Origin: Promethearchaeota archaeon
GTDB taxonomy: Archaea > Asgardarchaeota > Lokiarchaeia > Sigyniarchaeales > SOKP01
Direction of reading: 5' to 3'
NCBI GenBank assembly: GCA_048938445.1
Contig: JBHLME010000006.1
Span: 1-62,541 of the forward strand
Length of the DNA: 62,541 bases
Under the pieces are notes generated by a model. It searched no databases and was not told where the DNA came from. It saw only the letters and a program-made list of their open reading frames with translations. Positions 1 through 62,541 of this stretch are shown here, piece after piece. Position numbers and translations under genes: made by a program. The first letter of the stretch is position 1, and each line of letters opens with the position of its first letter.

Positions 1-140
1 TGAACTCATTACGTATTACTCACCAGTACTAGTATGATATAATAATTTTTAAATTAAAATTCATGGTATTCAAAAGATTTTTTATCATCTAAAATATATA
101 AGATTAAACTATTTATAATATTGAACCTTTTTAAACTATA

Positions 141-1187
141 ATGTCAGATATGTCAAATAATTCAGAGGACGCTAAAGTGGATTTTGATGAAAATGACATC
201 AATAATGGTGAGAGTAATAAGGATAAAGAAATATTGAGTAAGGACTTTATACCTCATTTTTTACCTACATATAGGATTAAAAGAAATTTATATCCCATTC
301 CCATTATTTTGGTTGTTGTTTTTGCAGGTATATTAGCATTTTTATCCTCTCCTTTGATACCAGCAAATCAAGGTTATATTCCTGGTGGAGATACAAATCC
401 CATTATAGGTTTATTGAATGGTTTAATATTTACTGGAACTGCGGTAATTTCTGCATTTGTTATGATATATTTTGCCAAAAAAAAGGGTATCGAAGTTTTA
501 AAGTACATTTTTGGATTTAGTATTGGACTCCTTTCTTTTTTTTTAACTTGGATATTTGGGACGACCATATTATTCTTGATTATAAGGGATGAATTTATTT
601 ATAGGATTGCTGATTTGATCTTAATTTTTTTTTCTGGAATTTCAGCAATTATCATGCTATATAGGTATTTCACTTCAAATTCAATTTTTACTAAAAATTT
701 CATTGTTCTTTACAATGGATTATTGACAGGTGCTATAATGGGTGTAGTTATGCCTCTTTGGACAACTCTAGCGATTCTAATTGGTATATCATGTTGGGAT
801 ATATTTGCCGTGCTTTATAAAAAAGGCCCTATTAAAGAAATGATTGATCTTGCTACTGAAGCTAGAAGTTCTGAGATTAAAGAAATTGAAGAGAAAGAAA
901 AAATTGAAAAGGGAGAGGCTGTTTATGACACAACCAAATTAGAAATTGGAATTGGAGATCTAGTTTTTTATAGTATGCTTACCTCAAGTGCTCTAATTTT
1001 CTCAAATAACTTGATTGTAATGATTTTAACTGCAATTGCAATAATTATTGGGACGGGAATAACCATATCTGGACTAAAACGCAATAAAATACTACCAGGA
1101 CTCCCAATTTCGATTTTTCTAGGAATCGCAACTATGTTAATCTCATGGGGTATTTCACATCTTCTAATAATTATTTTTTCTTCTTAA
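141..1187 (+). CDS. Presenilin-family (A22) intramembrane aspartyl protease
   Basis: About 9 TM segments; catalytic motifs ISCWDIFAVL and IGIGDLVFYS (GxGD); PAL-like LPGLPISI. Confidence 0.9.
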   Translation: MSDMSNNSEDAKVDFDENDINNGESNKDKEILSKDFIPHFLPTYRIKRNLYPIPIILVVVFAGILAFLSSPLIPANQGYIPGGDTNPIIGLLNGLIFTGTAVISAFVMIYFAKKKGIEVLKYIFGFSIGLLSFFLTWIFGTTILFLIIRDEFIYRIADLILIFFSGISAIIMLYRYFTSNSIFTKNFIVLYNGLLTGAIMGVVMPLWTTLAILIGISCWDIFAVLYKKGPIKEMIDLATEARSSEIKEIEEKEKIEKGEAVYDTTKLEIGIGDLVFYSMLTSSALIFSNNLIVMILTAIAIIIGTGITISGLKRNKILPGLPISIFLGIATMLISWGISHLLIIIFSS

Positions 1188-1394
1188 AATAAATATAGAT
1201 ATCTTCTTATTTCAATATTAAAATCAGTTAAATCATTCATCTTTTAGATTTTTTTATTATCGTATAAATTCTATCTTATATATTAAGGGAATTTGCAGTT
1301 AAAACAATTTGAGTGTTTCTATTTTTTACGCTCGTATTTTTCGTAAGAAATTATCTTAAAAAAATTTTTATACAATGCAAATTAACAACTATTT

Positions 1395-2582
1395 ATGGTT
1401 AGTATTGATAGAGTTAATACAATATCTGTTCTAGGTGCGGGAGTGATGGGTCGTGAAATTGCTCAAGTTGCACTTATGGCCGGTTATAAGAAGGTTTTTT
1501 TATTTAGTAGATCAATGGAAACAATTAATAAGGCAAAAAAGTTCATCGAAAATGGCTTAGTTAAAATGAAATCGAAAAATCTAATAAGTGAAGAAGTCAC
1601 ACCAGATATGTTGATGAAAAATCTCGTTTTACTAAGGGATATAGAAAAAACTGTTGAAAATACAGATTTCGTAATTGAGTCTGTACCAGAAATTATGAAA
1701 CTCAAGCAGGATATTTTCAACAAGCTAGGAGAATATTCTCCAGATCATACAATCCTCGCTACAAATACTTCAACTATGAGTATTACCCAAATTGCCGAGC
1801 ATTCGAATAGACCAGATAAAGTACTTGGAATGCATTTCTTCACGCCTATCCCTGTATTACGCTTGATTGAATTGGTCAAAGGAGAGCAAACCTCTGACGA
1901 TACCGTTAATATAGCTTTAGAAGTAGGAAAAAGCTTACCTGCTTTAAAAGGTAAGAGATTCATACCTGTTATTCAAAAAGATCGTCCAGGTTTTATTGTA
2001 AACCGTCTTACTATTACTTGTAATCTTTATTTAGATTGGATATTAGACTATGCAATGGATAATAACATACTTTTAGAACAAGTGGATGCTGATGCTGGAG
2101 ATATAACATATTTGGGACCATATGCAAAAATGGATTATTTTGGGCTCGATACGGTATGTAATACAATGAACTATTTTGCAGAAAAACTTTCACCTGAGTT
2201 TGCTCCAGGTAAAACCCTTTCTAGACTTGTCAATGAAGGAAATCTAGGTAAAAAAACCGGTAAAGGATTATATAAATGGGATGAAAATAAACCTTTAATA
2301 AGTAAAGATAAAAAAGCCGGGCTTTTTAATCCAGAAATGTATATGGCAATCCAATTGAATGAAGGATGTCGTCTCTTAGAAGAAGGAGTTGTATCCAATT
2401 ATAAAATGATTGATGATACCATGCTAGCAGGAATGGACATGCCCGGACCATTCGGAGCTGGTAAGAATAATTACGAAAAATGGACTAAAATGTTAGATGA
2501 TTTCGTAGAAAAATCAGGAATTCAATATTTAAAACCTTGCAAATTAATGAGAAGTGGTGGATTTCTGTCAATGCGTAAGTAA
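1395..2582 (+). CDS. 3-hydroxyacyl-CoA dehydrogenase
   Basis: GAGVMG Rossmann motif, IESVPE, ATNTST, GMHFF, PGFIVNR, LGKKTGKG; duplicated C-terminal domain. Confidence 0.93.
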   Translation: MVSIDRVNTISVLGAGVMGREIAQVALMAGYKKVFLFSRSMETINKAKKFIENGLVKMKSKNLISEEVTPDMLMKNLVLLRDIEKTVENTDFVIESVPEIMKLKQDIFNKLGEYSPDHTILATNTSTMSITQIAEHSNRPDKVLGMHFFTPIPVLRLIELVKGEQTSDDTVNIALEVGKSLPALKGKRFIPVIQKDRPGFIVNRLTITCNLYLDWILDYAMDNNILLEQVDADAGDITYLGPYAKMDYFGLDTVCNTMNYFAEKLSPEFAPGKTLSRLVNEGNLGKKTGKGLYKWDENKPLISKDKKAGLFNPEMYMAIQLNEGCRLLEEGVVSNYKMIDDTMLAGMDMPGPFGAGKNNYEKWTKMLDDFVEKSGIQYLKPCKLMRSGGFLSMRK

Positions 2583-2675
2583 CTCCTTTAAAAAATCTTA
2601 AATTTTAAATGATTAATTTATTTTCAATTAAGTAATAAATGGAAAACAAATTTTATCTCATTTATTGATGTTCAA

Positions 2676-2951
2676 ATGGATTCAAAGAATGAAGATACTT
2701 CACCAAAAACAGGATTTGAAAAAATAGTTAATTTTATTAACACGATTGAAAAAAATCATCCAATTTCAATTACCGAGGTTGTTGAGAAGACCGAATTATC
2801 ATGGACATATGTCAGAAGGATACTTGAACAACTAAAAAAAGATTATATTGGATTAAATTTTGAAAAATCTGGAAGTACTTGGATTGCTTGGAAAGATAGG
2901 AATAAAATATCTAAAAAATTAGATGATACATGTGGACACATGCTCAAATAA
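2676..2951 (+). CDS. Small winged-helix protein
   Basis: ISITEVVEKTELSWTYVRRILEQL HTH followed by a beta wing. Confidence 0.6.
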   Translation: MDSKNEDTSPKTGFEKIVNFINTIEKNHPISITEVVEKTELSWTYVRRILEQLKKDYIGLNFEKSGSTWIAWKDRNKISKKLDDTCGHMLK

Positions 2952-2990
2952 AGATAAGTCTGATTTTCTTAATATATTGAAATATTTTCC

Positions 2991-3839
2991 TTAATAACCT
3001 AAGAAATCAGATACATGAGAACTCTTAGATAATTTAACATTAAAGTAGTTTTCGACTATATTAGTTAAAAAATCCAAATAATCTCTTCCAACATGAATAT
3101 GTATAGTATTTATGAAATGATCTAATATTCTTTTTGATGTAAATTCTTCATTTTCTTTCAAATTATTATTAAACTCTATAACTTCTTTTGATAATTCAAA
3201 TGCTTTAATAATTTCATTTTTTATAATGATTAGGCTTGTACTCGGATATTCTTCCGCTAAAAACTTTTGAATTATAACGTTTTCAATTTTCATTTCTTTT
3301 GGTTTCATTATTTTATCTTTATCTTGAATTATTCTGTTATGATCAAAGATAACATAATCCTTGTATTTTTTTTTATTTTTGCCGTAATTCTCCCGATTTA
3401 TGATATCTATGTCTATAGTAAAAGTTTCTTTAAAAATGAAATTATAAAAATTCGATAAATGCTTTTGCACTGCTTCACTATTTGTAATATACACTACCTT
3501 TTTTTTATTAAATCCACATCGCAGTAAATTTGCCATTGTTTGAGCAGCAATGTTAATTGTAATGAGATATACATCAATATTTTCTAAATCGGGAATCTCC
3601 ATCATATCAACTTTAATCTTTGTTTCCATTTCTGGTAACTCAACAGTAAAATCTGAGATAAAACAATCTCTAAGTTGAAAATTTCTATCAATGTATGCAA
3701 TAAAAGAATGTTCACAGATTAAATCTTGAGTGACATTTACCGCAGCAACACCTCTCTTGCTATTTTTTATTATATTTTCTTCTACTTCAATCATTCCGAA
3801 TTTTGCGCATGAAGGGCAATTAATTTTAACTTTAACCAT
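2991..3839 (-). CDS. Hypothetical protein with N-terminal Zn-binding module
   Basis: CPSC...CEH motif; GGAG-like RBS upstream on the minus strand. Confidence 0.6.
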   Translation of the reverse strand: MVKVKINCPSCAKFGMIEVEENIIKNSKRGVAAVNVTQDLICEHSFIAYIDRNFQLRDCFISDFTVELPEMETKIKVDMMEIPDLENIDVYLITINIAAQTMANLLRCGFNKKKVVYITNSEAVQKHLSNFYNFIFKETFTIDIDIINRENYGKNKKKYKDYVIFDHNRIIQDKDKIMKPKEMKIENVIIQKFLAEEYPSTSLIIIKNEIIKAFELSKEVIEFNNNLKENEEFTSKRILDHFINTIHIHVGRDYLDFLTNIVENYFNVKLSKSSHVSDFLGY

Positions 3840-3962
3840 AAATACTCCCTCTATATATAAGGTAATAAATTTTGTTTCTAAATTCTATTTCCTATATTAT
3901 GCAAAAAAATTCACTACTTAAAAGTCCTTCAAAAATTTTAAAAAAAAAAAAAGAAAATGAAG

Positions 3963-4751
3963 TTATTGTTTTAATAATAGTCTTTTAATAAAATTCGGAA
4001 GCACAAATCCTATATAGAACGATAAAGCTGCGATGATACCAAACACTCGTGCAAAAACTAGGGAAATCTGTGCAATGTCTAAGAGTTCTGGAATAGTTAA
4101 AAGAATTTCAAAAATAATTCCAATGGTGAATGTTACAAATGCTATCATGAGGAAAATGCCTTTTAATCTTATTGATGGTTCAGGTGACTTTAATGTTTGA
4201 GCACTGAAAATCAGACCAGTTAGAGTGAATATAAGTGAGGCAGACATTAGATAAAAAGCAATAATTGGATTCCACTCTACATAAAATGCAGATATTCTCA
4301 CCCCCATTATAATAGGATCATAGAATAACATGAGAAAATATATGGTCAAAATGATTATTTCGAATACTATCGCCCATATGATAAAAAACCATGTAATTGC
4401 TTTTCTCTGTTTTGGTTTATCCCGTAATACAAGCTTTGAAAAGGTATCAATCCATGTATAGAAAATTGGTGCAACCAACGCATTTGCAATTAAAAAATAG
4501 TATTCATTTGGTAGTTGATAAATATCATTACCTCCCCCTATGAGTATAGAAACAAAGGAAATAGTATCCGGCCACCAAGGTGTTATCAGTAATATCCACG
4601 ATATAGCTACAAAAAGTAGTTGCCTGTCTTTATATTTGATATACTTGAGGATCATGAAGACTCCTAAAATAATTGATACTGCTGTAAATGCTAATGTTAA
4701 ACTACCTTGTACATATCCATACGGTTCAAGCGGTGCCATAACACTTACCAA
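3963..4751 (-). CDS. Multi-pass (about 7 TM) membrane protein
   Basis: Seven hydrophobic segments; true start may be the ATG at 4739. Confidence 0.65.
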   Translation of the reverse strand: MVSVMAPLEPYGYVQGSLTLAFTAVSIILGVFMILKYIKYKDRQLLFVAISWILLITPWWPDTISFVSILIGGGNDIYQLPNEYYFLIANALVAPIFYTWIDTFSKLVLRDKPKQRKAITWFFIIWAIVFEIIILTIYFLMLFYDPIIMGVRISAFYVEWNPIIAFYLMSASLIFTLTGLIFSAQTLKSPEPSIRLKGIFLMIAFVTFTIGIIFEILLTIPELLDIAQISLVFARVFGIIAALSFYIGFVLPNFIKRLLLKQ

Positions 4752-5032
4752 TTTCGTTTGATATTTTATTATGTTTTTAATTAAAGTATTGCCATTCTTT
4801 AATTTTTAAATATAATTTAAAAAGATGGAAATATAGTAATAAGATACCATTAGAACTATTTATTTTTTTAGTTATTATTTATCACATAAATGTATTAGTT
4901 ATGAGGGTCTATTGATGATGAAAATAGTTTAAATGACTGCTAATTATAGTTTGAAATTTCACACTAAATTTTATTAACAATTATTTATTATCCCTATCAA
5001 TTTATATAAAATTATTTATGTGAATCAAAATA

Positions 5033-5971
5033 ATGAAAGTGGAAAAATCAAGCCAAGATCTTGAATCTGAAGTTATTTATGCAGGACTCTGCATTCATTG
5101 TGGAAGTTGTAATGCTTTTTGTCCGCATATGGATTTCAATCACGAAACGGGAGAGGCTTATGTAGTAGATGAATGTGCAGAAACAGTGGGATTATGTTAT
5201 AATGCTTGTCCAAGAAGCTTCCTACCTGTAAAAGAAATTGAACAGAAATTATTTGGACAGAATAGAATTGATTTAGCGGTTGGTGTCTATAAAGACATCA
5301 TACAAGTACAATCCAAAAACAAAGAAGATGTTCTATTTAATCTCATCGATGCTGCATTTAAAGAAGGAATTATAGAAACTTTAGTGGTTAGAGATACTAA
5401 AAGTAAGAAACCACCAGTGTCATTTCCAAAAGTCGTTGATAGTGCTAAAGATGCTAAAAAATATATTCCTGAAAAAAGTATGGATAATGCAGGTCCGTTA
5501 ATCACGGGAATTGGACAAGCTTATAAAGCATATAAAAAGAATATTGGTATCATAGCAAATCCATGTCACTTACAGGGTTTAGCAAAAATTCTCGCTAGCG
5601 ATTTTAATACTGGTGCTGAAAGGACATCTTTAAAAATTGCCTATGCTTGTTCATCTGGAGGAATGGCGGGGTGTAAATATTGTACTGATTTTTCAGGAGA
5701 ATTTTCAGACATCACCTATTCACCAATGGGTGCTCCAAAACCAGAGGTCCTGTTAATTATTCGGACAGATATAGGAATGAAAGTCTTAGAAGCTGCAAAG
5801 AAAAAGAAACTCATTGAAGTTACAAATAGTTCACCTGATCTTTCAGAGATGAAAAAATTCCTTAATAAAAAACGTAAGAAAAACTTCAAAACACTTTTAG
5901 GGACCTCTTTAGTAAAAGCAAAGTATTTATCTTTAAGCGTGGATGAATTGAAAGATTTATTAGAAGAATAA
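5033..5971 (+). CDS. F420 hydrogenase/dehydrogenase beta-subunit (FrhB/FdhB) family protein with N-terminal ferredoxin
   Basis: CIHCGSCNAFCP and CYNACPR Fe-S motifs; NPCH, CKYCTDF..EFSDI, IIRTDIG FrhB motifs. Confidence 0.85.
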   Translation: MKVEKSSQDLESEVIYAGLCIHCGSCNAFCPHMDFNHETGEAYVVDECAETVGLCYNACPRSFLPVKEIEQKLFGQNRIDLAVGVYKDIIQVQSKNKEDVLFNLIDAAFKEGIIETLVVRDTKSKKPPVSFPKVVDSAKDAKKYIPEKSMDNAGPLITGIGQAYKAYKKNIGIIANPCHLQGLAKILASDFNTGAERTSLKIAYACSSGGMAGCKYCTDFSGEFSDITYSPMGAPKPEVLLIIRTDIGMKVLEAAKKKKLIEVTNSSPDLSEMKKFLNKKRKKNFKTLLGTSLVKAKYLSLSVDELKDLLEE

Positions 5972-6004
5972 TTTTATATTTTATTTTACTTTTTCTCTTT
6001 TTTC

Positions 6005-6718
6005 TCATTTACAAACGTTTTTACGATTAATGTCAATGATCTCGTTAATATTATATTCATCAAATTTGTCTAATAGGGCATCAATACCTTCCTTTAATTT
6101 TAAATCCATTTCTTCTTTATAGAGAGGTACTATTGCAAAGAAGTATATAATTTTATTTTCATCAATTTGAAGTTCCCATGCTTCTTCTTTTAAGGTTATA
6201 GGTGGTAATAGAAGAGAGCAGCAAAACTTAGTATTTGTTGAGAATGGTTCCGGGGGATCTCCGTTTGGAATCGTATGAGTATCCCAAATCCACGTCTTAT
6301 AAATATGGGGGAATCTTGCTAGATATTTTAACTCTCCTATAGGCCAGTAGTTTTCATCATCTTGAAAGGCATCCTCAGTTAGAGGCCAATCTTTAGGAAG
6401 GAAGACCATTAATTCTGCATAATTATATCCCTCTAAACCCTCAGGGGGGTTCATAGGACGATCGCTCATACCTGAAGTAATGAGTATTTTTATATCATCA
6501 TCTTCATGTGGAGTAACAATATGGACGTCAATATGAACTAGATCTGACTCGATTTCATGCAATACGAAATCTATCGTTCCTATATGTTTTTCAATGTGTT
6601 CTGATATAATTTCAATATTTTCCTCAATTCCGATGGCAGGTTCGAAATCTCCATCAGGTTCTCCATAACGATATATTGGAGCTCCTGATTCTGATCGTTC
6701 TTGTTCTTCCTTTTTCAT
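6005..6718 (-). CDS. Suppressor-of-fused (SUFU) domain protein
   Basis: HIDVHIV, ITSGMSDRPM, YAELM, WPI..LK.LARFPH, VPLYKEEM. Confidence 0.88.
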   Translation of the reverse strand: MKKEEQERSESGAPIYRYGEPDGDFEPAIGIEENIEIISEHIEKHIGTIDFVLHEIESDLVHIDVHIVTPHEDDDIKILITSGMSDRPMNPPEGLEGYNYAELMVFLPKDWPLTEDAFQDDENYWPIGELKYLARFPHIYKTWIWDTHTIPNGDPPEPFSTNTKFCCSLLLPPITLKEEAWELQIDENKIIYFFAIVPLYKEEMDLKLKEGIDALLDKFDEYNINEIIDINRKNVCK

Positions 6719-6806
6719 GGTTTATCATTTTAAAAATATATCAATTGAGTATATTGAAAAATCGTATATATTTAAAATAGTTTATTAATAATTATATTCG
6801 AGTATA

Positions 6807-7373
6807 TTACTTTAGTATCCTATAGACTTTCAATATTTCACGGGTTAAAGTTTCAAAAATTTCTTTATTATTTTCACCCGATAATGAAGATGTCTCATAA
6901 AATTTTTCTATTTTATACTCTTCTAAAAATTTTTGCCCCTCATCAAATGAAACTACTCTTTTATCTATTTCTAAATCTTTTTTCATCCCTACTAGAATAT
7001 ACACTGGTTCTGTAGCATTTTCATCAACAATCTTAAACCAGTCTTTTAACTCCTCAAAACTCGAATATCTCGTAATATCATAACATAATAAACATCCTTG
7101 TGCTCCACGTGCATATCGTGGTAAAAAAAACCTGAATCTTTTTTCACCAGCAAAATCCCAAAGTTGTAAAGTAACCTTATAGCTATTTCCTTCATCATCT
7201 TCAATATCTAAGTGATATGACGCAAGATCGGTTCCGATTGTTATCTTTTGGGCGATGAACTTACCTGTTAAGAGTCTCTGGATCATGGTACTTTTGCCTA
7301 CACCACCATTGCCAACTACGACAATTTTGAAGGTAAATTTAGCTGTAAAACGCTTTCTTTCCTCTTGCGTCAT
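6807..7373 (-). CDS. Rab-like small GTPase
   Basis: G1 GNGGVGKS, G2 TIG, G3 WDFAG, G4 MKKD, G5 ETSS; RFRFFLPRYARGA RabF-like segment. Confidence 0.92.
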   Translation of the reverse strand: MTQEERKRFTAKFTFKIVVVGNGGVGKSTMIQRLLTGKFIAQKITIGTDLASYHLDIEDDEGNSYKVTLQLWDFAGEKRFRFFLPRYARGAQGCLLCYDITRYSSFEELKDWFKIVDENATEPVYILVGMKKDLEIDKRVVSFDEGQKFLEEYKIEKFYETSSLSGENNKEIFETLTREILKVYRILK

Positions 7374-7510
7374 TTTTCTCTAACCCTTAATTTTTATAAT
7401 TTTTTATTAATTTTTATATTATTAATAACAAAATACTTATTTTTATAAATTTAGTAAAAACATTATATGATCCAAATTATTCTTTGTTTTTGTTAAAAAA
7501 GTAGTAAATC

Positions 7511-7524
7511 CCTATGTACATAGG
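7511..7524. promoter_or_regulatory. Perfect 14-bp intergenic palindrome CCTATGTACATAGG
   Basis: Seen directly, between the membrane-protein gene and the GTPase gene; function unknown. Confidence 0.3.
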
Positions 7525-7571
7525 ATTAGTCTTGATCAATAATATCAATTATTGAGATTTTAATTTTAAAT

Positions 7572-8462
7572 TTAGTTAATATTCAAATATTCCTTTAATT
7601 TTTTATCCAATAATTTAAGATTTCTTTTAATCATCAATTGAATATTTTCGGGTAAAGGAGCAATGAGTTTTTGTATGCGTGTTAAATTTAAACCTTTAAG
7701 GTCCCTATAACTTAACAACAAAAATAAAATTGCTGATATTGGTGAAGCGATAAGTATGATAAAAATGAAATAGGGAATCATCATTGGTTCAGAGGATTCA
7801 ATTCCTGTACCTGGTAGAATATAGAAAAATCCAAAATTTAATCCTATTAATTGTAATAGTGTAAAAACAAGATTAATTAGATTCACACTTATAAAAACAA
7901 TAAGACTACCAATTGAAATTATTTTAAAGCTTTTAATTTTTAATTTTGAAAAAACTTCTTTAAAATCATTTCTAATTGTTTTATAATCGCTAATAATTTC
8001 ACTCAAATCATTTTGACTAATAAATATTGATATCTTACTATATTTCCACAAATCAATGAATATCCAGTAATAACCAAATGTATATGTGAAAAAATAAATT
8101 GGAATAAAGAAAATGGAATAAAGTCCAATTAATTGGGGTCGATATAAGCTTTCTGCCCCTAACCAATATAACAAGATTAATTGGATAATAGAACAAAAGA
8201 ATAAACGAGAGGAATGTATTTTCTCTGCACCTAAAGGATTGTAAATGATTGGAGTATTAGCATGTTGAATACGCCATTTATTTATACCAATCATTTTGAA
8301 AAACAAGGAAAAACTAAATGTAATTAATGGAAATAACATTAATAGTATATTTGACCATTCTTGAGAGATATTCAAAATGAATAGCAATAAAAATAAAACA
8401 ATTTCCATTATTAGGCTTTCATTTAGTAGTTTTCTTAATGGTTGATAATTTTGCTCACTCAT
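7572..8462 (-). CDS. Hypothetical membrane protein
   Basis: About 6 hydrophobic segments, 296-aa ORF. Confidence 0.6.
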   Translation of the reverse strand: MSEQNYQPLRKLLNESLIMEIVLFLLLFILNISQEWSNILLMLFPLITFSFSLFFKMIGINKWRIQHANTPIIYNPLGAEKIHSSRLFFCSIIQLILLYWLGAESLYRPQLIGLYSIFFIPIYFFTYTFGYYWIFIDLWKYSKISIFISQNDLSEIISDYKTIRNDFKEVFSKLKIKSFKIISIGSLIVFISVNLINLVFTLLQLIGLNFGFFYILPGTGIESSEPMMIPYFIFIILIASPISAILFLLLSYRDLKGLNLTRIQKLIAPLPENIQLMIKRNLKLLDKKLKEYLNIN

Positions 8463-8563
8463 TTTTTTATTAAAATAAGCTTAATAAATAAATTTTTATA
8501 CTTGATAATAATTTAAATTTTGATTGAGAGAATATTACTAATAACAAAAAAATAAAACTTGAC

Positions 8564-10717
8564 ATGAAATTTTGCCCTAAATGTGAGAGTCTTCTTTATC
8601 CAAAAAAAAAACAACTATATTGTAAAACCTGTGGAATATCTTTTGATTTAGATAATGAAGGAATGATTATTCAAGCAAAAAAAAGGAAAAATGATAATTT
8701 TGATGAGAAGGACATTAAAAAATTATCATCTTCATCTCAATTTACAAAAAATAATTATTTAAAGTACTTTCCTTATAAGGAATTTAGAACATCTCAAGAA
8801 AATATAATCTCCCAAATCGAGGATGCTGTAAAATCAAGAAACAACATTCTATTAGTAGCACCTAATGGTACGGGAAAAACTATTATTGCTTTAAGTGCAA
8901 TCTTACCCATAGCGCTTGAAAAAGATTTGAAAATTTTATATATGTGTAGGACTCATTCTCAAAATACGAGAGTAATAAAAGAATTAAAAAAGATTTCTGA
9001 TTTTTTATCCACTAATGATATTGATCAGAAAATTCGAGCAATTTCTATTCGTGGAAGAAATGAAATGTGCCTTAATAAAACTCTTTTATCAATGAAATTG
9101 AATCCACATGAATCAATGACTCTGTGTAGTGATTTAAGGAGGAATAGAAATTGCATTCATTTCTTAAATTTGAATAAAAAAAGAAACGAATTTGATGATC
9201 CATTACTCATATCTCCTGAAATTTTTGATAAACCCATCGATGCCGAGGAATTAATTAATTTCTGTAAGGAAAAAAAGGTATGCCCATATTTTTTAAGCAA
9301 GTATCTCTTAGAAAAAATGAAAGTCATAATATGTAATTATCAATGGATTTTCAATCCCCATATCCGTGCTACTTTTTTAGAATTTATTGATCAACAGCTA
9401 GAAAAATGCATCTTAATTATCGATGAATGCCATAATATCATTGATGTAGCAACTGAAGTAAATTCACAGTGGATATCACCTTATTCTTTAAAAATTTGTT
9501 TAAAAGACTTAGAAATGTATCAATCTCAAATTAAAATGCAGAATTTTGTTAATCTCCTTTTAAATCACTTAGAAAATAGGAATAATTCTCTAATTGTCGA
9601 AGAAAAATCATTAGATTCACAATTATTCTTACAAAAGATATGTGAACGGTTAGGATTTTCTGATTTAAACGCATTTAAAACTTTTATTGAAGAGATGAGT
9701 GATTTTAGTGTTTCAATTCATGATGAAAAAGTAGCTAATGGAGAAATTTATAGAGATTATTTAGGTTCTTTGGCAGATTTCTGGTTAAAATGGATGAGAG
9801 TATATTTACAAGATAATTATTTTTTTTGTTATAGCGTAAAGGAAAAAAAAGAAAAAAAAACCATTTCCCTTGAAATAGTTGCATTAGATCCACGAGAAAT
9901 AGTAACTCCAATCTTGAAAAATTGTCATAGTTGTTTGAACCTTTCGGGAACTGTAAATCCTTATGTCTTCAATAACTTGATGGGTTTAAATGCAAGCGGA
10001 AAAAAATATAAAGGAATTATTGCGGAATCGCCATTTAAAAAAAAAAATATTAAAGCTCTAATTATTGAAGGAGTAGATACAAAAAAGAATAACAGGACTC
10101 CTAACATGTACAAGAAAATGATCGAAAAAATCAATGAAGTATTATTTTGCACTCCAGCAAATGTTGGAATTTTTTGTGCATCTTATAAAATACTTCGGGG
10201 TCTTCTTTCAAACGGTATAGAAACCATTGTAAATAAGAATAAAAAAAAAATATTTATCGAAAAAAATGGATTATCTGCTTCCGAAAATGCATTAATGATA
10301 CAAGACTTTAAATCAATGGCATTAAATGGTGGAGCTGTTCTTCTAGGCGTATGTGGTGGTCGAAATTCTGAAGGCGAAGATTATCCTGGAGATACCATGA
10401 ATTCTGTCATCATTGCGGGATTTCCTTATCATTTACCAACACCACGAGTAGAAGCAAAAATTAATTATTATGATAAAGTCTTTAATAGACAAGGATGGAA
10501 TTTCGCATATTTATATCCCGCCATTCAAAGAGCAAATCAAGCTTCAGGTCGTCCCATCAGAAAAATTAAGGATAAGGGAGCACTTATATTTATGGATTCA
10601 AGGTTTAAATCTAAATTAAATTGGATCTCAAATTGGATTAAAGAACAAGTTGAAATCGTACCTGATAAAAAAAATGAAATTACTCAAATTCTTTTTCCAT
10701 TTTGGGACTCAAATTAA
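8564..10717 (+). CDS. xpd: XPD/Rad3-family Fe-S DNA helicase with N-terminal Zn ribbon
   Basis: Q motif FRTSQ, APNGTGKT, four Fe-S Cys ending in CPYF, DECH, SGT, SEGED, QASGRPIR; N-terminal CPKC...CKTC. Confidence 0.92.
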   Translation: MKFCPKCESLLYPKKKQLYCKTCGISFDLDNEGMIIQAKKRKNDNFDEKDIKKLSSSSQFTKNNYLKYFPYKEFRTSQENIISQIEDAVKSRNNILLVAPNGTGKTIIALSAILPIALEKDLKILYMCRTHSQNTRVIKELKKISDFLSTNDIDQKIRAISIRGRNEMCLNKTLLSMKLNPHESMTLCSDLRRNRNCIHFLNLNKKRNEFDDPLLISPEIFDKPIDAEELINFCKEKKVCPYFLSKYLLEKMKVIICNYQWIFNPHIRATFLEFIDQQLEKCILIIDECHNIIDVATEVNSQWISPYSLKICLKDLEMYQSQIKMQNFVNLLLNHLENRNNSLIVEEKSLDSQLFLQKICERLGFSDLNAFKTFIEEMSDFSVSIHDEKVANGEIYRDYLGSLADFWLKWMRVYLQDNYFFCYSVKEKKEKKTISLEIVALDPREIVTPILKNCHSCLNLSGTVNPYVFNNLMGLNASGKKYKGIIAESPFKKKNIKALIIEGVDTKKNNRTPNMYKKMIEKINEVLFCTPANVGIFCASYKILRGLLSNGIETIVNKNKKKIFIEKNGLSASENALMIQDFKSMALNGGAVLLGVCGGRNSEGEDYPGDTMNSVIIAGFPYHLPTPRVEAKINYYDKVFNRQGWNFAYLYPAIQRANQASGRPIRKIKDKGALIFMDSRFKSKLNWISNWIKEQVEIVPDKKNEITQILFPFWDSN

Positions 10718-10738
10718 ATATCCTGATTTAATAGAAAA

Positions 10739-12517
10739 TCATTTCTTGATTTTATCATATAAAATAGCTAATTTAGCTGTAACTATATTCCATCTAAAAT
10801 ATTTGTTTACTCTTTTAATACAATTTTCTTTCATTTTATTATAGTATTCATTATCATTTATAGCTATAAATTTAATCACTTCATCAGAGATACTATTAAT
10901 CTCTTGTTCAGTTTCTATTTTCTTTTCAATAGGATTATTCGAAATTCTTGATAATGTAAAAAGACTTATTAAAGATTTAGCAAATTCATATGGATCATCT
11001 TTATCAATTAATATACCAGTACCGTTTATAGGATCATTTTTAATATCTATAACTGATTCTTGTAATCCACCAACTCTCGTAGCAATTACGGGTAATTTTG
11101 ATGCCATTGCCTCTAATGCGGTAATTCCAAAAGGCTCCCATCTTGAAAGAGCAGCATATACATCTGAGACAATATGAGCAAATTTATATATTTCAGTAGT
11201 AACTCCAAAAATTATTCTTAAATTTTTAGGATACTGTTTTATATATTCAGAAAAATCCTCCATCTCTTTTAAGCTATAATCGGTAGGAAATAGAAGGAAT
11301 AACAGTTTAGCATCAGGTATATGTTTAATTATCTGTGGAATTGACTCAAAAATGGTTTCAAAACCTTTCTGAGGTGATATTCTTCCTGTTGTAATCATTA
11401 ATGGACCAGATTCATCAAAAGGGGCAATACTTCCATTCTTAATATATGGATTATTAGTAGAAATTTGTTTAATTTTTTCAAGAATCTTTTTTGAATTTAT
11501 TAAAGGACTCTCACTCAAATTTCCTATTTTATATGTTAGCAAATATTTTTTCATATCTTCACGAGTTATTTCAGATCCCTTTGGTAATTGTAGTACTTTA
11601 TGCATTTCATCTCCAAAGGCATTAAATACTTCATTGATGATTAAGTCATAATTCCAATCACATCCATTCCAGATAAAATCTGTTTTAAAACCGATTAAAT
11701 CAAATCCTAAAACTGGTATAATATTTTCATCTAAGTATGATTTGCTAACAGTAGTCACCATATCACTGATATAAGCACCTACCTTTTCTACCGTAGGAGG
11801 TTCATAATTATCATGATAAAATTCTTTTTTTTCACATGCTATAAAAATTTCTTTTATATTCATTTCTTTATATCCATCTTTAGTAAATACCTTTATTGGA
11901 GTATCATCAATACCACATGCTCTATAAAAATTTAAATCAAATCTTGGCCATGTTAATAAATGGATAGTAATGATGGAACCTAGATCTAAGCCATATTTTT
12001 TTAATACTTGTTTCATGCCAATAAATGGAATTACAACATGATAATCATGTAAATGTACTATTTCAGGTAATTCTTGTCTACATTCTTTGATAAAGAAATC
12101 AATTATGCTACGAATTCCGATACTATAGAGACACATTTTAATGGAAAAAGTATCTGGATTATATACTATTTCATCATCTAAAAAGGAAGAAGTAAAATTA
12201 TTTTCACCCGATAATAAAATAATATTTACATTATCCTTTTTAAATTTATAAAATCCAATAGAATAACTACTTTCATGTCTGTTAATACCAAAAATTGTAG
12301 GATCTAGTTGACCTACACAGTTGAAAGGTAATTTCTTAATTGATGATGTTTTATATAGTCTGTTAAGTTGTCCATGAGAAGGAATGAATACTGTTATTTC
12401 ATATTTTTCCGCCAAATTTTTAGCATGATTTGAAGAAACCTCTCCTAAACCTCCAACCTTCGCAATTTCTTTATATTCGAAAGTAAAAATCCAAATTTTA
12501 TCCTTATTTTCCATCAA
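10739..12517 (-). CDS. glgA: Glycogen synthase (GT5-like)
   Basis: KVGGL, HLHDYH, TTVS, GRISPQKG, SRWEPFG...EAM. Confidence 0.88.
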   Translation of the reverse strand: MMENKDKIWIFTFEYKEIAKVGGLGEVSSNHAKNLAEKYEITVFIPSHGQLNRLYKTSSIKKLPFNCVGQLDPTIFGINRHESSYSIGFYKFKKDNVNIILLSGENNFTSSFLDDEIVYNPDTFSIKMCLYSIGIRSIIDFFIKECRQELPEIVHLHDYHVVIPFIGMKQVLKKYGLDLGSIITIHLLTWPRFDLNFYRACGIDDTPIKVFTKDGYKEMNIKEIFIACEKKEFYHDNYEPPTVEKVGAYISDMVTTVSKSYLDENIIPVLGFDLIGFKTDFIWNGCDWNYDLIINEVFNAFGDEMHKVLQLPKGSEITREDMKKYLLTYKIGNLSESPLINSKKILEKIKQISTNNPYIKNGSIAPFDESGPLMITTGRISPQKGFETIFESIPQIIKHIPDAKLLFLLFPTDYSLKEMEDFSEYIKQYPKNLRIIFGVTTEIYKFAHIVSDVYAALSRWEPFGITALEAMASKLPVIATRVGGLQESVIDIKNDPINGTGILIDKDDPYEFAKSLISLFTLSRISNNPIEKKIETEQEINSISDEVIKFIAINDNEYYNKMKENCIKRVNKYFRWNIVTAKLAILYDKIKK

Positions 12518-12691
12518 ATTTTTTTAAAGAAGTGCTAATTATTTTTCCTATTTCCTAAATCTTTAAAAAAATATGTTTATTAAAATTTAATTAAAAAGAT
12601 AATTGATGATGCAATAATTATAAAAATTTTAATAATTATTTAAAATCTAATCAAACTAAAATAGTATAAGCAATAAATTAGGGTTAGATAT

Positions 12692-13066
12692 ATGGTGAAT
12701 ATTGAATATTTTAATCCTGGTCCTCCTGCTGCAGGACCTTATACCCCTGTAATAAAAGTAGGTAATTTGATTTTCATTTCGGGACAAATACCCGAACAAG
12801 AAAATGATGGAATTAGAGAGCAAACTAAAAATGTGTTAAAAAAAATTAAGGTACTTTTAGAAAGTTCTGGAGCAAGTATAAGTAATGTAGTGAAAGTGAA
12901 TATTTATCTTAAAAACATTGAAGACTTTAAAGAGATGAATGATGGATATAAAGAGTTTTTCATGAACAATGGAATTAAAGAAAAATTTCCTGCAAGAACA
13001 ACGGTTCAAGCCCAACCCCCTATAGACGGAGTAGATCTTGAAATTGATGCTATAGCAGTAGTATAA
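12692..13066 (+). CDS. ridA: RidA/YjgF family enamine deaminase
   Basis: GPYT, ISGQIP, FKEMN, PARTTV, LEIDAIA. Confidence 0.92.
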   Translation: MVNIEYFNPGPPAAGPYTPVIKVGNLIFISGQIPEQENDGIREQTKNVLKKIKVLLESSGASISNVVKVNIYLKNIEDFKEMNDGYKEFFMNNGIKEKFPARTTVQAQPPIDGVDLEIDAIAVV

Positions 13067-13119
13067 TTTTGTGAAATGCTAATATTTAATTATTTTTACT
13101 TTTTTTAACATTACGTATT

Positions 13120-14307
13120 ATGTGTGATACTTTTATTGCGTTGGGTAGTGTAACCGAAGATGGGTCAGTGATTTTTGGAAAAAATAGCGATAGGTTGATG
13201 TCTGAAGCTCAATTAATTACATATCAACCAAAAATTAATTATCCCCACGATTCTATATTAAAATGTTCTTTTATTGAAATTCCACAAGTATTAGAATCCG
13301 CCTCTGTTATATTAAGCCAACCCTATTGGATGTGGGGTGCTGAAATGGGTGCAAACGAATATGGAGTGGTAATAGGAAATGAAGCTATAGCAACTATAGA
13401 GCCTTTAAAGGATCAAGGATTATTAGGAATGGATTTATTACGTCTTGGACTAGAAAGAGGTAAAAATGCTGAAGACGCATTAAAAGTAATAACTGACTTA
13501 TTAGAACAATTTGGCCAAGGAGGTAGGCACAATCAAAAAGGATTCAATTATCATAACTCATTTATAATAGCTGATCCAAATCAAGCTTTTGTATTAGAAA
13601 CGGCTGGAGAATGGTGGATTGCTGAAAAAGTGAAAAAATTTCGTTCAATCTCTAATGATATTTCTATTAGAGGGAAGGGTGATTTACGGCGAAAGGGGAT
13701 CATACAGCATGCCATACAAATGAATTATTGTAAAGATGATGATGATTTTGATTTTTCTACTGCCTTTTCAGCAAATAATAAAATGCCTAGCTATATGAAA
13801 TACTCCATGAACCGATTAAGCGAGAATGAAGGGAAAATTACACCTGAAATTATGATGGGCTTTTTAAGAGAACATGAGGGAAATATTTGCAGGCATAAAA
13901 GAAATGATTTTACCGCAAGTTCTCAAGTATCTCATTTAAGGAAGAAAAATAAATCAATTCATTGGTTTACTGGTAGTGCTCTTACATGTATGAGCTTGTT
14001 CAAGCCTTATATCTTTCCTATTGAAAAAATGAATGCAATAAAAGCTGAACAATATGAAGAGGTAAAAAATGATTGGTTTTGGATGAAACATCTCAATCAT
14101 ATTAGATCTTTTATAAAAAATCCCTTAAAAGAAAATCCTGATAGAACTCATTTTATAAAAGTACTCATGAATAATGAAAAAGATTTAATAAACAAAATTA
14201 ACGATATAAGTTCAAATGAAACAAGGTTTTCTGATGAACAATTATTAAATGAGTTCCAATCATTAAATAACTTATCTTGGAAAAAGGCAGTAGAACCAAT
14301 AGAATAA
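13120..14307 (+). CDS. Secernin-like peptidase C69 (Ntn hydrolase), copy 1
   Basis: MCDT N-terminus, GKNSDR, WMWGAEMGANE, YHNSF. Confidence 0.9.
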   Translation: MCDTFIALGSVTEDGSVIFGKNSDRLMSEAQLITYQPKINYPHDSILKCSFIEIPQVLESASVILSQPYWMWGAEMGANEYGVVIGNEAIATIEPLKDQGLLGMDLLRLGLERGKNAEDALKVITDLLEQFGQGGRHNQKGFNYHNSFIIADPNQAFVLETAGEWWIAEKVKKFRSISNDISIRGKGDLRRKGIIQHAIQMNYCKDDDDFDFSTAFSANNKMPSYMKYSMNRLSENEGKITPEIMMGFLREHEGNICRHKRNDFTASSQVSHLRKKNKSIHWFTGSALTCMSLFKPYIFPIEKMNAIKAEQYEEVKNDWFWMKHLNHIRSFIKNPLKENPDRTHFIKVLMNNEKDLINKINDISSNETRFSDEQLLNEFQSLNNLSWKKAVEPIE

Positions 14308-14334
14308 AAATATATCTTTTTTACCGTGAATCCC

Positions 14335-15534
14335 ATGTGTGATACTTTTGTAGCCTTAGGAAATTCCACCCTCGATGGTAATGTAATTTTTGGAAAAAAT
14401 TCTGATCGTCCAAATACAGAAGCTCAACTAATCACTTATTCTCCCAGAATGAAATATCCAAAGGGAGATGAGTTAAAATGTACCTATATTTCGATACCCC
14501 AAACTAATGAGACTTCGGAAATAATCCTTAGCCAACCATGGTGGATGTGGGGTGCAGAGATGGGTGCAAATGAATACAACGTTGTAATTGGAAATGAAGC
14601 CATCTATACTCATGAACCTTTAAGAGATATTGGATTATTAGGAATGGATTTACTTAGATTAGGTCTTGAGAGAGGAAAAACAGCAAAAGAAGCGATGGAT
14701 ATCATCATAGCATTACTAGAGAAATATGGACAAGGAGGAGGATGTGCATATGATGATTCAAGCTGGTCCTACCACAATTCTTTTTTAATCGCTGATCCTC
14801 ATAAAGCTTACGTGCTAGAGACTGCCGATATGTGGTGGATTGGTGAAGAAGTAAAAGATGTGAGATCTATTTCTAATAATATTTCAATAAGGGGAAAGGG
14901 AGATTTTCGGAGGAGAGGGATCATACAACATGCTATAGAAAAGAATTATTGTATAGATGATGATGATTTTGACTTTGCATTTACATTTTCAGGATCCCCA
15001 ATATCTGAACAACCCTCACCATATTCTAGAAATGGAAAATCAACTATTCTATTAAAAAAAAATAAGAGAAAAATTACGTCTAAACTTATGATGGATTTTT
15101 TGAGAGAACACGAGGCAGGTATATGCATGCATGGTGGTTTTGAGTCAACAGGTTCTCAAGTTTCACATTTACGAAAAGAAGGAGAATCAATTCATTGGTT
15201 TACAGGGAGTACACTTCCTTGCTTGAGTCTTTTTAAACCATATTTTTTTCCAATTGATAAGCAAAATGTCCTTGAACCTGGTCCTTATTCTAAAGTAAAT
15301 CCTGAATGGTTCTGGAGTAGGCATGCTAATGAAATAAAATTCACTGGAGTATTTCGATTATTACCTAAAAGAGAGCAATATATAAAAATATTAGAATCCA
15401 ATGAAAATGAGATAATTCAAGAAGTAAATGATGTTTTATCTGAAGATACAAATATTATAGATAAAGAATTAAAAGAGAGAAAAAACGCAATTAATTGGAG
15501 AGCTTGGGAAATATCTAAAAAATTGATCAATTAA
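14335..15534 (+). CDS. Secernin-like peptidase C69, copy 2
   Basis: Same motifs; start placed at the ATG-TGT (MCDT) at 14335 by analogy with copy 1. Confidence 0.9.
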   Translation: MCDTFVALGNSTLDGNVIFGKNSDRPNTEAQLITYSPRMKYPKGDELKCTYISIPQTNETSEIILSQPWWMWGAEMGANEYNVVIGNEAIYTHEPLRDIGLLGMDLLRLGLERGKTAKEAMDIIIALLEKYGQGGGCAYDDSSWSYHNSFLIADPHKAYVLETADMWWIGEEVKDVRSISNNISIRGKGDFRRRGIIQHAIEKNYCIDDDDFDFAFTFSGSPISEQPSPYSRNGKSTILLKKNKRKITSKLMMDFLREHEAGICMHGGFESTGSQVSHLRKEGESIHWFTGSTLPCLSLFKPYFFPIDKQNVLEPGPYSKVNPEWFWSRHANEIKFTGVFRLLPKREQYIKILESNENEIIQEVNDVLSEDTNIIDKELKERKNAINWRAWEISKKLIN

Positions 15535-15611
15535 AATGATAAAATTATTATTTTATTAATTATTTTTATCATTATCTTTAGAGTAGAATAGCTTATTATT
15601 AGGTTATCAAG

Positions 15612-15896
15612 ATGTCATTAGAATTAATTGGAAAAGAAGGCGTCATTTCTAACTACAGACGAGGTCGTCATACAATACATCAAAAATATTGTATTATAGT
15701 TTTTCAAGATATTACAAACCGCAAAAATGCGAATAAGTTGGTTGGTAAAACAGTGGTCTGGAAGAGTCCAACAGGTAAGGATCTAAAAGGAGTAATAACA
15801 CGTGCACATGGTAATAATGGTGCAGTTCGTGCTCATTTTAAAAAGGCAGGTGTTCCAGGACAAGCTCTTGGTACAAAAATTAAAATAATTAAATGA
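15612..15896 (+). CDS. rpl35ae: 50S ribosomal protein L35Ae (eL33)
   Basis: NYRRGRHT, GVITRAHGNNGAVRAHF, PGQALG. Confidence 0.95.
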   Translation: MSLELIGKEGVISNYRRGRHTIHQKYCIIVFQDITNRKNANKLVGKTVVWKSPTGKDLKGVITRAHGNNGAVRAHFKKAGVPGQALGTKIKIIK

Positions 15897-16025
15897 TATT
15901 TCTAATTTATCTTATATATTTCTAAAACCCAGGCCTTTAATAAATAAAATAAGTAGTTTTGATCTACAAAATTTTTTAAATTCATACTATTACTTTTATG
16001 TAAAATCACATTAGCTTTAAAAAAA

Positions 16026-16406
16026 ATGAATTCCATTATTATTGAAAGTGAAGATATTGGGCAAGTAAAAGCTAAATTACTCATCGACAAAAATCCAAAA
16101 ACCTGTCAATCTCTATTTGATGCACTACCAATGGACTTGAATTCTAAGCGATGGGGGGATTGTTTATATTCATATACACCATTACATCTTGAGGCAGAAA
16201 ACACTCAAATTGATGTAGCGATCGGAGATGTGGGGTATTGGATGGATGGACACGCATTTGTAATCTTTTTTGGACCTACACCTCATAGTACTGACGAGAC
16301 TCCTAGAGCAGCCTCAGCTATTAATATTTTCGGGAAAATTGAAGGAGATCCTTTGATTTTTAAAAAATTTGAAACACTTACATTTACAGTAAAAAAAGGA
16401 AATTAA
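16026..16406 (+). CDS. Cyclophilin-like fold protein (DUF369-like)
   Basis: NPKT...ALP, RWGD, GDVGYW, IFFGPTP. Confidence 0.8.
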   Translation: MNSIIIESEDIGQVKAKLLIDKNPKTCQSLFDALPMDLNSKRWGDCLYSYTPLHLEAENTQIDVAIGDVGYWMDGHAFVIFFGPTPHSTDETPRAASAINIFGKIEGDPLIFKKFETLTFTVKKGN

Positions 16407-16611
16407 TCCTCTTTACTTTATTTTTCACTTTTATATTAGAATAATCTCATATATACAAATATTTATCTTTGAAAAGAGAGAATTTTGGTTATAATCTTAT
16501 TTCTTAAAAATATTATAATCGTGATATACAAATGATATTCATCATTAATAACACCTCTTTCTGTATATGATCGTGATAAAATACCTTTTTACCCAATTAG
16601 ATTAGGTTTAA

Positions 16612-18474
16612 ATGCTAGCAATGTCAGAAAATAACACCCAATTATGTCGATTTTGTCAAAGAACAAAAAATTTAACTTATTATTGTGAGAATTGTGGGTC
16701 TTCTTGTTGTTCTGACTGCTTACATGAAGAAAAAATAGGATATTATATTTGTCAAGAATGTGATTCAAGAAATATTGAGATTTTAGATTCAGGAGATAGA
16801 AAAATATGTAAAGAATGTGGATCAGATAATGTGAATAAAGTTTCTCAACACATTAAATCTTGTCCAAAATGCAATTCAAATCACATTCTCAATATCTATG
16901 AAAAGAAGGAGGAACTTGAGCAAAAATTCTTAGAAATGATAAGAAATACGCGAAAATTTGCAGATCCCTTTATTGAACTTAGAAATAAATTAAGTTTTTT
17001 AAGAGAAAACCTTAAGAAAGCAAGAGATCCTCCAATCAAATGTTATCATTTTCCAAAAATGGAGCAAGAGTTAATTATTTTATTTAAAATGTTTAATGAA
17101 GTCGTTAATACATTACTAGATAAGATAAATATCCATTTTCATCATTTTTCTCTCAATCAGGATTATTTCTTTGACATATATGTTCAACCTAATTCAAGTA
17201 TAAGAGTAATTGAAAAGATATTACAAAACCTTATTAGGAGTTATGAATCAATTCAAGAGTATATTAATAAAAATATAGAACTCATTAAAGAGATTGTAAA
17301 AGAAAAACAAACAAACCTTCAATTTATTGAGCAAATTAATAATTATTTTCTTACCTACAAGAATGTTTTAAAATTGGCAACTAATGAAAAACCAGTTTAT
17401 GCGATTAAAGCTAAATATGATAATGGTTATAATCCACAAGGCGTTGTAAGAAAAACTAAAGGGATATTATTTGTTACAAATTTTGACTTGTCATTCGTCC
17501 ACTTATTTGGAGTGTTTAAAAAGAAAAAAGATTTGATAATAAAAACTCCGATTGATGATTTGACAGATATTCAAGTAAAAGGAAAGATTAGAAAGAGGGT
17601 ATATTTAGAATTTACATATGGAAAATATGAATTTTTATTACCTCCACGTACACATTCTAAAGTTGTTGAATATATAGTATTAGCAAAAACTTTTGATGAG
17701 AATACAAAACATAATCATGAGGCTGCTGAAAAACTTCAATCGATAGATCTAGATCTGAATAATCTAGTAAACTTTATCGAAGAAGCTATCAATACATTCT
17801 TTAGTTTAAAAGTTAAATATAATCAAAAATTCAATAATTTGTCAATCCAAGAATCAGAATATGGTTCACAACCATTTGCTCAAACTTATAATGAACAAAT
17901 TAATAATCTTCAATTTGGTAATATTCAAAATCAACAAAAAAACCATTATGTTCCACTTCCAAGTTTTCCACAAAATTCACCCTTTGATAATCAACCATTT
18001 TATCCCAATAATCCAGGAATGCCAACATCAACAAATTTTGAAAGAAATCTTGATAGAGACGACAGAAATTATTTATTTCGTAGGGTTGGAAGAGTTCAAG
18101 CAGATTCTCCACAATCTCCATCTCCTAGACGTAGTTTTAATAATGAATGGTTTCACAAGGCCGGATTAAATCGTCAATCTACCGTTGAAGATGTTCCTTT
18201 TATCGATCCGACTTATGGAAATTATAATAAATATCATTTATCAGATTATTTCGTTCCAAATCCACGTTTTACACAAGAAAGTAAGAGAATGAGAGAATTA
18301 AAAAAAGAACGATATAGTCTTAATATGACTTTAAAAAAGTTAGATGAAAAGTTCGATCATAATTTGATCTCAGAAGAAGATTATTTTAGATTATATACTA
18401 ATATACAAAAAAGAATTTCAGCAGTTGATGAGAATTTAGGGTCATTAAAAAATGATGTTTATGAAAATCTTTGA
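16612..18474 (+). CDS. Multidomain protein: multi-CxxC Zn finger, coiled coil, PH/GRAM-like domain, N/Q/P-rich linker, C-terminal helical hairpin
   Basis: Six CxxC pairs; KGILFVTNFDLSFV strand; low-complexity linker; C-terminal LKKLDEKFDHNLISEEDYFRLY. Confidence 0.6.
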   Translation: MLAMSENNTQLCRFCQRTKNLTYYCENCGSSCCSDCLHEEKIGYYICQECDSRNIEILDSGDRKICKECGSDNVNKVSQHIKSCPKCNSNHILNIYEKKEELEQKFLEMIRNTRKFADPFIELRNKLSFLRENLKKARDPPIKCYHFPKMEQELIILFKMFNEVVNTLLDKINIHFHHFSLNQDYFFDIYVQPNSSIRVIEKILQNLIRSYESIQEYINKNIELIKEIVKEKQTNLQFIEQINNYFLTYKNVLKLATNEKPVYAIKAKYDNGYNPQGVVRKTKGILFVTNFDLSFVHLFGVFKKKKDLIIKTPIDDLTDIQVKGKIRKRVYLEFTYGKYEFLLPPRTHSKVVEYIVLAKTFDENTKHNHEAAEKLQSIDLDLNNLVNFIEEAINTFFSLKVKYNQKFNNLSIQESEYGSQPFAQTYNEQINNLQFGNIQNQQKNHYVPLPSFPQNSPFDNQPFYPNNPGMPTSTNFERNLDRDDRNYLFRRVGRVQADSPQSPSPRRSFNNEWFHKAGLNRQSTVEDVPFIDPTYGNYNKYHLSDYFVPNPRFTQESKRMRELKKERYSLNMTLKKLDEKFDHNLISEEDYFRLYTNIQKRISAVDENLGSLKNDVYENL

Positions 18475-18516
18475 TATCAACTGAAAAATAATGCATTATA
18501 TCAAAAGGTATGAAAA

Positions 18517-19341
18517 ATGAGTAGTTCCAAAGAAATAGTTAAAAATACACATGAAAAATTAAAAATCTCTATGAAAAGAAAATCAAGAGCTCAGGTCATT
18601 TCTTTATTCTTAAACCTGCTTAGAAGAATGGAAATTGAAGAAATCACTAATTCTCATTTTTACAATATGATCGCTGAAACATTATCAATAAATCCGATAT
18701 ATTTCATGCATAAAATCTATCCACAATTAAGAAAGAAACTCGAAAAATTATTAGATTTCCAAGAGCTAAAAGATTTAGAAAGATATATCCTAAAAAAAAT
18801 TAGTTTTCTCCAAGGAGAAACATTTATTTATGAATTCAAGGGGCAATTAACTCAAAGAATTGAAAGAACAGGTAGCAAAATAGTATTAAAAAATGCAAAT
18901 ATTTACTTCACTAATTATAGGATGATAATACATTCTAATGGGATAAATATAGTATCTACTGAATCTGAAGTACGTTCACATTTTAAGAATGATTATCTCA
19001 GGAAATATTATGTTAATATGATTTTAAGTAGAAATTTTTATCATTCACGACCCTGTTTTGGATATGAATTTCCCATTTTAGAGCTTTATGATATTGAAAA
19101 AACTAGAACTAATGTACAATATACATTTCATCAAGGAGGGAAAAAACTTTATTGCGAACTGGTTCCAAAGTTTGTTTTTAACTTAAAGGGTATTGATAAA
19201 ATTCTGAATGACTTAAATAGTGATAACATCCCACTAACAAAGCGAAAAGTACCTTGTATCTCATGTGGAAATAATATAAAACTCAAGCATCAATATTGCA
19301 AACATTGTGGTAAAAAAATTCAAAATGAAGAATATAATTAG
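18517..19341 (+). CDS. PH/GRAM-like domain protein with C-terminal Zn ribbon
   Basis: GETFIYEFKG...NANIYFTNYRMII; CISC...CKHCG. Confidence 0.55.
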   Translation: MSSSKEIVKNTHEKLKISMKRKSRAQVISLFLNLLRRMEIEEITNSHFYNMIAETLSINPIYFMHKIYPQLRKKLEKLLDFQELKDLERYILKKISFLQGETFIYEFKGQLTQRIERTGSKIVLKNANIYFTNYRMIIHSNGINIVSTESEVRSHFKNDYLRKYYVNMILSRNFYHSRPCFGYEFPILELYDIEKTRTNVQYTFHQGGKKLYCELVPKFVFNLKGIDKILNDLNSDNIPLTKRKVPCISCGNNIKLKHQYCKHCGKKIQNEEYN

Positions 19342-19410
19342 CTTTATAAAATATAAATTAATTGAGTAAAAAATTTTAAACTTTTTATTCTCACAATCTT
19401 TATCTTATTC

Positions 19411-20433
19411 ATGAAAGAAAAAGATGGTTTATTTACTACTGTAGTTGGTAGTTTACCTTTAACAGATTCTCCAGAGAATATGATTAAAGGCTTTAAAGAT
19501 ATTATTGATGTGGGGATAGATTACCCCTGTTATCCACAATTAAAATCCATGATTACATCTTTTCTAGATCCTTTATCCGAAATTATAAATCCTCTAATAA
19601 AAGAAGGAAATCATTTTTATCTAAACGAGGATTTTGAAATTCCTGATCAAATAATAGGTTTAGAATATGGAAAATTTATTCTCGATTTCTTTAAAGAATA
19701 TCCTGATCTAAGCAAATGCGTCTTAGGAACAAAAGCTTGTCTAACGGGTCCATTTACCTTGGCAAGTGAAATAATTTTACGTGAAAATGCTGCAGAAAAT
19801 ATAAAAGCAATGATTTTTAATGAACCTCGAGCCTTAATGGTAGAAAGTTATGTTGAAAAACTCGCAGAGATAATGAAAAGGATAGGAAGTGCATATAATG
19901 ATATGGGCATAAACATCATTTCAATGGACGAACCTATTTTGAGCATAATTGTTGGAAGGAAGTCTTTTTTTTATGATGATAATTTTATCATTAAAATGCT
20001 TGATAAAGCAATCTCAGGGATTAAAGAACTGTCTTCAATTCATGTATGCGGAAGAATTAGTCCAAAATTAAGAGATCTTTTATTAAGTACTGACGTAAAA
20101 ATCTTGGATCATGAATTTCGCACTAGTGAAAGTAACTTTGAGACTTATAAAAAGGAACATTTTGAGAATACTGACAAGTTTATCGCAATGGGTTCTGTTC
20201 AGACAAAAATATCTTCAATTGAGAATGGTAACGTTAAAGATTATGTAGAAGATATCAGTTTTCTCAAGAATTATATAAAAAAAGGTATTGAACATTTTGG
20301 AATAGAGAATATAATAATCAAACCTGATTGTGGTTTTGCTCCCTTGAAAGAATCATTTGGAGAAAAGCTAGGTTATAAAATTGCAATAAATAAATTAAAA
20401 AATATGGTAATAGCATTGAAGGAATTAAGATAA
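19411..20433 (+). CDS. Single-domain (core) cobalamin-independent methionine synthase family
   Basis: TTVVGSLP, TGPFTL, MDEP, Zn ligands HVC/E/PDCG; no N-terminal folate-binding half. Confidence 0.82.
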   Translation: MKEKDGLFTTVVGSLPLTDSPENMIKGFKDIIDVGIDYPCYPQLKSMITSFLDPLSEIINPLIKEGNHFYLNEDFEIPDQIIGLEYGKFILDFFKEYPDLSKCVLGTKACLTGPFTLASEIILRENAAENIKAMIFNEPRALMVESYVEKLAEIMKRIGSAYNDMGINIISMDEPILSIIVGRKSFFYDDNFIIKMLDKAISGIKELSSIHVCGRISPKLRDLLLSTDVKILDHEFRTSESNFETYKKEHFENTDKFIAMGSVQTKISSIENGNVKDYVEDISFLKNYIKKGIEHFGIENIIIKPDCGFAPLKESFGEKLGYKIAINKLKNMVIALKELR

Positions 20434-20451
20434 AAAGATTTATGAAAAAAC

Positions 20452-21108
20452 TCATGTATTTAATTCTTTTTTAAGCTTCTCAATTTCTTCTTGAACTTTG
20501 GATTTAGATAGAGTAGCAGCATCTTCAAGTGGTAGTTCTTCTTCAGTAATATATTCTAAATCTTCTTCAGGTATAGTTGGCATGGCTCCACCTTGATCTA
20601 AAAGCATTTCAGTTTCTAATTGATTCAATTCATCAGTCACATCTATTCCTAAGTCAATCTCAAGATCACCACCTAAAATCTCCGCAGATTCTTCGATCTC
20701 CGAAACATATGCATCTGCTTCTTCAGATATTTCCGCAATTTTAACTGGAGATGCTCTGATTGCAATATCTTTTAACTCATCTTTTATTCCCTCCATTGTT
20801 TCTCCTGTGGCTAATATTAACTTGCCTTCTTGTATCGCATCGAGTTGTCTTTCAATTTTTATGCGCATATTCGCCGCGCGATCAACTTTCATGGAATATT
20901 GCTTGTATTGAATTAAAAAATTTTTAGCACGATCTTTTTCTCCACGTTTTAATGCAATTTTAGCGTTTTTTCGACTAATTTCCGCCTTTCTTGTATAATT
21001 CTTGTTAATTAAACTTAGCTTTTGAATGTGGGATTTTGCTTGGGTGATCATTTTATCTTGATTTTCATCAACCCCTTTTTTAGGAAATAATTTTTTTTTA
21101 AGTCCCAT
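20452..21108 (-). CDS. ESCRT-III Snf7 family protein (Vps20/32/60-like)
   Basis: Basic N-half with AKIALKRGEKDRAKNFLIQYKQY, acidic C-half with DELNQLE, MPTIP (MIM2-like) and terminal amphipathic helix. Confidence 0.85.
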   Translation of the reverse strand: MGLKKKLFPKKGVDENQDKMITQAKSHIQKLSLINKNYTRKAEISRKNAKIALKRGEKDRAKNFLIQYKQYSMKVDRAANMRIKIERQLDAIQEGKLILATGETMEGIKDELKDIAIRASPVKIAEISEEADAYVSEIEESAEILGGDLEIDLGIDVTDELNQLETEMLLDQGGAMPTIPEEDLEYITEEELPLEDAATLSKSKVQEEIEKLKKELNT

Positions 21109-21287
21109 TTTTTATACTTACACCAGGTATGGAAGTTTTTTTAAATTTTTTTCTCAATTTTATATTAATAATGATTTTTTTAACTTAAAAATTTATTTTA
21201 GAACGGTAAAGAATTTAATCTATTATTATCTTAAAAAAATATTAAATATATATTGTTTTCATAGTCCAAAATTTATGAGAGATCTAG

Positions 21288-22394
21288 ATGAAAAGAATCA
21301 TTCTTAATTTTGAAAAAAAAAAAGACAATTTTAAAGAATTGGTACAAGAATCATTCAATAAAGATATACTTAATTTCCTTATTTCAAAAGCAACTTATGA
21401 AGAGTTTGAAAAAATAGAGCGCCTTAATCTTTTTTCTAAAGATGTTGATACAAAATATTTAGTTTATGAAGATGAAGAATCATTAAATCAAAAATTAACC
21501 GAAAAAAATATTAAAAATATCCTTGGTTTTTACACTAAATTGAAATCGAAAGAAGATGAATTAAAAATAACTAAACTTGCTAAAACTGGTTTAATAGATT
21601 ATATGATTGTTAAAGCAAAAGATTGGAAGATAATTCCATTTGAAAACTTAATAGCTGAATTACACTCTAACGATATTGAATTGATTGCTGAAGTTGAAGA
21701 TGTAAAAGAGGCAGAATTAATGCTCAAAACTCTTGAAGTAGGTGTTGATGGTGTATTAATGACCCCTAAAGACGCTAATGATATAGGATCACTAAAAAAT
21801 TTGATGTATGATACATTTAATATTGAATTAACTAAAGCTAAAATAACGGGAATTGAAACAATTCCAGAGAGCGAACGAGTTTGTGTTGATACCACATCAC
21901 TGCTTAAATCCGGTGAAGGGATGCTAATTGGAAGTACTGCAATGGGATTTGCTTTAGTACATGCTGAAGTTTTTGAAACTCAATTTGTTGCATCTAGACC
22001 ATTTAGAGTAAATGCAGGAGATGTTTCAGCTTATATTTTGGTGCCTAATGATGATCCGGAAAAAATCTATAGGACAAATTACTTGTCTGAATTAAAAGGT
22101 GGAAAAAAAGTCTTGGCAGTGAATTATAAAGGAGAAGCTCGTATGGTCTCTGTTGGAAGAGTAAAAATCGAGACTCGACCAATGCTAAGATTTGAAATGG
22201 AGGTTTCTAAAGGAGCTAAGACGATTCAAATAAGTTGTATATGTCAAAATGCTGAAACGATAAGACTAGTAGATCCAAGTGGAAAGGCAAAATCCGTGGT
22301 GGATATTAAAAAAGGAGACGAAGTATTAGTTCATGTTGGACCTGGGGCAACCCATTTTGGAACAGCAATTAAGGAAACTATAATAGAAAAATAA
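21288..22394 (+). CDS. aroB': 3-dehydroquinate synthase II
   Basis: DWKIIPFENLIA, LEVGVDGV, RVCVDT, RPFRVNAG, GRVKIETRP, QNAETIRL. Confidence 0.95.
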   Translation: MKRIILNFEKKKDNFKELVQESFNKDILNFLISKATYEEFEKIERLNLFSKDVDTKYLVYEDEESLNQKLTEKNIKNILGFYTKLKSKEDELKITKLAKTGLIDYMIVKAKDWKIIPFENLIAELHSNDIELIAEVEDVKEAELMLKTLEVGVDGVLMTPKDANDIGSLKNLMYDTFNIELTKAKITGIETIPESERVCVDTTSLLKSGEGMLIGSTAMGFALVHAEVFETQFVASRPFRVNAGDVSAYILVPNDDPEKIYRTNYLSELKGGKKVLAVNYKGEARMVSVGRVKIETRPMLRFEMEVSKGAKTIQISCICQNAETIRLVDPSGKAKSVVDIKKGDEVLVHVGPGATHFGTAIKETIIEK

Positions 22395-22423
22395 AAAAAA
22401 GTAATTTAATTAAAAAAAGATTA

Positions 22424-23344
22424 TTATTCTGCAGCGCGCTTGTCACGGATCTTTTCCATATGATCTGCGGTAATAAGGTTAATTCCCCTTTCTTTTGCCC
22501 AATCAGCACAACCTTTCAAAGCCTTTTTCAGAAAAATGCGTGGTACTCTGACAAGTTTTGCACATGCCTCCTCTGTAAATTTTACATCAGGATCAATTCT
22601 ATCAGCAGCATACATTACAGTAGAAACTTCAACAGCTTTATTTTTTGGAATACCTTCGGCATAGGGTTGATTAAATTTAGAGATCCAGAAATTAGTATTA
22701 TCTCGATAACCGTAATCGATTGGAATTCTTGGAAATTCCTTTCCTTTAACACCATTAATAATAGTATTTTTATATTCAGGTTTCATTAAGATATTATCAA
22801 TTTTTAATATAAAATGTGCCCCAAATTCACTCGTAATACCATTAAAATCATGGTATGGAGGAGAATAACTTTCCTGTACTGTATCTTTATGAGCACCATC
22901 TAGTTCACTAAGCCATGTGCATTCAAAAACTTGATAAGATTCATTGATGATTTTTGGATAATCCTCATTAGGATTCTCTTCCTTTTTTAAACCATCCACT
23001 AAAGTAAATATGCAATCTTTCATTTTTTCTTCTGTTGAATCACCTGGAAATCCGAGAGCGACGCATTGTTTCATGAATTTCCTAGCATCAGGTATGAAAT
23101 TAAGAGCGCATTTTTTCGTTCTAAGAATATTTTTTGCTGTATTTGAGTTATTACGAGCTTCAAGTAACATGGTGTAATAGGCCTTTCCGGCTATATAATA
23201 TGGAAAAACCAAGGAATAAGGGCCGATATTTGTCTGGCCATCTTCTGAAATTGTACTTATAGCAACAATAGGCATTGGAAAGAAGGAACTGGTTTGATAG
23301 AAATTATCCAAGATAGTTATGTTTTCAAAATTTTTTATTGCCAT
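22424..23344 (-). CDS. Flavin-reductase-like protein with C-terminal PCP_red-like helical domain
   Basis: FFPMP..ISTISEDGQTNIGPYS, TAKNI...LNF; C-terminal FTEEACAKLVRVPRIF...AKERGINLIT. Confidence 0.75.
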   Translation of the reverse strand: MAIKNFENITILDNFYQTSSFFPMPIVAISTISEDGQTNIGPYSLVFPYYIAGKAYYTMLLEARNNSNTAKNILRTKKCALNFIPDARKFMKQCVALGFPGDSTEEKMKDCIFTLVDGLKKEENPNEDYPKIINESYQVFECTWLSELDGAHKDTVQESYSPPYHDFNGITSEFGAHFILKIDNILMKPEYKNTIINGVKGKEFPRIPIDYGYRDNTNFWISKFNQPYAEGIPKNKAVEVSTVMYAADRIDPDVKFTEEACAKLVRVPRIFLKKALKGCADWAKERGINLITADHMEKIRDKRAAE

Positions 23345-23620
23345 TTTTTAATCATTGTAGATATTATATAGAATGGTAATTAAACCCGTATAAATTGAAA
23401 AAAGAGTAATCTAAAAAAAAATATTTGAATTTTTAAATTGTGATCCTATATAATACAAACATCTTTACATTAATTAAAAAAATTAAATTTCTTGAGAAAT
23501 GTAATTCCAGTTAATCTTATATTTTATCCAATTATTAAAAATATTAAGAAATCTGTTAAATAATCATTTTTTTGTTTCAATATAAAAGAAATTCATTATA
23601 TTACTCGTTAGAAATCCAGG

Positions 23621-24277
23621 ATGAAAACTATGAATGTTATCATAGGAAATTTAAAAAATTGGAGGAAATTTATTTCTAAAATTACATTTATTGGTAGTAT
23701 ACAATTTATAATCATTACTATCATTGCTATGATAACTTACCCTGATGGATATAATTTTCTTTCTCATTATTTCAGTGATTTAGGAACATTCAAATCAATT
23801 TATAGAGTTGACAATACCTTGAGTAGGGTATTATTTATAATCACATGTACGTGGTGGGGATGTACTTTATTTTTTTTCTGGGCAATAATGCCCTTATTAT
23901 TTTCTGAAACAAAAAAAATAAAGAATTTAAGTATAATCGGGTCAATCAGTGGAATTATTTCCTCCCTATTTTTAATAGCTTTAGCTTTTTATGGATATGA
24001 TTTATTCTTTGAAGAGCATGGAATTACAGCAAGAATGTTCTTTATTTTAATTGACCTATCAATAATGACATACTCCATTACAATGCTAATGAACAAAAAT
24101 TATCCCCAACATAATGTAATTGGAATTTTTAGTATTATCCTTTCAATTTTTACATTTTTATTCATTATTCATTTAATTCCTTTATTTCATGTAATAATGC
24201 AAAAAATAGTTGTCTATACCTTTATATTTTGGATTAACATACAGGTAGTTGTTATTTGGAAAAAGAATGACAAATAA
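23621..24277 (+). CDS. Membrane protein, DUF998-like
   Basis: YPDGYNFLSHYFSDLG; about 6 TM. Confidence 0.65.
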   Translation: MKTMNVIIGNLKNWRKFISKITFIGSIQFIIITIIAMITYPDGYNFLSHYFSDLGTFKSIYRVDNTLSRVLFIITCTWWGCTLFFFWAIMPLLFSETKKIKNLSIIGSISGIISSLFLIALAFYGYDLFFEEHGITARMFFILIDLSIMTYSITMLMNKNYPQHNVIGIFSIILSIFTFLFIIHLIPLFHVIMQKIVVYTFIFWINIQVVVIWKKNDK

Positions 24278-24372
24278 TTAAGTTATAAGAAATATCTTTA
24301 ATAATTATTTCTTTTTAATTTAATTATAGCACAATTCTGAGGAAAGTTAAATAAAAAAGAAAAAAGATCATC

Positions 24373-25644
24373 ATGACAACATATTGGGCACCATTGATAC
24401 ACATATACCAACCTCCCACTCAAGAAATTGAAGTATTAAGAAGAATAGATAGGGAATGCTACAAACCGCTATTTTCTACATTCGAAAAATTTGATAATTC
24501 AAAATTTTGCTTAAATATTAACGGAGTCCTCATTGAACTTCTTTACGAATATGGATTGGAGGATACAATGGAATTAATAAAAAACCTCGTGTCTGAAAAT
24601 AAGATTAAAATTTTAGGAACTGCAAAATTCCATCCCATACTTCCATTGATTCCTAAAAAGGAAGTTTATCACCAGATCCGATTAAATGAAGAAATAAATC
24701 GTAAAGAATTTGGGAATAATTGGGAACGAACAGGTTTTTTCCCTCCTGAAATGGCTATATCTAAGGAGATTATATCAATAATTAAAGAATTAGGTTATAA
24801 ATGGATAATTATGAGTGGTATTGCATGCTCAGAAGATTGGCCATATGATAAAATTTTTACTTCCCCCAATGGGCTTCAATTATTCTTTCGAGATGACATC
24901 CTTAGTAATAAAATTTCATTCAATAATATAAAAGCTGATGAATTCGTTGAAGAAATAAAAAATATTTTTGATTCTGAAAATAATGTGGACGTAAAAACAA
25001 AAAAGAAAATAAATATTTTAGATAAATATTTAATTACAGCAATGGACGGAGAAACTTTTGGTCATCATATTAAAAATTATGAGAAAACTTTCTTAGCAAA
25101 AGCATTAAAGTTAATTTCTGAAGATGAAGATATTCAAACTATTTTTATCTCTGAACTGGATCAGCACATATCTATTGCTAATAAAAAGATATTACCTAGA
25201 GAATCATCATGGAGCACGAGTTATGATGATATAAAAAATGGTATACCATATCCTCTATGGCAACACCCCGAAAATAATGTCCATAAGTACTATTGGAAGA
25301 TAGTCAAGAGTTTGAATCGATTATTACATTTAGCTGATAAATTAGATTTGACAGAGAATTGGGAAATTGAAAACTACTACAGAACTTCAAGATGGTTTTA
25401 TGATCAAGCCCAAAATTCATGTCCAACCTGGTGGAGTAATCCATTACACGGAATGTGGTCTCCAAATTTAATTTATAAAGGCGTTGAATTGCTCATGAAA
25501 GCTGCTTTGAATGCCCAATTAGCTTTAGAATATGCTGGGATTAAAGATGGTGAAGGATATTTTGATTCAATCTCTTATTATCATGGATTGTTACTCATGG
25601 AATTATATATAATAACCAGAAAACATTTAAAAAAAATAAAATAA
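24373..25644 (+). CDS. Glycoside hydrolase family 57 (alpha-glucan-active)
   Basis: HIYQP, HPILPL, FFPPEMA (nucleophile), AMDGETFGHH (acid/base), SSW. Confidence 0.9.
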   Translation: MTTYWAPLIHIYQPPTQEIEVLRRIDRECYKPLFSTFEKFDNSKFCLNINGVLIELLYEYGLEDTMELIKNLVSENKIKILGTAKFHPILPLIPKKEVYHQIRLNEEINRKEFGNNWERTGFFPPEMAISKEIISIIKELGYKWIIMSGIACSEDWPYDKIFTSPNGLQLFFRDDILSNKISFNNIKADEFVEEIKNIFDSENNVDVKTKKKINILDKYLITAMDGETFGHHIKNYEKTFLAKALKLISEDEDIQTIFISELDQHISIANKKILPRESSWSTSYDDIKNGIPYPLWQHPENNVHKYYWKIVKSLNRLLHLADKLDLTENWEIENYYRTSRWFYDQAQNSCPTWWSNPLHGMWSPNLIYKGVELLMKAALNAQLALEYAGIKDGEGYFDSISYYHGLLLMELYIITRKHLKKIK

Positions 25645-25696
25645 AAGAAATAGGAACTTTAATTAATCTAAATCATAAAAGAATTAAATTAATAAC

Positions 25697-26770
25697 ATGT
25701 CTGGTAACGAAGAGAAAGAACCTAATGCATGTATCTATTGTAAAGCCAAAATTAAATCTGGGGAAATATATTGCCCAAAATGTGGAAAATTAAATAAAAA
25801 TTTAAAATTAAGCGAAACTATACAAGGAAAAAAGGAAGAGAAAGATTTTCATAGGACTTGTTCGGGATGTGGATCCATAATCGCTTCAAATAAACTTTTA
25901 CAATGTCCTATATGCAATACTTTGTTAGAGAAAATACCTGAGAAAAAAAAACCACCTTCCCAAGAGAAAATTGGATATGTTTTTAACTTGAATACATCAA
26001 AAACACTTCAACCAGAACTCAATAAAGAGAGGTGGAATATTAAAGAAGGACTCCAAGTTTTTGAATTTACTATTCTTTTATATTTCTTGATTTATATAAC
26101 AATAATCATTCTTATTGCGCAAACAGGAACCGATATTCAGATCAATTTTTTGACTCTTATGATCGAACTAATTCCTGGAAGTGTACTATGTATATATCCA
26201 ATATTTTATATTATTAGTAAAAAAAACAAATTAATAAAATTAGGTTTTGATACAAATATAAAAAATAATATCTTAGCAATATTAATAGGAATTTTTGGAG
26301 GAATTATTCTTTTTATATTTAATTTTTTGTATAACTTTGTATTTAATTCATTTGTCTCTATTGGATTTCAACAATTCATTGACTATAATGGGAGCTTATT
26401 GCAGCGTCAACAAGTACTTCAAAATTCAGGACTTTTGATATTTCTATATGCAATAGGCATCATAACTTCAATAATTTCAATAGAGATTGTTTATAGAGGA
26501 GTGCTTCATAAAAGTCTTAAGGAAAAATTTGGAAATTCTATTTTGAATAAAATAATAGTTGTTCTTATTGTTGCGTTGATTTACAGTGTAATCAATTCGC
26601 TTGCTTTAAGTTTTACCTATATCTTTGTCAGTCTATTCTTTCTTATTACTAATTTTATAATCTTTATAATTCTTGGTATGCTGTTTGAAATAAATGGAAA
26701 TATATACAATACTTTAATTGCTCATGCATTATTCGAGGTTCTTGTACTTATAACAATATTTTATTTATAA
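25697..26770 (+). CDS. Double Zn ribbon fused to degenerate CPBP (CAAX/Abi) membrane domain
   Basis: Four CxxC pairs; IEIVYRG and AHALFE are remnants of EExxxR and HxxxN. Confidence 0.7.
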   Translation: MSGNEEKEPNACIYCKAKIKSGEIYCPKCGKLNKNLKLSETIQGKKEEKDFHRTCSGCGSIIASNKLLQCPICNTLLEKIPEKKKPPSQEKIGYVFNLNTSKTLQPELNKERWNIKEGLQVFEFTILLYFLIYITIIILIAQTGTDIQINFLTLMIELIPGSVLCIYPIFYIISKKNKLIKLGFDTNIKNNILAILIGIFGGIILFIFNFLYNFVFNSFVSIGFQQFIDYNGSLLQRQQVLQNSGLLIFLYAIGIITSIISIEIVYRGVLHKSLKEKFGNSILNKIIVVLIVALIYSVINSLALSFTYIFVSLFFLITNFIIFIILGMLFEINGNIYNTLIAHALFEVLVLITIFYL

Positions 26771-26897
26771 CAGATATTAATTAATATGTTGAGAAAAAAC
26801 ATTAATAAAAGAAAAATCAATAAACTATTAGTATATTAATATATCAAAGTAAAAAGACTATTATTACCTAATTTCTATATCATTGGAGTAAATTATT

Positions 26898-27623
26898 TTG
26901 GTTAAAAAGATTTATAGAAACAAGGGATCTAAAGATAATATAATAATTTCAATAGCAGGCGCCCATGGTGTTGGTAAATCAACTATTTTCAATCTATTAA
27001 AGAATAAGGCTGCTGAAATGGATGATTTTAAATTCAAATTCTTTCCAGAAAGATATGTAAAAAATCCTCCGTTTCCTTTTGGCTCCTCTAATAAACAAAT
27101 CGCTTTTAGAAGTGAACTTCATTTTCTCCAGCAATTAATTAAGAGAAATCGTAGCGTGAGAAATTTTGATGAAAAATATAATGGAAGAATAATTATTCTT
27201 GACAGAACTCCTTTATGTGTTTTAATTTATTCCAAAAGCTTAGATTTAAAAGAAAAGGATTATAAACTCATATTGGACACATATAATTCTGTAAAATGGA
27301 TAGAAGATTATATAATCTATTTATCGGCTGAACCAAATATAATTTTAAAGAGAATAATTCAGAGAGGTTCTTTAGAAAAGGTAAGAAATGAATGGAATGA
27401 GGACCAAAGAGATTACTTGTTAAAAATATTATCAAATTATAACAAAATGCTTCTAACAAAAATTGAAAAGAATAAACTATTTATTATAAATACTGATAAT
27501 TTAACTCAAGTTGAAGTTCTGAAACAAGTTGAAAATATCATAATTAATTTATCTGATTATTCTTTTAAAAAACAAATAAAACCACCAGCAAAACAAATGA
27601 GTTTGAATAAATTTTTAAAATGA
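26898..27623 (+). CDS. Deoxynucleoside/thymidylate kinase family P-loop protein
   Basis: GAHGVGKST, IILDR, IIYLSA...RIIQRG lid. Confidence 0.8.
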   Translation: MVKKIYRNKGSKDNIIISIAGAHGVGKSTIFNLLKNKAAEMDDFKFKFFPERYVKNPPFPFGSSNKQIAFRSELHFLQQLIKRNRSVRNFDEKYNGRIIILDRTPLCVLIYSKSLDLKEKDYKLILDTYNSVKWIEDYIIYLSAEPNIILKRIIQRGSLEKVRNEWNEDQRDYLLKILSNYNKMLLTKIEKNKLFIINTDNLTQVEVLKQVENIIINLSDYSFKKQIKPPAKQMSLNKFLK

Positions 27624-27721
27624 TATCGAAATATTTATTATTTAAAATTATTATGATAGTATCTAGAAGATACATATAAAATTAATATAAAAAAAAGACC
27701 GTTAGTAGAATCGAAAATAAA

Positions 27722-28702
27722 ATGTCAAGCATAGCAGAAGATATCAGAAAAAATATGATGCTCCTCTTGAAAAATGAGGAAGCTAAAACAGATCTAGAAG
27801 GTCTCTCGATGATTTCCCGCATTGGAATGAAAGTAGTATCATCTAATTCAATGGAATTGGATGCTGATGCAGTATCTGCTTCATGTACTGCTTTAATCGA
27901 TTTAGGTGTTCGACTTTCAGATGCAACCAATCATGGAATACTTAAAGAAATTATCCTTCATAATAAAGGAGGATATAGTATAGTTGTAGCTATTAATGAA
28001 GAATATATTATTTTTTGTGGTCTTAAAACGCAATATCGTATCGGATATTATTTAGGATATTTAAGAGACTTAGCATTAAAATTAAATATTTTGTTGTCTG
28101 GGAAAGAAATTACCCTGACATCCCTTGCTTTAGAAGAAGCAAAGACACAAGAGGTAGAAATAAAAAAAGAGGAGGAATCAGAAGTCTCTACTCCAATAAA
28201 ACCCTCCGTGGAACAAGATAAAGCTGCATTGGACGGGTTGTTGAATTTTCTTGATGATTGGGATGCTGAAGAAAAAGCATCAATGGGTGTAGTTGAAGTA
28301 TTTGAAGATATTGAAGCGGGAGGAAATATAGTTGGAATCCCTCAAAGTATTTCAACAAGGCTCCCAAAATCTACTGGGGGCGTAGGAATTCCAAAACAAG
28401 CACAACCAAAAACACAATTTCAAGTATTTGATGACGAAGTCCCTCCTATTCCTCTCGAAGATTATACTCCAATGGAAATTGAGGAAGAGGGTGAATCTGC
28501 TCAGAATATTCCCCCTCAATTCTCACATGCTCCTGGAGAATTACCCCCACTAGATGAATTACCTACTTTTGATCAATTAAACGTTCCTGATTTTGAATCT
28601 TTAGCAACCGATTCAGAATATAGTACTGATTTTGTTTTAAATGAAGAATCAACAGCTTTGGATTCTGCTCTTAAAGAATTAGGATGGCTAGAAGATGAAT
28701 AA
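27722..28702 (+). CDS. Roadblock/LC7 domain protein with long acidic C-terminal extension
   Basis: N-terminal ~125 aa roadblock pattern (ISRIG, AVSA..TAL, G.LKEIIL..KGGY); E/P/D-rich tail. Confidence 0.78.
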   Translation: MSSIAEDIRKNMMLLLKNEEAKTDLEGLSMISRIGMKVVSSNSMELDADAVSASCTALIDLGVRLSDATNHGILKEIILHNKGGYSIVVAINEEYIIFCGLKTQYRIGYYLGYLRDLALKLNILLSGKEITLTSLALEEAKTQEVEIKKEEESEVSTPIKPSVEQDKAALDGLLNFLDDWDAEEKASMGVVEVFEDIEAGGNIVGIPQSISTRLPKSTGGVGIPKQAQPKTQFQVFDDEVPPIPLEDYTPMEIEEEGESAQNIPPQFSHAPGELPPLDELPTFDQLNVPDFESLATDSEYSTDFVLNEESTALDSALKELGWLEDE

Positions 28703-28784
28703 AATATTTCTCCTATTATCAATATCATCATAATAAAAATTCTTTTAAAATAACTTCTAATTATATTTTTAATTATTTATATTG

Positions 28785-30146
28785 ATGAGTATTTTTGATA
28801 AAATTCTTGAAATATATCAAGATTATTATATATGTCATAGTTGCCTAGGACGAATGTTTGCACTTCTAGGCACGTATACAACAAATATTGAAAGAGGATA
28901 TTCATTACTTTTATCTCTTACATTAGAAAACCATAAAAAATACTTGTCTAGTGATAATAGTAGTCAAATTGAAGGATTAAAGAATTTAAAAATACTCTCC
29001 GAAAAAATTAGGTTTATTCCCGCAAGAAAAGTTTTAGAAAATGAAGGTATCAGTTATATCAACGAATTTGATGAGCTTAATTGTTATTTATGTAATGATA
29101 TTTTTGATAATATTGATAAATATGTTGATAAAGGTTTGAAAATCCTATCTAGAGTTGAATTTGATAATTTCTTAATTGGTACTAGTCCAGATCCTAATAT
29201 AATAAATAAAGAAGATAAATTCAAATCAGAATTTACACTTTTAGAATCGGAATCATTTAAAAGCCATTTTAATAGGGTAATTGGTAAAGATTTATCAATT
29301 AAATTAAGTAAAAAACCAGAATTTAATAATCCTGAAGCAACCCTTATTTATTCTATTGGTTATGAAAAATGTGAAATAGAATTGAAATTAAAACCACTTT
29401 TTATATATGGAAGATATAATAAGTTGATAAGAGGCATTCCACAAACACATTGGGATTGTAGAATTTGTAAGGGTTTAGGATGTGATCAATGTAACCAAAC
29501 AGGAAAACAATATTTAACAAGTGTAGAAGAATTAATTAGTCCTTTATTTGTTATTCAAGCTAAAGCAACAATTTCAAAATTTCATGGTGCTGGACGAGAA
29601 GATATAGACGTGAAGATGTTAGGAAATGGGAGACCATTCATTCTTGAAATAAAGGATCCTCAATTCAGAGCTTTAGATCTAATTCATCTTGAAAAAAAAA
29701 TTAATAAAAAAGTGAAGAACAAGATAAAAATAAGTAATTTACGCTATACTGACAAAAATGAAGTCATTAGAATTAAAGAAAATGCAGAAAATACTAGAAA
29801 ATTATATAGAGCAATATGTAAAATAAATCAAAAAATATCTAAGGATGTTTTTCAAAAAAAAATTAATAAATTATATGATAAAATTGAAAATAAAACCATT
29901 AAACAAAAAACTCCCCTAAGAGTATCTCATCGTCGAGCTGATAAAGAAAGGGAGAAAAAAGTATATAATATTAAAAGTAAATTTATAAAACCAAATTTAT
30001 TTGAATTTCAAATCGATGTTCAAGGAGGGACATATGTGAAAGAATTAATCCATGGGGATGAGGGTCGAACAACTCCTTCTTTTGCAGAGATTTTTGAAAT
30101 GCCAATGATATGCAAAGAATTAGATGTAATGGAAATTCTCCAATAG
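28785..30146 (+). CDS. pus10: tRNA pseudouridine(54/55) synthase Pus10
   Basis: CHSCLGR, GRYNK..RGIPQT, FHGAGREDIDV, QKTPLRV.HRR, GGTYVKE. Confidence 0.96.
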   Translation: MSIFDKILEIYQDYYICHSCLGRMFALLGTYTTNIERGYSLLLSLTLENHKKYLSSDNSSQIEGLKNLKILSEKIRFIPARKVLENEGISYINEFDELNCYLCNDIFDNIDKYVDKGLKILSRVEFDNFLIGTSPDPNIINKEDKFKSEFTLLESESFKSHFNRVIGKDLSIKLSKKPEFNNPEATLIYSIGYEKCEIELKLKPLFIYGRYNKLIRGIPQTHWDCRICKGLGCDQCNQTGKQYLTSVEELISPLFVIQAKATISKFHGAGREDIDVKMLGNGRPFILEIKDPQFRALDLIHLEKKINKKVKNKIKISNLRYTDKNEVIRIKENAENTRKLYRAICKINQKISKDVFQKKINKLYDKIENKTIKQKTPLRVSHRRADKEREKKVYNIKSKFIKPNLFEFQIDVQGGTYVKELIHGDEGRTTPSFAEIFEMPMICKELDVMEILQ

Positions 30147-30244
30147 TAAAAAAAATTGATAAAATTGATAAATTATAATTCATTGAACTAATTTACTAAC
30201 TATATATTTTATAATATTAATTTTACAGCTTTAAGGTGTACAAA

Positions 30245-30556
30245 ATGACACTTCATAAAGGATATCGTAACAAAACGCGAAAACGTCATAGGAAAAATTG
30301 TAGAGCAAAGGGACTTAGTTCTATTGAAAAATACATGATAGACTATGATATCAATTCAAAAGTAGATATAATAACCGATTCCTCAACACATAAAAGAGGA
30401 ATGCCTCATCGAAGATATCATGGACGGACTGGGACAGTTATTGGATCTCGTGGTAGATGTTATTTAGTTGAAATAAAACTAGGTAACTCAAAAAAAACTT
30501 TAATCATCGGTAAAGAACATTTAAGGCTAAATCATGATTATATTAATAAAATTTAA
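30245..30556 (+). CDS. rpl21e: 50S ribosomal protein L21e
   Basis: GYRNKTR, GMPHRRYHGRTG, EHLR; AGGTG RBS before ATG 30245. Confidence 0.95.
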   Translation: MTLHKGYRNKTRKRHRKNCRAKGLSSIEKYMIDYDINSKVDIITDSSTHKRGMPHRRYHGRTGTVIGSRGRCYLVEIKLGNSKKTLIIGKEHLRLNHDYINKI

Positions 30557-30568
30557 TGAGAAAAAAAA

Positions 30569-30934
30569 ATGTCTGGAAGAAAAATTGATGAAAGGTTAGT
30601 ATCCATACCTGAAGTTAAACAAATAATGGAATCTGTTAAAGAAAAAGTTTTTGAAATAGATTCAGAAGAAGGAATGACACATTTTCAAGAAATTACTTAT
30701 AATTATGTTAATAAGTATGCTAAAATGTCTCTTGAAAAAGCACATAAAGTCCAGAAGCATTTATCAAAAAAATATGGTCTAGAAGATCTCTACATTATTA
30801 ATATCATCAATATTGACCCTAAGACGATCCCAGAATTACGAGTAATATTGGAAAAGTCATTTAAAGGAAAAGCTTTAGATGATGATCAATTAAAAGAATT
30901 GCTGTATGAAATTGAAGAAATAAAATCGTCATGA
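30569..30934 (+). CDS. rpoF: RNA polymerase subunit F (Rpo4)
   Basis: VSIPEVK, YVNKYAK, INIDPKT..ELRVIL; conserved position after rpl21e. Confidence 0.88.
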   Translation: MSGRKIDERLVSIPEVKQIMESVKEKVFEIDSEEGMTHFQEITYNYVNKYAKMSLEKAHKVQKHLSKKYGLEDLYIINIINIDPKTIPELRVILEKSFKGKALDDDQLKELLYEIEEIKSS

Positions 30935-31100
30935 TAATACTTGTGATGTAAAAAACAATAGAAATTCTTATAATCTAAATATTTTACACCGAAGAGTTTA
31001 TATAGACGTGACTGCTTTAATTTTAATGAAAGTTCATATTTAATGAGAAGTTATAATATATTCTTAATAATGGTTATTACAAAAATTGGAATAAAAAAGA

Positions 31101-31763
31101 ATGGTTGGAATGGAAAGAAGATATCAAGATCGATACAGAAAGCCTCCTCGCAGAAGGCCATATCAAGACAAGGGTCCTCGAAAAAAAAAGCAATTTATAA
31201 AAAAACATCGAGAACTTATAATCTTAGATATCTTACTCCATGGCCATCCTGAAGAAAATAAACCAAGTTGGTTAAAAGTACCATTAGCACAAGTAATTAC
31301 TTTTCCTGATTTTGTTCTATATGAAGTAAAAATAAATAAGGACTCAGATATTAAAGTTCAAGAGCGGGGGATTTATGAAAAATTCCTAAATGAGCATAAA
31401 TTAGGAGATGTTCTTAAAAAAATTGATTATGAGGAATTAACTCCAACTGCAAAAGCGTTGATTCAACCAATTCTTGAAAAAGAAGTAGTCAATTTTGAAG
31501 AGCAATTCATAAATTTCTTCAATAATTCCACATCAATCACGCCTCGAATGCATGCTCTAAAATTATTGCCAGGGATTGGACAAAAGCATATGTGGGAAAT
31601 AATAGAAGCTAGAGAGAGGCAAAAATTCGTAACCTTTAAAGACATTTCTGATAGAACAAGTGTATCACATCCTGAAAGACAATTGGCTCTAAGAATAATT
31701 AAAGAACTCCAAAGAGAAGGCGTGAAATATTATCTCTTTTCTAAGACAAAAGCATATGAATAA
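31101..31763 (+). CDS. DUF655 putative RNA-binding protein
   Basis: ILDIL.HG, FFNNS..IT.RMH.L.LLPGIG (HhH); conserved operon position. Confidence 0.9.
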   Translation: MVGMERRYQDRYRKPPRRRPYQDKGPRKKKQFIKKHRELIILDILLHGHPEENKPSWLKVPLAQVITFPDFVLYEVKINKDSDIKVQERGIYEKFLNEHKLGDVLKKIDYEELTPTAKALIQPILEKEVVNFEEQFINFFNNSTSITPRMHALKLLPGIGQKHMWEIIEARERQKFVTFKDISDRTSVSHPERQLALRIIKELQREGVKYYLFSKTKAYE

Positions 31764-31768
31764 AACCA

Positions 31769-32617
31769 ATGATAAAAAGAGAGATACAGCAAATTTTAAA
31801 ACAATTAAATATAACACCAAAAAAGAGCAAAGGGCAAAATTTTTTAATAGACAGCAATATTAAAAAAAAGATCATAGCTTTATCAGATATTTCTGAAAGA
31901 GATATTATTTTGGAAATTGGTTCTGGTTTAGGGGCTCTTACAAGTGAATTAATTAAAAGAGCTAAAAAAGTAATTTCCGTTGAAATTGAACCTAAATTTT
32001 GTGAGTTTCTTTCTCATGAATTTTCAGACAATGATAATCTTGAAATAATTAATGGAGATATATTAAAAATCGATATACCTATTCACGATAAAGTCGTTGC
32101 TAACACGCCTTACACGATTACGGGACCATTGTTAGAAAGAATTTTTTTTAAAAAAAATCCCCCTCAAGGAATCTTAACAATTGAAGAGAGTCTTGCTAAA
32201 CGTATATTTAATGTAGAAAATTACAGAATGCTCTCGAGAATTAATATTGGAGTAAATAGTTTCATGAGCCCCGAACAATTTATTAATATATCACCTAATT
32301 GTTTTTATCCTGTTCCAAAGATTAAACTTGCTTTAATAAAAATATCACCAAAAAATAATATCAATTCTTTTTTATTAGAACAAGAATCAAGAGAATTTTA
32401 CTTAAGGTTCATTGCCGGAATAATGCCATATAAAAATAAAAATATAGCAAATGCTTTAGATTTATTTCTTAATAAAACTGAGAAAATTAATTACTCACGT
32501 GCTAGTATAATGCAAATCCTAAAAGATAATAAATTTGAGAATGATAAGACATTTACATTCACTATCGATAAGATTTTAGAAATATGTAAGTTATTTTATT
32601 TTCTTAAAAAGAAATAA
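31769..32617 (+). CDS. rsmA: 16S rRNA dimethyladenosine transferase RsmA/KsgA
   Basis: GQNFLID, LEIGSGLG.LT, ANTPY, FYPVPK. Confidence 0.95.
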   Translation: MIKREIQQILKQLNITPKKSKGQNFLIDSNIKKKIIALSDISERDIILEIGSGLGALTSELIKRAKKVISVEIEPKFCEFLSHEFSDNDNLEIINGDILKIDIPIHDKVVANTPYTITGPLLERIFFKKNPPQGILTIEESLAKRIFNVENYRMLSRINIGVNSFMSPEQFINISPNCFYPVPKIKLALIKISPKNNINSFLLEQESREFYLRFIAGIMPYKNKNIANALDLFLNKTEKINYSRASIMQILKDNKFENDKTFTFTIDKILEICKLFYFLKKK

Positions 32618-32627
32618 TATAATTTAG

Positions 32628-33329
32628 GTGATTTTTATTAATTTACCACCAGATCCAATAATAAATTGTTCATTTAAGAATATTTATACTCCTTCAGATG
32701 ATAGTTATTTAATAATTGATTATTTGAAAAAAAATATTACACGAGATTATTTTGATGGAATAAAGCTCCGCCTGGTGAAGAAGATTTTGGATTTAGGTAC
32801 GGGAACGGGTATCATTGCCCTATTCCTTTTAAATTTGCAAGCATATTATGCAAATTTTAAAGCAAAAATCTATGCTTCTGACATATTAGAAGAAGCGATA
32901 CAATGTGCTAAATCAAATGAAAAATTAAATAATTTTAAAGGAAAAATTAAATTTATACATTCAAATTTATTTAAATCTTTTCCAGATAACTTAAAACATT
33001 CTTTTGACTTAATCATTTTTAATCCACCTTATCTTCCATCATCAGATTTGATAGATAAATCAGTTACTAAAAAAAAAATTGATTATAGTTGGAATGGTGG
33101 TAAGTCAGGAAACCAAGTCTTCTTAGACTTTCTTGAAAATGTAAAAGTATATCTTAATTTTAATTTAAAAGATAAATGTTATATATACTATATTTGCTCT
33201 AGTAGAACTGATTTAGATAATTTAAAGAGTAAAATATACAAAAAAGGATTTAAAAACGAAATTTTGGATAAAAAACATGTTTTTTTTGAAGATATATTTC
33301 TAAATAGGATTGAAATTAAGGAGCGCTAA
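32628..33329 (+). CDS. HemK2/N6AMT1-like glutamine methyltransferase
   Basis: IYTPSDDSYL, LDLGTGTG, FNPPY, WNGG. Confidence 0.88.
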   Translation: MIFINLPPDPIINCSFKNIYTPSDDSYLIIDYLKKNITRDYFDGIKLRLVKKILDLGTGTGIIALFLLNLQAYYANFKAKIYASDILEEAIQCAKSNEKLNNFKGKIKFIHSNLFKSFPDNLKHSFDLIIFNPPYLPSSDLIDKSVTKKKIDYSWNGGKSGNQVFLDFLENVKVYLNFNLKDKCYIYYICSSRTDLDNLKSKIYKKGFKNEILDKKHVFFEDIFLNRIEIKER

Positions 33330-34597
33330 AAGGGCCTCCTATCCCTGCGTTTTTCTATTAATTTAAATCCATTTTTATTTAAATTTCTTATCAAATTTTT
33401 ATATAAGAGGTTTAATTCGTGTGGTTTAAATACAGCTCTTCTATGAGCTTCAATTTGAGGAATTGGGAGACCATAATGATCATTTAAGCTTGAGATGGGA
33501 TGCAATATTGAGGAGATCAGATCTGCTCTGCTAGAAGCTTCATCAAATGGAGTATTTTCGTCAACAAAAAATTCAATTCTACATGGTATATCATGTTTAG
33601 CTGTTTTTAAATAAAAAGCATAAAAATCAAGTGGAAAATAGTAAGGGATTTCTTTTTTAATTCCATCATCTCGAATTTTTTCAATTTCACGTTTACAATT
33701 AAAAATGCAACTTCTTTCTGATTTATTCAATACTCTATTAAATAAATCTAAATCTGAAAAATATTCTACTACCCTTCGATAATTAATGTTAATAAAATCA
33801 TTTAGATGTTTATGGTTTGGTTTTAATAATTGAATTGAATCCCTTAATAAATTAGTTAAAGCTGCAGTTCTTGTATCTTTAATTGAACCAATTAATATTA
33901 TATTTTTCTTTTGGCAATTTAAATATAATTTGTGGTATTCTTGTAATAAAATATCATAATTCTTCGAAATTTCAGGATCTTTTGAAAAGAGGAGGTTAAT
34001 TGGCATGATTACTATAGATCCATCAATTATAATCAAGTCAATATCTGAATGTTCCTTAATTAACGTGTTTAATAAATTGATTTCCATATAATTCATATCT
34101 ATTGTTGTTTTGGCCTCAATAGCATTCTCTTCTTGGTTTAAGTAATTTCCTCGAATATAGAAATTATTATTTCCGCTTAAATCTGGAAAAAAAGTAATTT
34201 TTGCGTCATTATTTCTATAGAAATGATATTTAGTAGCTATAACTTTAAGAAAAGAAAAATCAACATTCATGAATTTTTTAATAACAGAACTTCCATCAAC
34301 ACACACAACATTTAATCCATCAATATTGGAAATACTCACTGATTTTTTCAAGTATTTTTCTTTCATGTAAAATTTAGGATAGGGGATAAATTCGGAAAAA
34401 TCTAAACTTTCCAAGTTATTTATAATAGCATTTATAAAATAATGCTTTAACTTTTCAACTTCGGCATATTCTAAAGCTATATTTTTTAACTCGGATAAGA
34501 GTAATTGTTCTTTAGTTATACCTTCTTTTTTTTGTTCATGTTTATCTTTAGTATAAGAATCTTTCTTTCCATTCCTAAAAGAATTACTCTCAATCAT
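33326..34597 (-). CDS. nurA: NurA 5'-3' nuclease
   Basis: VDGS, IIDGS, GSIKDT, RIEF, YGLP.P..EAH. Confidence 0.85.
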   Translation of the reverse strand: MIESNSFRNGKKDSYTKDKHEQKKEGITKEQLLLSELKNIALEYAEVEKLKHYFINAIINNLESLDFSEFIPYPKFYMKEKYLKKSVSISNIDGLNVVCVDGSSVIKKFMNVDFSFLKVIATKYHFYRNNDAKITFFPDLSGNNNFYIRGNYLNQEENAIEAKTTIDMNYMEINLLNTLIKEHSDIDLIIIDGSIVIMPINLLFSKDPEISKNYDILLQEYHKLYLNCQKKNIILIGSIKDTRTAALTNLLRDSIQLLKPNHKHLNDFININYRRVVEYFSDLDLFNRVLNKSERSCIFNCKREIEKIRDDGIKKEIPYYFPLDFYAFYLKTAKHDIPCRIEFFVDENTPFDEASSRADLISSILHPISSLNDHYGLPIPQIEAHRRAVFKPHELNLLYKNLIRNLNKNGFKLIEKRRDRRPF

Positions 34598-34786
34598 TCT
34601 TATCCTAAATAAAATAAAAATATCTCTTAATTATGATGAGATATTAAATTTATTGATTTATGAATAAAAATTTGAATTAGTTTATAGATATAAATAAATA
34701 AGATCAAGTACCATTATCTTTTATCAAATCAGAAGTTATTTTACGTTTAATAAAATTTTAAATTTTCTCTTGATAATTGATAAAAG

Positions 34787-35329
34787 ATGGTACACAATCT
34801 AAATTATGATTATACTTTTAAAGTTATGATGCTTGGTGATGCATCTGTAGGTAAAACATCATTAACGATTAGATATATTTCTGGAAATTTCATGGAAGAT
34901 TTAAAATTAACCATAGGTGTAGATTTTTATTCTAAAATCATACAGTTTAAAGGTAAAAAAGTAAAACTACAAATTTGGGATTTTGGTGGAGAGGAACGTT
35001 TCAGATTTCTCCTTTCACAATATGTAAAAGGCGCTAATGGAGCTTTATTCCTCTATGACATCACGAATAAAGAATCTCTCGATCACCTTCCAGATTGGAC
35101 TCAGATAATTCGTGAACATGCTGGTCAAATTCCAATAGCTTTAATAGGATCTAAATGTGATTTGGAGGAATATAGAATCGTTCAAATAGAAGATGGTAAT
35201 AACGCTATACAAAAATATAATCTTGATGGATTCTTGGAATTATCTTCAAAAACAGGAGAAAATGTGGAAGAAGCTTTTAATTTGATTACTGCTGTTCTTT
35301 TCAAAAAGTATGTTCCTGAAATTTTATAA
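34787..35329 (+). CDS. Rab-like small GTPase
   Basis: GDASVGKT, TIGVDF, WDFGGEERF, SKCD, ELSSKTG. Confidence 0.93.
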   Translation: MVHNLNYDYTFKVMMLGDASVGKTSLTIRYISGNFMEDLKLTIGVDFYSKIIQFKGKKVKLQIWDFGGEERFRFLLSQYVKGANGALFLYDITNKESLDHLPDWTQIIREHAGQIPIALIGSKCDLEEYRIVQIEDGNNAIQKYNLDGFLELSSKTGENVEEAFNLITAVLFKKYVPEIL

Positions 35330-35384
35330 TTGAAACATTAGTAGATTAGGAATTCTACTGCTAAGATTAAAAATTTCATTTCTT

Positions 35385-36350
35385 ATGATGATTATGTGTC
35401 CAGATATTATTTGCTTGGGTGAATTACTTGTTGAAATAATGCGCACTGAACATGATACTCCCCATGGAAGTATTGGCAACCTATATCGAGGTCCATATCC
35501 GAGTGGAGCTCCAGCAATCTTCATCAATTCTGCTGCTAGAATGGGTAAGCCTTTTAATATAAGCACGGGGTTTATTGGTGTAGTTGGAAATGATGAATTT
35601 GGAAAGTGCATTACTAAAAAATTAGAACTTGATGGAACAGATATTTCAAAAATTCAGATTAATTCTGAAAAGACAACAGGGATTGCTTTTAACCAATACA
35701 ATTCAGATGGTTCTCGTAAATTTATATTTGCTCCAGGAGCTGCTGGAGAAACATCTCCAGATGACATTCAAGACGTTTACTTTAGAGATATAAAATCTCT
35801 TCATATCATGGGAAGCGCACTTTCTATTAGTGAAAGCTCAAAAGAAGCATGTTACAAAGCAATTAAAGTCGCTCAAAATGCTAACCCTGACGTTATTATT
35901 TCATTTGATCCCAATTTAAGGCCACAAATGTTAGATATAGAGCAAATTTTAAAAATTTGTGATCCTATCTTAAAAACAACAAAGATTTTGTTCCCTAGTG
36001 GTGAAGAAGCAGAATTAATTGCTGGAGTAAATGAAGAAAAAAATGCCTGCCAAATGTTATTAGATAATGGAATAAAAATTGTAATATTAAAAAGAGGAAA
36101 AAATGGTTGTACATTTTTTTCTCAAGAATATTATATGGGAATTAATGTTCCTGGATTTAAAATCAATGAAATTGATCCAACTGGTGCAGGAGATTCTTTC
36201 GATGGGGCTTTTATTGTTGGGTATTTAAATGGATGGGATTTAAGGATGTGTTCACGTTTTGCTAATGCAGTGGGTGCATTAAAAGTACAACATTTTGGCC
36301 CTATGACAGATGATACCTATGATAATGTAATGAAATTAATAGTTGGTTGA
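35385..36350 (+). CDS. PfkB-family sugar kinase
   Basis: GE.LVE, GPYPSGAPAIF, FDPNLR, DPTGAGDSF. Confidence 0.93.
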   Translation: MMIMCPDIICLGELLVEIMRTEHDTPHGSIGNLYRGPYPSGAPAIFINSAARMGKPFNISTGFIGVVGNDEFGKCITKKLELDGTDISKIQINSEKTTGIAFNQYNSDGSRKFIFAPGAAGETSPDDIQDVYFRDIKSLHIMGSALSISESSKEACYKAIKVAQNANPDVIISFDPNLRPQMLDIEQILKICDPILKTTKILFPSGEEAELIAGVNEEKNACQMLLDNGIKIVILKRGKNGCTFFSQEYYMGINVPGFKINEIDPTGAGDSFDGAFIVGYLNGWDLRMCSRFANAVGALKVQHFGPMTDDTYDNVMKLIVG

Positions 36351-36396
36351 AGCATTATACATTCTGATATTTTTAAGGTAAGTTTAAATAATTGAA

Positions 36397-36435
36397 TTTA
36401 CTATTGTAAAGTAAAGTAAAGAAAAGTAAAGTAAA
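36397..36435 (+). repeat. TTTAC-N4-GTAAA dyad followed by six tandem GTAAA pentamers (one GAAAA)
   Basis: Seen directly upstream of the 36509 HTH gene. Confidence 0.6.
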
Positions 36436-36508
36436 AAAGTTAGAAATTAAGATATATCTTAGGTTCTTTCAAATTTCTAGCCTTTTTTTTATTAAATATA
36501 TTAGGAGA

Positions 36509-38197
36509 ATGTCAAAAAAAGTAAAAATAAAGAATTTGCTCCAAACAACAAACCTTTCTTATTCGGAGATCGGGAAGAAATTAAATTGTTCTAAACAATA
36601 TGTCAGTCAGATTGCTAAAGAGTTTGGACTGGCGAGATATAAACGAAAACAAATAATTTATCAATTTCAAGAAATTAATTCTGAATCAAAAATATCCGAA
36701 AAAATGATGAATGAAAGGTTATATCAACCAGATTTTAGTAGCATTTTTGGTAAAAAGTATAGTAATGCTTTTCTTTATGCTCAAGTTGATTCTCTAGTAT
36801 GGCCTATTTTTTTAGACATCAAACCTTCTGATAAATTAAAAAGACTAATAAGACTGGAAAATAATGATAAGCAAAAATACTTTTATTGTAGGAAAATTTC
36901 TACTAATGACGAAAAAGTCGAACTAAATTGTTCTAATATCAATATAGCGTTGATTCAAGCAATGGAATTGGGGAGAGAATATGGAATTGCAAATACAGAT
37001 GTCATTAATGCTATTGAAAAATCACCTGATACCTTTAGGGCAATTTTATCTTATGATCTTTCTAATTCTTCTAACCAAACAGATATATTACTTGATCTAA
37101 AAAATTTTGAGAAAGAAATTTCTATTGCAGGTGTTTCAATATATCCTTCATATACTGAGCTTGATTTGAGCAATAGAAACAATATTCTTATGAATAAATT
37201 TTTATCTTATTGTAAAAAAAAAGATATATTCATCAAGATTGATATTGGGAATATGTTCATTCCAGAAAATTACCCTGAATATACATCACCTGAAAAAATC
37301 AAGACGTTTCTCTCACATTATCCTGATAATATTTTTGTATTAAGTGGATTAGATATAACAGGTGATTTTCTCTCACTCTATTCATTATTAAAGTATTTCA
37401 ATAATCTGTGGTTTGAAATTGATCCAAGATCCTTTGGAGGAATGACTCCAACTGATTGCTTTAAACAAATATTTGGCATTAAGGGTTTTGTTCAAAATTG
37501 TTGGAATCGATTATTGATTGGGAGTGCAACACCCACATTAGAGATTTCTCAAACAATGAGAGGTTTTTTAGAAGCTACAGAAATATTACCCTCATCTCAA
37601 AAATGCATTTTAAGAACATGGGCTTTTCGAAATGTAAATAGATTAAATCAAAAAGCATTCATCCCGTTTGAGAAATCTGATTTAACTCTTTTTAATACTA
37701 TACTTAACATTGAAGAAATTCAGAATACTGAAAATAGTAATGAAATAAATATCACATACAAATTACAACTTCGGAGTTATAGCATTACTCAGCTACTATA
37801 TTTGACTGATACAACCAATGATTTGCTTGAAAAAACTTTAAAAGCTTACCCAGACTTTTCTAATGGAGAATTATTCATGAGGACTTATCATACCACGACT
37901 ACTTTAATCATTAATGAACATGAACATGGAAATTATCTTGACCTCCATTATAAATTTGCAGAGCTTTCAATGCAAGACAACTCCGATTTTTTACACACGG
38001 TAATGGCAATGGAAAAAAGGGCAGATTTCAATCACTATGATCATGAATTAGCCTGTACTTATGGGAGCAGGCAAATCATCATTCCTATTATCAATGGATC
38101 TTTAGAAAAAGGTGGTCGAGAGGATTTTTACATCCTTGTTACTTTTGGTCCAAGAACTTTTCAAATTCTCATCAAGTTCAAGTTATACAAGGAATAA
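36509..38197 (+). CDS. HTH + degenerate amidohydrolase-like barrel + YjbQ/UPF0047 fusion
   Basis: LSYSEIGKKLNCSKQYVSQI HTH; LLIGSATP (GSDxP-like); HTTTTLIINEHE...FGPR YjbQ-like. Confidence 0.68.
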   Translation: MSKKVKIKNLLQTTNLSYSEIGKKLNCSKQYVSQIAKEFGLARYKRKQIIYQFQEINSESKISEKMMNERLYQPDFSSIFGKKYSNAFLYAQVDSLVWPIFLDIKPSDKLKRLIRLENNDKQKYFYCRKISTNDEKVELNCSNINIALIQAMELGREYGIANTDVINAIEKSPDTFRAILSYDLSNSSNQTDILLDLKNFEKEISIAGVSIYPSYTELDLSNRNNILMNKFLSYCKKKDIFIKIDIGNMFIPENYPEYTSPEKIKTFLSHYPDNIFVLSGLDITGDFLSLYSLLKYFNNLWFEIDPRSFGGMTPTDCFKQIFGIKGFVQNCWNRLLIGSATPTLEISQTMRGFLEATEILPSSQKCILRTWAFRNVNRLNQKAFIPFEKSDLTLFNTILNIEEIQNTENSNEINITYKLQLRSYSITQLLYLTDTTNDLLEKTLKAYPDFSNGELFMRTYHTTTTLIINEHEHGNYLDLHYKFAELSMQDNSDFLHTVMAMEKRADFNHYDHELACTYGSRQIIIPIINGSLEKGGREDFYILVTFGPRTFQILIKFKLYKE

Positions 38198-38217
38198 TCT
38201 TAAAGTAAAAAGTTCAT

Positions 38218-41394
<3,177 letters not shown>

Positions 41395-41414
41395 TCAATT
41401 GGTAACTATATTAA

Positions 41415-42860
41415 TTAATTATCATGATAAATTAAATCCCAATTAAGATACTTTGTGAGAGCCTCTTCAACGATATCACCAACATGATTTAAAGTAACGG
41501 CAACATGATGTGCAAATCCCTCATTACAAACTATCTTTAACAGATCTTGTAAATTATTAATTTCAACGACTCCAAATCCACCATACGTATTGAGTGCATC
41601 TTCTGTATAGCGACCTTCTGCAATTAATGCTTTCATTTCACCATATAAATCGTCTGTTTCTATTCTAAGTAGAGTGCATGGTTTAGATTTGATCCTTCCT
41701 TGAATTGCTCCAAATGTTGCATCATCACCTTTAAGATCCGAAATGATCGGATGAATAGTCATTCTAATATCTTGAAAAAATGATTTTGGGAGATTGCTAC
41801 AATGAAACAAAACCATTTTATTTAATTCTTCACCATAATTGTTATTCCAATCTAAAATTGCTGAAGGCGTTTCCGTTGCAAGTTGAAGAATAAACATGCC
41901 AATTAAACCTGTCACATCTACTTCACATGCAGCAGGGACCAACCCCTCCGAAAACATGCTCATGATAGCACATGGAACAATCCCAAAATTATCTTGAATG
42001 CTTGGCCAACATTGAAAGGCAAAACCATCCAATTCATTTTCAATGATCCAATTCTCAATAACTACTGCTAATTTTGCGAGCTTCAGCAAACCAATTTCAG
42101 GAAATTCCTTAGTAGGTGTGTAATTTTTTATGAATTCTATTTTTTCTCCTACTTTAGGATCATCATCTTTTAATTGTTCTATTAATCCAAAAATTTCTGA
42201 CATGTCAATTGGTTCAACTGTAATTCCGTTGAATTCAAGGATTTTTTCACTATAGCGAACTGTATCGAACGCATTAGGTCTTGTTCCTATTTGCCCTAAT
42301 CGAACGTTCCTGATCTTATTAACAATTCTACATGTTTTCTCAAATTTGAAAATATCATTTTTAAACGAATCAGACTTTATCGAACAAGTATGGTTTTCTG
42401 TTAAGCTAAAAGGTATCCCATATTGATACAACACGCTAGTAATAGATATTTTTCCGCAAAAAGCATCTCTCCTATTTTTTCTATCCATTAAGGCAATATC
42501 ATCTGAGGATGCTTGAATGAGGATTGGAACATTTAAATTTGAAAGTTTAAGTACATTTGCCACTCCTTTCTCATCTCCAAAGTTGGGAAGTATAACCAAG
42601 ATACCATCTATTTTATCCCGATTAACTTTAAACAATTTAGTGCATTTTTTAGCATCCTCAAAAGTTTCTACAACACCAAATTTTGTATCACTTTCATCTA
42701 AGATCACGAAATCATATTTCATTTCTATCATTAAGTCGATTATATCTTTTCTTCCTTGTCTGGCTAGATGATCTGGAAAGACATCTCTATTGCTTACAAT
42801 GATTCCAAAGCAAAAATCTCTTCTTTGGACTTTTTTATTTAAAAATACCATTCTCTTCAC
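41415..42860 (-). CDS. L-fucose/L-arabinose isomerase family protein
   Basis: NFGDE, RRDAFCGK, QCW, ACEVD, FHCSN, GFAHH. Confidence 0.88.
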   Translation of the reverse strand: MKRMVFLNKKVQRRDFCFGIIVSNRDVFPDHLARQGRKDIIDLMIEMKYDFVILDESDTKFGVVETFEDAKKCTKLFKVNRDKIDGILVILPNFGDEKGVANVLKLSNLNVPILIQASSDDIALMDRKNRRDAFCGKISITSVLYQYGIPFSLTENHTCSIKSDSFKNDIFKFEKTCRIVNKIRNVRLGQIGTRPNAFDTVRYSEKILEFNGITVEPIDMSEIFGLIEQLKDDDPKVGEKIEFIKNYTPTKEFPEIGLLKLAKLAVVIENWIIENELDGFAFQCWPSIQDNFGIVPCAIMSMFSEGLVPAACEVDVTGLIGMFILQLATETPSAILDWNNNYGEELNKMVLFHCSNLPKSFFQDIRMTIHPIISDLKGDDATFGAIQGRIKSKPCTLLRIETDDLYGEMKALIAEGRYTEDALNTYGGFGVVEINNLQDLLKIVCNEGFAHHVAVTLNHVGDIVEEALTKYLNWDLIYHDN

Positions 42861-43084
42861 AAAATTATATTAGATCGTAATTAAAATTATAAATCTATTA
42901 TTTATATAGTTTTAATATCAAGTGGAGAAGTATGTTTTAAACAGAAACGAGTATTTATTGTTCAATAATAGCAACTAAATAAATACTATGATAAAATAAT
43001 ATTATGTATTAAATCTATAATTTTTATTCAAAAATAAGTTAAAATTTTCTATTCAAATATAAAAGAAAACAAGAAGTAATTATC

Positions 43085-44497
43085 ATGGTTGAACAAGATG
43101 AAATTAAGCCAGAAGAAAAAGTTAAGAACTCAACTAAATTTTATTATGGCCTCACGTCATTAGGAACCCAAATAGTTCATGGTGTATTTCAAATAGCATT
43201 AATCTTCTATTTTAGAGAAAAATTGCTCCTTCCTGAAATTTACTTGGTCTGGGCTTTTATTTTTTTTGCAATCTGGAATGCTATAAATGATCCGTTATTT
43301 GGTTGGTTATCAGATAAAACTAAAACAAGATGGGGTAGGAGGATTCCTTATCTATTTTTATTTACCCCAGTAATGACCTTATCATTTATATTTTTATGGT
43401 TAGGTCCAACTACAGTTGAAATAGGTAATCTTGGAGTTTTTTTCTACATGCTTACTTTCATCTGTTTATATGATACAGCTTTTACTGCAGCTTTATTAGT
43501 ATGGACTGCATTAGGGCAAGAAATAAGCATGGATCACAGAGAACGAGGAAATATACAAATTTATTCTCTCTTCTTGGGACTAATAGGAACGTTAATAGCA
43601 TTACTATTACCATCTATTTTTTTAGATGAACCTGGAAGAGAAGGTTTTATTATCTTAACAATAATATTTGGTATCATTCAATTTATTACGATGGAAATTA
43701 CAACTTTTAAAATTAAAGAGAGGTTAGAATTTTCAAAGGTTGATAGTGCTGTGGGATTCATTGATTCTTTTAAAAATACACTCAAGAGAACATCATTCAT
43801 TACAACAGTCATAATGAATTTTTTCTTAATATTCATACAATCTACCTTTTTTGGGCTTCTCTTCTTCTATACCGATTATGCAATTCCAGAAATTGACTCC
43901 ACTATAATTTTATTATTGGTCGTAGGACTTACAGTTGCAGGTGTTGGATTCGGCACTTATTACACCGTGAAGATAAATAAAAAAAAGGGAGTGAAAACAG
44001 CCATGGTTAATTCGATTATTCTCCACGGTATTGGATATTTTTTAGTTGGAGTCTTACCAGGAGTATTAGCTGTAATAGGATTCTTTTTCGTAGGTGTTGG
44101 AATCTATGCTTCAATGACTTTATTTAATGTTGCATTTGCTGATGTTATTGATGAGGATGAAGTAGATACAGGAACAAGGAGGGAAGCAGCAATTATGGGA
44201 ATAAATGCACTTATAACTAAACCCGCAGAATCCGTTGCAGGAGTTTTTATTTCTCTCATGTTATTATTTTTTAATTATCAAGAACCTATTGATGGAGTCC
44301 AACTACAACAATTACCGATAACAATTTTTGGTATCAAATTAGCTATAGGAATAATACCAGCTATAGTCGCTTTTTTAGCTGCTTTAGCATATAGTCTCAA
44401 TCCTTTGTACGGTGACTATTTGAAAGAAATAAAAATAAAAATGTATCAAATGCATGTTGAGAAAAAGGAAAAATTACACAAAATTCACTTTAAATAA
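43085..44497 (+). CDS. MFS glycoside-pentoside-hexuronide (MelB-like) transporter
   Basis: WNAINDPLFGWLSD.T.TRWGRR.PY; DVIDEDE..TG.RRE; about 12 TM. Confidence 0.92.
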   Translation: MVEQDEIKPEEKVKNSTKFYYGLTSLGTQIVHGVFQIALIFYFREKLLLPEIYLVWAFIFFAIWNAINDPLFGWLSDKTKTRWGRRIPYLFLFTPVMTLSFIFLWLGPTTVEIGNLGVFFYMLTFICLYDTAFTAALLVWTALGQEISMDHRERGNIQIYSLFLGLIGTLIALLLPSIFLDEPGREGFIILTIIFGIIQFITMEITTFKIKERLEFSKVDSAVGFIDSFKNTLKRTSFITTVIMNFFLIFIQSTFFGLLFFYTDYAIPEIDSTIILLLVVGLTVAGVGFGTYYTVKINKKKGVKTAMVNSIILHGIGYFLVGVLPGVLAVIGFFFVGVGIYASMTLFNVAFADVIDEDEVDTGTRREAAIMGINALITKPAESVAGVFISLMLLFFNYQEPIDGVQLQQLPITIFGIKLAIGIIPAIVAFLAALAYSLNPLYGDYLKEIKIKMYQMHVEKKEKLHKIHFK

Positions 44498-44533
44498 TAA
44501 AAAACCAGATAAACACCTATAATTAAAATGCTT

Positions 44534-45217
44534 CTAATATGACTCATAATATTGATTATATTTCTCATACCATATGTCTTCATCCAAGAAAAAGATGGTA
44601 TGATTTGGAAGTTTTTTTTTCACTAATAAACATATCTTTTCAAGTTTGTCAAAATAGTTATTTATCGTACTATAATGCATATTTAATTCCTTTGAAATGC
44701 GCGTTTTCGTGACTCCATCATTATCGATCAAAAAATATTTAATAATTTTCTTACTTTTCTCTTTTCTAATAAAATGAACCTCTTCGTCTAATTCTTGTTT
44801 TTCTTCAGCTCCGAAATAAACCTCTTGATCATTAATTTTTTTTTTTTGGATAAAGTTGAATTTTAATAGGATATTTATATGCCATCCCACAACAGGAATG
44901 TTCATTTTTAGTTTCTTTACAATTTTATAAAAGTATACCCCCGGATATTTTAGAATAAAATTATATATCTCCTTTCTATTCTGATTTAATAAGACATTTT
45001 CTCTCGTAAGTCTCGATCCATCAATGATAAGGTTCTTTTTAACCAATGATTGGAGTATTGTTTTTATACCTTGAACACTTATGTTGGTAGAGGTTTTTGC
45101 GAATCTCGAACTGATAAAAGGAATTATGGCACTAGCATTAAAGTGTTGATGTTCTTCGATATATTCTCGAACTAAATCTAATACTGTTTGCTCTTCTGTT
45201 AATAACTGCTGAGTCAT
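44534..45217 (-). CDS. Multi-winged-helix transcriptional regulator
   Basis: NQNRKEIYNFI..YPG...WHINIL and TRISKELNMHYSTI...FDKL HTH units. Confidence 0.8.
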   Translation of the reverse strand: MTQQLLTEEQTVLDLVREYIEEHQHFNASAIIPFISSRFAKTSTNISVQGIKTILQSLVKKNLIIDGSRLTRENVLLNQNRKEIYNFILKYPGVYFYKIVKKLKMNIPVVGWHINILLKFNFIQKKKINDQEVYFGAEEKQELDEEVHFIRKEKSKKIIKYFLIDNDGVTKTRISKELNMHYSTINNYFDKLEKICLLVKKKLPNHTIFFLDEDIWYEKYNQYYESY

Positions 45218-45232
45218 GATTCAAGTAGCTCC

Positions 45233-47266
45233 TCAGTTTCTATAACTTTTTTTGCTAAGTTTTGATAAAATATCATTTACAATGTCATTTCTTTCAGTAG
45301 GTGTAAAAGAAAACATTTCTTCAAGAAATTCCTTTTTTTCAATTGAACTTAAACCTAATTTATCAACCTTCTCTAAGAATTCTTCAGAAAACGATGATAA
45401 ATAAACGCCTTCGGAGATTTTATTCGTTTTCTGATTCATTTCTGGGTCAAAGATTTGCAGCAACAATTCTTTATTTGTCTTGATGTTTAAGATCTCTTTA
45501 GAAGACATAGCATGATTTTTACTCTTGAATTGTTTTTCTTTTTGAATATGTTCTGTTTCTTTTAAAAAATCGTTCTTTCTTTTATGAATTTTGTAAATGG
45601 ACACTGCTGCTAGTGAACCTGTCAATCCCAAAAAAATTCCAATAACCGTTAATAATGAAAAAAAATCTATAAAAGAAGGTCCATTTCCATTATCACCTAT
45701 TATATATATATTCACCTTATTTCCAAAAAAAGAATTTCTATTTAACTCATTGGCCTTAGAATAATATAGATAAATTCCGATATCATTATTGCTAATAATA
45801 TTTCTATAAATTTCATTATTCTCGCTTCCCTTAAATAAAATTCCATTTTCAATATTGTTATCAATATTATTAAATGAAATGAACGAATCATAACATTTAT
45901 CCATGGAAATACCATTTAGATTATTATTTATTTCATTTAATGTAATTATATTATTACTACATCGATATAATGTTATTCCAGAATAACCATTATTTTCAAT
46001 AACATTATGTTCTATTTTATTGTGGTCGCAACTTTGAAGCCAATTATTTTCAATAGCAATTCCTTTATGGTTACCAATTATTTCATTATTAAAGATAGTA
46101 TTATAATTAGACGATTCAAGACTTATTCCAAAATCACTATTGTCATTCATGATATTATTTAGGATATCGTTATTAGAACCCTCCACAATGTATATTCCAC
46201 AATTACTATTGTTATTCGCAGTTATATTATATATAGTGTTAAAATGAGAAGATATGAGTTGTAGTCCTATTGAAGTGTAGGATAAATTTAAATCCTCTAT
46301 GACAGCATAACTACAATTGTATAATATTACTTGACCTGCATTGCTGAGATTGTTGCTGTTTAATGTCAATTCATTCTTATAATAATAAAGGCATTTTCCA
46401 TTTACAGTATTATCTGCGTGGATTTTATGATCAAAGCAAAGGGGATCAACATAAATATAAAGAGGATCGATGTTTAATGTAACTCCTATTATTTGGAGAC
46501 CACATCTAATCATTTTGTTTCCTTTCAGTTCACAATTATTGCTTTGAGATAATCTAATTCCCCATTTGCAATCGATTATAGAATTATTATATAATTTATT
46601 ATTATGATTACCTTCTAAAGAGATTCCACTATTCCCATTATTATTAATAATACAATCTGAAATATTGGAATTATTACAGTAATCTGATCTGATTCCTATA
46701 CGTTCATTATCAAAAAGATGAGAGTTGTTTAATTGTAAGTTATCAACTCTATTAAGAGTGATTCCATCATATTCATTACTAAAAGAAGTAATGTTATTAA
46801 GTGTTATGTTTGAAATTATAGAAGCACGAATCCCACTTATATGACTGTACGAAGTAATGTTATTTAGTTGTATATTAGAAACATTGTAAAGATATATCCC
46901 ATAGCTTGCATTGTAAAGAGTGCAATTTTCTATCTGAAAATATACGTCTGAATTTCTGATCATGATACAAGCAAATAATTCCCCTTGACCGTCAATATCC
47001 CAATCTCTAATAATATAAGGGTGCGTAGAGTTTCCATATCCCGTACAATTTCCAGCATCTTTTAAATCTTGCCAGTCTTGATTTCCATCAATATAAATTT
47101 CTGCTGTTAAAGTACTTGATTTAGGATGAAAATCATTAACATCCAATTTATCTATATTTTCAAGCATTAAAATGTTCAAGATTTGTAAAGACATTGCAGA
47201 TAATGATAGAGAAATTAGCAATAAAATTAAAATAAACCTGTTGTTTCTCCTCTTTCTGTCATTCAT
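45233..47266 (-). CDS. Cell-surface right-handed beta-helix (NosD/CASH) protein with TM anchor and cytoplasmic tail domain
   Basis: Signal anchor; GxG..PYII motif; many GI.L..S.NN.I..N repeats; TM near aa 535-558; C-terminal helical domain. Confidence 0.85.
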   Translation of the reverse strand: MNDRKRRNNRFILILLLISLSLSAMSLQILNILMLENIDKLDVNDFHPKSSTLTAEIYIDGNQDWQDLKDAGNCTGYGNSTHPYIIRDWDIDGQGELFACIMIRNSDVYFQIENCTLYNASYGIYLYNVSNIQLNNITSYSHISGIRASIISNITLNNITSFSNEYDGITLNRVDNLQLNNSHLFDNERIGIRSDYCNNSNISDCIINNNGNSGISLEGNHNNKLYNNSIIDCKWGIRLSQSNNCELKGNKMIRCGLQIIGVTLNIDPLYIYVDPLCFDHKIHADNTVNGKCLYYYKNELTLNSNNLSNAGQVILYNCSYAVIEDLNLSYTSIGLQLISSHFNTIYNITANNNSNCGIYIVEGSNNDILNNIMNDNSDFGISLESSNYNTIFNNEIIGNHKGIAIENNWLQSCDHNKIEHNVIENNGYSGITLYRCSNNIITLNEINNNLNGISMDKCYDSFISFNNIDNNIENGILFKGSENNEIYRNIISNNDIGIYLYYSKANELNRNSFFGNKVNIYIIGDNGNGPSFIDFFSLLTVIGIFLGLTGSLAAVSIYKIHKRKNDFLKETEHIQKEKQFKSKNHAMSSKEILNIKTNKELLLQIFDPEMNQKTNKISEGVYLSSFSEEFLEKVDKLGLSSIEKKEFLEEMFSFTPTERNDIVNDILSKLSKKSYRN

Positions 47267-47492
47267 AGTAATTCCCTTTTTATCTTCAATTAATGTTAAT
47301 TCTCGTCATTTAATCAAATTTGAAATATTTAATTACCTAGACAATATGATTTAATAAATATGTATCTTTAAACAAAGTGAAATATCACTTCCTCAAAAAT
47401 CTCATTCAATTAAAAATTTTATTGGAGTCTAAAAATAATTTATATAAATATTCTTAAACTATAATTAACTATAATGAAATGAAATTCATGAA

Positions 47493-47831
47493 ATCCATCT
47501 ATTAGTAAAGGTTTTATTGTGAATTAAAATTAAAAAACTACGCCCGTAAGGATTCCAATAAAACATTAATATACAATAACTCTATATCATGAAGGTTAAT
47601 AGATGGAAAAATTACAAAGGGGTTGAATTATTTTACAGAACTATGGTATATTGCTATCTAAAAGTAAATATATATTATGTATTATTAAGAGTTTAATCTC
47701 TTAACTAAATAAAGCTAAATAAATTTAATATTAGAAATTCCTATTAATTCTGATTTATCCTACTTACTTTAATGACTGTATTAAATTTTAATCTGAATAA
47801 TCATAAAGATCAGTTTCAATATCCATCTATT
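47493..47831. promoter_or_regulatory. Three copies of TCCATCTATT in a divergent intergenic region
   Basis: 47494-47503 (+), 47598-47607 (-), 47822-47831 (+). Confidence 0.45.
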
Positions 47832-48017
47832 GTTAAAATTGGTTAATCAATAAGATGTAATCATTATCTTGAAAAAGTAATATTTCACTGAATTTAAAGG
47901 TCCATTTAAATAGGACCCTATGAGTGTACTAAATAATTTAAGTTTTATATGAAAAAGCTGATCGGTATTGATGCATTTTTACTAAATGAAAATTTATAAA
48001 AAAAGGTAATATAAATA

Positions 48018-49979
48018 ATGTCTAAAAGAAAGACGGCAACAGCAATTTTATTGTTATCATTGGGAATAGTAATGGTTCCGGGAGGATTTATCGTGAATGA
48101 TTTCATACAAGATCTCACCTATAGTTCTGTAGATGAGGGTCTACGAGGTATCAAAGCTCAAGGTGTCCCTCTCGTAATAGAAAAAACATTGGAATTAGGT
48201 CCAATGGCTTTAGCACTTACATTTGATTTGATATTGGAACAAGGATTGAAATTTTCAAAACCATTAGTAGATGCAACAATGTTCATGGGACAGGCCTATA
48301 TCGTACAGGAAACATTACCCTTCCTTGTTGTACCTAAATTCTTTGATTTTCTCGCAGGCCCATTAGGGAACTTTAGTTCAGTTGCAGAAGGTTTTTACTA
48401 CCCATCTATTCAAGGTATATCAGAATGGTATGGTACTGATTTAAATTTTAGCATATATGATGACCCCCTTATTATTTGGCCGTTGGATCTATGGGGTGGT
48501 ACCCCCCGGTTAATGTTTGGTACGAATACTACCGAACAATGGTGGGGGGATCGTCTTCCTGGTATTTTTGAAGATACCTACAGGAGAGTCGGAGATACCC
48601 AATGGCCACCTGATAATTATACAGATTCTTATAATATAGTCGATATGAATCAAGATAGAGGTTTTGGAGTAATGGAAATGATGGAAATCATTGAAAATGC
48701 AGATGAAACCGAAATAAAGGCATTATGTGGTGAATATGGATATAATCTTTCTAATCCAGAAGATAAATTTGAGTATAATGGACAAAATTACACGAAATTA
48801 GAAATATTGTATTATTACTTCAATGATTATTTTTCAGTTGAAGTTTTACAAATGATCATTGAAAAATTTAATGAACCAACGGCCAATCCTATTTATAATC
48901 CATTATTTTATACTTATCCACAATACCAAATGCGAGATTGGAATGGTAATGATACTTCCTATGAAGATATTATGCTCTATAGTTTTATCGAACAATGGGC
49001 AAAATGCAATAACTTTGATAATGGATTTGAATTTTATGACGCAGAACCAAGCGTTCCTGCAGGAATTTATGGATTAGAACCAGGAGGACCTGTTAATTCT
49101 TCTGGTATCCCAATGCAAGCTGCTCTTCAAATATGGAACAAATCCAATGAAAATTCCATCTTGAATGTTGATGGAATATATAAATGGTACGATGCTTATT
49201 ATGATAGTACCACATATAATGAACTCTTATCTGAATTTTCTCAATTTCCGGGTTATGATTTTGAGAATGACACTTATGGAGAAGCAGATTGGGGCTTTAA
49301 TGATACGGATATGGACTTAATTCTTGATTGGCTTTGGGGTAATGGAGGGGAATGGAATCAAGGATCCTTTTATGAAGTTACTTTGCCCCTACTCCTTACA
49401 GAAGAAATTGCCTTCCAGATTCTATTAGAACAGTGGGCTTATGGAACAATTAGAGGTATCGAATTATATCCAGGAGGATTCCCTCTACCATTAGGATCTA
49501 ATATAGTCTATGGCTTTGAACTTGGATTTCAAGGACCTAATCAGAAAGTAATCCCTGCTCAAATGTCAATAGAGACAGCATTGGCGCTTTGGGACACTTC
49601 AAGTGTATATTCACTTACCACGAAGTTAGGCATAGAAAAATGGTTTGCCGCATTAATGGGTGACTCAAATGCTTATCCAACATTGCAATCAGAATTTGGA
49701 TTAACTGATTTTGATATGTATCTAATATTAAACTGGATTCCTGACTTTCAACATAATGTAATGCCTTACCTTGCTCAATATCAATATAGCTTACCCTCTG
49801 ATTCAATATCACTCGGTAATATTGTTGAAATAGCATTCGTAGGATTAGGTGCTGTATGCATTGGATTAGGTGCTATGGGAATGGGTGGTTATATTGTTAC
49901 AAGAAAAATTGCTGCTCACAAGCCAGAAAAAGAATTTGATCCTTTCAAATTAGGTAAAAAAATGGAAAGTAAAAAATAA
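48018..49979 (+). CDS. Two-TM hairpin membrane protein with acidic ectodomain containing internal repeats
   Basis: N- and C-terminal hydrophobic helices; repeated EQWA...G.E...A..LW...S.L...GI.KW...SEF...DM.LIL.W. Confidence 0.7.
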   Translation: MSKRKTATAILLLSLGIVMVPGGFIVNDFIQDLTYSSVDEGLRGIKAQGVPLVIEKTLELGPMALALTFDLILEQGLKFSKPLVDATMFMGQAYIVQETLPFLVVPKFFDFLAGPLGNFSSVAEGFYYPSIQGISEWYGTDLNFSIYDDPLIIWPLDLWGGTPRLMFGTNTTEQWWGDRLPGIFEDTYRRVGDTQWPPDNYTDSYNIVDMNQDRGFGVMEMMEIIENADETEIKALCGEYGYNLSNPEDKFEYNGQNYTKLEILYYYFNDYFSVEVLQMIIEKFNEPTANPIYNPLFYTYPQYQMRDWNGNDTSYEDIMLYSFIEQWAKCNNFDNGFEFYDAEPSVPAGIYGLEPGGPVNSSGIPMQAALQIWNKSNENSILNVDGIYKWYDAYYDSTTYNELLSEFSQFPGYDFENDTYGEADWGFNDTDMDLILDWLWGNGGEWNQGSFYEVTLPLLLTEEIAFQILLEQWAYGTIRGIELYPGGFPLPLGSNIVYGFELGFQGPNQKVIPAQMSIETALALWDTSSVYSLTTKLGIEKWFAALMGDSNAYPTLQSEFGLTDFDMYLILNWIPDFQHNVMPYLAQYQYSLPSDSISLGNIVEIAFVGLGAVCIGLGAMGMGGYIVTRKIAAHKPEKEFDPFKLGKKMESKK

Positions 49980-50048
49980 TAATTTCATAAGGTAAAACAA
50001 TGATCTCAGAGATAAAAATTACTACCTTATTTTTTCTTTCTTTAAATT

Positions 50049-50639
50049 TTACTTTTTTTCTTTATTTGTAAATACCATGCCTTTATTGATAATTTGCCAA
50101 GTTCTCCAACCGTTAGTAACTTTTTCCCTTATTTCTTTTAAAAACTCAGAATATCCTATTTCACGGATTTTTTTTAAATTCTCATTTAGATCTTTGCTAT
50201 AACGAGCACACATGAGTTTCATCATTTTTCCCTTATCTGTAATATAAGGAGCATCCTGATTTATATGAGGACAAGGTGTTTCTGATTCTGGATTAAAATC
50301 CTCACATTCTGCACAGGTCCAATATCCTTTAGAGAAAACACACTGCGCAATTCCACACACTTTAGTTCCTTTTCCACCATTATGACATCCAGGACATGTA
50401 TTTTTGTTCCTATTTATGAATGATTTTAAGGTTTTTAATGTAATCTTTATATTTTTGGCATTAAAGCCTAATGTAGGTCCAATGTCAATCATGTTCCATC
50501 CTTCCCAAATTTCTTGAACTCTTTTTGCAGCTTCCACACAGTCTCCTATGTAAAAATCACATCCTAAACAAATTACACCACAAGGAGCAATCATTCCTCT
50601 CTCCTCAGTTTTTATACTATTTAAATCTGAATTTATCAA
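50049..50639 (-). CDS. DUF3795 family Cys-rich protein
   Basis: APCG..C..C, CPGC, C.IAQC, TCAEC, PC. Confidence 0.8.
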   Translation of the reverse strand: MINSDLNSIKTEERGMIAPCGVICLGCDFYIGDCVEAAKRVQEIWEGWNMIDIGPTLGFNAKNIKITLKTLKSFINRNKNTCPGCHNGGKGTKVCGIAQCVFSKGYWTCAECEDFNPESETPCPHINQDAPYITDKGKMMKLMCARYSKDLNENLKKIREIGYSEFLKEIREKVTNGWRTWQIINKGMVFTNKEKK

Positions 50640-50685
50640 TTAAATCACCTTTTATGTTTCAATTTTTTATTTAAATATATTGGGG

Positions 50686-50710
50686 AGTAAGTCTATAAAA
50701 TAGACTAACT
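50686..50710. promoter_or_regulatory. Candidate operator AGTAAGTCTAT-AAA-ATAGACTAACT
   Basis: Dyad with 10 of 11 positions matching, between divergent DUF3795 and HxlR genes. Confidence 0.55.
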
Positions 50711-50802
50711 TTAATTTATACCATTACTTTATATTATTTAAACAGAAAAGTAAAAATCATTTCCATTAGTTTACTTTTTTTCACTAAGATTAATTGATTA
50801 AA

Positions 50803-51276
50803 ATGAGTAAAAAAAACGATAGTATAAATAAAGGCAAACCTGTATTTGATTTTGATAATTTTAAAGAATTAATCGAACTCATTCCAAAAATTAGAGAAGC
50901 TATAAATTTAGGAATGATGCGAGAATTAAAAAAACCCAAACAAGAAAAAAAAATATTAAAAATGGACAGGAGCTTTATTAGGGAAGTATCTTCGTTAATG
51001 CAAGGTAAATGGACTGCGGATATACTCTTTATTGTTAATTTTTTAAAAAATCCATATTATAATGAAATAAAAAAGGCACTTCCTGAAATAAATACAAGAA
51101 CTCTCACGAATCGTTTGCTTTTTTTGGATGAAAAAGGAATTATTGCTAGAAAAATACATGATACAAGACCAGTGAGAGTTTCCTATAGCCTGACGCCATT
51201 TGGTGAAGGTTTGATTTCTCTCTATATTCCTATTTTGACCTATGTAGCACTTGAATATGAAAAAAAACACAAATAG
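50803..51276 (+). CDS. HxlR/DUF24 family transcriptional regulator
   Basis: GKWT..IL, YNEIKKALPEINTRTLTNRL, RV.YSLT.FG. Confidence 0.9.
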   Translation: MSKKNDSINKGKPVFDFDNFKELIELIPKIREAINLGMMRELKKPKQEKKILKMDRSFIREVSSLMQGKWTADILFIVNFLKNPYYNEIKKALPEINTRTLTNRLLFLDEKGIIARKIHDTRPVRVSYSLTPFGEGLISLYIPILTYVALEYEKKHK

Positions 51277-51705
51277 AATTAAAACAGTTCTCGAAATCAA
51301 ATTTAAGAAAATAAAATATTAATATTAGATGTAATAACTCATGAAGAACTGGATTTTAATTCAATGAATTAAAACTGGTTCTATCAAAAAGTATTTCATT
51401 GTAAAATACTGGAAAGGTTAAGGAATTTTATCCATCAATAATGAAGTAACTATATCTAGATCAATTATTGCCTATTTAGAAGTCAATATTTGATCATACC
51501 ATCAAAATATATGCAGTATTAAAAATTTTTTTTTTTATCTATCCCATTTTTTTTTGTCGATGCAAAATGGTGCATGAAATTCATCGAATTATTATTGATC
51601 AAACAACACATTTAAATAGATCAAATACTAATTTAATCTTAATAAGTTTGAAAAAACTTAAACTAATTATTAAAAATTACATGATTAGTGGAGGAATGAA
51701 TAAAA

Positions 51706-51912
51706 ATGGCCGCATTTGCATGGAGCCCATTACGAGCTCTAATGAAAAAATCTGGTGCTGAAATCGTAAGCAGGGCCGCAGTTGATAAATTAATGGACTA
51801 TTTAGAAGAATATGCAAAATCTTTAACTGCATGTGCTCTTGACATTGCGAAACACGCCGGAAGAAAGAAAGTCACTCAAGGCGATATGAAAATTGCTATA
51901 GGAATGATCTAA
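51706..51912 (+). CDS. Archaeal histone (HMf-like, tailless)
   Basis: PLRALMKKSGAEIVS..A, AKHAGRKKVTQGD; GGAGG RBS upstream. Confidence 0.95.
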   Translation: MAAFAWSPLRALMKKSGAEIVSRAAVDKLMDYLEEYAKSLTACALDIAKHAGRKKVTQGDMKIAIGMI

Positions 51913-51941
51913 GCAATTTTAGCCTAGTTTTACAATAAATT

Positions 51942-51977
51942 CCTTATTTTTTTTATTTTTTTTTTCCTTTTGTTCTT
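51942..51977 (+). terminator. Oligo-T archaeal terminator after the histone gene
   Basis: Consecutive T runs immediately downstream of the stop codon. Confidence 0.5.
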
Positions 51978-52098
51978 TAAAAGAATTTTATATCTATTTT
52001 ATGAGTTTTACCATATTATTTTAAATAAATCCATCAATAATTAAATAATGAGAGACGAATTAAAACAAAAGAAAAAAATTATTTTAGGTGTATAAGCA

Positions 52099-53055
52099 TT
52101 GGACAAGGTAGAGATAATAAAGAAAATCACATTTGGTATCATAAGTCTTTTTGGATTCATGTTAATGACAATTTCAATTATCCTATTATCCAACTTTTCA
52201 TTTCAAACGCGACTTGATTATACGATTGGGACATTCTTATGGGTATTAATATTTTTAGGGGGGATATTTGGAGGAGGGTCCTTAATTATAATTATATTGG
52301 TAGAAGTGAAAAAAAAAGAAGAAATTATAATAAAACAAATAATGAAAGATTTAGAGTCCCCTAAATTAATCAAATTTCAAAAATATCAATTAAGAAACAA
52401 ATCATTTTTCGGTATCTTTCCAATTATTATTTTATTCATTCCCTTAATTGCATTAACGTGGATATCAAATGAAATTATGGTTTCAGGTAACTTTAATTTA
52501 GCATCAGCGACTTTATTTATGGGTTATTCCATAATCATACCTGTAATGATCATATTCGGATTTAAAATTATATTGAGCTATGTAAAATATAGAAAATTAC
52601 TACGAAATCATGATAAATATTTTGCAAAAGAATCGAAAAATGACGGTGATCACGCTAATAATTATAAAAAAAATGCTTCTTCTCGGAGTATTTGGCTTGC
52701 TTATGCAGATAATTTTTATTGTGGTAATTGTGGCACTAATATTAATTCCAAAATGTTCCAGAAGGCTAAAAACAACGTAATAGAACCCAATGGTTTGACT
52801 TATTATTTATGTAAGAAGTGTGATAAAAAGAGTCTTGTGTGGAAAATTATTACCTATTTTATTATTTTAGGACTATTAATGGGTGTAATTTTAATTCTCG
52901 CGATTACTCTCCTAATAGAAGGTATAGATATTTACCAAGGTATATACTTTTCAATATTAATTTTCTCAACTATTCTAATTCCAAACATTTGGGTGCTTTT
53001 TTTCATCCCTACATTGCTATATTTTTACTTTCAGCATAAGAATAGGTATAAATAA
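52099..53055 (+). CDS. Membrane protein with internal Zn finger
   Basis: Six TM; CGNC...CKKC; AGGTG RBS before TTG. Confidence 0.65.
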   Translation: MDKVEIIKKITFGIISLFGFMLMTISIILLSNFSFQTRLDYTIGTFLWVLIFLGGIFGGGSLIIIILVEVKKKEEIIIKQIMKDLESPKLIKFQKYQLRNKSFFGIFPIIILFIPLIALTWISNEIMVSGNFNLASATLFMGYSIIIPVMIIFGFKIILSYVKYRKLLRNHDKYFAKESKNDGDHANNYKKNASSRSIWLAYADNFYCGNCGTNINSKMFQKAKNNVIEPNGLTYYLCKKCDKKSLVWKIITYFIILGLLMGVILILAITLLIEGIDIYQGIYFSILIFSTILIPNIWVLFFIPTLLYFYFQHKNRYK

Positions 53056-53145
53056 TTAATTTCTGTTTAAAACAATGAATTAATGAACTTATTTTTTCAG
53101 ATAAATTTCTTTATCAATAATTTAATCCTTTTATTTAGAAAGGGA

Positions 53146-53506
53146 GACTCCTGCCAACAAGACCAATTATAGGTCATAAAATAAAATAGGATAAGGAGGG
53201 CGAAATCAAAGTGTTTTTCAACACTAACCAAAAGACAAAAATCCAGGATGTGGCAGGAGTCATGGTTTAATTTCTAAAAAAATATTTTATTTTTTTTTTT
53301 GGATTCAAAACAATTTCAATCTTTCATAGTAATAGATAATGACGGAATTATTTAAATCTAATTATATATTTTAAAAAAAAGATTGGTGAAATAGAGAATA
53401 TTTTTTAGGATAATCTTTAAAGAGATTAACAAAAATTTGGTAATCTAGTATGAGAGATATTATTATTTTATATTATTCTCTTGAAATCCTGCCACATCCT
53501 GGATTT
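53146..53506. repeat. Three-site inverted-repeat element
   Basis: 20-bp perfect IR at 53239-53258 and 53487-53506; 11-bp IR at 53146-53156 and 53251-53261. Confidence 0.85.
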
Positions 53507-53862
53507 ATACCCCTTATTAAGCTCCTCACTTATTACATGAGCCTTACTTATCAATATTCATTAATTCAAATAAGATTTTAGGAGGGACTTAATATAAATA
53601 TTTTTTTATTACTTCTCAGATTATTAATAAAAGTTTATTTATTTTTAAATACAGTTATTCAAATTAATAAAAAATGATCCTTAATTTTATATGAATTTTT
53701 TATAAAAATATATTTAAAGAAGGAGTAATTGAAATTATTGGAAAATTGTTCCGTGATTTTTTAGATCCGGATGATAATGTTTAAAAGTCTTTTTATCTAT
53801 CTATTATAATATCAGTTTAGATGTACACCACATTTATGTAAAACAAAATATGAGCTATAAAA

Positions 53863-54945
53863 ATGACTTCAAAAAATTTTTTATCTAATAAAAAAAATGT
53901 TAAAATGTCATTTTCAACGTCAGCTGCACTTACTGATTGGGTAAAAAGACATGTGAGTGCTCAAAGACAAAAATTTCCGAAAGATGACAGATATAGAAGT
54001 GTTTCTTCTTTCATTCATCATTGTATGGAATATATAATGAATATTTTCGAAAAGGGCAAGACTCTTGAAGATTTTGACAGTTTTGTTGATCAATCCATTG
54101 CAAAATTTTATGATCAAATCACGTTTAGGGCAATAATCCCTCATTTCGAAGAATCAATTGAAATGAACAAATATATCTTACCAAGTAAAGGATTATTGAG
54201 TTTCTATAGTGCTTTTAGAAATTTTTTTGTAGAAGAAAGTGGTTATGATGATATGGTTGAAAAAATTGATAAAACTGTTAAATTTAATATTAAACGACTT
54301 GAAAATTTTTTAAAACAGAATAATATCTCTCAAAGTTTTACTATTGAAAAAGATGAAGATTTGTTTATCCTTGAATACAAGGGAAATTATAAAAATCTAC
54401 ATTTTGATGTCTCTAAAGCAATAGCTGGAATATTTGGTGTAGTAGGATTTAAGATCAAGAATATTACATATATTGCTGATAGTTCCATAAATTATTTTTA
54501 TACTAGATTTGATTTCGAATCTACAGAACTACTTAAACAGAAAAGACCAAGACTAAGTGAACAAACTGCTCTTGGTATGGAAAATCTTAAGAAATTAATT
54601 ACATATGAAAACATTCTGAATGATAAATCCGAACATGTTTGGCTCAACACGTCTGAATTAAAGGGGGCATTAATCTCCTTTAAAGATGTTCACACTGGAG
54701 TAGAATATCTCAAGTCGAAGATTGAAGAGCTAAAGAAATCAGTTGATCGAAAAGAACTCCAGAATAATGTATTAAAGATATTCGAACACTATCATTGGAT
54801 TATAATTGATAATAAAAAACCTCTTTCATTTCATTTCATCATCCCAAAAATCGAACATGAAGTGGAACATGAAATTATGGAGTTAATATTGTCTGAGTTC
54901 ATGCCAACTAATGTTAAAATGGAGAATCAAGTTATCATTGAATAA
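53863..54945 (+). CDS. Ribbon-helix-helix-like regulator with large C-terminal (possibly V4R-like) domain
   Basis: KMSFSTSAALTDWV...YRSVSSFIHHCM RHH pattern. Confidence 0.55.
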   Translation: MTSKNFLSNKKNVKMSFSTSAALTDWVKRHVSAQRQKFPKDDRYRSVSSFIHHCMEYIMNIFEKGKTLEDFDSFVDQSIAKFYDQITFRAIIPHFEESIEMNKYILPSKGLLSFYSAFRNFFVEESGYDDMVEKIDKTVKFNIKRLENFLKQNNISQSFTIEKDEDLFILEYKGNYKNLHFDVSKAIAGIFGVVGFKIKNITYIADSSINYFYTRFDFESTELLKQKRPRLSEQTALGMENLKKLITYENILNDKSEHVWLNTSELKGALISFKDVHTGVEYLKSKIEELKKSVDRKELQNNVLKIFEHYHWIIIDNKKPLSFHFIIPKIEHEVEHEIMELILSEFMPTNVKMENQVIIE

Positions 54946-55014
54946 AGAATAGTCAATAAATGCATTTAACTAATATTTTTATACTCAAAATTTCTATTTT
55001 TTATTAGATGACAA

Positions 55015-55509
55015 ATGAGTATTTCAACAGGAACTCCAAAAAGAGGCAGAGAACCCTATTTTCATTTGTATGGATATGAAAGAATAAGAAAGATTAAATA
55101 TATTGAATTTGGGGGACAGACTATTGATCAAGGATTTAGGTTAATTAGATTAATACCATTGACAATAATTAACGATAGGAATATATCAATCATTGGACCA
55201 GATATAATAGATATGAAGGAAGGGACCAAGCATTCCCTAGGTATCGTGGTAGATGTTGGAGGGAATAAATTAGAAAAAGCTATAGAAAATGTTTATGAAG
55301 TCATGATTGATCAAATCCTTCAATTAATAGATGGGATATTTAATAGGGGTATATGTGGACGGAACGTGTGGATATTTGTTTGGAAGGAAAAAATTCAATC
55401 TTTTAAGATTATAGGCAAACTTATTAATAAATATCTTAAAGCGGAATTTCCTGAAATAGAAAAAGTTCAGACCACATTTTTTATTGATAAAGCTGATCCA
55501 GTAAAATAA
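55015..55509 (+). CDS. Stand-alone N-terminal domain of acetyl-CoA synthase beta subunit (CdhC-like)
   Basis: ERIRK..YIEFGG, IIGPDI.DM.EG, V.G..LE..IE.V.E, AEFP.IEKVQ.TF; no A-cluster Cys domain. Confidence 0.8.
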   Translation: MSISTGTPKRGREPYFHLYGYERIRKIKYIEFGGQTIDQGFRLIRLIPLTIINDRNISIIGPDIIDMKEGTKHSLGIVVDVGGNKLEKAIENVYEVMIDQILQLIDGIFNRGICGRNVWIFVWKEKIQSFKIIGKLINKYLKAEFPEIEKVQTTFFIDKADPVK

Positions 55510-55677
55510 TCTTTTTATTTTCTTGAAATGGTTATTAAAAGAATTACTTTTATATATCTTCTCATTTCATATTAAATTACTTAATGAAAATTTGTCGAAT
55601 GAAATTTTAATTATTTTTACTGGAATAGTAAAAAATACACAGTTAGACAAATAATGAAAATCTGAGGGGTAGAAAAA

Positions 55678-58293
55678 CTGATTTATAAACAGAAATACAA
55701 AACTTATCTTTTAAGTTTATTACTTGCCTTGTTATTAATAAGTCAATTCACCTCATTTTTAATATTAGGATCTCCAAAAATTAAAGCCATTGATACACCT
55801 TTTGAATTTAAATATAAAACAGCATCAGGGACTCTTACACGAAATTATTATCCAATTACCTTAAACAATGATAGTGCACCTTTAATATGGTCAATGTTGG
55901 ATAACCTTCATGTAGATAATATGAGAGTTGCCTATTATGATGGAAGTGAGTGGATTTTAGTGCCTTTCCAGCTTGATGAAAAGGGATATGTAAGAACACT
56001 CATTTATACTGCAGGTTTTCAAGCAGATTTTACTCTTCTTGGTGGTCCTGTGCAAGAAGCAGACTTATGTAACTATGGTAGATATCAAGCAATAAAACGA
56101 TATTTGGGCAAAGATATAGATGCTTCTCCAGATGATGATTATCGAGAGCAAACAAAATACGAATGTGAATTGGGATTTTGGGATACGATTAATGTTGAGA
56201 ACTGGATATATGATCCGGATTTTGCACCTCCTTCAGAACCTATTTTTAACGAAACTATTGATTTACCACAAAATCCTCATTGTATAGATTATGATGATGA
56301 ATTATATTTTTATGCTTATAATGGAAATCAAGTTTCCCGAGATAATTGGTGGAATGAGGAAATATATCCAAACCGATTTGAGATTGAAATAAATGATCCT
56401 ATAGACGGGGGTCAAACGTGGATGTATTTATATTATAATAAAGATGAGAGTATTCCTATTAATGAGGATCATTATTTCATTCCCACAACAGGTCCTCATG
56501 CTGGGGCGGATTATATTAATTGGGATCCTTCAAACCTAACAGCATCCGGTATAAATTATGATTATTCGTATAATTTGAGTAATATTGATATTTCTAGTAT
56601 AAATGTGAATTCTATTCCAATAATAAACGAGGGAGATAAGCAATATATTTCTATGGGCTTTAGTGCAGCATTAAATTACTTGGGAATAATTAATTATAAC
56701 ATTAACGTGGATGATGAGATTTGGGAAGAAGGTACTTGGGATGGTTTATATTATGATGAGATAAAATCATACATCGGTTATGGAATTACAATGGATCTTG
56801 ACCTTCCCGGTATCGAAGACTTTCCAGGGCAGGATAATAATTATAGAAATGCTCACGATTATAATGGATATTATGATGATAGAACTCATGGAAATATTTA
56901 TGACACTTCAAAATCTTATATTATCCCTCCTTTTATAAACTTTCCAGATATCATTAAAGCAGATTCTGCAGACCATGATGGAAACACTTCTGAAATCGTT
57001 CCTTTCGCAAGAGGTAAACTTGATACTTCTAATGTTAATGGTGAAGCTGCTATTGATGGACCATGCCGCGTGATCATCAATAAATACAATGTTCGAGTGA
57101 CGGGCTTTAATGTAGATGCTCCAGTAAATTACGAAGAATTTTATCTAGTTACCAATATGGAATCATGGTTTAGCGCTAATATGATGGGTGATTTTGAAAC
57201 CGAATTATCCATGAATTTTACTTTTGGAGAAAGCGGAATTGAATTTGAATATCAAATATTTGTTCATTTTGCGTATATTGCGGGACAACAATATACCTCA
57301 GAATTTATTAGTGATCCTTACTCTTATGTGATGTTTGGTCAAGCACCTGCAGGTGAAAATGGACTTCCTACCCTCCCTAGATGTTACGAAGGAACTGGTA
57401 AGGTTTGGCCATTGAAATGTCATCCCGATGGTATTCAAGGAACCGATGAGTATTTAATAGGCAATGGACCTGTTATTGATAAATATGATAATGATCCCAT
57501 AAATCCTTCTAGTGAAGATAATCCTTTAAGTGATTGGGCTTATGCTCATTATAACACCAGCATAGGAGGTGTATTAACATATATTCCATACCAAGAGTTT
57601 AAACCTCTTTTTACAGGAGGTAGTGACGGAAAAGCGGATTTATCTACTTACTGGGCAGATAGTGATATTACAGAATATTCGATATATGGGAATGATGCTA
57701 ACATAAATGGCGCTACCAAACCGTTTGAAAAAATTGTTTTATTTGCTGATCTTGAGGGTACAAGTGATTCTTTAACTGATATAAATTGTAAAAGGGAGTA
57801 TGCAAGAATGAAAATAAAACTAAGCGACAATCTTATAATTACAGAACAAGAATTTGATTTAATTCCAAATATTAATTTTATTGCTGACAAAACAATGATA
57901 ACGGTTGGTGATACTGTTGTATTTACATTATTGGGAATATTAGGAAACGAACCATTGACATTTGATTGGGACTTTGGTGATGGTATTACATCTCATATTG
58001 CCGATCCTACTCACATGTATACGGTTGAGGGCAATTATAGTGTTTCCATTACAGTCACCGATGGGGACAATCAAGAAGATACTGAAATTAAAAGTAATTA
58101 TATTATAGTTAAAAATAAAACTGATCAAGGGATATACACTCCTCTTCCGCATTTTCCACCAAATATTGGTGAAATCATTATAGGGCTTACCATTATATTC
58201 AGTGGGGGTGCAGCTATAGCTTTAATAATTTTTTACACTGGAAAAGTACGAACTAAAAGAAAACGTGATAACTATATCCATAGAGGATCTTAA
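55678..58293 (+). CDS. Secreted, membrane-anchored protein with PKD domain
   Basis: Signal peptide (probable CTG start at 55678), VPFQLDE and DYDDELYF motifs, WDFGDG PKD signature, C-terminal TM + basic tail. Confidence 0.8.
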   Translation: MIYKQKYKTYLLSLLLALLLISQFTSFLILGSPKIKAIDTPFEFKYKTASGTLTRNYYPITLNNDSAPLIWSMLDNLHVDNMRVAYYDGSEWILVPFQLDEKGYVRTLIYTAGFQADFTLLGGPVQEADLCNYGRYQAIKRYLGKDIDASPDDDYREQTKYECELGFWDTINVENWIYDPDFAPPSEPIFNETIDLPQNPHCIDYDDELYFYAYNGNQVSRDNWWNEEIYPNRFEIEINDPIDGGQTWMYLYYNKDESIPINEDHYFIPTTGPHAGADYINWDPSNLTASGINYDYSYNLSNIDISSINVNSIPIINEGDKQYISMGFSAALNYLGIINYNINVDDEIWEEGTWDGLYYDEIKSYIGYGITMDLDLPGIEDFPGQDNNYRNAHDYNGYYDDRTHGNIYDTSKSYIIPPFINFPDIIKADSADHDGNTSEIVPFARGKLDTSNVNGEAAIDGPCRVIINKYNVRVTGFNVDAPVNYEEFYLVTNMESWFSANMMGDFETELSMNFTFGESGIEFEYQIFVHFAYIAGQQYTSEFISDPYSYVMFGQAPAGENGLPTLPRCYEGTGKVWPLKCHPDGIQGTDEYLIGNGPVIDKYDNDPINPSSEDNPLSDWAYAHYNTSIGGVLTYIPYQEFKPLFTGGSDGKADLSTYWADSDITEYSIYGNDANINGATKPFEKIVLFADLEGTSDSLTDINCKREYARMKIKLSDNLIITEQEFDLIPNINFIADKTMITVGDTVVFTLLGILGNEPLTFDWDFGDGITSHIADPTHMYTVEGNYSVSITVTDGDNQEDTEIKSNYIIVKNKTDQGIYTPLPHFPPNIGEIIIGLTIIFSGGAAIALIIFYTGKVRTKRKRDNYIHRGS

Positions 58294-58641
58294 AAATTTA
58301 AAAATAATAATGATTATTACTATAATTTTTTTGATTTTACAGGAATTTTAAATAAAATATCTTCTACTTTTATTTTTTCAAAAATAGGTAACTCTTTATG
58401 AGCATCATCTTGCTTGAATGGAAAGGTTTCACTCTGTTGATTTTTTTTCATAAAAAATCACTTAATTTTTTTTGATTTTCCTATGCTTGATATTGTAATG
58501 AAAAATCTATAAATATTATATATTAGTACCGTTAAACTGATATATAAAGCTTAATCAATTTCTAATTATTCGTGTTATCTAAACGTAAATTTATTATTTT
58601 TTACTATAGTATTTTTTAAAATTTCAGAGATTGAAAAGATT

Positions 58642-59730
58642 ATGAGTAAAACAACTAAAATTTATTTTGAAGTAGAAGCAGATATGAAAAAATTATATGA
58701 AAAACAAATTGCTATAATCGGTTATGGAAACCAAGGGAGAGCTCAGGCATTGAATTTAAGAGATAGTGGTCAGATGGTAATAATAGGAAATATGAAGGAT
58801 ACTTACAAAGAAAAAGCTATAAAAGATGGTTTTGATGTTTATGATATTCCCACCGCTGTCAAGCGAGCAGATATCGTGTTCATTCTCACACCAGATGAAA
58901 CCATGCCCGACCTTTTCAAAAAACAAATTGAACCTAATTTAAAAAATGGTGCTTGCATAAATTTTGCAAGTGGCTATAACATAGCTTTTGGACTGATTAT
59001 CCCTCCTCACGATATTGATGTCATCTTGATTGCTCCAAGGATGATTGGAGCAGGTGTAAGGGAGAATTATTTGAATGGAGAAGGTTATTATAGCTTTATA
59101 GGGATTCATCAAGATCATACAGGAAACGCGAAATCTATATTATTAGCATTGGCTAAAGCTTTGGGCACTTTAAAAAAAGCTGCAGTTGAAGTCACGATGA
59201 AAGAAGAAGTTATATTGGATCTCTTCAATGAACAAGCATTTGGTCCTGCATTTGGAAGAGTGCTTTTAACTTGTATTAAGGTATTAATTAAAAATGGAAT
59301 ACCGCCTGAAGCCGCATTAATTGAAATGTACATGAGCAACGAAATGTCTTATACTTACGCAAAAATGGGTCAAATAGGGCTCGTTAAACAAACTAATTTT
59401 CATTCTCACACATCTCAATATGGTGCAATGTCAAGAGGTATGAGATATCTCAAGTTACCCTTCGAACCAATAATGCAACGTACATTTGATGAAATCGCCT
59501 CAGGGACGTTTGCCCGAGAATGGGCAGGAAAATTTGCAAAATTAAAATTTAAAGTTATCAAGTTTTTTGCAATGAAGCAAAAAATTAATAAAATTGAAAA
59601 AACTGTTCGCAAAAATCTCAAGTTAGAAGAATTTGATGTATATACTGCTCCAGAAAACATTGAAGAACTCTTAAAGAAACCTGAAATTAAAAATGAATTA
59701 ACTGATATAAAAGCTACATTTGATTTTTAA
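58642..59730 (+). CDS. ilvC: Ketol-acid reductoisomerase
   Basis: IGYGNQGRAQALNLRDSG, L.PDE, IAPR, EE..DLF.EQ, HSHTSQYG. Confidence 0.9.
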   Translation: MSKTTKIYFEVEADMKKLYEKQIAIIGYGNQGRAQALNLRDSGQMVIIGNMKDTYKEKAIKDGFDVYDIPTAVKRADIVFILTPDETMPDLFKKQIEPNLKNGACINFASGYNIAFGLIIPPHDIDVILIAPRMIGAGVRENYLNGEGYYSFIGIHQDHTGNAKSILLALAKALGTLKKAAVEVTMKEEVILDLFNEQAFGPAFGRVLLTCIKVLIKNGIPPEAALIEMYMSNEMSYTYAKMGQIGLVKQTNFHSHTSQYGAMSRGMRYLKLPFEPIMQRTFDEIASGTFAREWAGKFAKLKFKVIKFFAMKQKINKIEKTVRKNLKLEEFDVYTAPENIEELLKKPEIKNELTDIKATFDF

Positions 59731-59751
59731 CTAAGGATTAGTGTATTTGTA

Positions 59752-61191
59752 CTATTTACTTTTTTTTATCCCATATTCATATAAAGCTAAGAAAGCTTTT
59801 GAAGCTCTTTCTACATTAGGAAACACTATAAAATCATCTTCTAAAAGCATGTTATAAAATTTACTTCGGCTTTTACTTGTATATTCTGGTAAAGTAATAA
59901 TTAAAACCTTATTTAATGATTCTATATGCTTTTTTATTTGAAGCAAGTTATGGTAGTATCCCTGAAATCGATCATCATCAGACTCCCTCCACGCATCAGA
60001 TTCAATTATTACTAAATCAATATTTTCTGCGATAGCTGCCTTAGCAATTTCAAGATATTCATTCGTATAAACAATCCAAGGTAAATCAAGTGGATTTGAC
60101 AAGCTTCCAATGATTTTAGGATAGATTTTTTTTAATTTTTCAAGAGTTTTACCCTCAAAAATAGGCATCTCCAATCCTAAGCCCGTGATTATGTCTGTTG
60201 CTAAAATTCCAAACCCTCCAGACCATAAAATCACTAATACATTTTTTCCTTTTGGGTATATATCTTTTTCTTTTCTTTTTAAAAGACTATAAAATAAGTA
60301 AGTATAGTCAATCAAATCATCTAAAGAAGAAGGAACTTCAATAGTAGATGTTTGATTAAACATTGCTTTCCAAATCCTTTGATTTGAAGCAATTGCTCCA
60401 GTATGGCTAGCCGCAGCAGTTTGAGCTCTTGAAGATTTTCCACCTTTTATTAATAACACCGGTTTTTTCATATTTTTTAAAGTATTGAATAATTTTTTTC
60501 CTTCATTTGGATACAATTTAGAAAATCCTTCAATATACACACATATTATTTTAGTCTGGTCAATATTATTAAAATACTCTAAAAAATCGGATACTTGAAG
60601 ATCAACACAATTTCCGATACTAACTCCATGGGTAAATCTAAGTCTGTGTCTTATTGAACCAAATTTTATCATTTTTGAGTGTAAATCTCCCGATTGAAAA
60701 ATTAATGAAATAATACCCTCTTCTTTTGGGAATGTTGGATAATAAGAAATCCCTCCGGTAGGACAATATATTCCCATGCAATTTGGTCCCATAATTCTCG
60801 TAGCATTATTATTTGCTTCTAATAATGATTTTATCTCACTTTCTATTTTTTCTCCTTTCTCATCGGCTTCACCCGTTCCTGCAGTGAAGATGTGAATGAA
60901 ATTAACTTTTTTTTTTGAGAAGATATCTTTTAATGTTTCAATTAAACCTTCTCTTCTAATTGACAAGATGATCAGGTCGATTGTGTCAACAGGAACATCA
61001 TTTAAGCTTTTATAACATTTATAACCGAATAATTCCTCTCTTGAGGTATTTATCAAATAGAGATTATTCATTTCAAAACCCATTTCTTTAAATCCATATA
61101 TAAAGTAACCAACTTTTTCACTTGCGTAGACTATAGCTACATTTTTGGGTTTAAATAATGAATCTAATGTCATTTTTATAGGATTACTCAA
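59752..61191 (-). CDS. ADP-forming acyl-CoA synthetase alpha-subunit family
   Basis: LFKPKNVA, GPNCMG, QSG, SIGN..D, ASHTGA (phospho-His), NPLDL. Confidence 0.88.
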   Translation of the reverse strand: MSNPIKMTLDSLFKPKNVAIVYASEKVGYFIYGFKEMGFEMNNLYLINTSREELFGYKCYKSLNDVPVDTIDLIILSIRREGLIETLKDIFSKKKVNFIHIFTAGTGEADEKGEKIESEIKSLLEANNNATRIMGPNCMGIYCPTGGISYYPTFPKEEGIISLIFQSGDLHSKMIKFGSIRHRLRFTHGVSIGNCVDLQVSDFLEYFNNIDQTKIICVYIEGFSKLYPNEGKKLFNTLKNMKKPVLLIKGGKSSRAQTAAASHTGAIASNQRIWKAMFNQTSTIEVPSSLDDLIDYTYLFYSLLKRKEKDIYPKGKNVLVILWSGGFGILATDIITGLGLEMPIFEGKTLEKLKKIYPKIIGSLSNPLDLPWIVYTNEYLEIAKAAIAENIDLVIIESDAWRESDDDRFQGYYHNLLQIKKHIESLNKVLIITLPEYTSKSRSKFYNMLLEDDFIVFPNVERASKAFLALYEYGIKKSK

Positions 61192-61784
61192 TAATGCTTT
61201 CTTCTTTTATAATTTTATTTAAACAATTATAGCAATATTTTGGAAGTGAACTAAATTCTGTTCCGCATTTATTGCATTTATGCCATGAAATAAATTTTTC
61301 TTGTTCCAAATCCTTATAGATAAGAGTCTTTTCTGATTTTACTATTTTTTTTAAAATAAATGTAGCACATAAAGAAACCATTACAATAATAAGTCCAAGA
61401 GAGATTGATTTGAGTAGGAGAAATTGCATGTTTGAAGAAAAATAATTTGGAGAATATCTTGATATGAAAATATAAAAAAAAAAAATTTGGAAGAATAAAA
61501 ATAGTTAAATTCATGGTTATTGATTTCCAATATCTTTTAATAATTAAAATAGGAATTAACGCAATTAACATCCAAATACAAACTATAAAAATTAATTGTT
61601 CCATATCTCCAAACATCACGTAATTAGCTAAAAATTGAATTATTAACTGCCTCTCTATTATAATACCAGAATCAAAAGATATCCTGAAATAATAACCAGA
61701 ACTGTATATTATAATGCTCAGTATGATGAATTGAATTAAGAAAATGATTGTTTTTTTTTCTAAAATCCTTCTTATTTTTTCCAT
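61184..61784 (-). pseudogene. Membrane protein with C-terminal Zn ribbon, split by a +1 frameshift in a T12 run
   Basis: Removing one base from the A12 run (61474-61485, + strand) joins ORFs 61314-61784 and 61184-61429 (...PNFFFYIFISRYSPNYFSSNMQFLLL...CNKC...CYNC). Confidence 0.75.
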
Positions 61785-62227
61785 ATAGTTCTTATTAATA
61801 CAACATCAAATTAAACTCTTTTAGTATCAAATATGAGCTAAAAATGTCTACTTCATGTAATTTCTAAATATATATAAAAAAATTCTTGATAAATTTAATT
61901 CAGTTAAATTATTTTGTTGAATTATTTTTCTCAAAAATTAAAAATTTGTAAATTTTAGTTATTTTTTATTAATTAAGATTATAACTTAAACACGTTTCTG
62001 TATTTTACGTAATTAGGATTCATTTAGAAATCATATGTTATTATTAAAATCTTATTTTAATATATTGACGATGCCCTCAGAAAGCGTAAAATTTTTATTT
62101 TTTAAAGAATTTTTTACATTATCGTGTATGCTTATTTTTATAATAAATTTATTTTCATGGATTTAAGATATATTCATCTTCCCATGAAATTCACTTTACA
62201 TAGTCATATAATGGAGGTTCCTCTTTT

Positions 62228-62541
62228 ATGAGTTATACATTTTCAAGAACTAAATTAGTAGAGAAAATAAAATTTGGTTTGCTAAGTCCAAATGAAATTC
62301 GAAAAATGTCAGCTGCTCGTATTATTACAGCAGATACTTATGATGAAGATGGTTTACCAATACCTTCGGGATTAATGGATCAAAGATTAGGTACTATTGA
62401 GCCCGGTCAAAGATGTCAAACCTGTGGAAATTTAGTATCCAATTGTATGGGACATTTTGGACATATTGAATTAGCAAGACCTGTAATACATGTTGGATAT
62501 GCAAAAAAAGTTTTAAAAGTTTTAAGATCTATATGTCCAGA
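62228..62541 (+). CDS. rpoA1: RNA polymerase subunit A' (Rpo1N), 5' part, truncated by the window edge
   Basis: Translated by hand: [44 protein letters not shown]; GGAGG RBS; absent from the ORF track. Confidence 0.96.

Follow-up and report, generated by a model that had tools for sequence, protein, structure and literature searches.

How the ESCRT machinery of Asgard archaea finds its membrane is the question raised by this locus. ESCRT-II and ESCRT-III reach the membrane in these organisms without Vps36 or ESCRT-0, and the protein family Znr_CC_PH_SB is the obvious candidate for the anchor. The window analyzed here is a stretch of 62,541 nucleotides from a Promethearchaeota archaeon (contig JBHLME010000006.1), in which a first-pass annotation had proposed a second, undescribed membrane-targeting route to ESCRT-III. 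We favor, with a probability of about 65%, another reading: the larger of two PH proteins encoded there is an early membrane-anchoring subunit of one ordinary ESCRT pathway, and the smaller gene is a genus-specific passenger.

Gene content and architecture of the 620-aa protein

Four genes make up the locus, as first annotated. Three lie on the + strand: the Znr_CC_PH_SB gene (16612..18474; 620 aa), present as a single copy in the assembly; a PH–zinc gene of 274 aa (18517..19341), which holds its position beside this adaptor only in genus g1; and a MetE-like gene (19411..20433; 340 aa) with the catalytic domain of cobalamin-independent methionine synthase (Pfam Meth_synt_2, E 4.5e-8). The fourth, on the - strand and convergent with the adaptor, is a Snf7 gene of the ESCRT-IIIB or Vps20 type (20452..21108; 218 aa; Pfam Snf7, E 1.3e-10). 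The distance of about 1.1 kb first given between the PH pair and Snf7, with a methionine synthase-like gene in between, is confirmed (1,110 bp from 19341 to 20452), and the reported lack of Vps4, Vps25, and ubiquitin genes holds for the 50 ORFs of the window in a Pfam scan.

In an AlphaFold model with a pLDDT of 82.8, the 620-aa protein begins with zinc fingers and a helical bundle, continues with a PH/GRAM fold and a disordered linker, and ends in an ESCRT-I steadiness box (SB). Zinc fingers and PH/GRAM had been recognized from the start; the SB had been overlooked. Pfam alone assigns the protein to no family, and neither PH protein of the locus, taken singly, matches any PH family of Pfam. 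The zinc module (aa 8–94; 16633..16893, +) contains six CxxC pairs, predicted to form three Zn sites, and is weakly B-box-like, with a ribbon insertion. In an alignment of 28 diverse orthologues, each of its twelve cysteines is present in 26 or more, and Pfam zf-B_box is seen, below cut-off, in 19 of 77 family members. A FYVE reading was rejected: the alignment has [YH]xCxxC and lacks a basic patch, the PI3P-binding signature of FYVE being a basic R(R/K)HHCR motif. FYVE is also not among the 25 commonest Pfam families listed for the 77 members.

The helical bundle, or coiled coil (aa 95–253; 16894..17370, +), has model helices at 95–138, 150–187, and 194–248, with pLDDT above 90. Searched as part of the larger model, it returned no BAR entry for a BAR-PH reading in the best 50 VIA-align rows or in the Foldseek rows listed. 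Matches to RhoGEF DH-PH proteins were rejected as a sign of a DH domain, the rmsd being 5–20 across the joint region, which is read as helices followed by a PH domain. The PH/GRAM-fold domain itself (aa 258–363; 17383..17700, +) is net basic (20 K/R vs. 12 D/E), as in most orthologues, and carries a conserved G300-x-x-x-K304 loop. In structure comparison, the model scored Z 13.6 against MTMR2 PH-GRAM (rmsd 2.9, 107 aligned), 13.3 against Lam6, and 10.8 against mouse GLUE; Pfam bPH_3 is found in 26 of the 77 members and GRAM in 10. A PH fold by itself is no proof of lipid binding.

Beyond the PH domain, the N/P/Q-rich linker (aa 420–552; 17869..18267, +) is disordered, with pLDDT mostly below 50 and a length that varies by lineage in the alignment. 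It leads to the SB, the ESCRT-I core helical hairpin (aa 555–619; 18274..18468, +). The three best PDB matches of the family profile are yeast Vps23 core (E 1.7e-5 to 1.7e-4), TSG101 follows at E 0.003, and Pfam Vps23_core is present in 15 of the 77 members.

Eukaryotic Vps36/EAP45, of ESCRT-II, combines a GLUE split-PH with NZF fingers and winged helices. The 620-aa protein likewise places a PH/GRAM/GLUE-type fold and zinc fingers in an ESCRT context, but its zinc sites are N-terminal, outside the PH domain, and give no NZF match; its model has no winged helix (the sole EAP30 match of the assembly is Vps22, on contig C109), and it ends in an ESCRT-I hairpin. With Vps23/TSG101 and archaeal CdvA it shares a C-terminal SB hairpin that is preceded by a coiled coil and a proline-rich linker, yet it has a zinc module and a PH domain instead of the UEV or the PRC barrel. 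Its N-terminal multi-cysteine zinc module, with FYVE/B-box-like spacing, and its adaptor-like layout recall Vps27/Hrs (ESCRT-0, FYVE), but the basic lipid motif of that FYVE domain (RRHHC), any VHS or UIM match, and a PSAP/PTAP motif (PSFP only) are all absent.

Family membership and linkage to ESCRT-III

The 620-aa gene belongs to the Asgard family Znr_CC_PH_SB (asCOG cog.011556), published, also under the name Znr_PH_CC_SB, by Makarova et al. (2024, mBio, PMC10936438). Three N-terminal zinc sites, coiled coil, PH, C-terminal SB, full-length orthology, and locus were all found. Over 97% cover, the protein is 44.6% identical (E 5e-180) to the product of ORF 876-2972 of locus L012, which corresponds to row As_088-p_02717 of cog.011556 in Table S2 of that paper. 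The Table S2 gene order also matches this locus (L35Ae, the cog.011556 gene, MetE, Vps20, DHQS); for Lokiarchaeum GC14_75 it reads GlgA, RidA, C69 peptidase, L35AE, cog.011556, MetE, Vps20, DHQS, GH57, CAAX. In comparison, the genus studied here adds the PH–zinc gene before MetE and a cyclophilin-like gene upstream. Neither the family nor this Lokiarchaeial neighborhood is thus undescribed, and the view that known Asgard ESCRT clusters lack clear equivalents of eukaryotic lipid-binding adaptors does not stand beside the 2024 description. According to that paper, the SB is a hallmark of ESCRT-I, Znr_CC_PH_SB is termed a likely ancestral ESCRT-I component for which membrane association is expected, and no Vps27 or Bro1 orthologue is reported in Asgard (PMC10936438).

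The family occurs in more lineages than the 50 rows of Table S2 show (PMC10936438). Matches were found in 217 of 251 genomes of the phylum at E ≤ 1e-8, and 203 reach E ≤ 1e-14; among the weaker matches, which were re-examined, 8 of 14 cover the SB part only. In genome searches the gene is apparently missing from several Asgard families.

An ESCRT-III gene lies within 4 kb of Znr_CC_PH_SB in 45 of 64 loci, representing 16 of 22 Asgard families, in a set picked by hand from the best matches, in which related genomes are not independent. Not part of this count are 16 loci tallied on their own and L126, where an f28 bin carries a second copy of f6-like type; stretches that were duplicates, fragments, or without an anchor (L090–L102, L104, L105, L107) were likewise left out. 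The arrangement is tail-to-tail in 13 families. Next in frequency come Vps4 (6 families) and Vps25 (5), while non-ESCRT neighbors occur in at most 5 families each. Six families (f3, f15, f25, f28, f11, and f26) show no linkage within 4 kb, those of f11 and f26 ending near a contig edge. The survey thus bears out the ESCRT linkage of the large gene, its conserved linkage to Snf7 included. In 12 families the adjoining paralogue is of the Vps20 type, but in family f8 (7/7) it is of the Vps24 type; the link is therefore to the ESCRT cluster and not exclusively to Vps20.

In other families, Znr_CC_PH_SB is part of the main cluster, which also contains Vps4, Vps25, Vps22, and the two ESCRT-III genes. 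The present assembly has two Snf7 matches. The product of 20452..21108 matches PDB 9fn1 ("Vps20/32/60-like") at E 2.8e-83, falls in the B clade of the tree (100/100), and is the only Vps20-type copy found; the second Snf7 (Vps24) lies with Vps4, Vps25, and Vps22 on contig C109. Since these four genes are on another contig, the locus looks detached from a single ESCRT cluster and not like a second route. Gene order suggests an ancestral cluster [Vps25–Vps4][Vps24–Vps20 >< Znr_CC_PH_SB] that was broken in two in this lineage, and further suggests that MetE and the small PH gene were then inserted between the convergent pair. MetE, a lineage-specific insertion separating adaptor from Vps20, was seen in this neighborhood only in family f1; it is missing from 4 of 16 close loci, where the adaptor–Snf7 gap is 66–157 bp.

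The 274-aa gene

The smaller protein comprises a helical domain (aa 1–96), a predicted PH-superfamily fold (97–235), and a single C-terminal Zn ribbon of two CxxC (244–268). The first-pass annotation had given both proteins a GRAM/GLUE-type signature and zinc fingers. The AlphaFold models back the PH folds, only moderately for the 274-aa protein, and both proteins do have zinc sites, although the plural fails for the smaller one, with one ribbon against six CxxC in the larger. The model (pLDDT 85.9) is a seven-strand sandwich capped by a helix, with moderate PH-superfamily matches (Dcp1 EVH1 best, at Z 10.0, rmsd 4.1, 117 aligned; Vps36 PH at Z 8.5). This superfamily provides the majority of the 50 best structural matches, with GRAM/GLUE or EVH1/RanBD as candidate subfamilies. 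Both the SB, for which the profile gives no match, and the N-terminal triple zinc module are absent. The nearest atlas clusters are prokaryotic proteins of the bPH_3 + zinc-ribbon type, which share the PH-like fold followed by a CxxC..CxxC ribbon, whereas the 274-aa protein has in addition a helical domain at its N-terminus and helices inserted into the PH; among 22 relatives, 5 show Pfam bPH_3, below cut-off. A recent duplication as the origin of the two PH genes was rejected: identity is 13% over 46 columns, and the adaptor PH profile misses the small gene.

Could this protein be a true accessory subunit in the genus, co-transcribed with the adaptor and widening its lipid or cargo range? The gene lies directly downstream and co-directional in 5/5 g1 genomes with a match, in two of them as a tandem duplicate. 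It has been retained at 36–48% identity, with pN of 0.30–0.39 against a near-saturated pS of 0.69–0.75 (a rough count), and its GC resembles that of its neighbors (0.265 vs. 0.273). However, synteny within a genus is expected from descent, and MetE fills the same slot more widely. The co-directional pair first noted is thus real, but genus-specific: the gene is absent beside the adaptor in 16/16 close loci, relatives in genera g2 and g5 lie at unrelated sites (12/12 fetched stretches of 6–18 kb without adaptor or Snf7), and the family is patchy (40/121 genomes of the order, mainly family f1). Similarity to the adaptor PH is confined to the 46 columns, at a probability of 57%. An accessory subunit is therefore improbable, and the gene is likely a genus-specific passenger.

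A proposed membrane anchor for ESCRT-II

Hatano et al. (2022, PMC9192718) report a yeast two-hybrid interaction of Vps25 with ESCRT-IIIB, and also that Vps22 is bound by a steadiness-box protein of Loki that stands on its own; they found no Vps36 homologue. In the favored reading, the basic PH/GRAM domain, a plausible membrane-targeting module as first proposed, would bind anionic membrane lipids. The SB, on its long flexible tether, could then pair with other SB hairpins: those of ESCRT-I subunits, the N-terminus of Asgard Vps22, reported to be SB-like, or its own. Such pairing would bring ESCRT-II (Vps22–Vps25) to the membrane, where Vps25 would nucleate Vps20, following the canonical sequence of events. 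For the zinc module and the helical bundle, the probable ligands would be cargo, a regulator, or another copy of the protein itself. In family f22, the Znr_CC_PH_SB head is fused to a Vps22-type winged-helix core that replaces the SB; this naturally occurring fusion suggests ESCRT-II as the functional partner. Counting against the favored reading are the convergent orientation of adaptor and Vps20, since convergent genes are not co-transcribed, the 6 of 22 families without linkage, and the several families that seem to lack the gene.

A bolder version, possible but tentative, makes Znr_CC_PH_SB the "missing Vps36" of Asgard archaea in trans, its PH and zinc head anchoring ESCRT-II to archaeal lipids through an SB–Vps22 plug for which the f22 fusion would be the covalent link; in g1, the second PH protein may tune this anchor. 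Compared as profiles, the SB and the Vps22 N-terminus showed only a weak match (probability 8.6%, E 0.004; control Snf7, 2.2%, E 0.02), a point against the favored reading, and comparisons with the Vps25 and Vps22 N-termini together were weak or nil.

Less probable, though nearest to the first-pass proposal, is a direct, CdvA- or ALIX-like route, in which copies of the 620-aa protein would assemble on the membrane by way of the SB and recruit Vps20 themselves, bypassing ESCRT-II. In the predicted model, the SB hairpin can be superposed on the filament subunit of Sulfolobus CdvA (Z 11.2, rmsd 1.1, 68 aa), but the hairpin match is common to Vps23/TSG101 and short helical segments match without specificity. 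The part of CdvB that CdvA binds is a winged helix, whereas the window Vps20 aligns over its full length with the 9fn1 chain of 218 aa, without a CdvB-like winged-helix extension. In families f1 and f2, where the cluster has split, the gene remained with Vps20 and not with Vps22/Vps25; in family f8, however, it stayed beside Vps24, with Vps20 elsewhere, and the f22 fusion unites the head with the ESCRT-II core. Complex prediction for the full 620-aa protein with the window Vps20 scored 0.00 in both runs (77- and 28-row alignments; controls were not folded), a result that speaks neither for nor against an interaction. In line with the direct route, and against the favored reading, the assembly (96.5% complete) yielded neither a canonical Vps28 nor a UEV-Vps23, so that the usual SB partners may be missing; the Vps23_core genome search gave zero matches even in the controls and so carries no weight here.

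Least probable of all, the linkage would be a historical relic and the protein part of another membrane process (e.g., a small-GTPase effector) with an SB only for oligomerization: 6/22 families are unlinked within 4 kb, the SB is degenerate in f6 and f15, and many PH-superfamily domains, some among both models' structural matches, bind proteins and not lipids, but flanking non-ESCRT genes all turn over between families while the ESCRT-III neighbor stays, the SB is the ESCRT-I hallmark (PMC10936438), and the f22 protein, with its Vps22 core, also indicates an ESCRT role.

The window itself adds little, because the family, its ESCRT-I-like reading, and the locus are already in print; new here are the count of the depth of the tail-to-tail link and the evidence for the second PH gene as a local addition. 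No experimental study of cog.011556 and no binding or lipid data were found in the literature covered, namely papers outside subscription, so Znr_CC_PH_SB is a good experimental target. If the in-trans Vps36 reading is true, ESCRT-II would have had a lipid-reading anchor since the Asgard ancestor.

The adaptor gene and its published family

All four ORFs of the first-pass annotation are present as claimed: genes for proteins of 620 aa (16612..18474, +) and 274 aa (18517..19341, +), a third that Pfam assigns to the cobalamin-independent methionine-synthase domain (MetE-like; 19411..20433, +), and a fourth assigned to Snf7 (20452..21108, −). The 620-aa protein has zero Pfam family matches, and for the 274-aa protein Pfam gives a weak zinc ribbon and nothing else. 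The 620-aa gene is a further member of Znr_CC_PH_SB (asCOG cog.011556). The proposed ESCRT-linked adaptor is real and deeply conserved but not novel, its family and locus having been in print since 2024 (PMC10936438). The family is described there as lacking in eukaryotes and probably ancestral to Asgard archaea, and is rated a likely ESCRT-I component with expected membrane association (Makarova et al., 2024; PMC10936438). It fills 50 rows of Table S2 in that paper, one of which (YT_5_bins.1216, 876..2972, +) is the ORF of our locus L012; the window protein is 44.6% identical to it, with 97% of the length covered. The Lokiarchaeum GC14_75 entry (GlgA, RidA, C69 peptidase, L35AE, cog.011556, MetE, Vps20, DHQS, GH57, CAAX protease) has the same gene order as the window (PMC10936438). 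Lu et al. (10.1101/2023.07.25.550441) treat cog.011556 as a steadiness-box (SB) family, and our literature search found no experimental studies of it.

In an AlphaFold model built with 77 relatives (pLDDT 82.8), a zinc-binding beta region at aa 8-94 is followed by three long helices (95-253), a PH sandwich (258-363), an additional helical segment (369-416), an N/P/Q-rich linker, disordered for the most part (420-552), and a helical hairpin (555-619). In structure comparisons of the model, the PH domain, which is basic (20 K/R versus 12 D/E), matched MTMR2 PH-GRAM (Z 13.6, rmsd 2.9, 107 aligned), Lam6 (Z 13.3) and mouse GLUE (Z 10.8). The hairpin is a steadiness box, because the family profile has the yeast Vps23 core as its top three PDB matches (E 1.7e-5 to 1.7e-4), Pfam Vps23_core matches occur in 15/77 members, and the hairpin superposes on CdvA (Z 11.2, rmsd 1.1, 68 aa); the PDB profile search also matched TSG101 (E 0.003). 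Each of the twelve zinc-module cysteines is conserved in 26 or more of the 28 diverse orthologues aligned. Their spacing resembles that of FYVE and B-box modules, but the basic motif that marks FYVE domains is missing from the alignment of these orthologues. In the diverged orthologues of families f6 and f15 (L108-L112, L115-L119), the zinc, helical and PH parts are retained and the C-terminal hairpin is degenerate.

Linkage to ESCRT-III and a probable split cluster

The adaptor profile matches 217/251 genomes of the phylum at E<=1e-8 and, by our count, 203 at E<=1e-14; since 8/14 re-examined weaker matches cover the SB part alone, several families appear to be without the gene. Among 16 close loci, a convergent Snf7 lies 66-1,187 bp past the adaptor in 15, the remaining locus stopping at a contig edge, and MetE is missing between the two in four. 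The conserved linkage to Snf7 anticipated for other genomes was found: of 64 loci hand-picked over 22 families, 45 loci from 16 families have an ESCRT-III gene no more than 4 kb from the adaptor. As loci were not chosen at random and kin are not independent, these counts show how deep the conservation goes and are no statistical test. In this sample, the next commonest neighbours are Vps4 (6 families) and Vps25 (5), with non-ESCRT clusters reaching 5 families at most. The two genes meet tail-to-tail in 13 families, share a strand in f6 and f10, and diverge in f23. The adjoining paralogue is of Vps20/B type in 12 families and of Vps24/A type in f8 (7/7). Within 4 kb, linkage was not seen in the sampled loci of f3, f15, f25 and f28, or in those of f11 and f26, where contigs terminate close by.

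The window Snf7 is of B type (PDB 9fn1, E 2.8e-83; structure deposited by PMC11791191). The assembly (4.6 Mb, 256 contigs, 96.5% complete, 8.2% contaminated) has a second Snf7, of Vps24 type, on contig C109, grouped with Vps4 (called by sequence and gene order), Vps25 and Vps22 (G000:C109:18308-22037 = L059:10309-14038) as the remaining half of the cluster. A single ancestral ESCRT cluster that split is the simplest history, rather than the second route to ESCRT-III that had been suggested.

A HerA-like ATPase (Pfam DUF87, 890-1010 aa) lies inside the ESCRT cluster at L029, L030, L034, L035, L054, L102, L106 and L121 (families f5, f9, f19, f20 and f22), between both ESCRT-III genes in four families and immediately past Vps24 in f22. 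HerA genes appear in the ESCRT neighbourhoods of Table S2, unmarked as components (PMC10936438). This may be an overlooked ESCRT-linked ATPase; a full-length copy was not found in the window's assembly.

The 274-aa PH gene and other window genes

In the model of the 274-aa protein (22 sequences, pLDDT 85.9), a helical N-domain precedes a PH-superfamily fold that carries a helical insertion, and a single zinc ribbon lies at the C-terminus; the protein's best structural match (Z 10.0) places it at superfamily, not subfamily, level. No steadiness box was found in it, and sequence/profile comparison rejected a recent duplication of the adaptor PH domain. The co-directional PH/Zn pair stands in the window but is confined to one genus: relatives occur in 40/121 genomes of the order, and the gene directly follows the adaptor in 5/5 genus-g1 genomes with a match (tandem copies in two), whereas neither adaptor nor Snf7 is present in any of the 12 loci fetched from g2 and g5, and 0/16 close adaptor loci contain the gene. 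A rough count (pN 0.30-0.39 versus pS about 0.7) suggests constraint on the gene. The best reading is that of a mobile PH-family gene which became fixed at the adaptor-MetE slot in one genus, an insertion like the more widespread MetE; a true accessory partner of the adaptor, for which the invariant g1 placement might speak, seems quite improbable given this distribution.

Elsewhere in the window, Pfam identifies a presenilin/signal-peptide-peptidase-like gene (141-1187), a SUFU-domain gene (6005-6718) and two Ras/Rab-like small GTPases (6807-7373, 34787-35329). An XPD/Rad3-type helicase (8564-10717) has an RPB9-like zinc ribbon at its N-terminus; among its relatives, some carry the ribbon too (L045) and others seem to begin downstream of it (L013). 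A gene kept across family f1 (27722-28702) encodes a 326-aa product with an acidic proline-rich tail and no match in a Pfam search; its N-terminus, judged by eye, may be roadblock-like.

Possible mode of action

In two f22 orthologues (L037:8001-9806, L103:9025-10842; genomes G053 and G044), a Vps22-type EAP30 winged-helix core replaces the SB, and a separate Vps22 is retained next to the fusion gene. Three full-length database proteins with such a fusion were found. Its domain set is Vps36-like, and Vps36 was not found by Hatano (2022; PMC9192718); the fused core is nearer Vps22 than Vps36 (PDB, E 1e-6 versus 5e-4), with about 35% identity to the same genome's Vps22. That Znr_CC_PH_SB supplies the Vps36 function in trans is a tentative reading. 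Direct recruitment of Vps20 by the adaptor, in the manner of the CdvA on which its hairpin superposes, is unlikely. A role outside ESCRT, with which the f15 copies (no ESCRT gene seen within 4 kb) would agree and the linkage in 16 families would not, is very improbable.

Recruitment through early ESCRT subunits is supported by the f22 fusion and by published binding results: Vps25 binds ESCRT-IIIB, and a free-standing Loki SB protein bound Vps22 in two-hybrid assays (Hatano, 2022; PMC9192718). Makarova et al. (2024; PMC10936438) report that HHpred supports the presence of an SB in one Vps22, that of a Thorarchaeal genome. Two points count against such recruitment: the comparison between the adaptor SB and Vps22 was weak, and canonical Vps23/UEV-Vps23 and Vps28 were not found in the window's assembly. 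That assembly has two further proteins with weak C-terminal SB matches (E about 5e-4; G000:C70:7510-9417 and C254:6887-8728), one of which has a helix-hairpin-helix domain at its start. It also encodes a UFL1/PCI-like protein of 790 aa with Vps28-C at its end (G000:C127:15257-17629). We favor, with a probability of about 0.65, a mechanism in which the adaptor's basic PH domain would bind anionic lipid and its tethered steadiness box would pair with SB-bearing early ESCRT subunits, so that first Vps22-Vps25 and then Vps20 would assemble where the adaptor sits.
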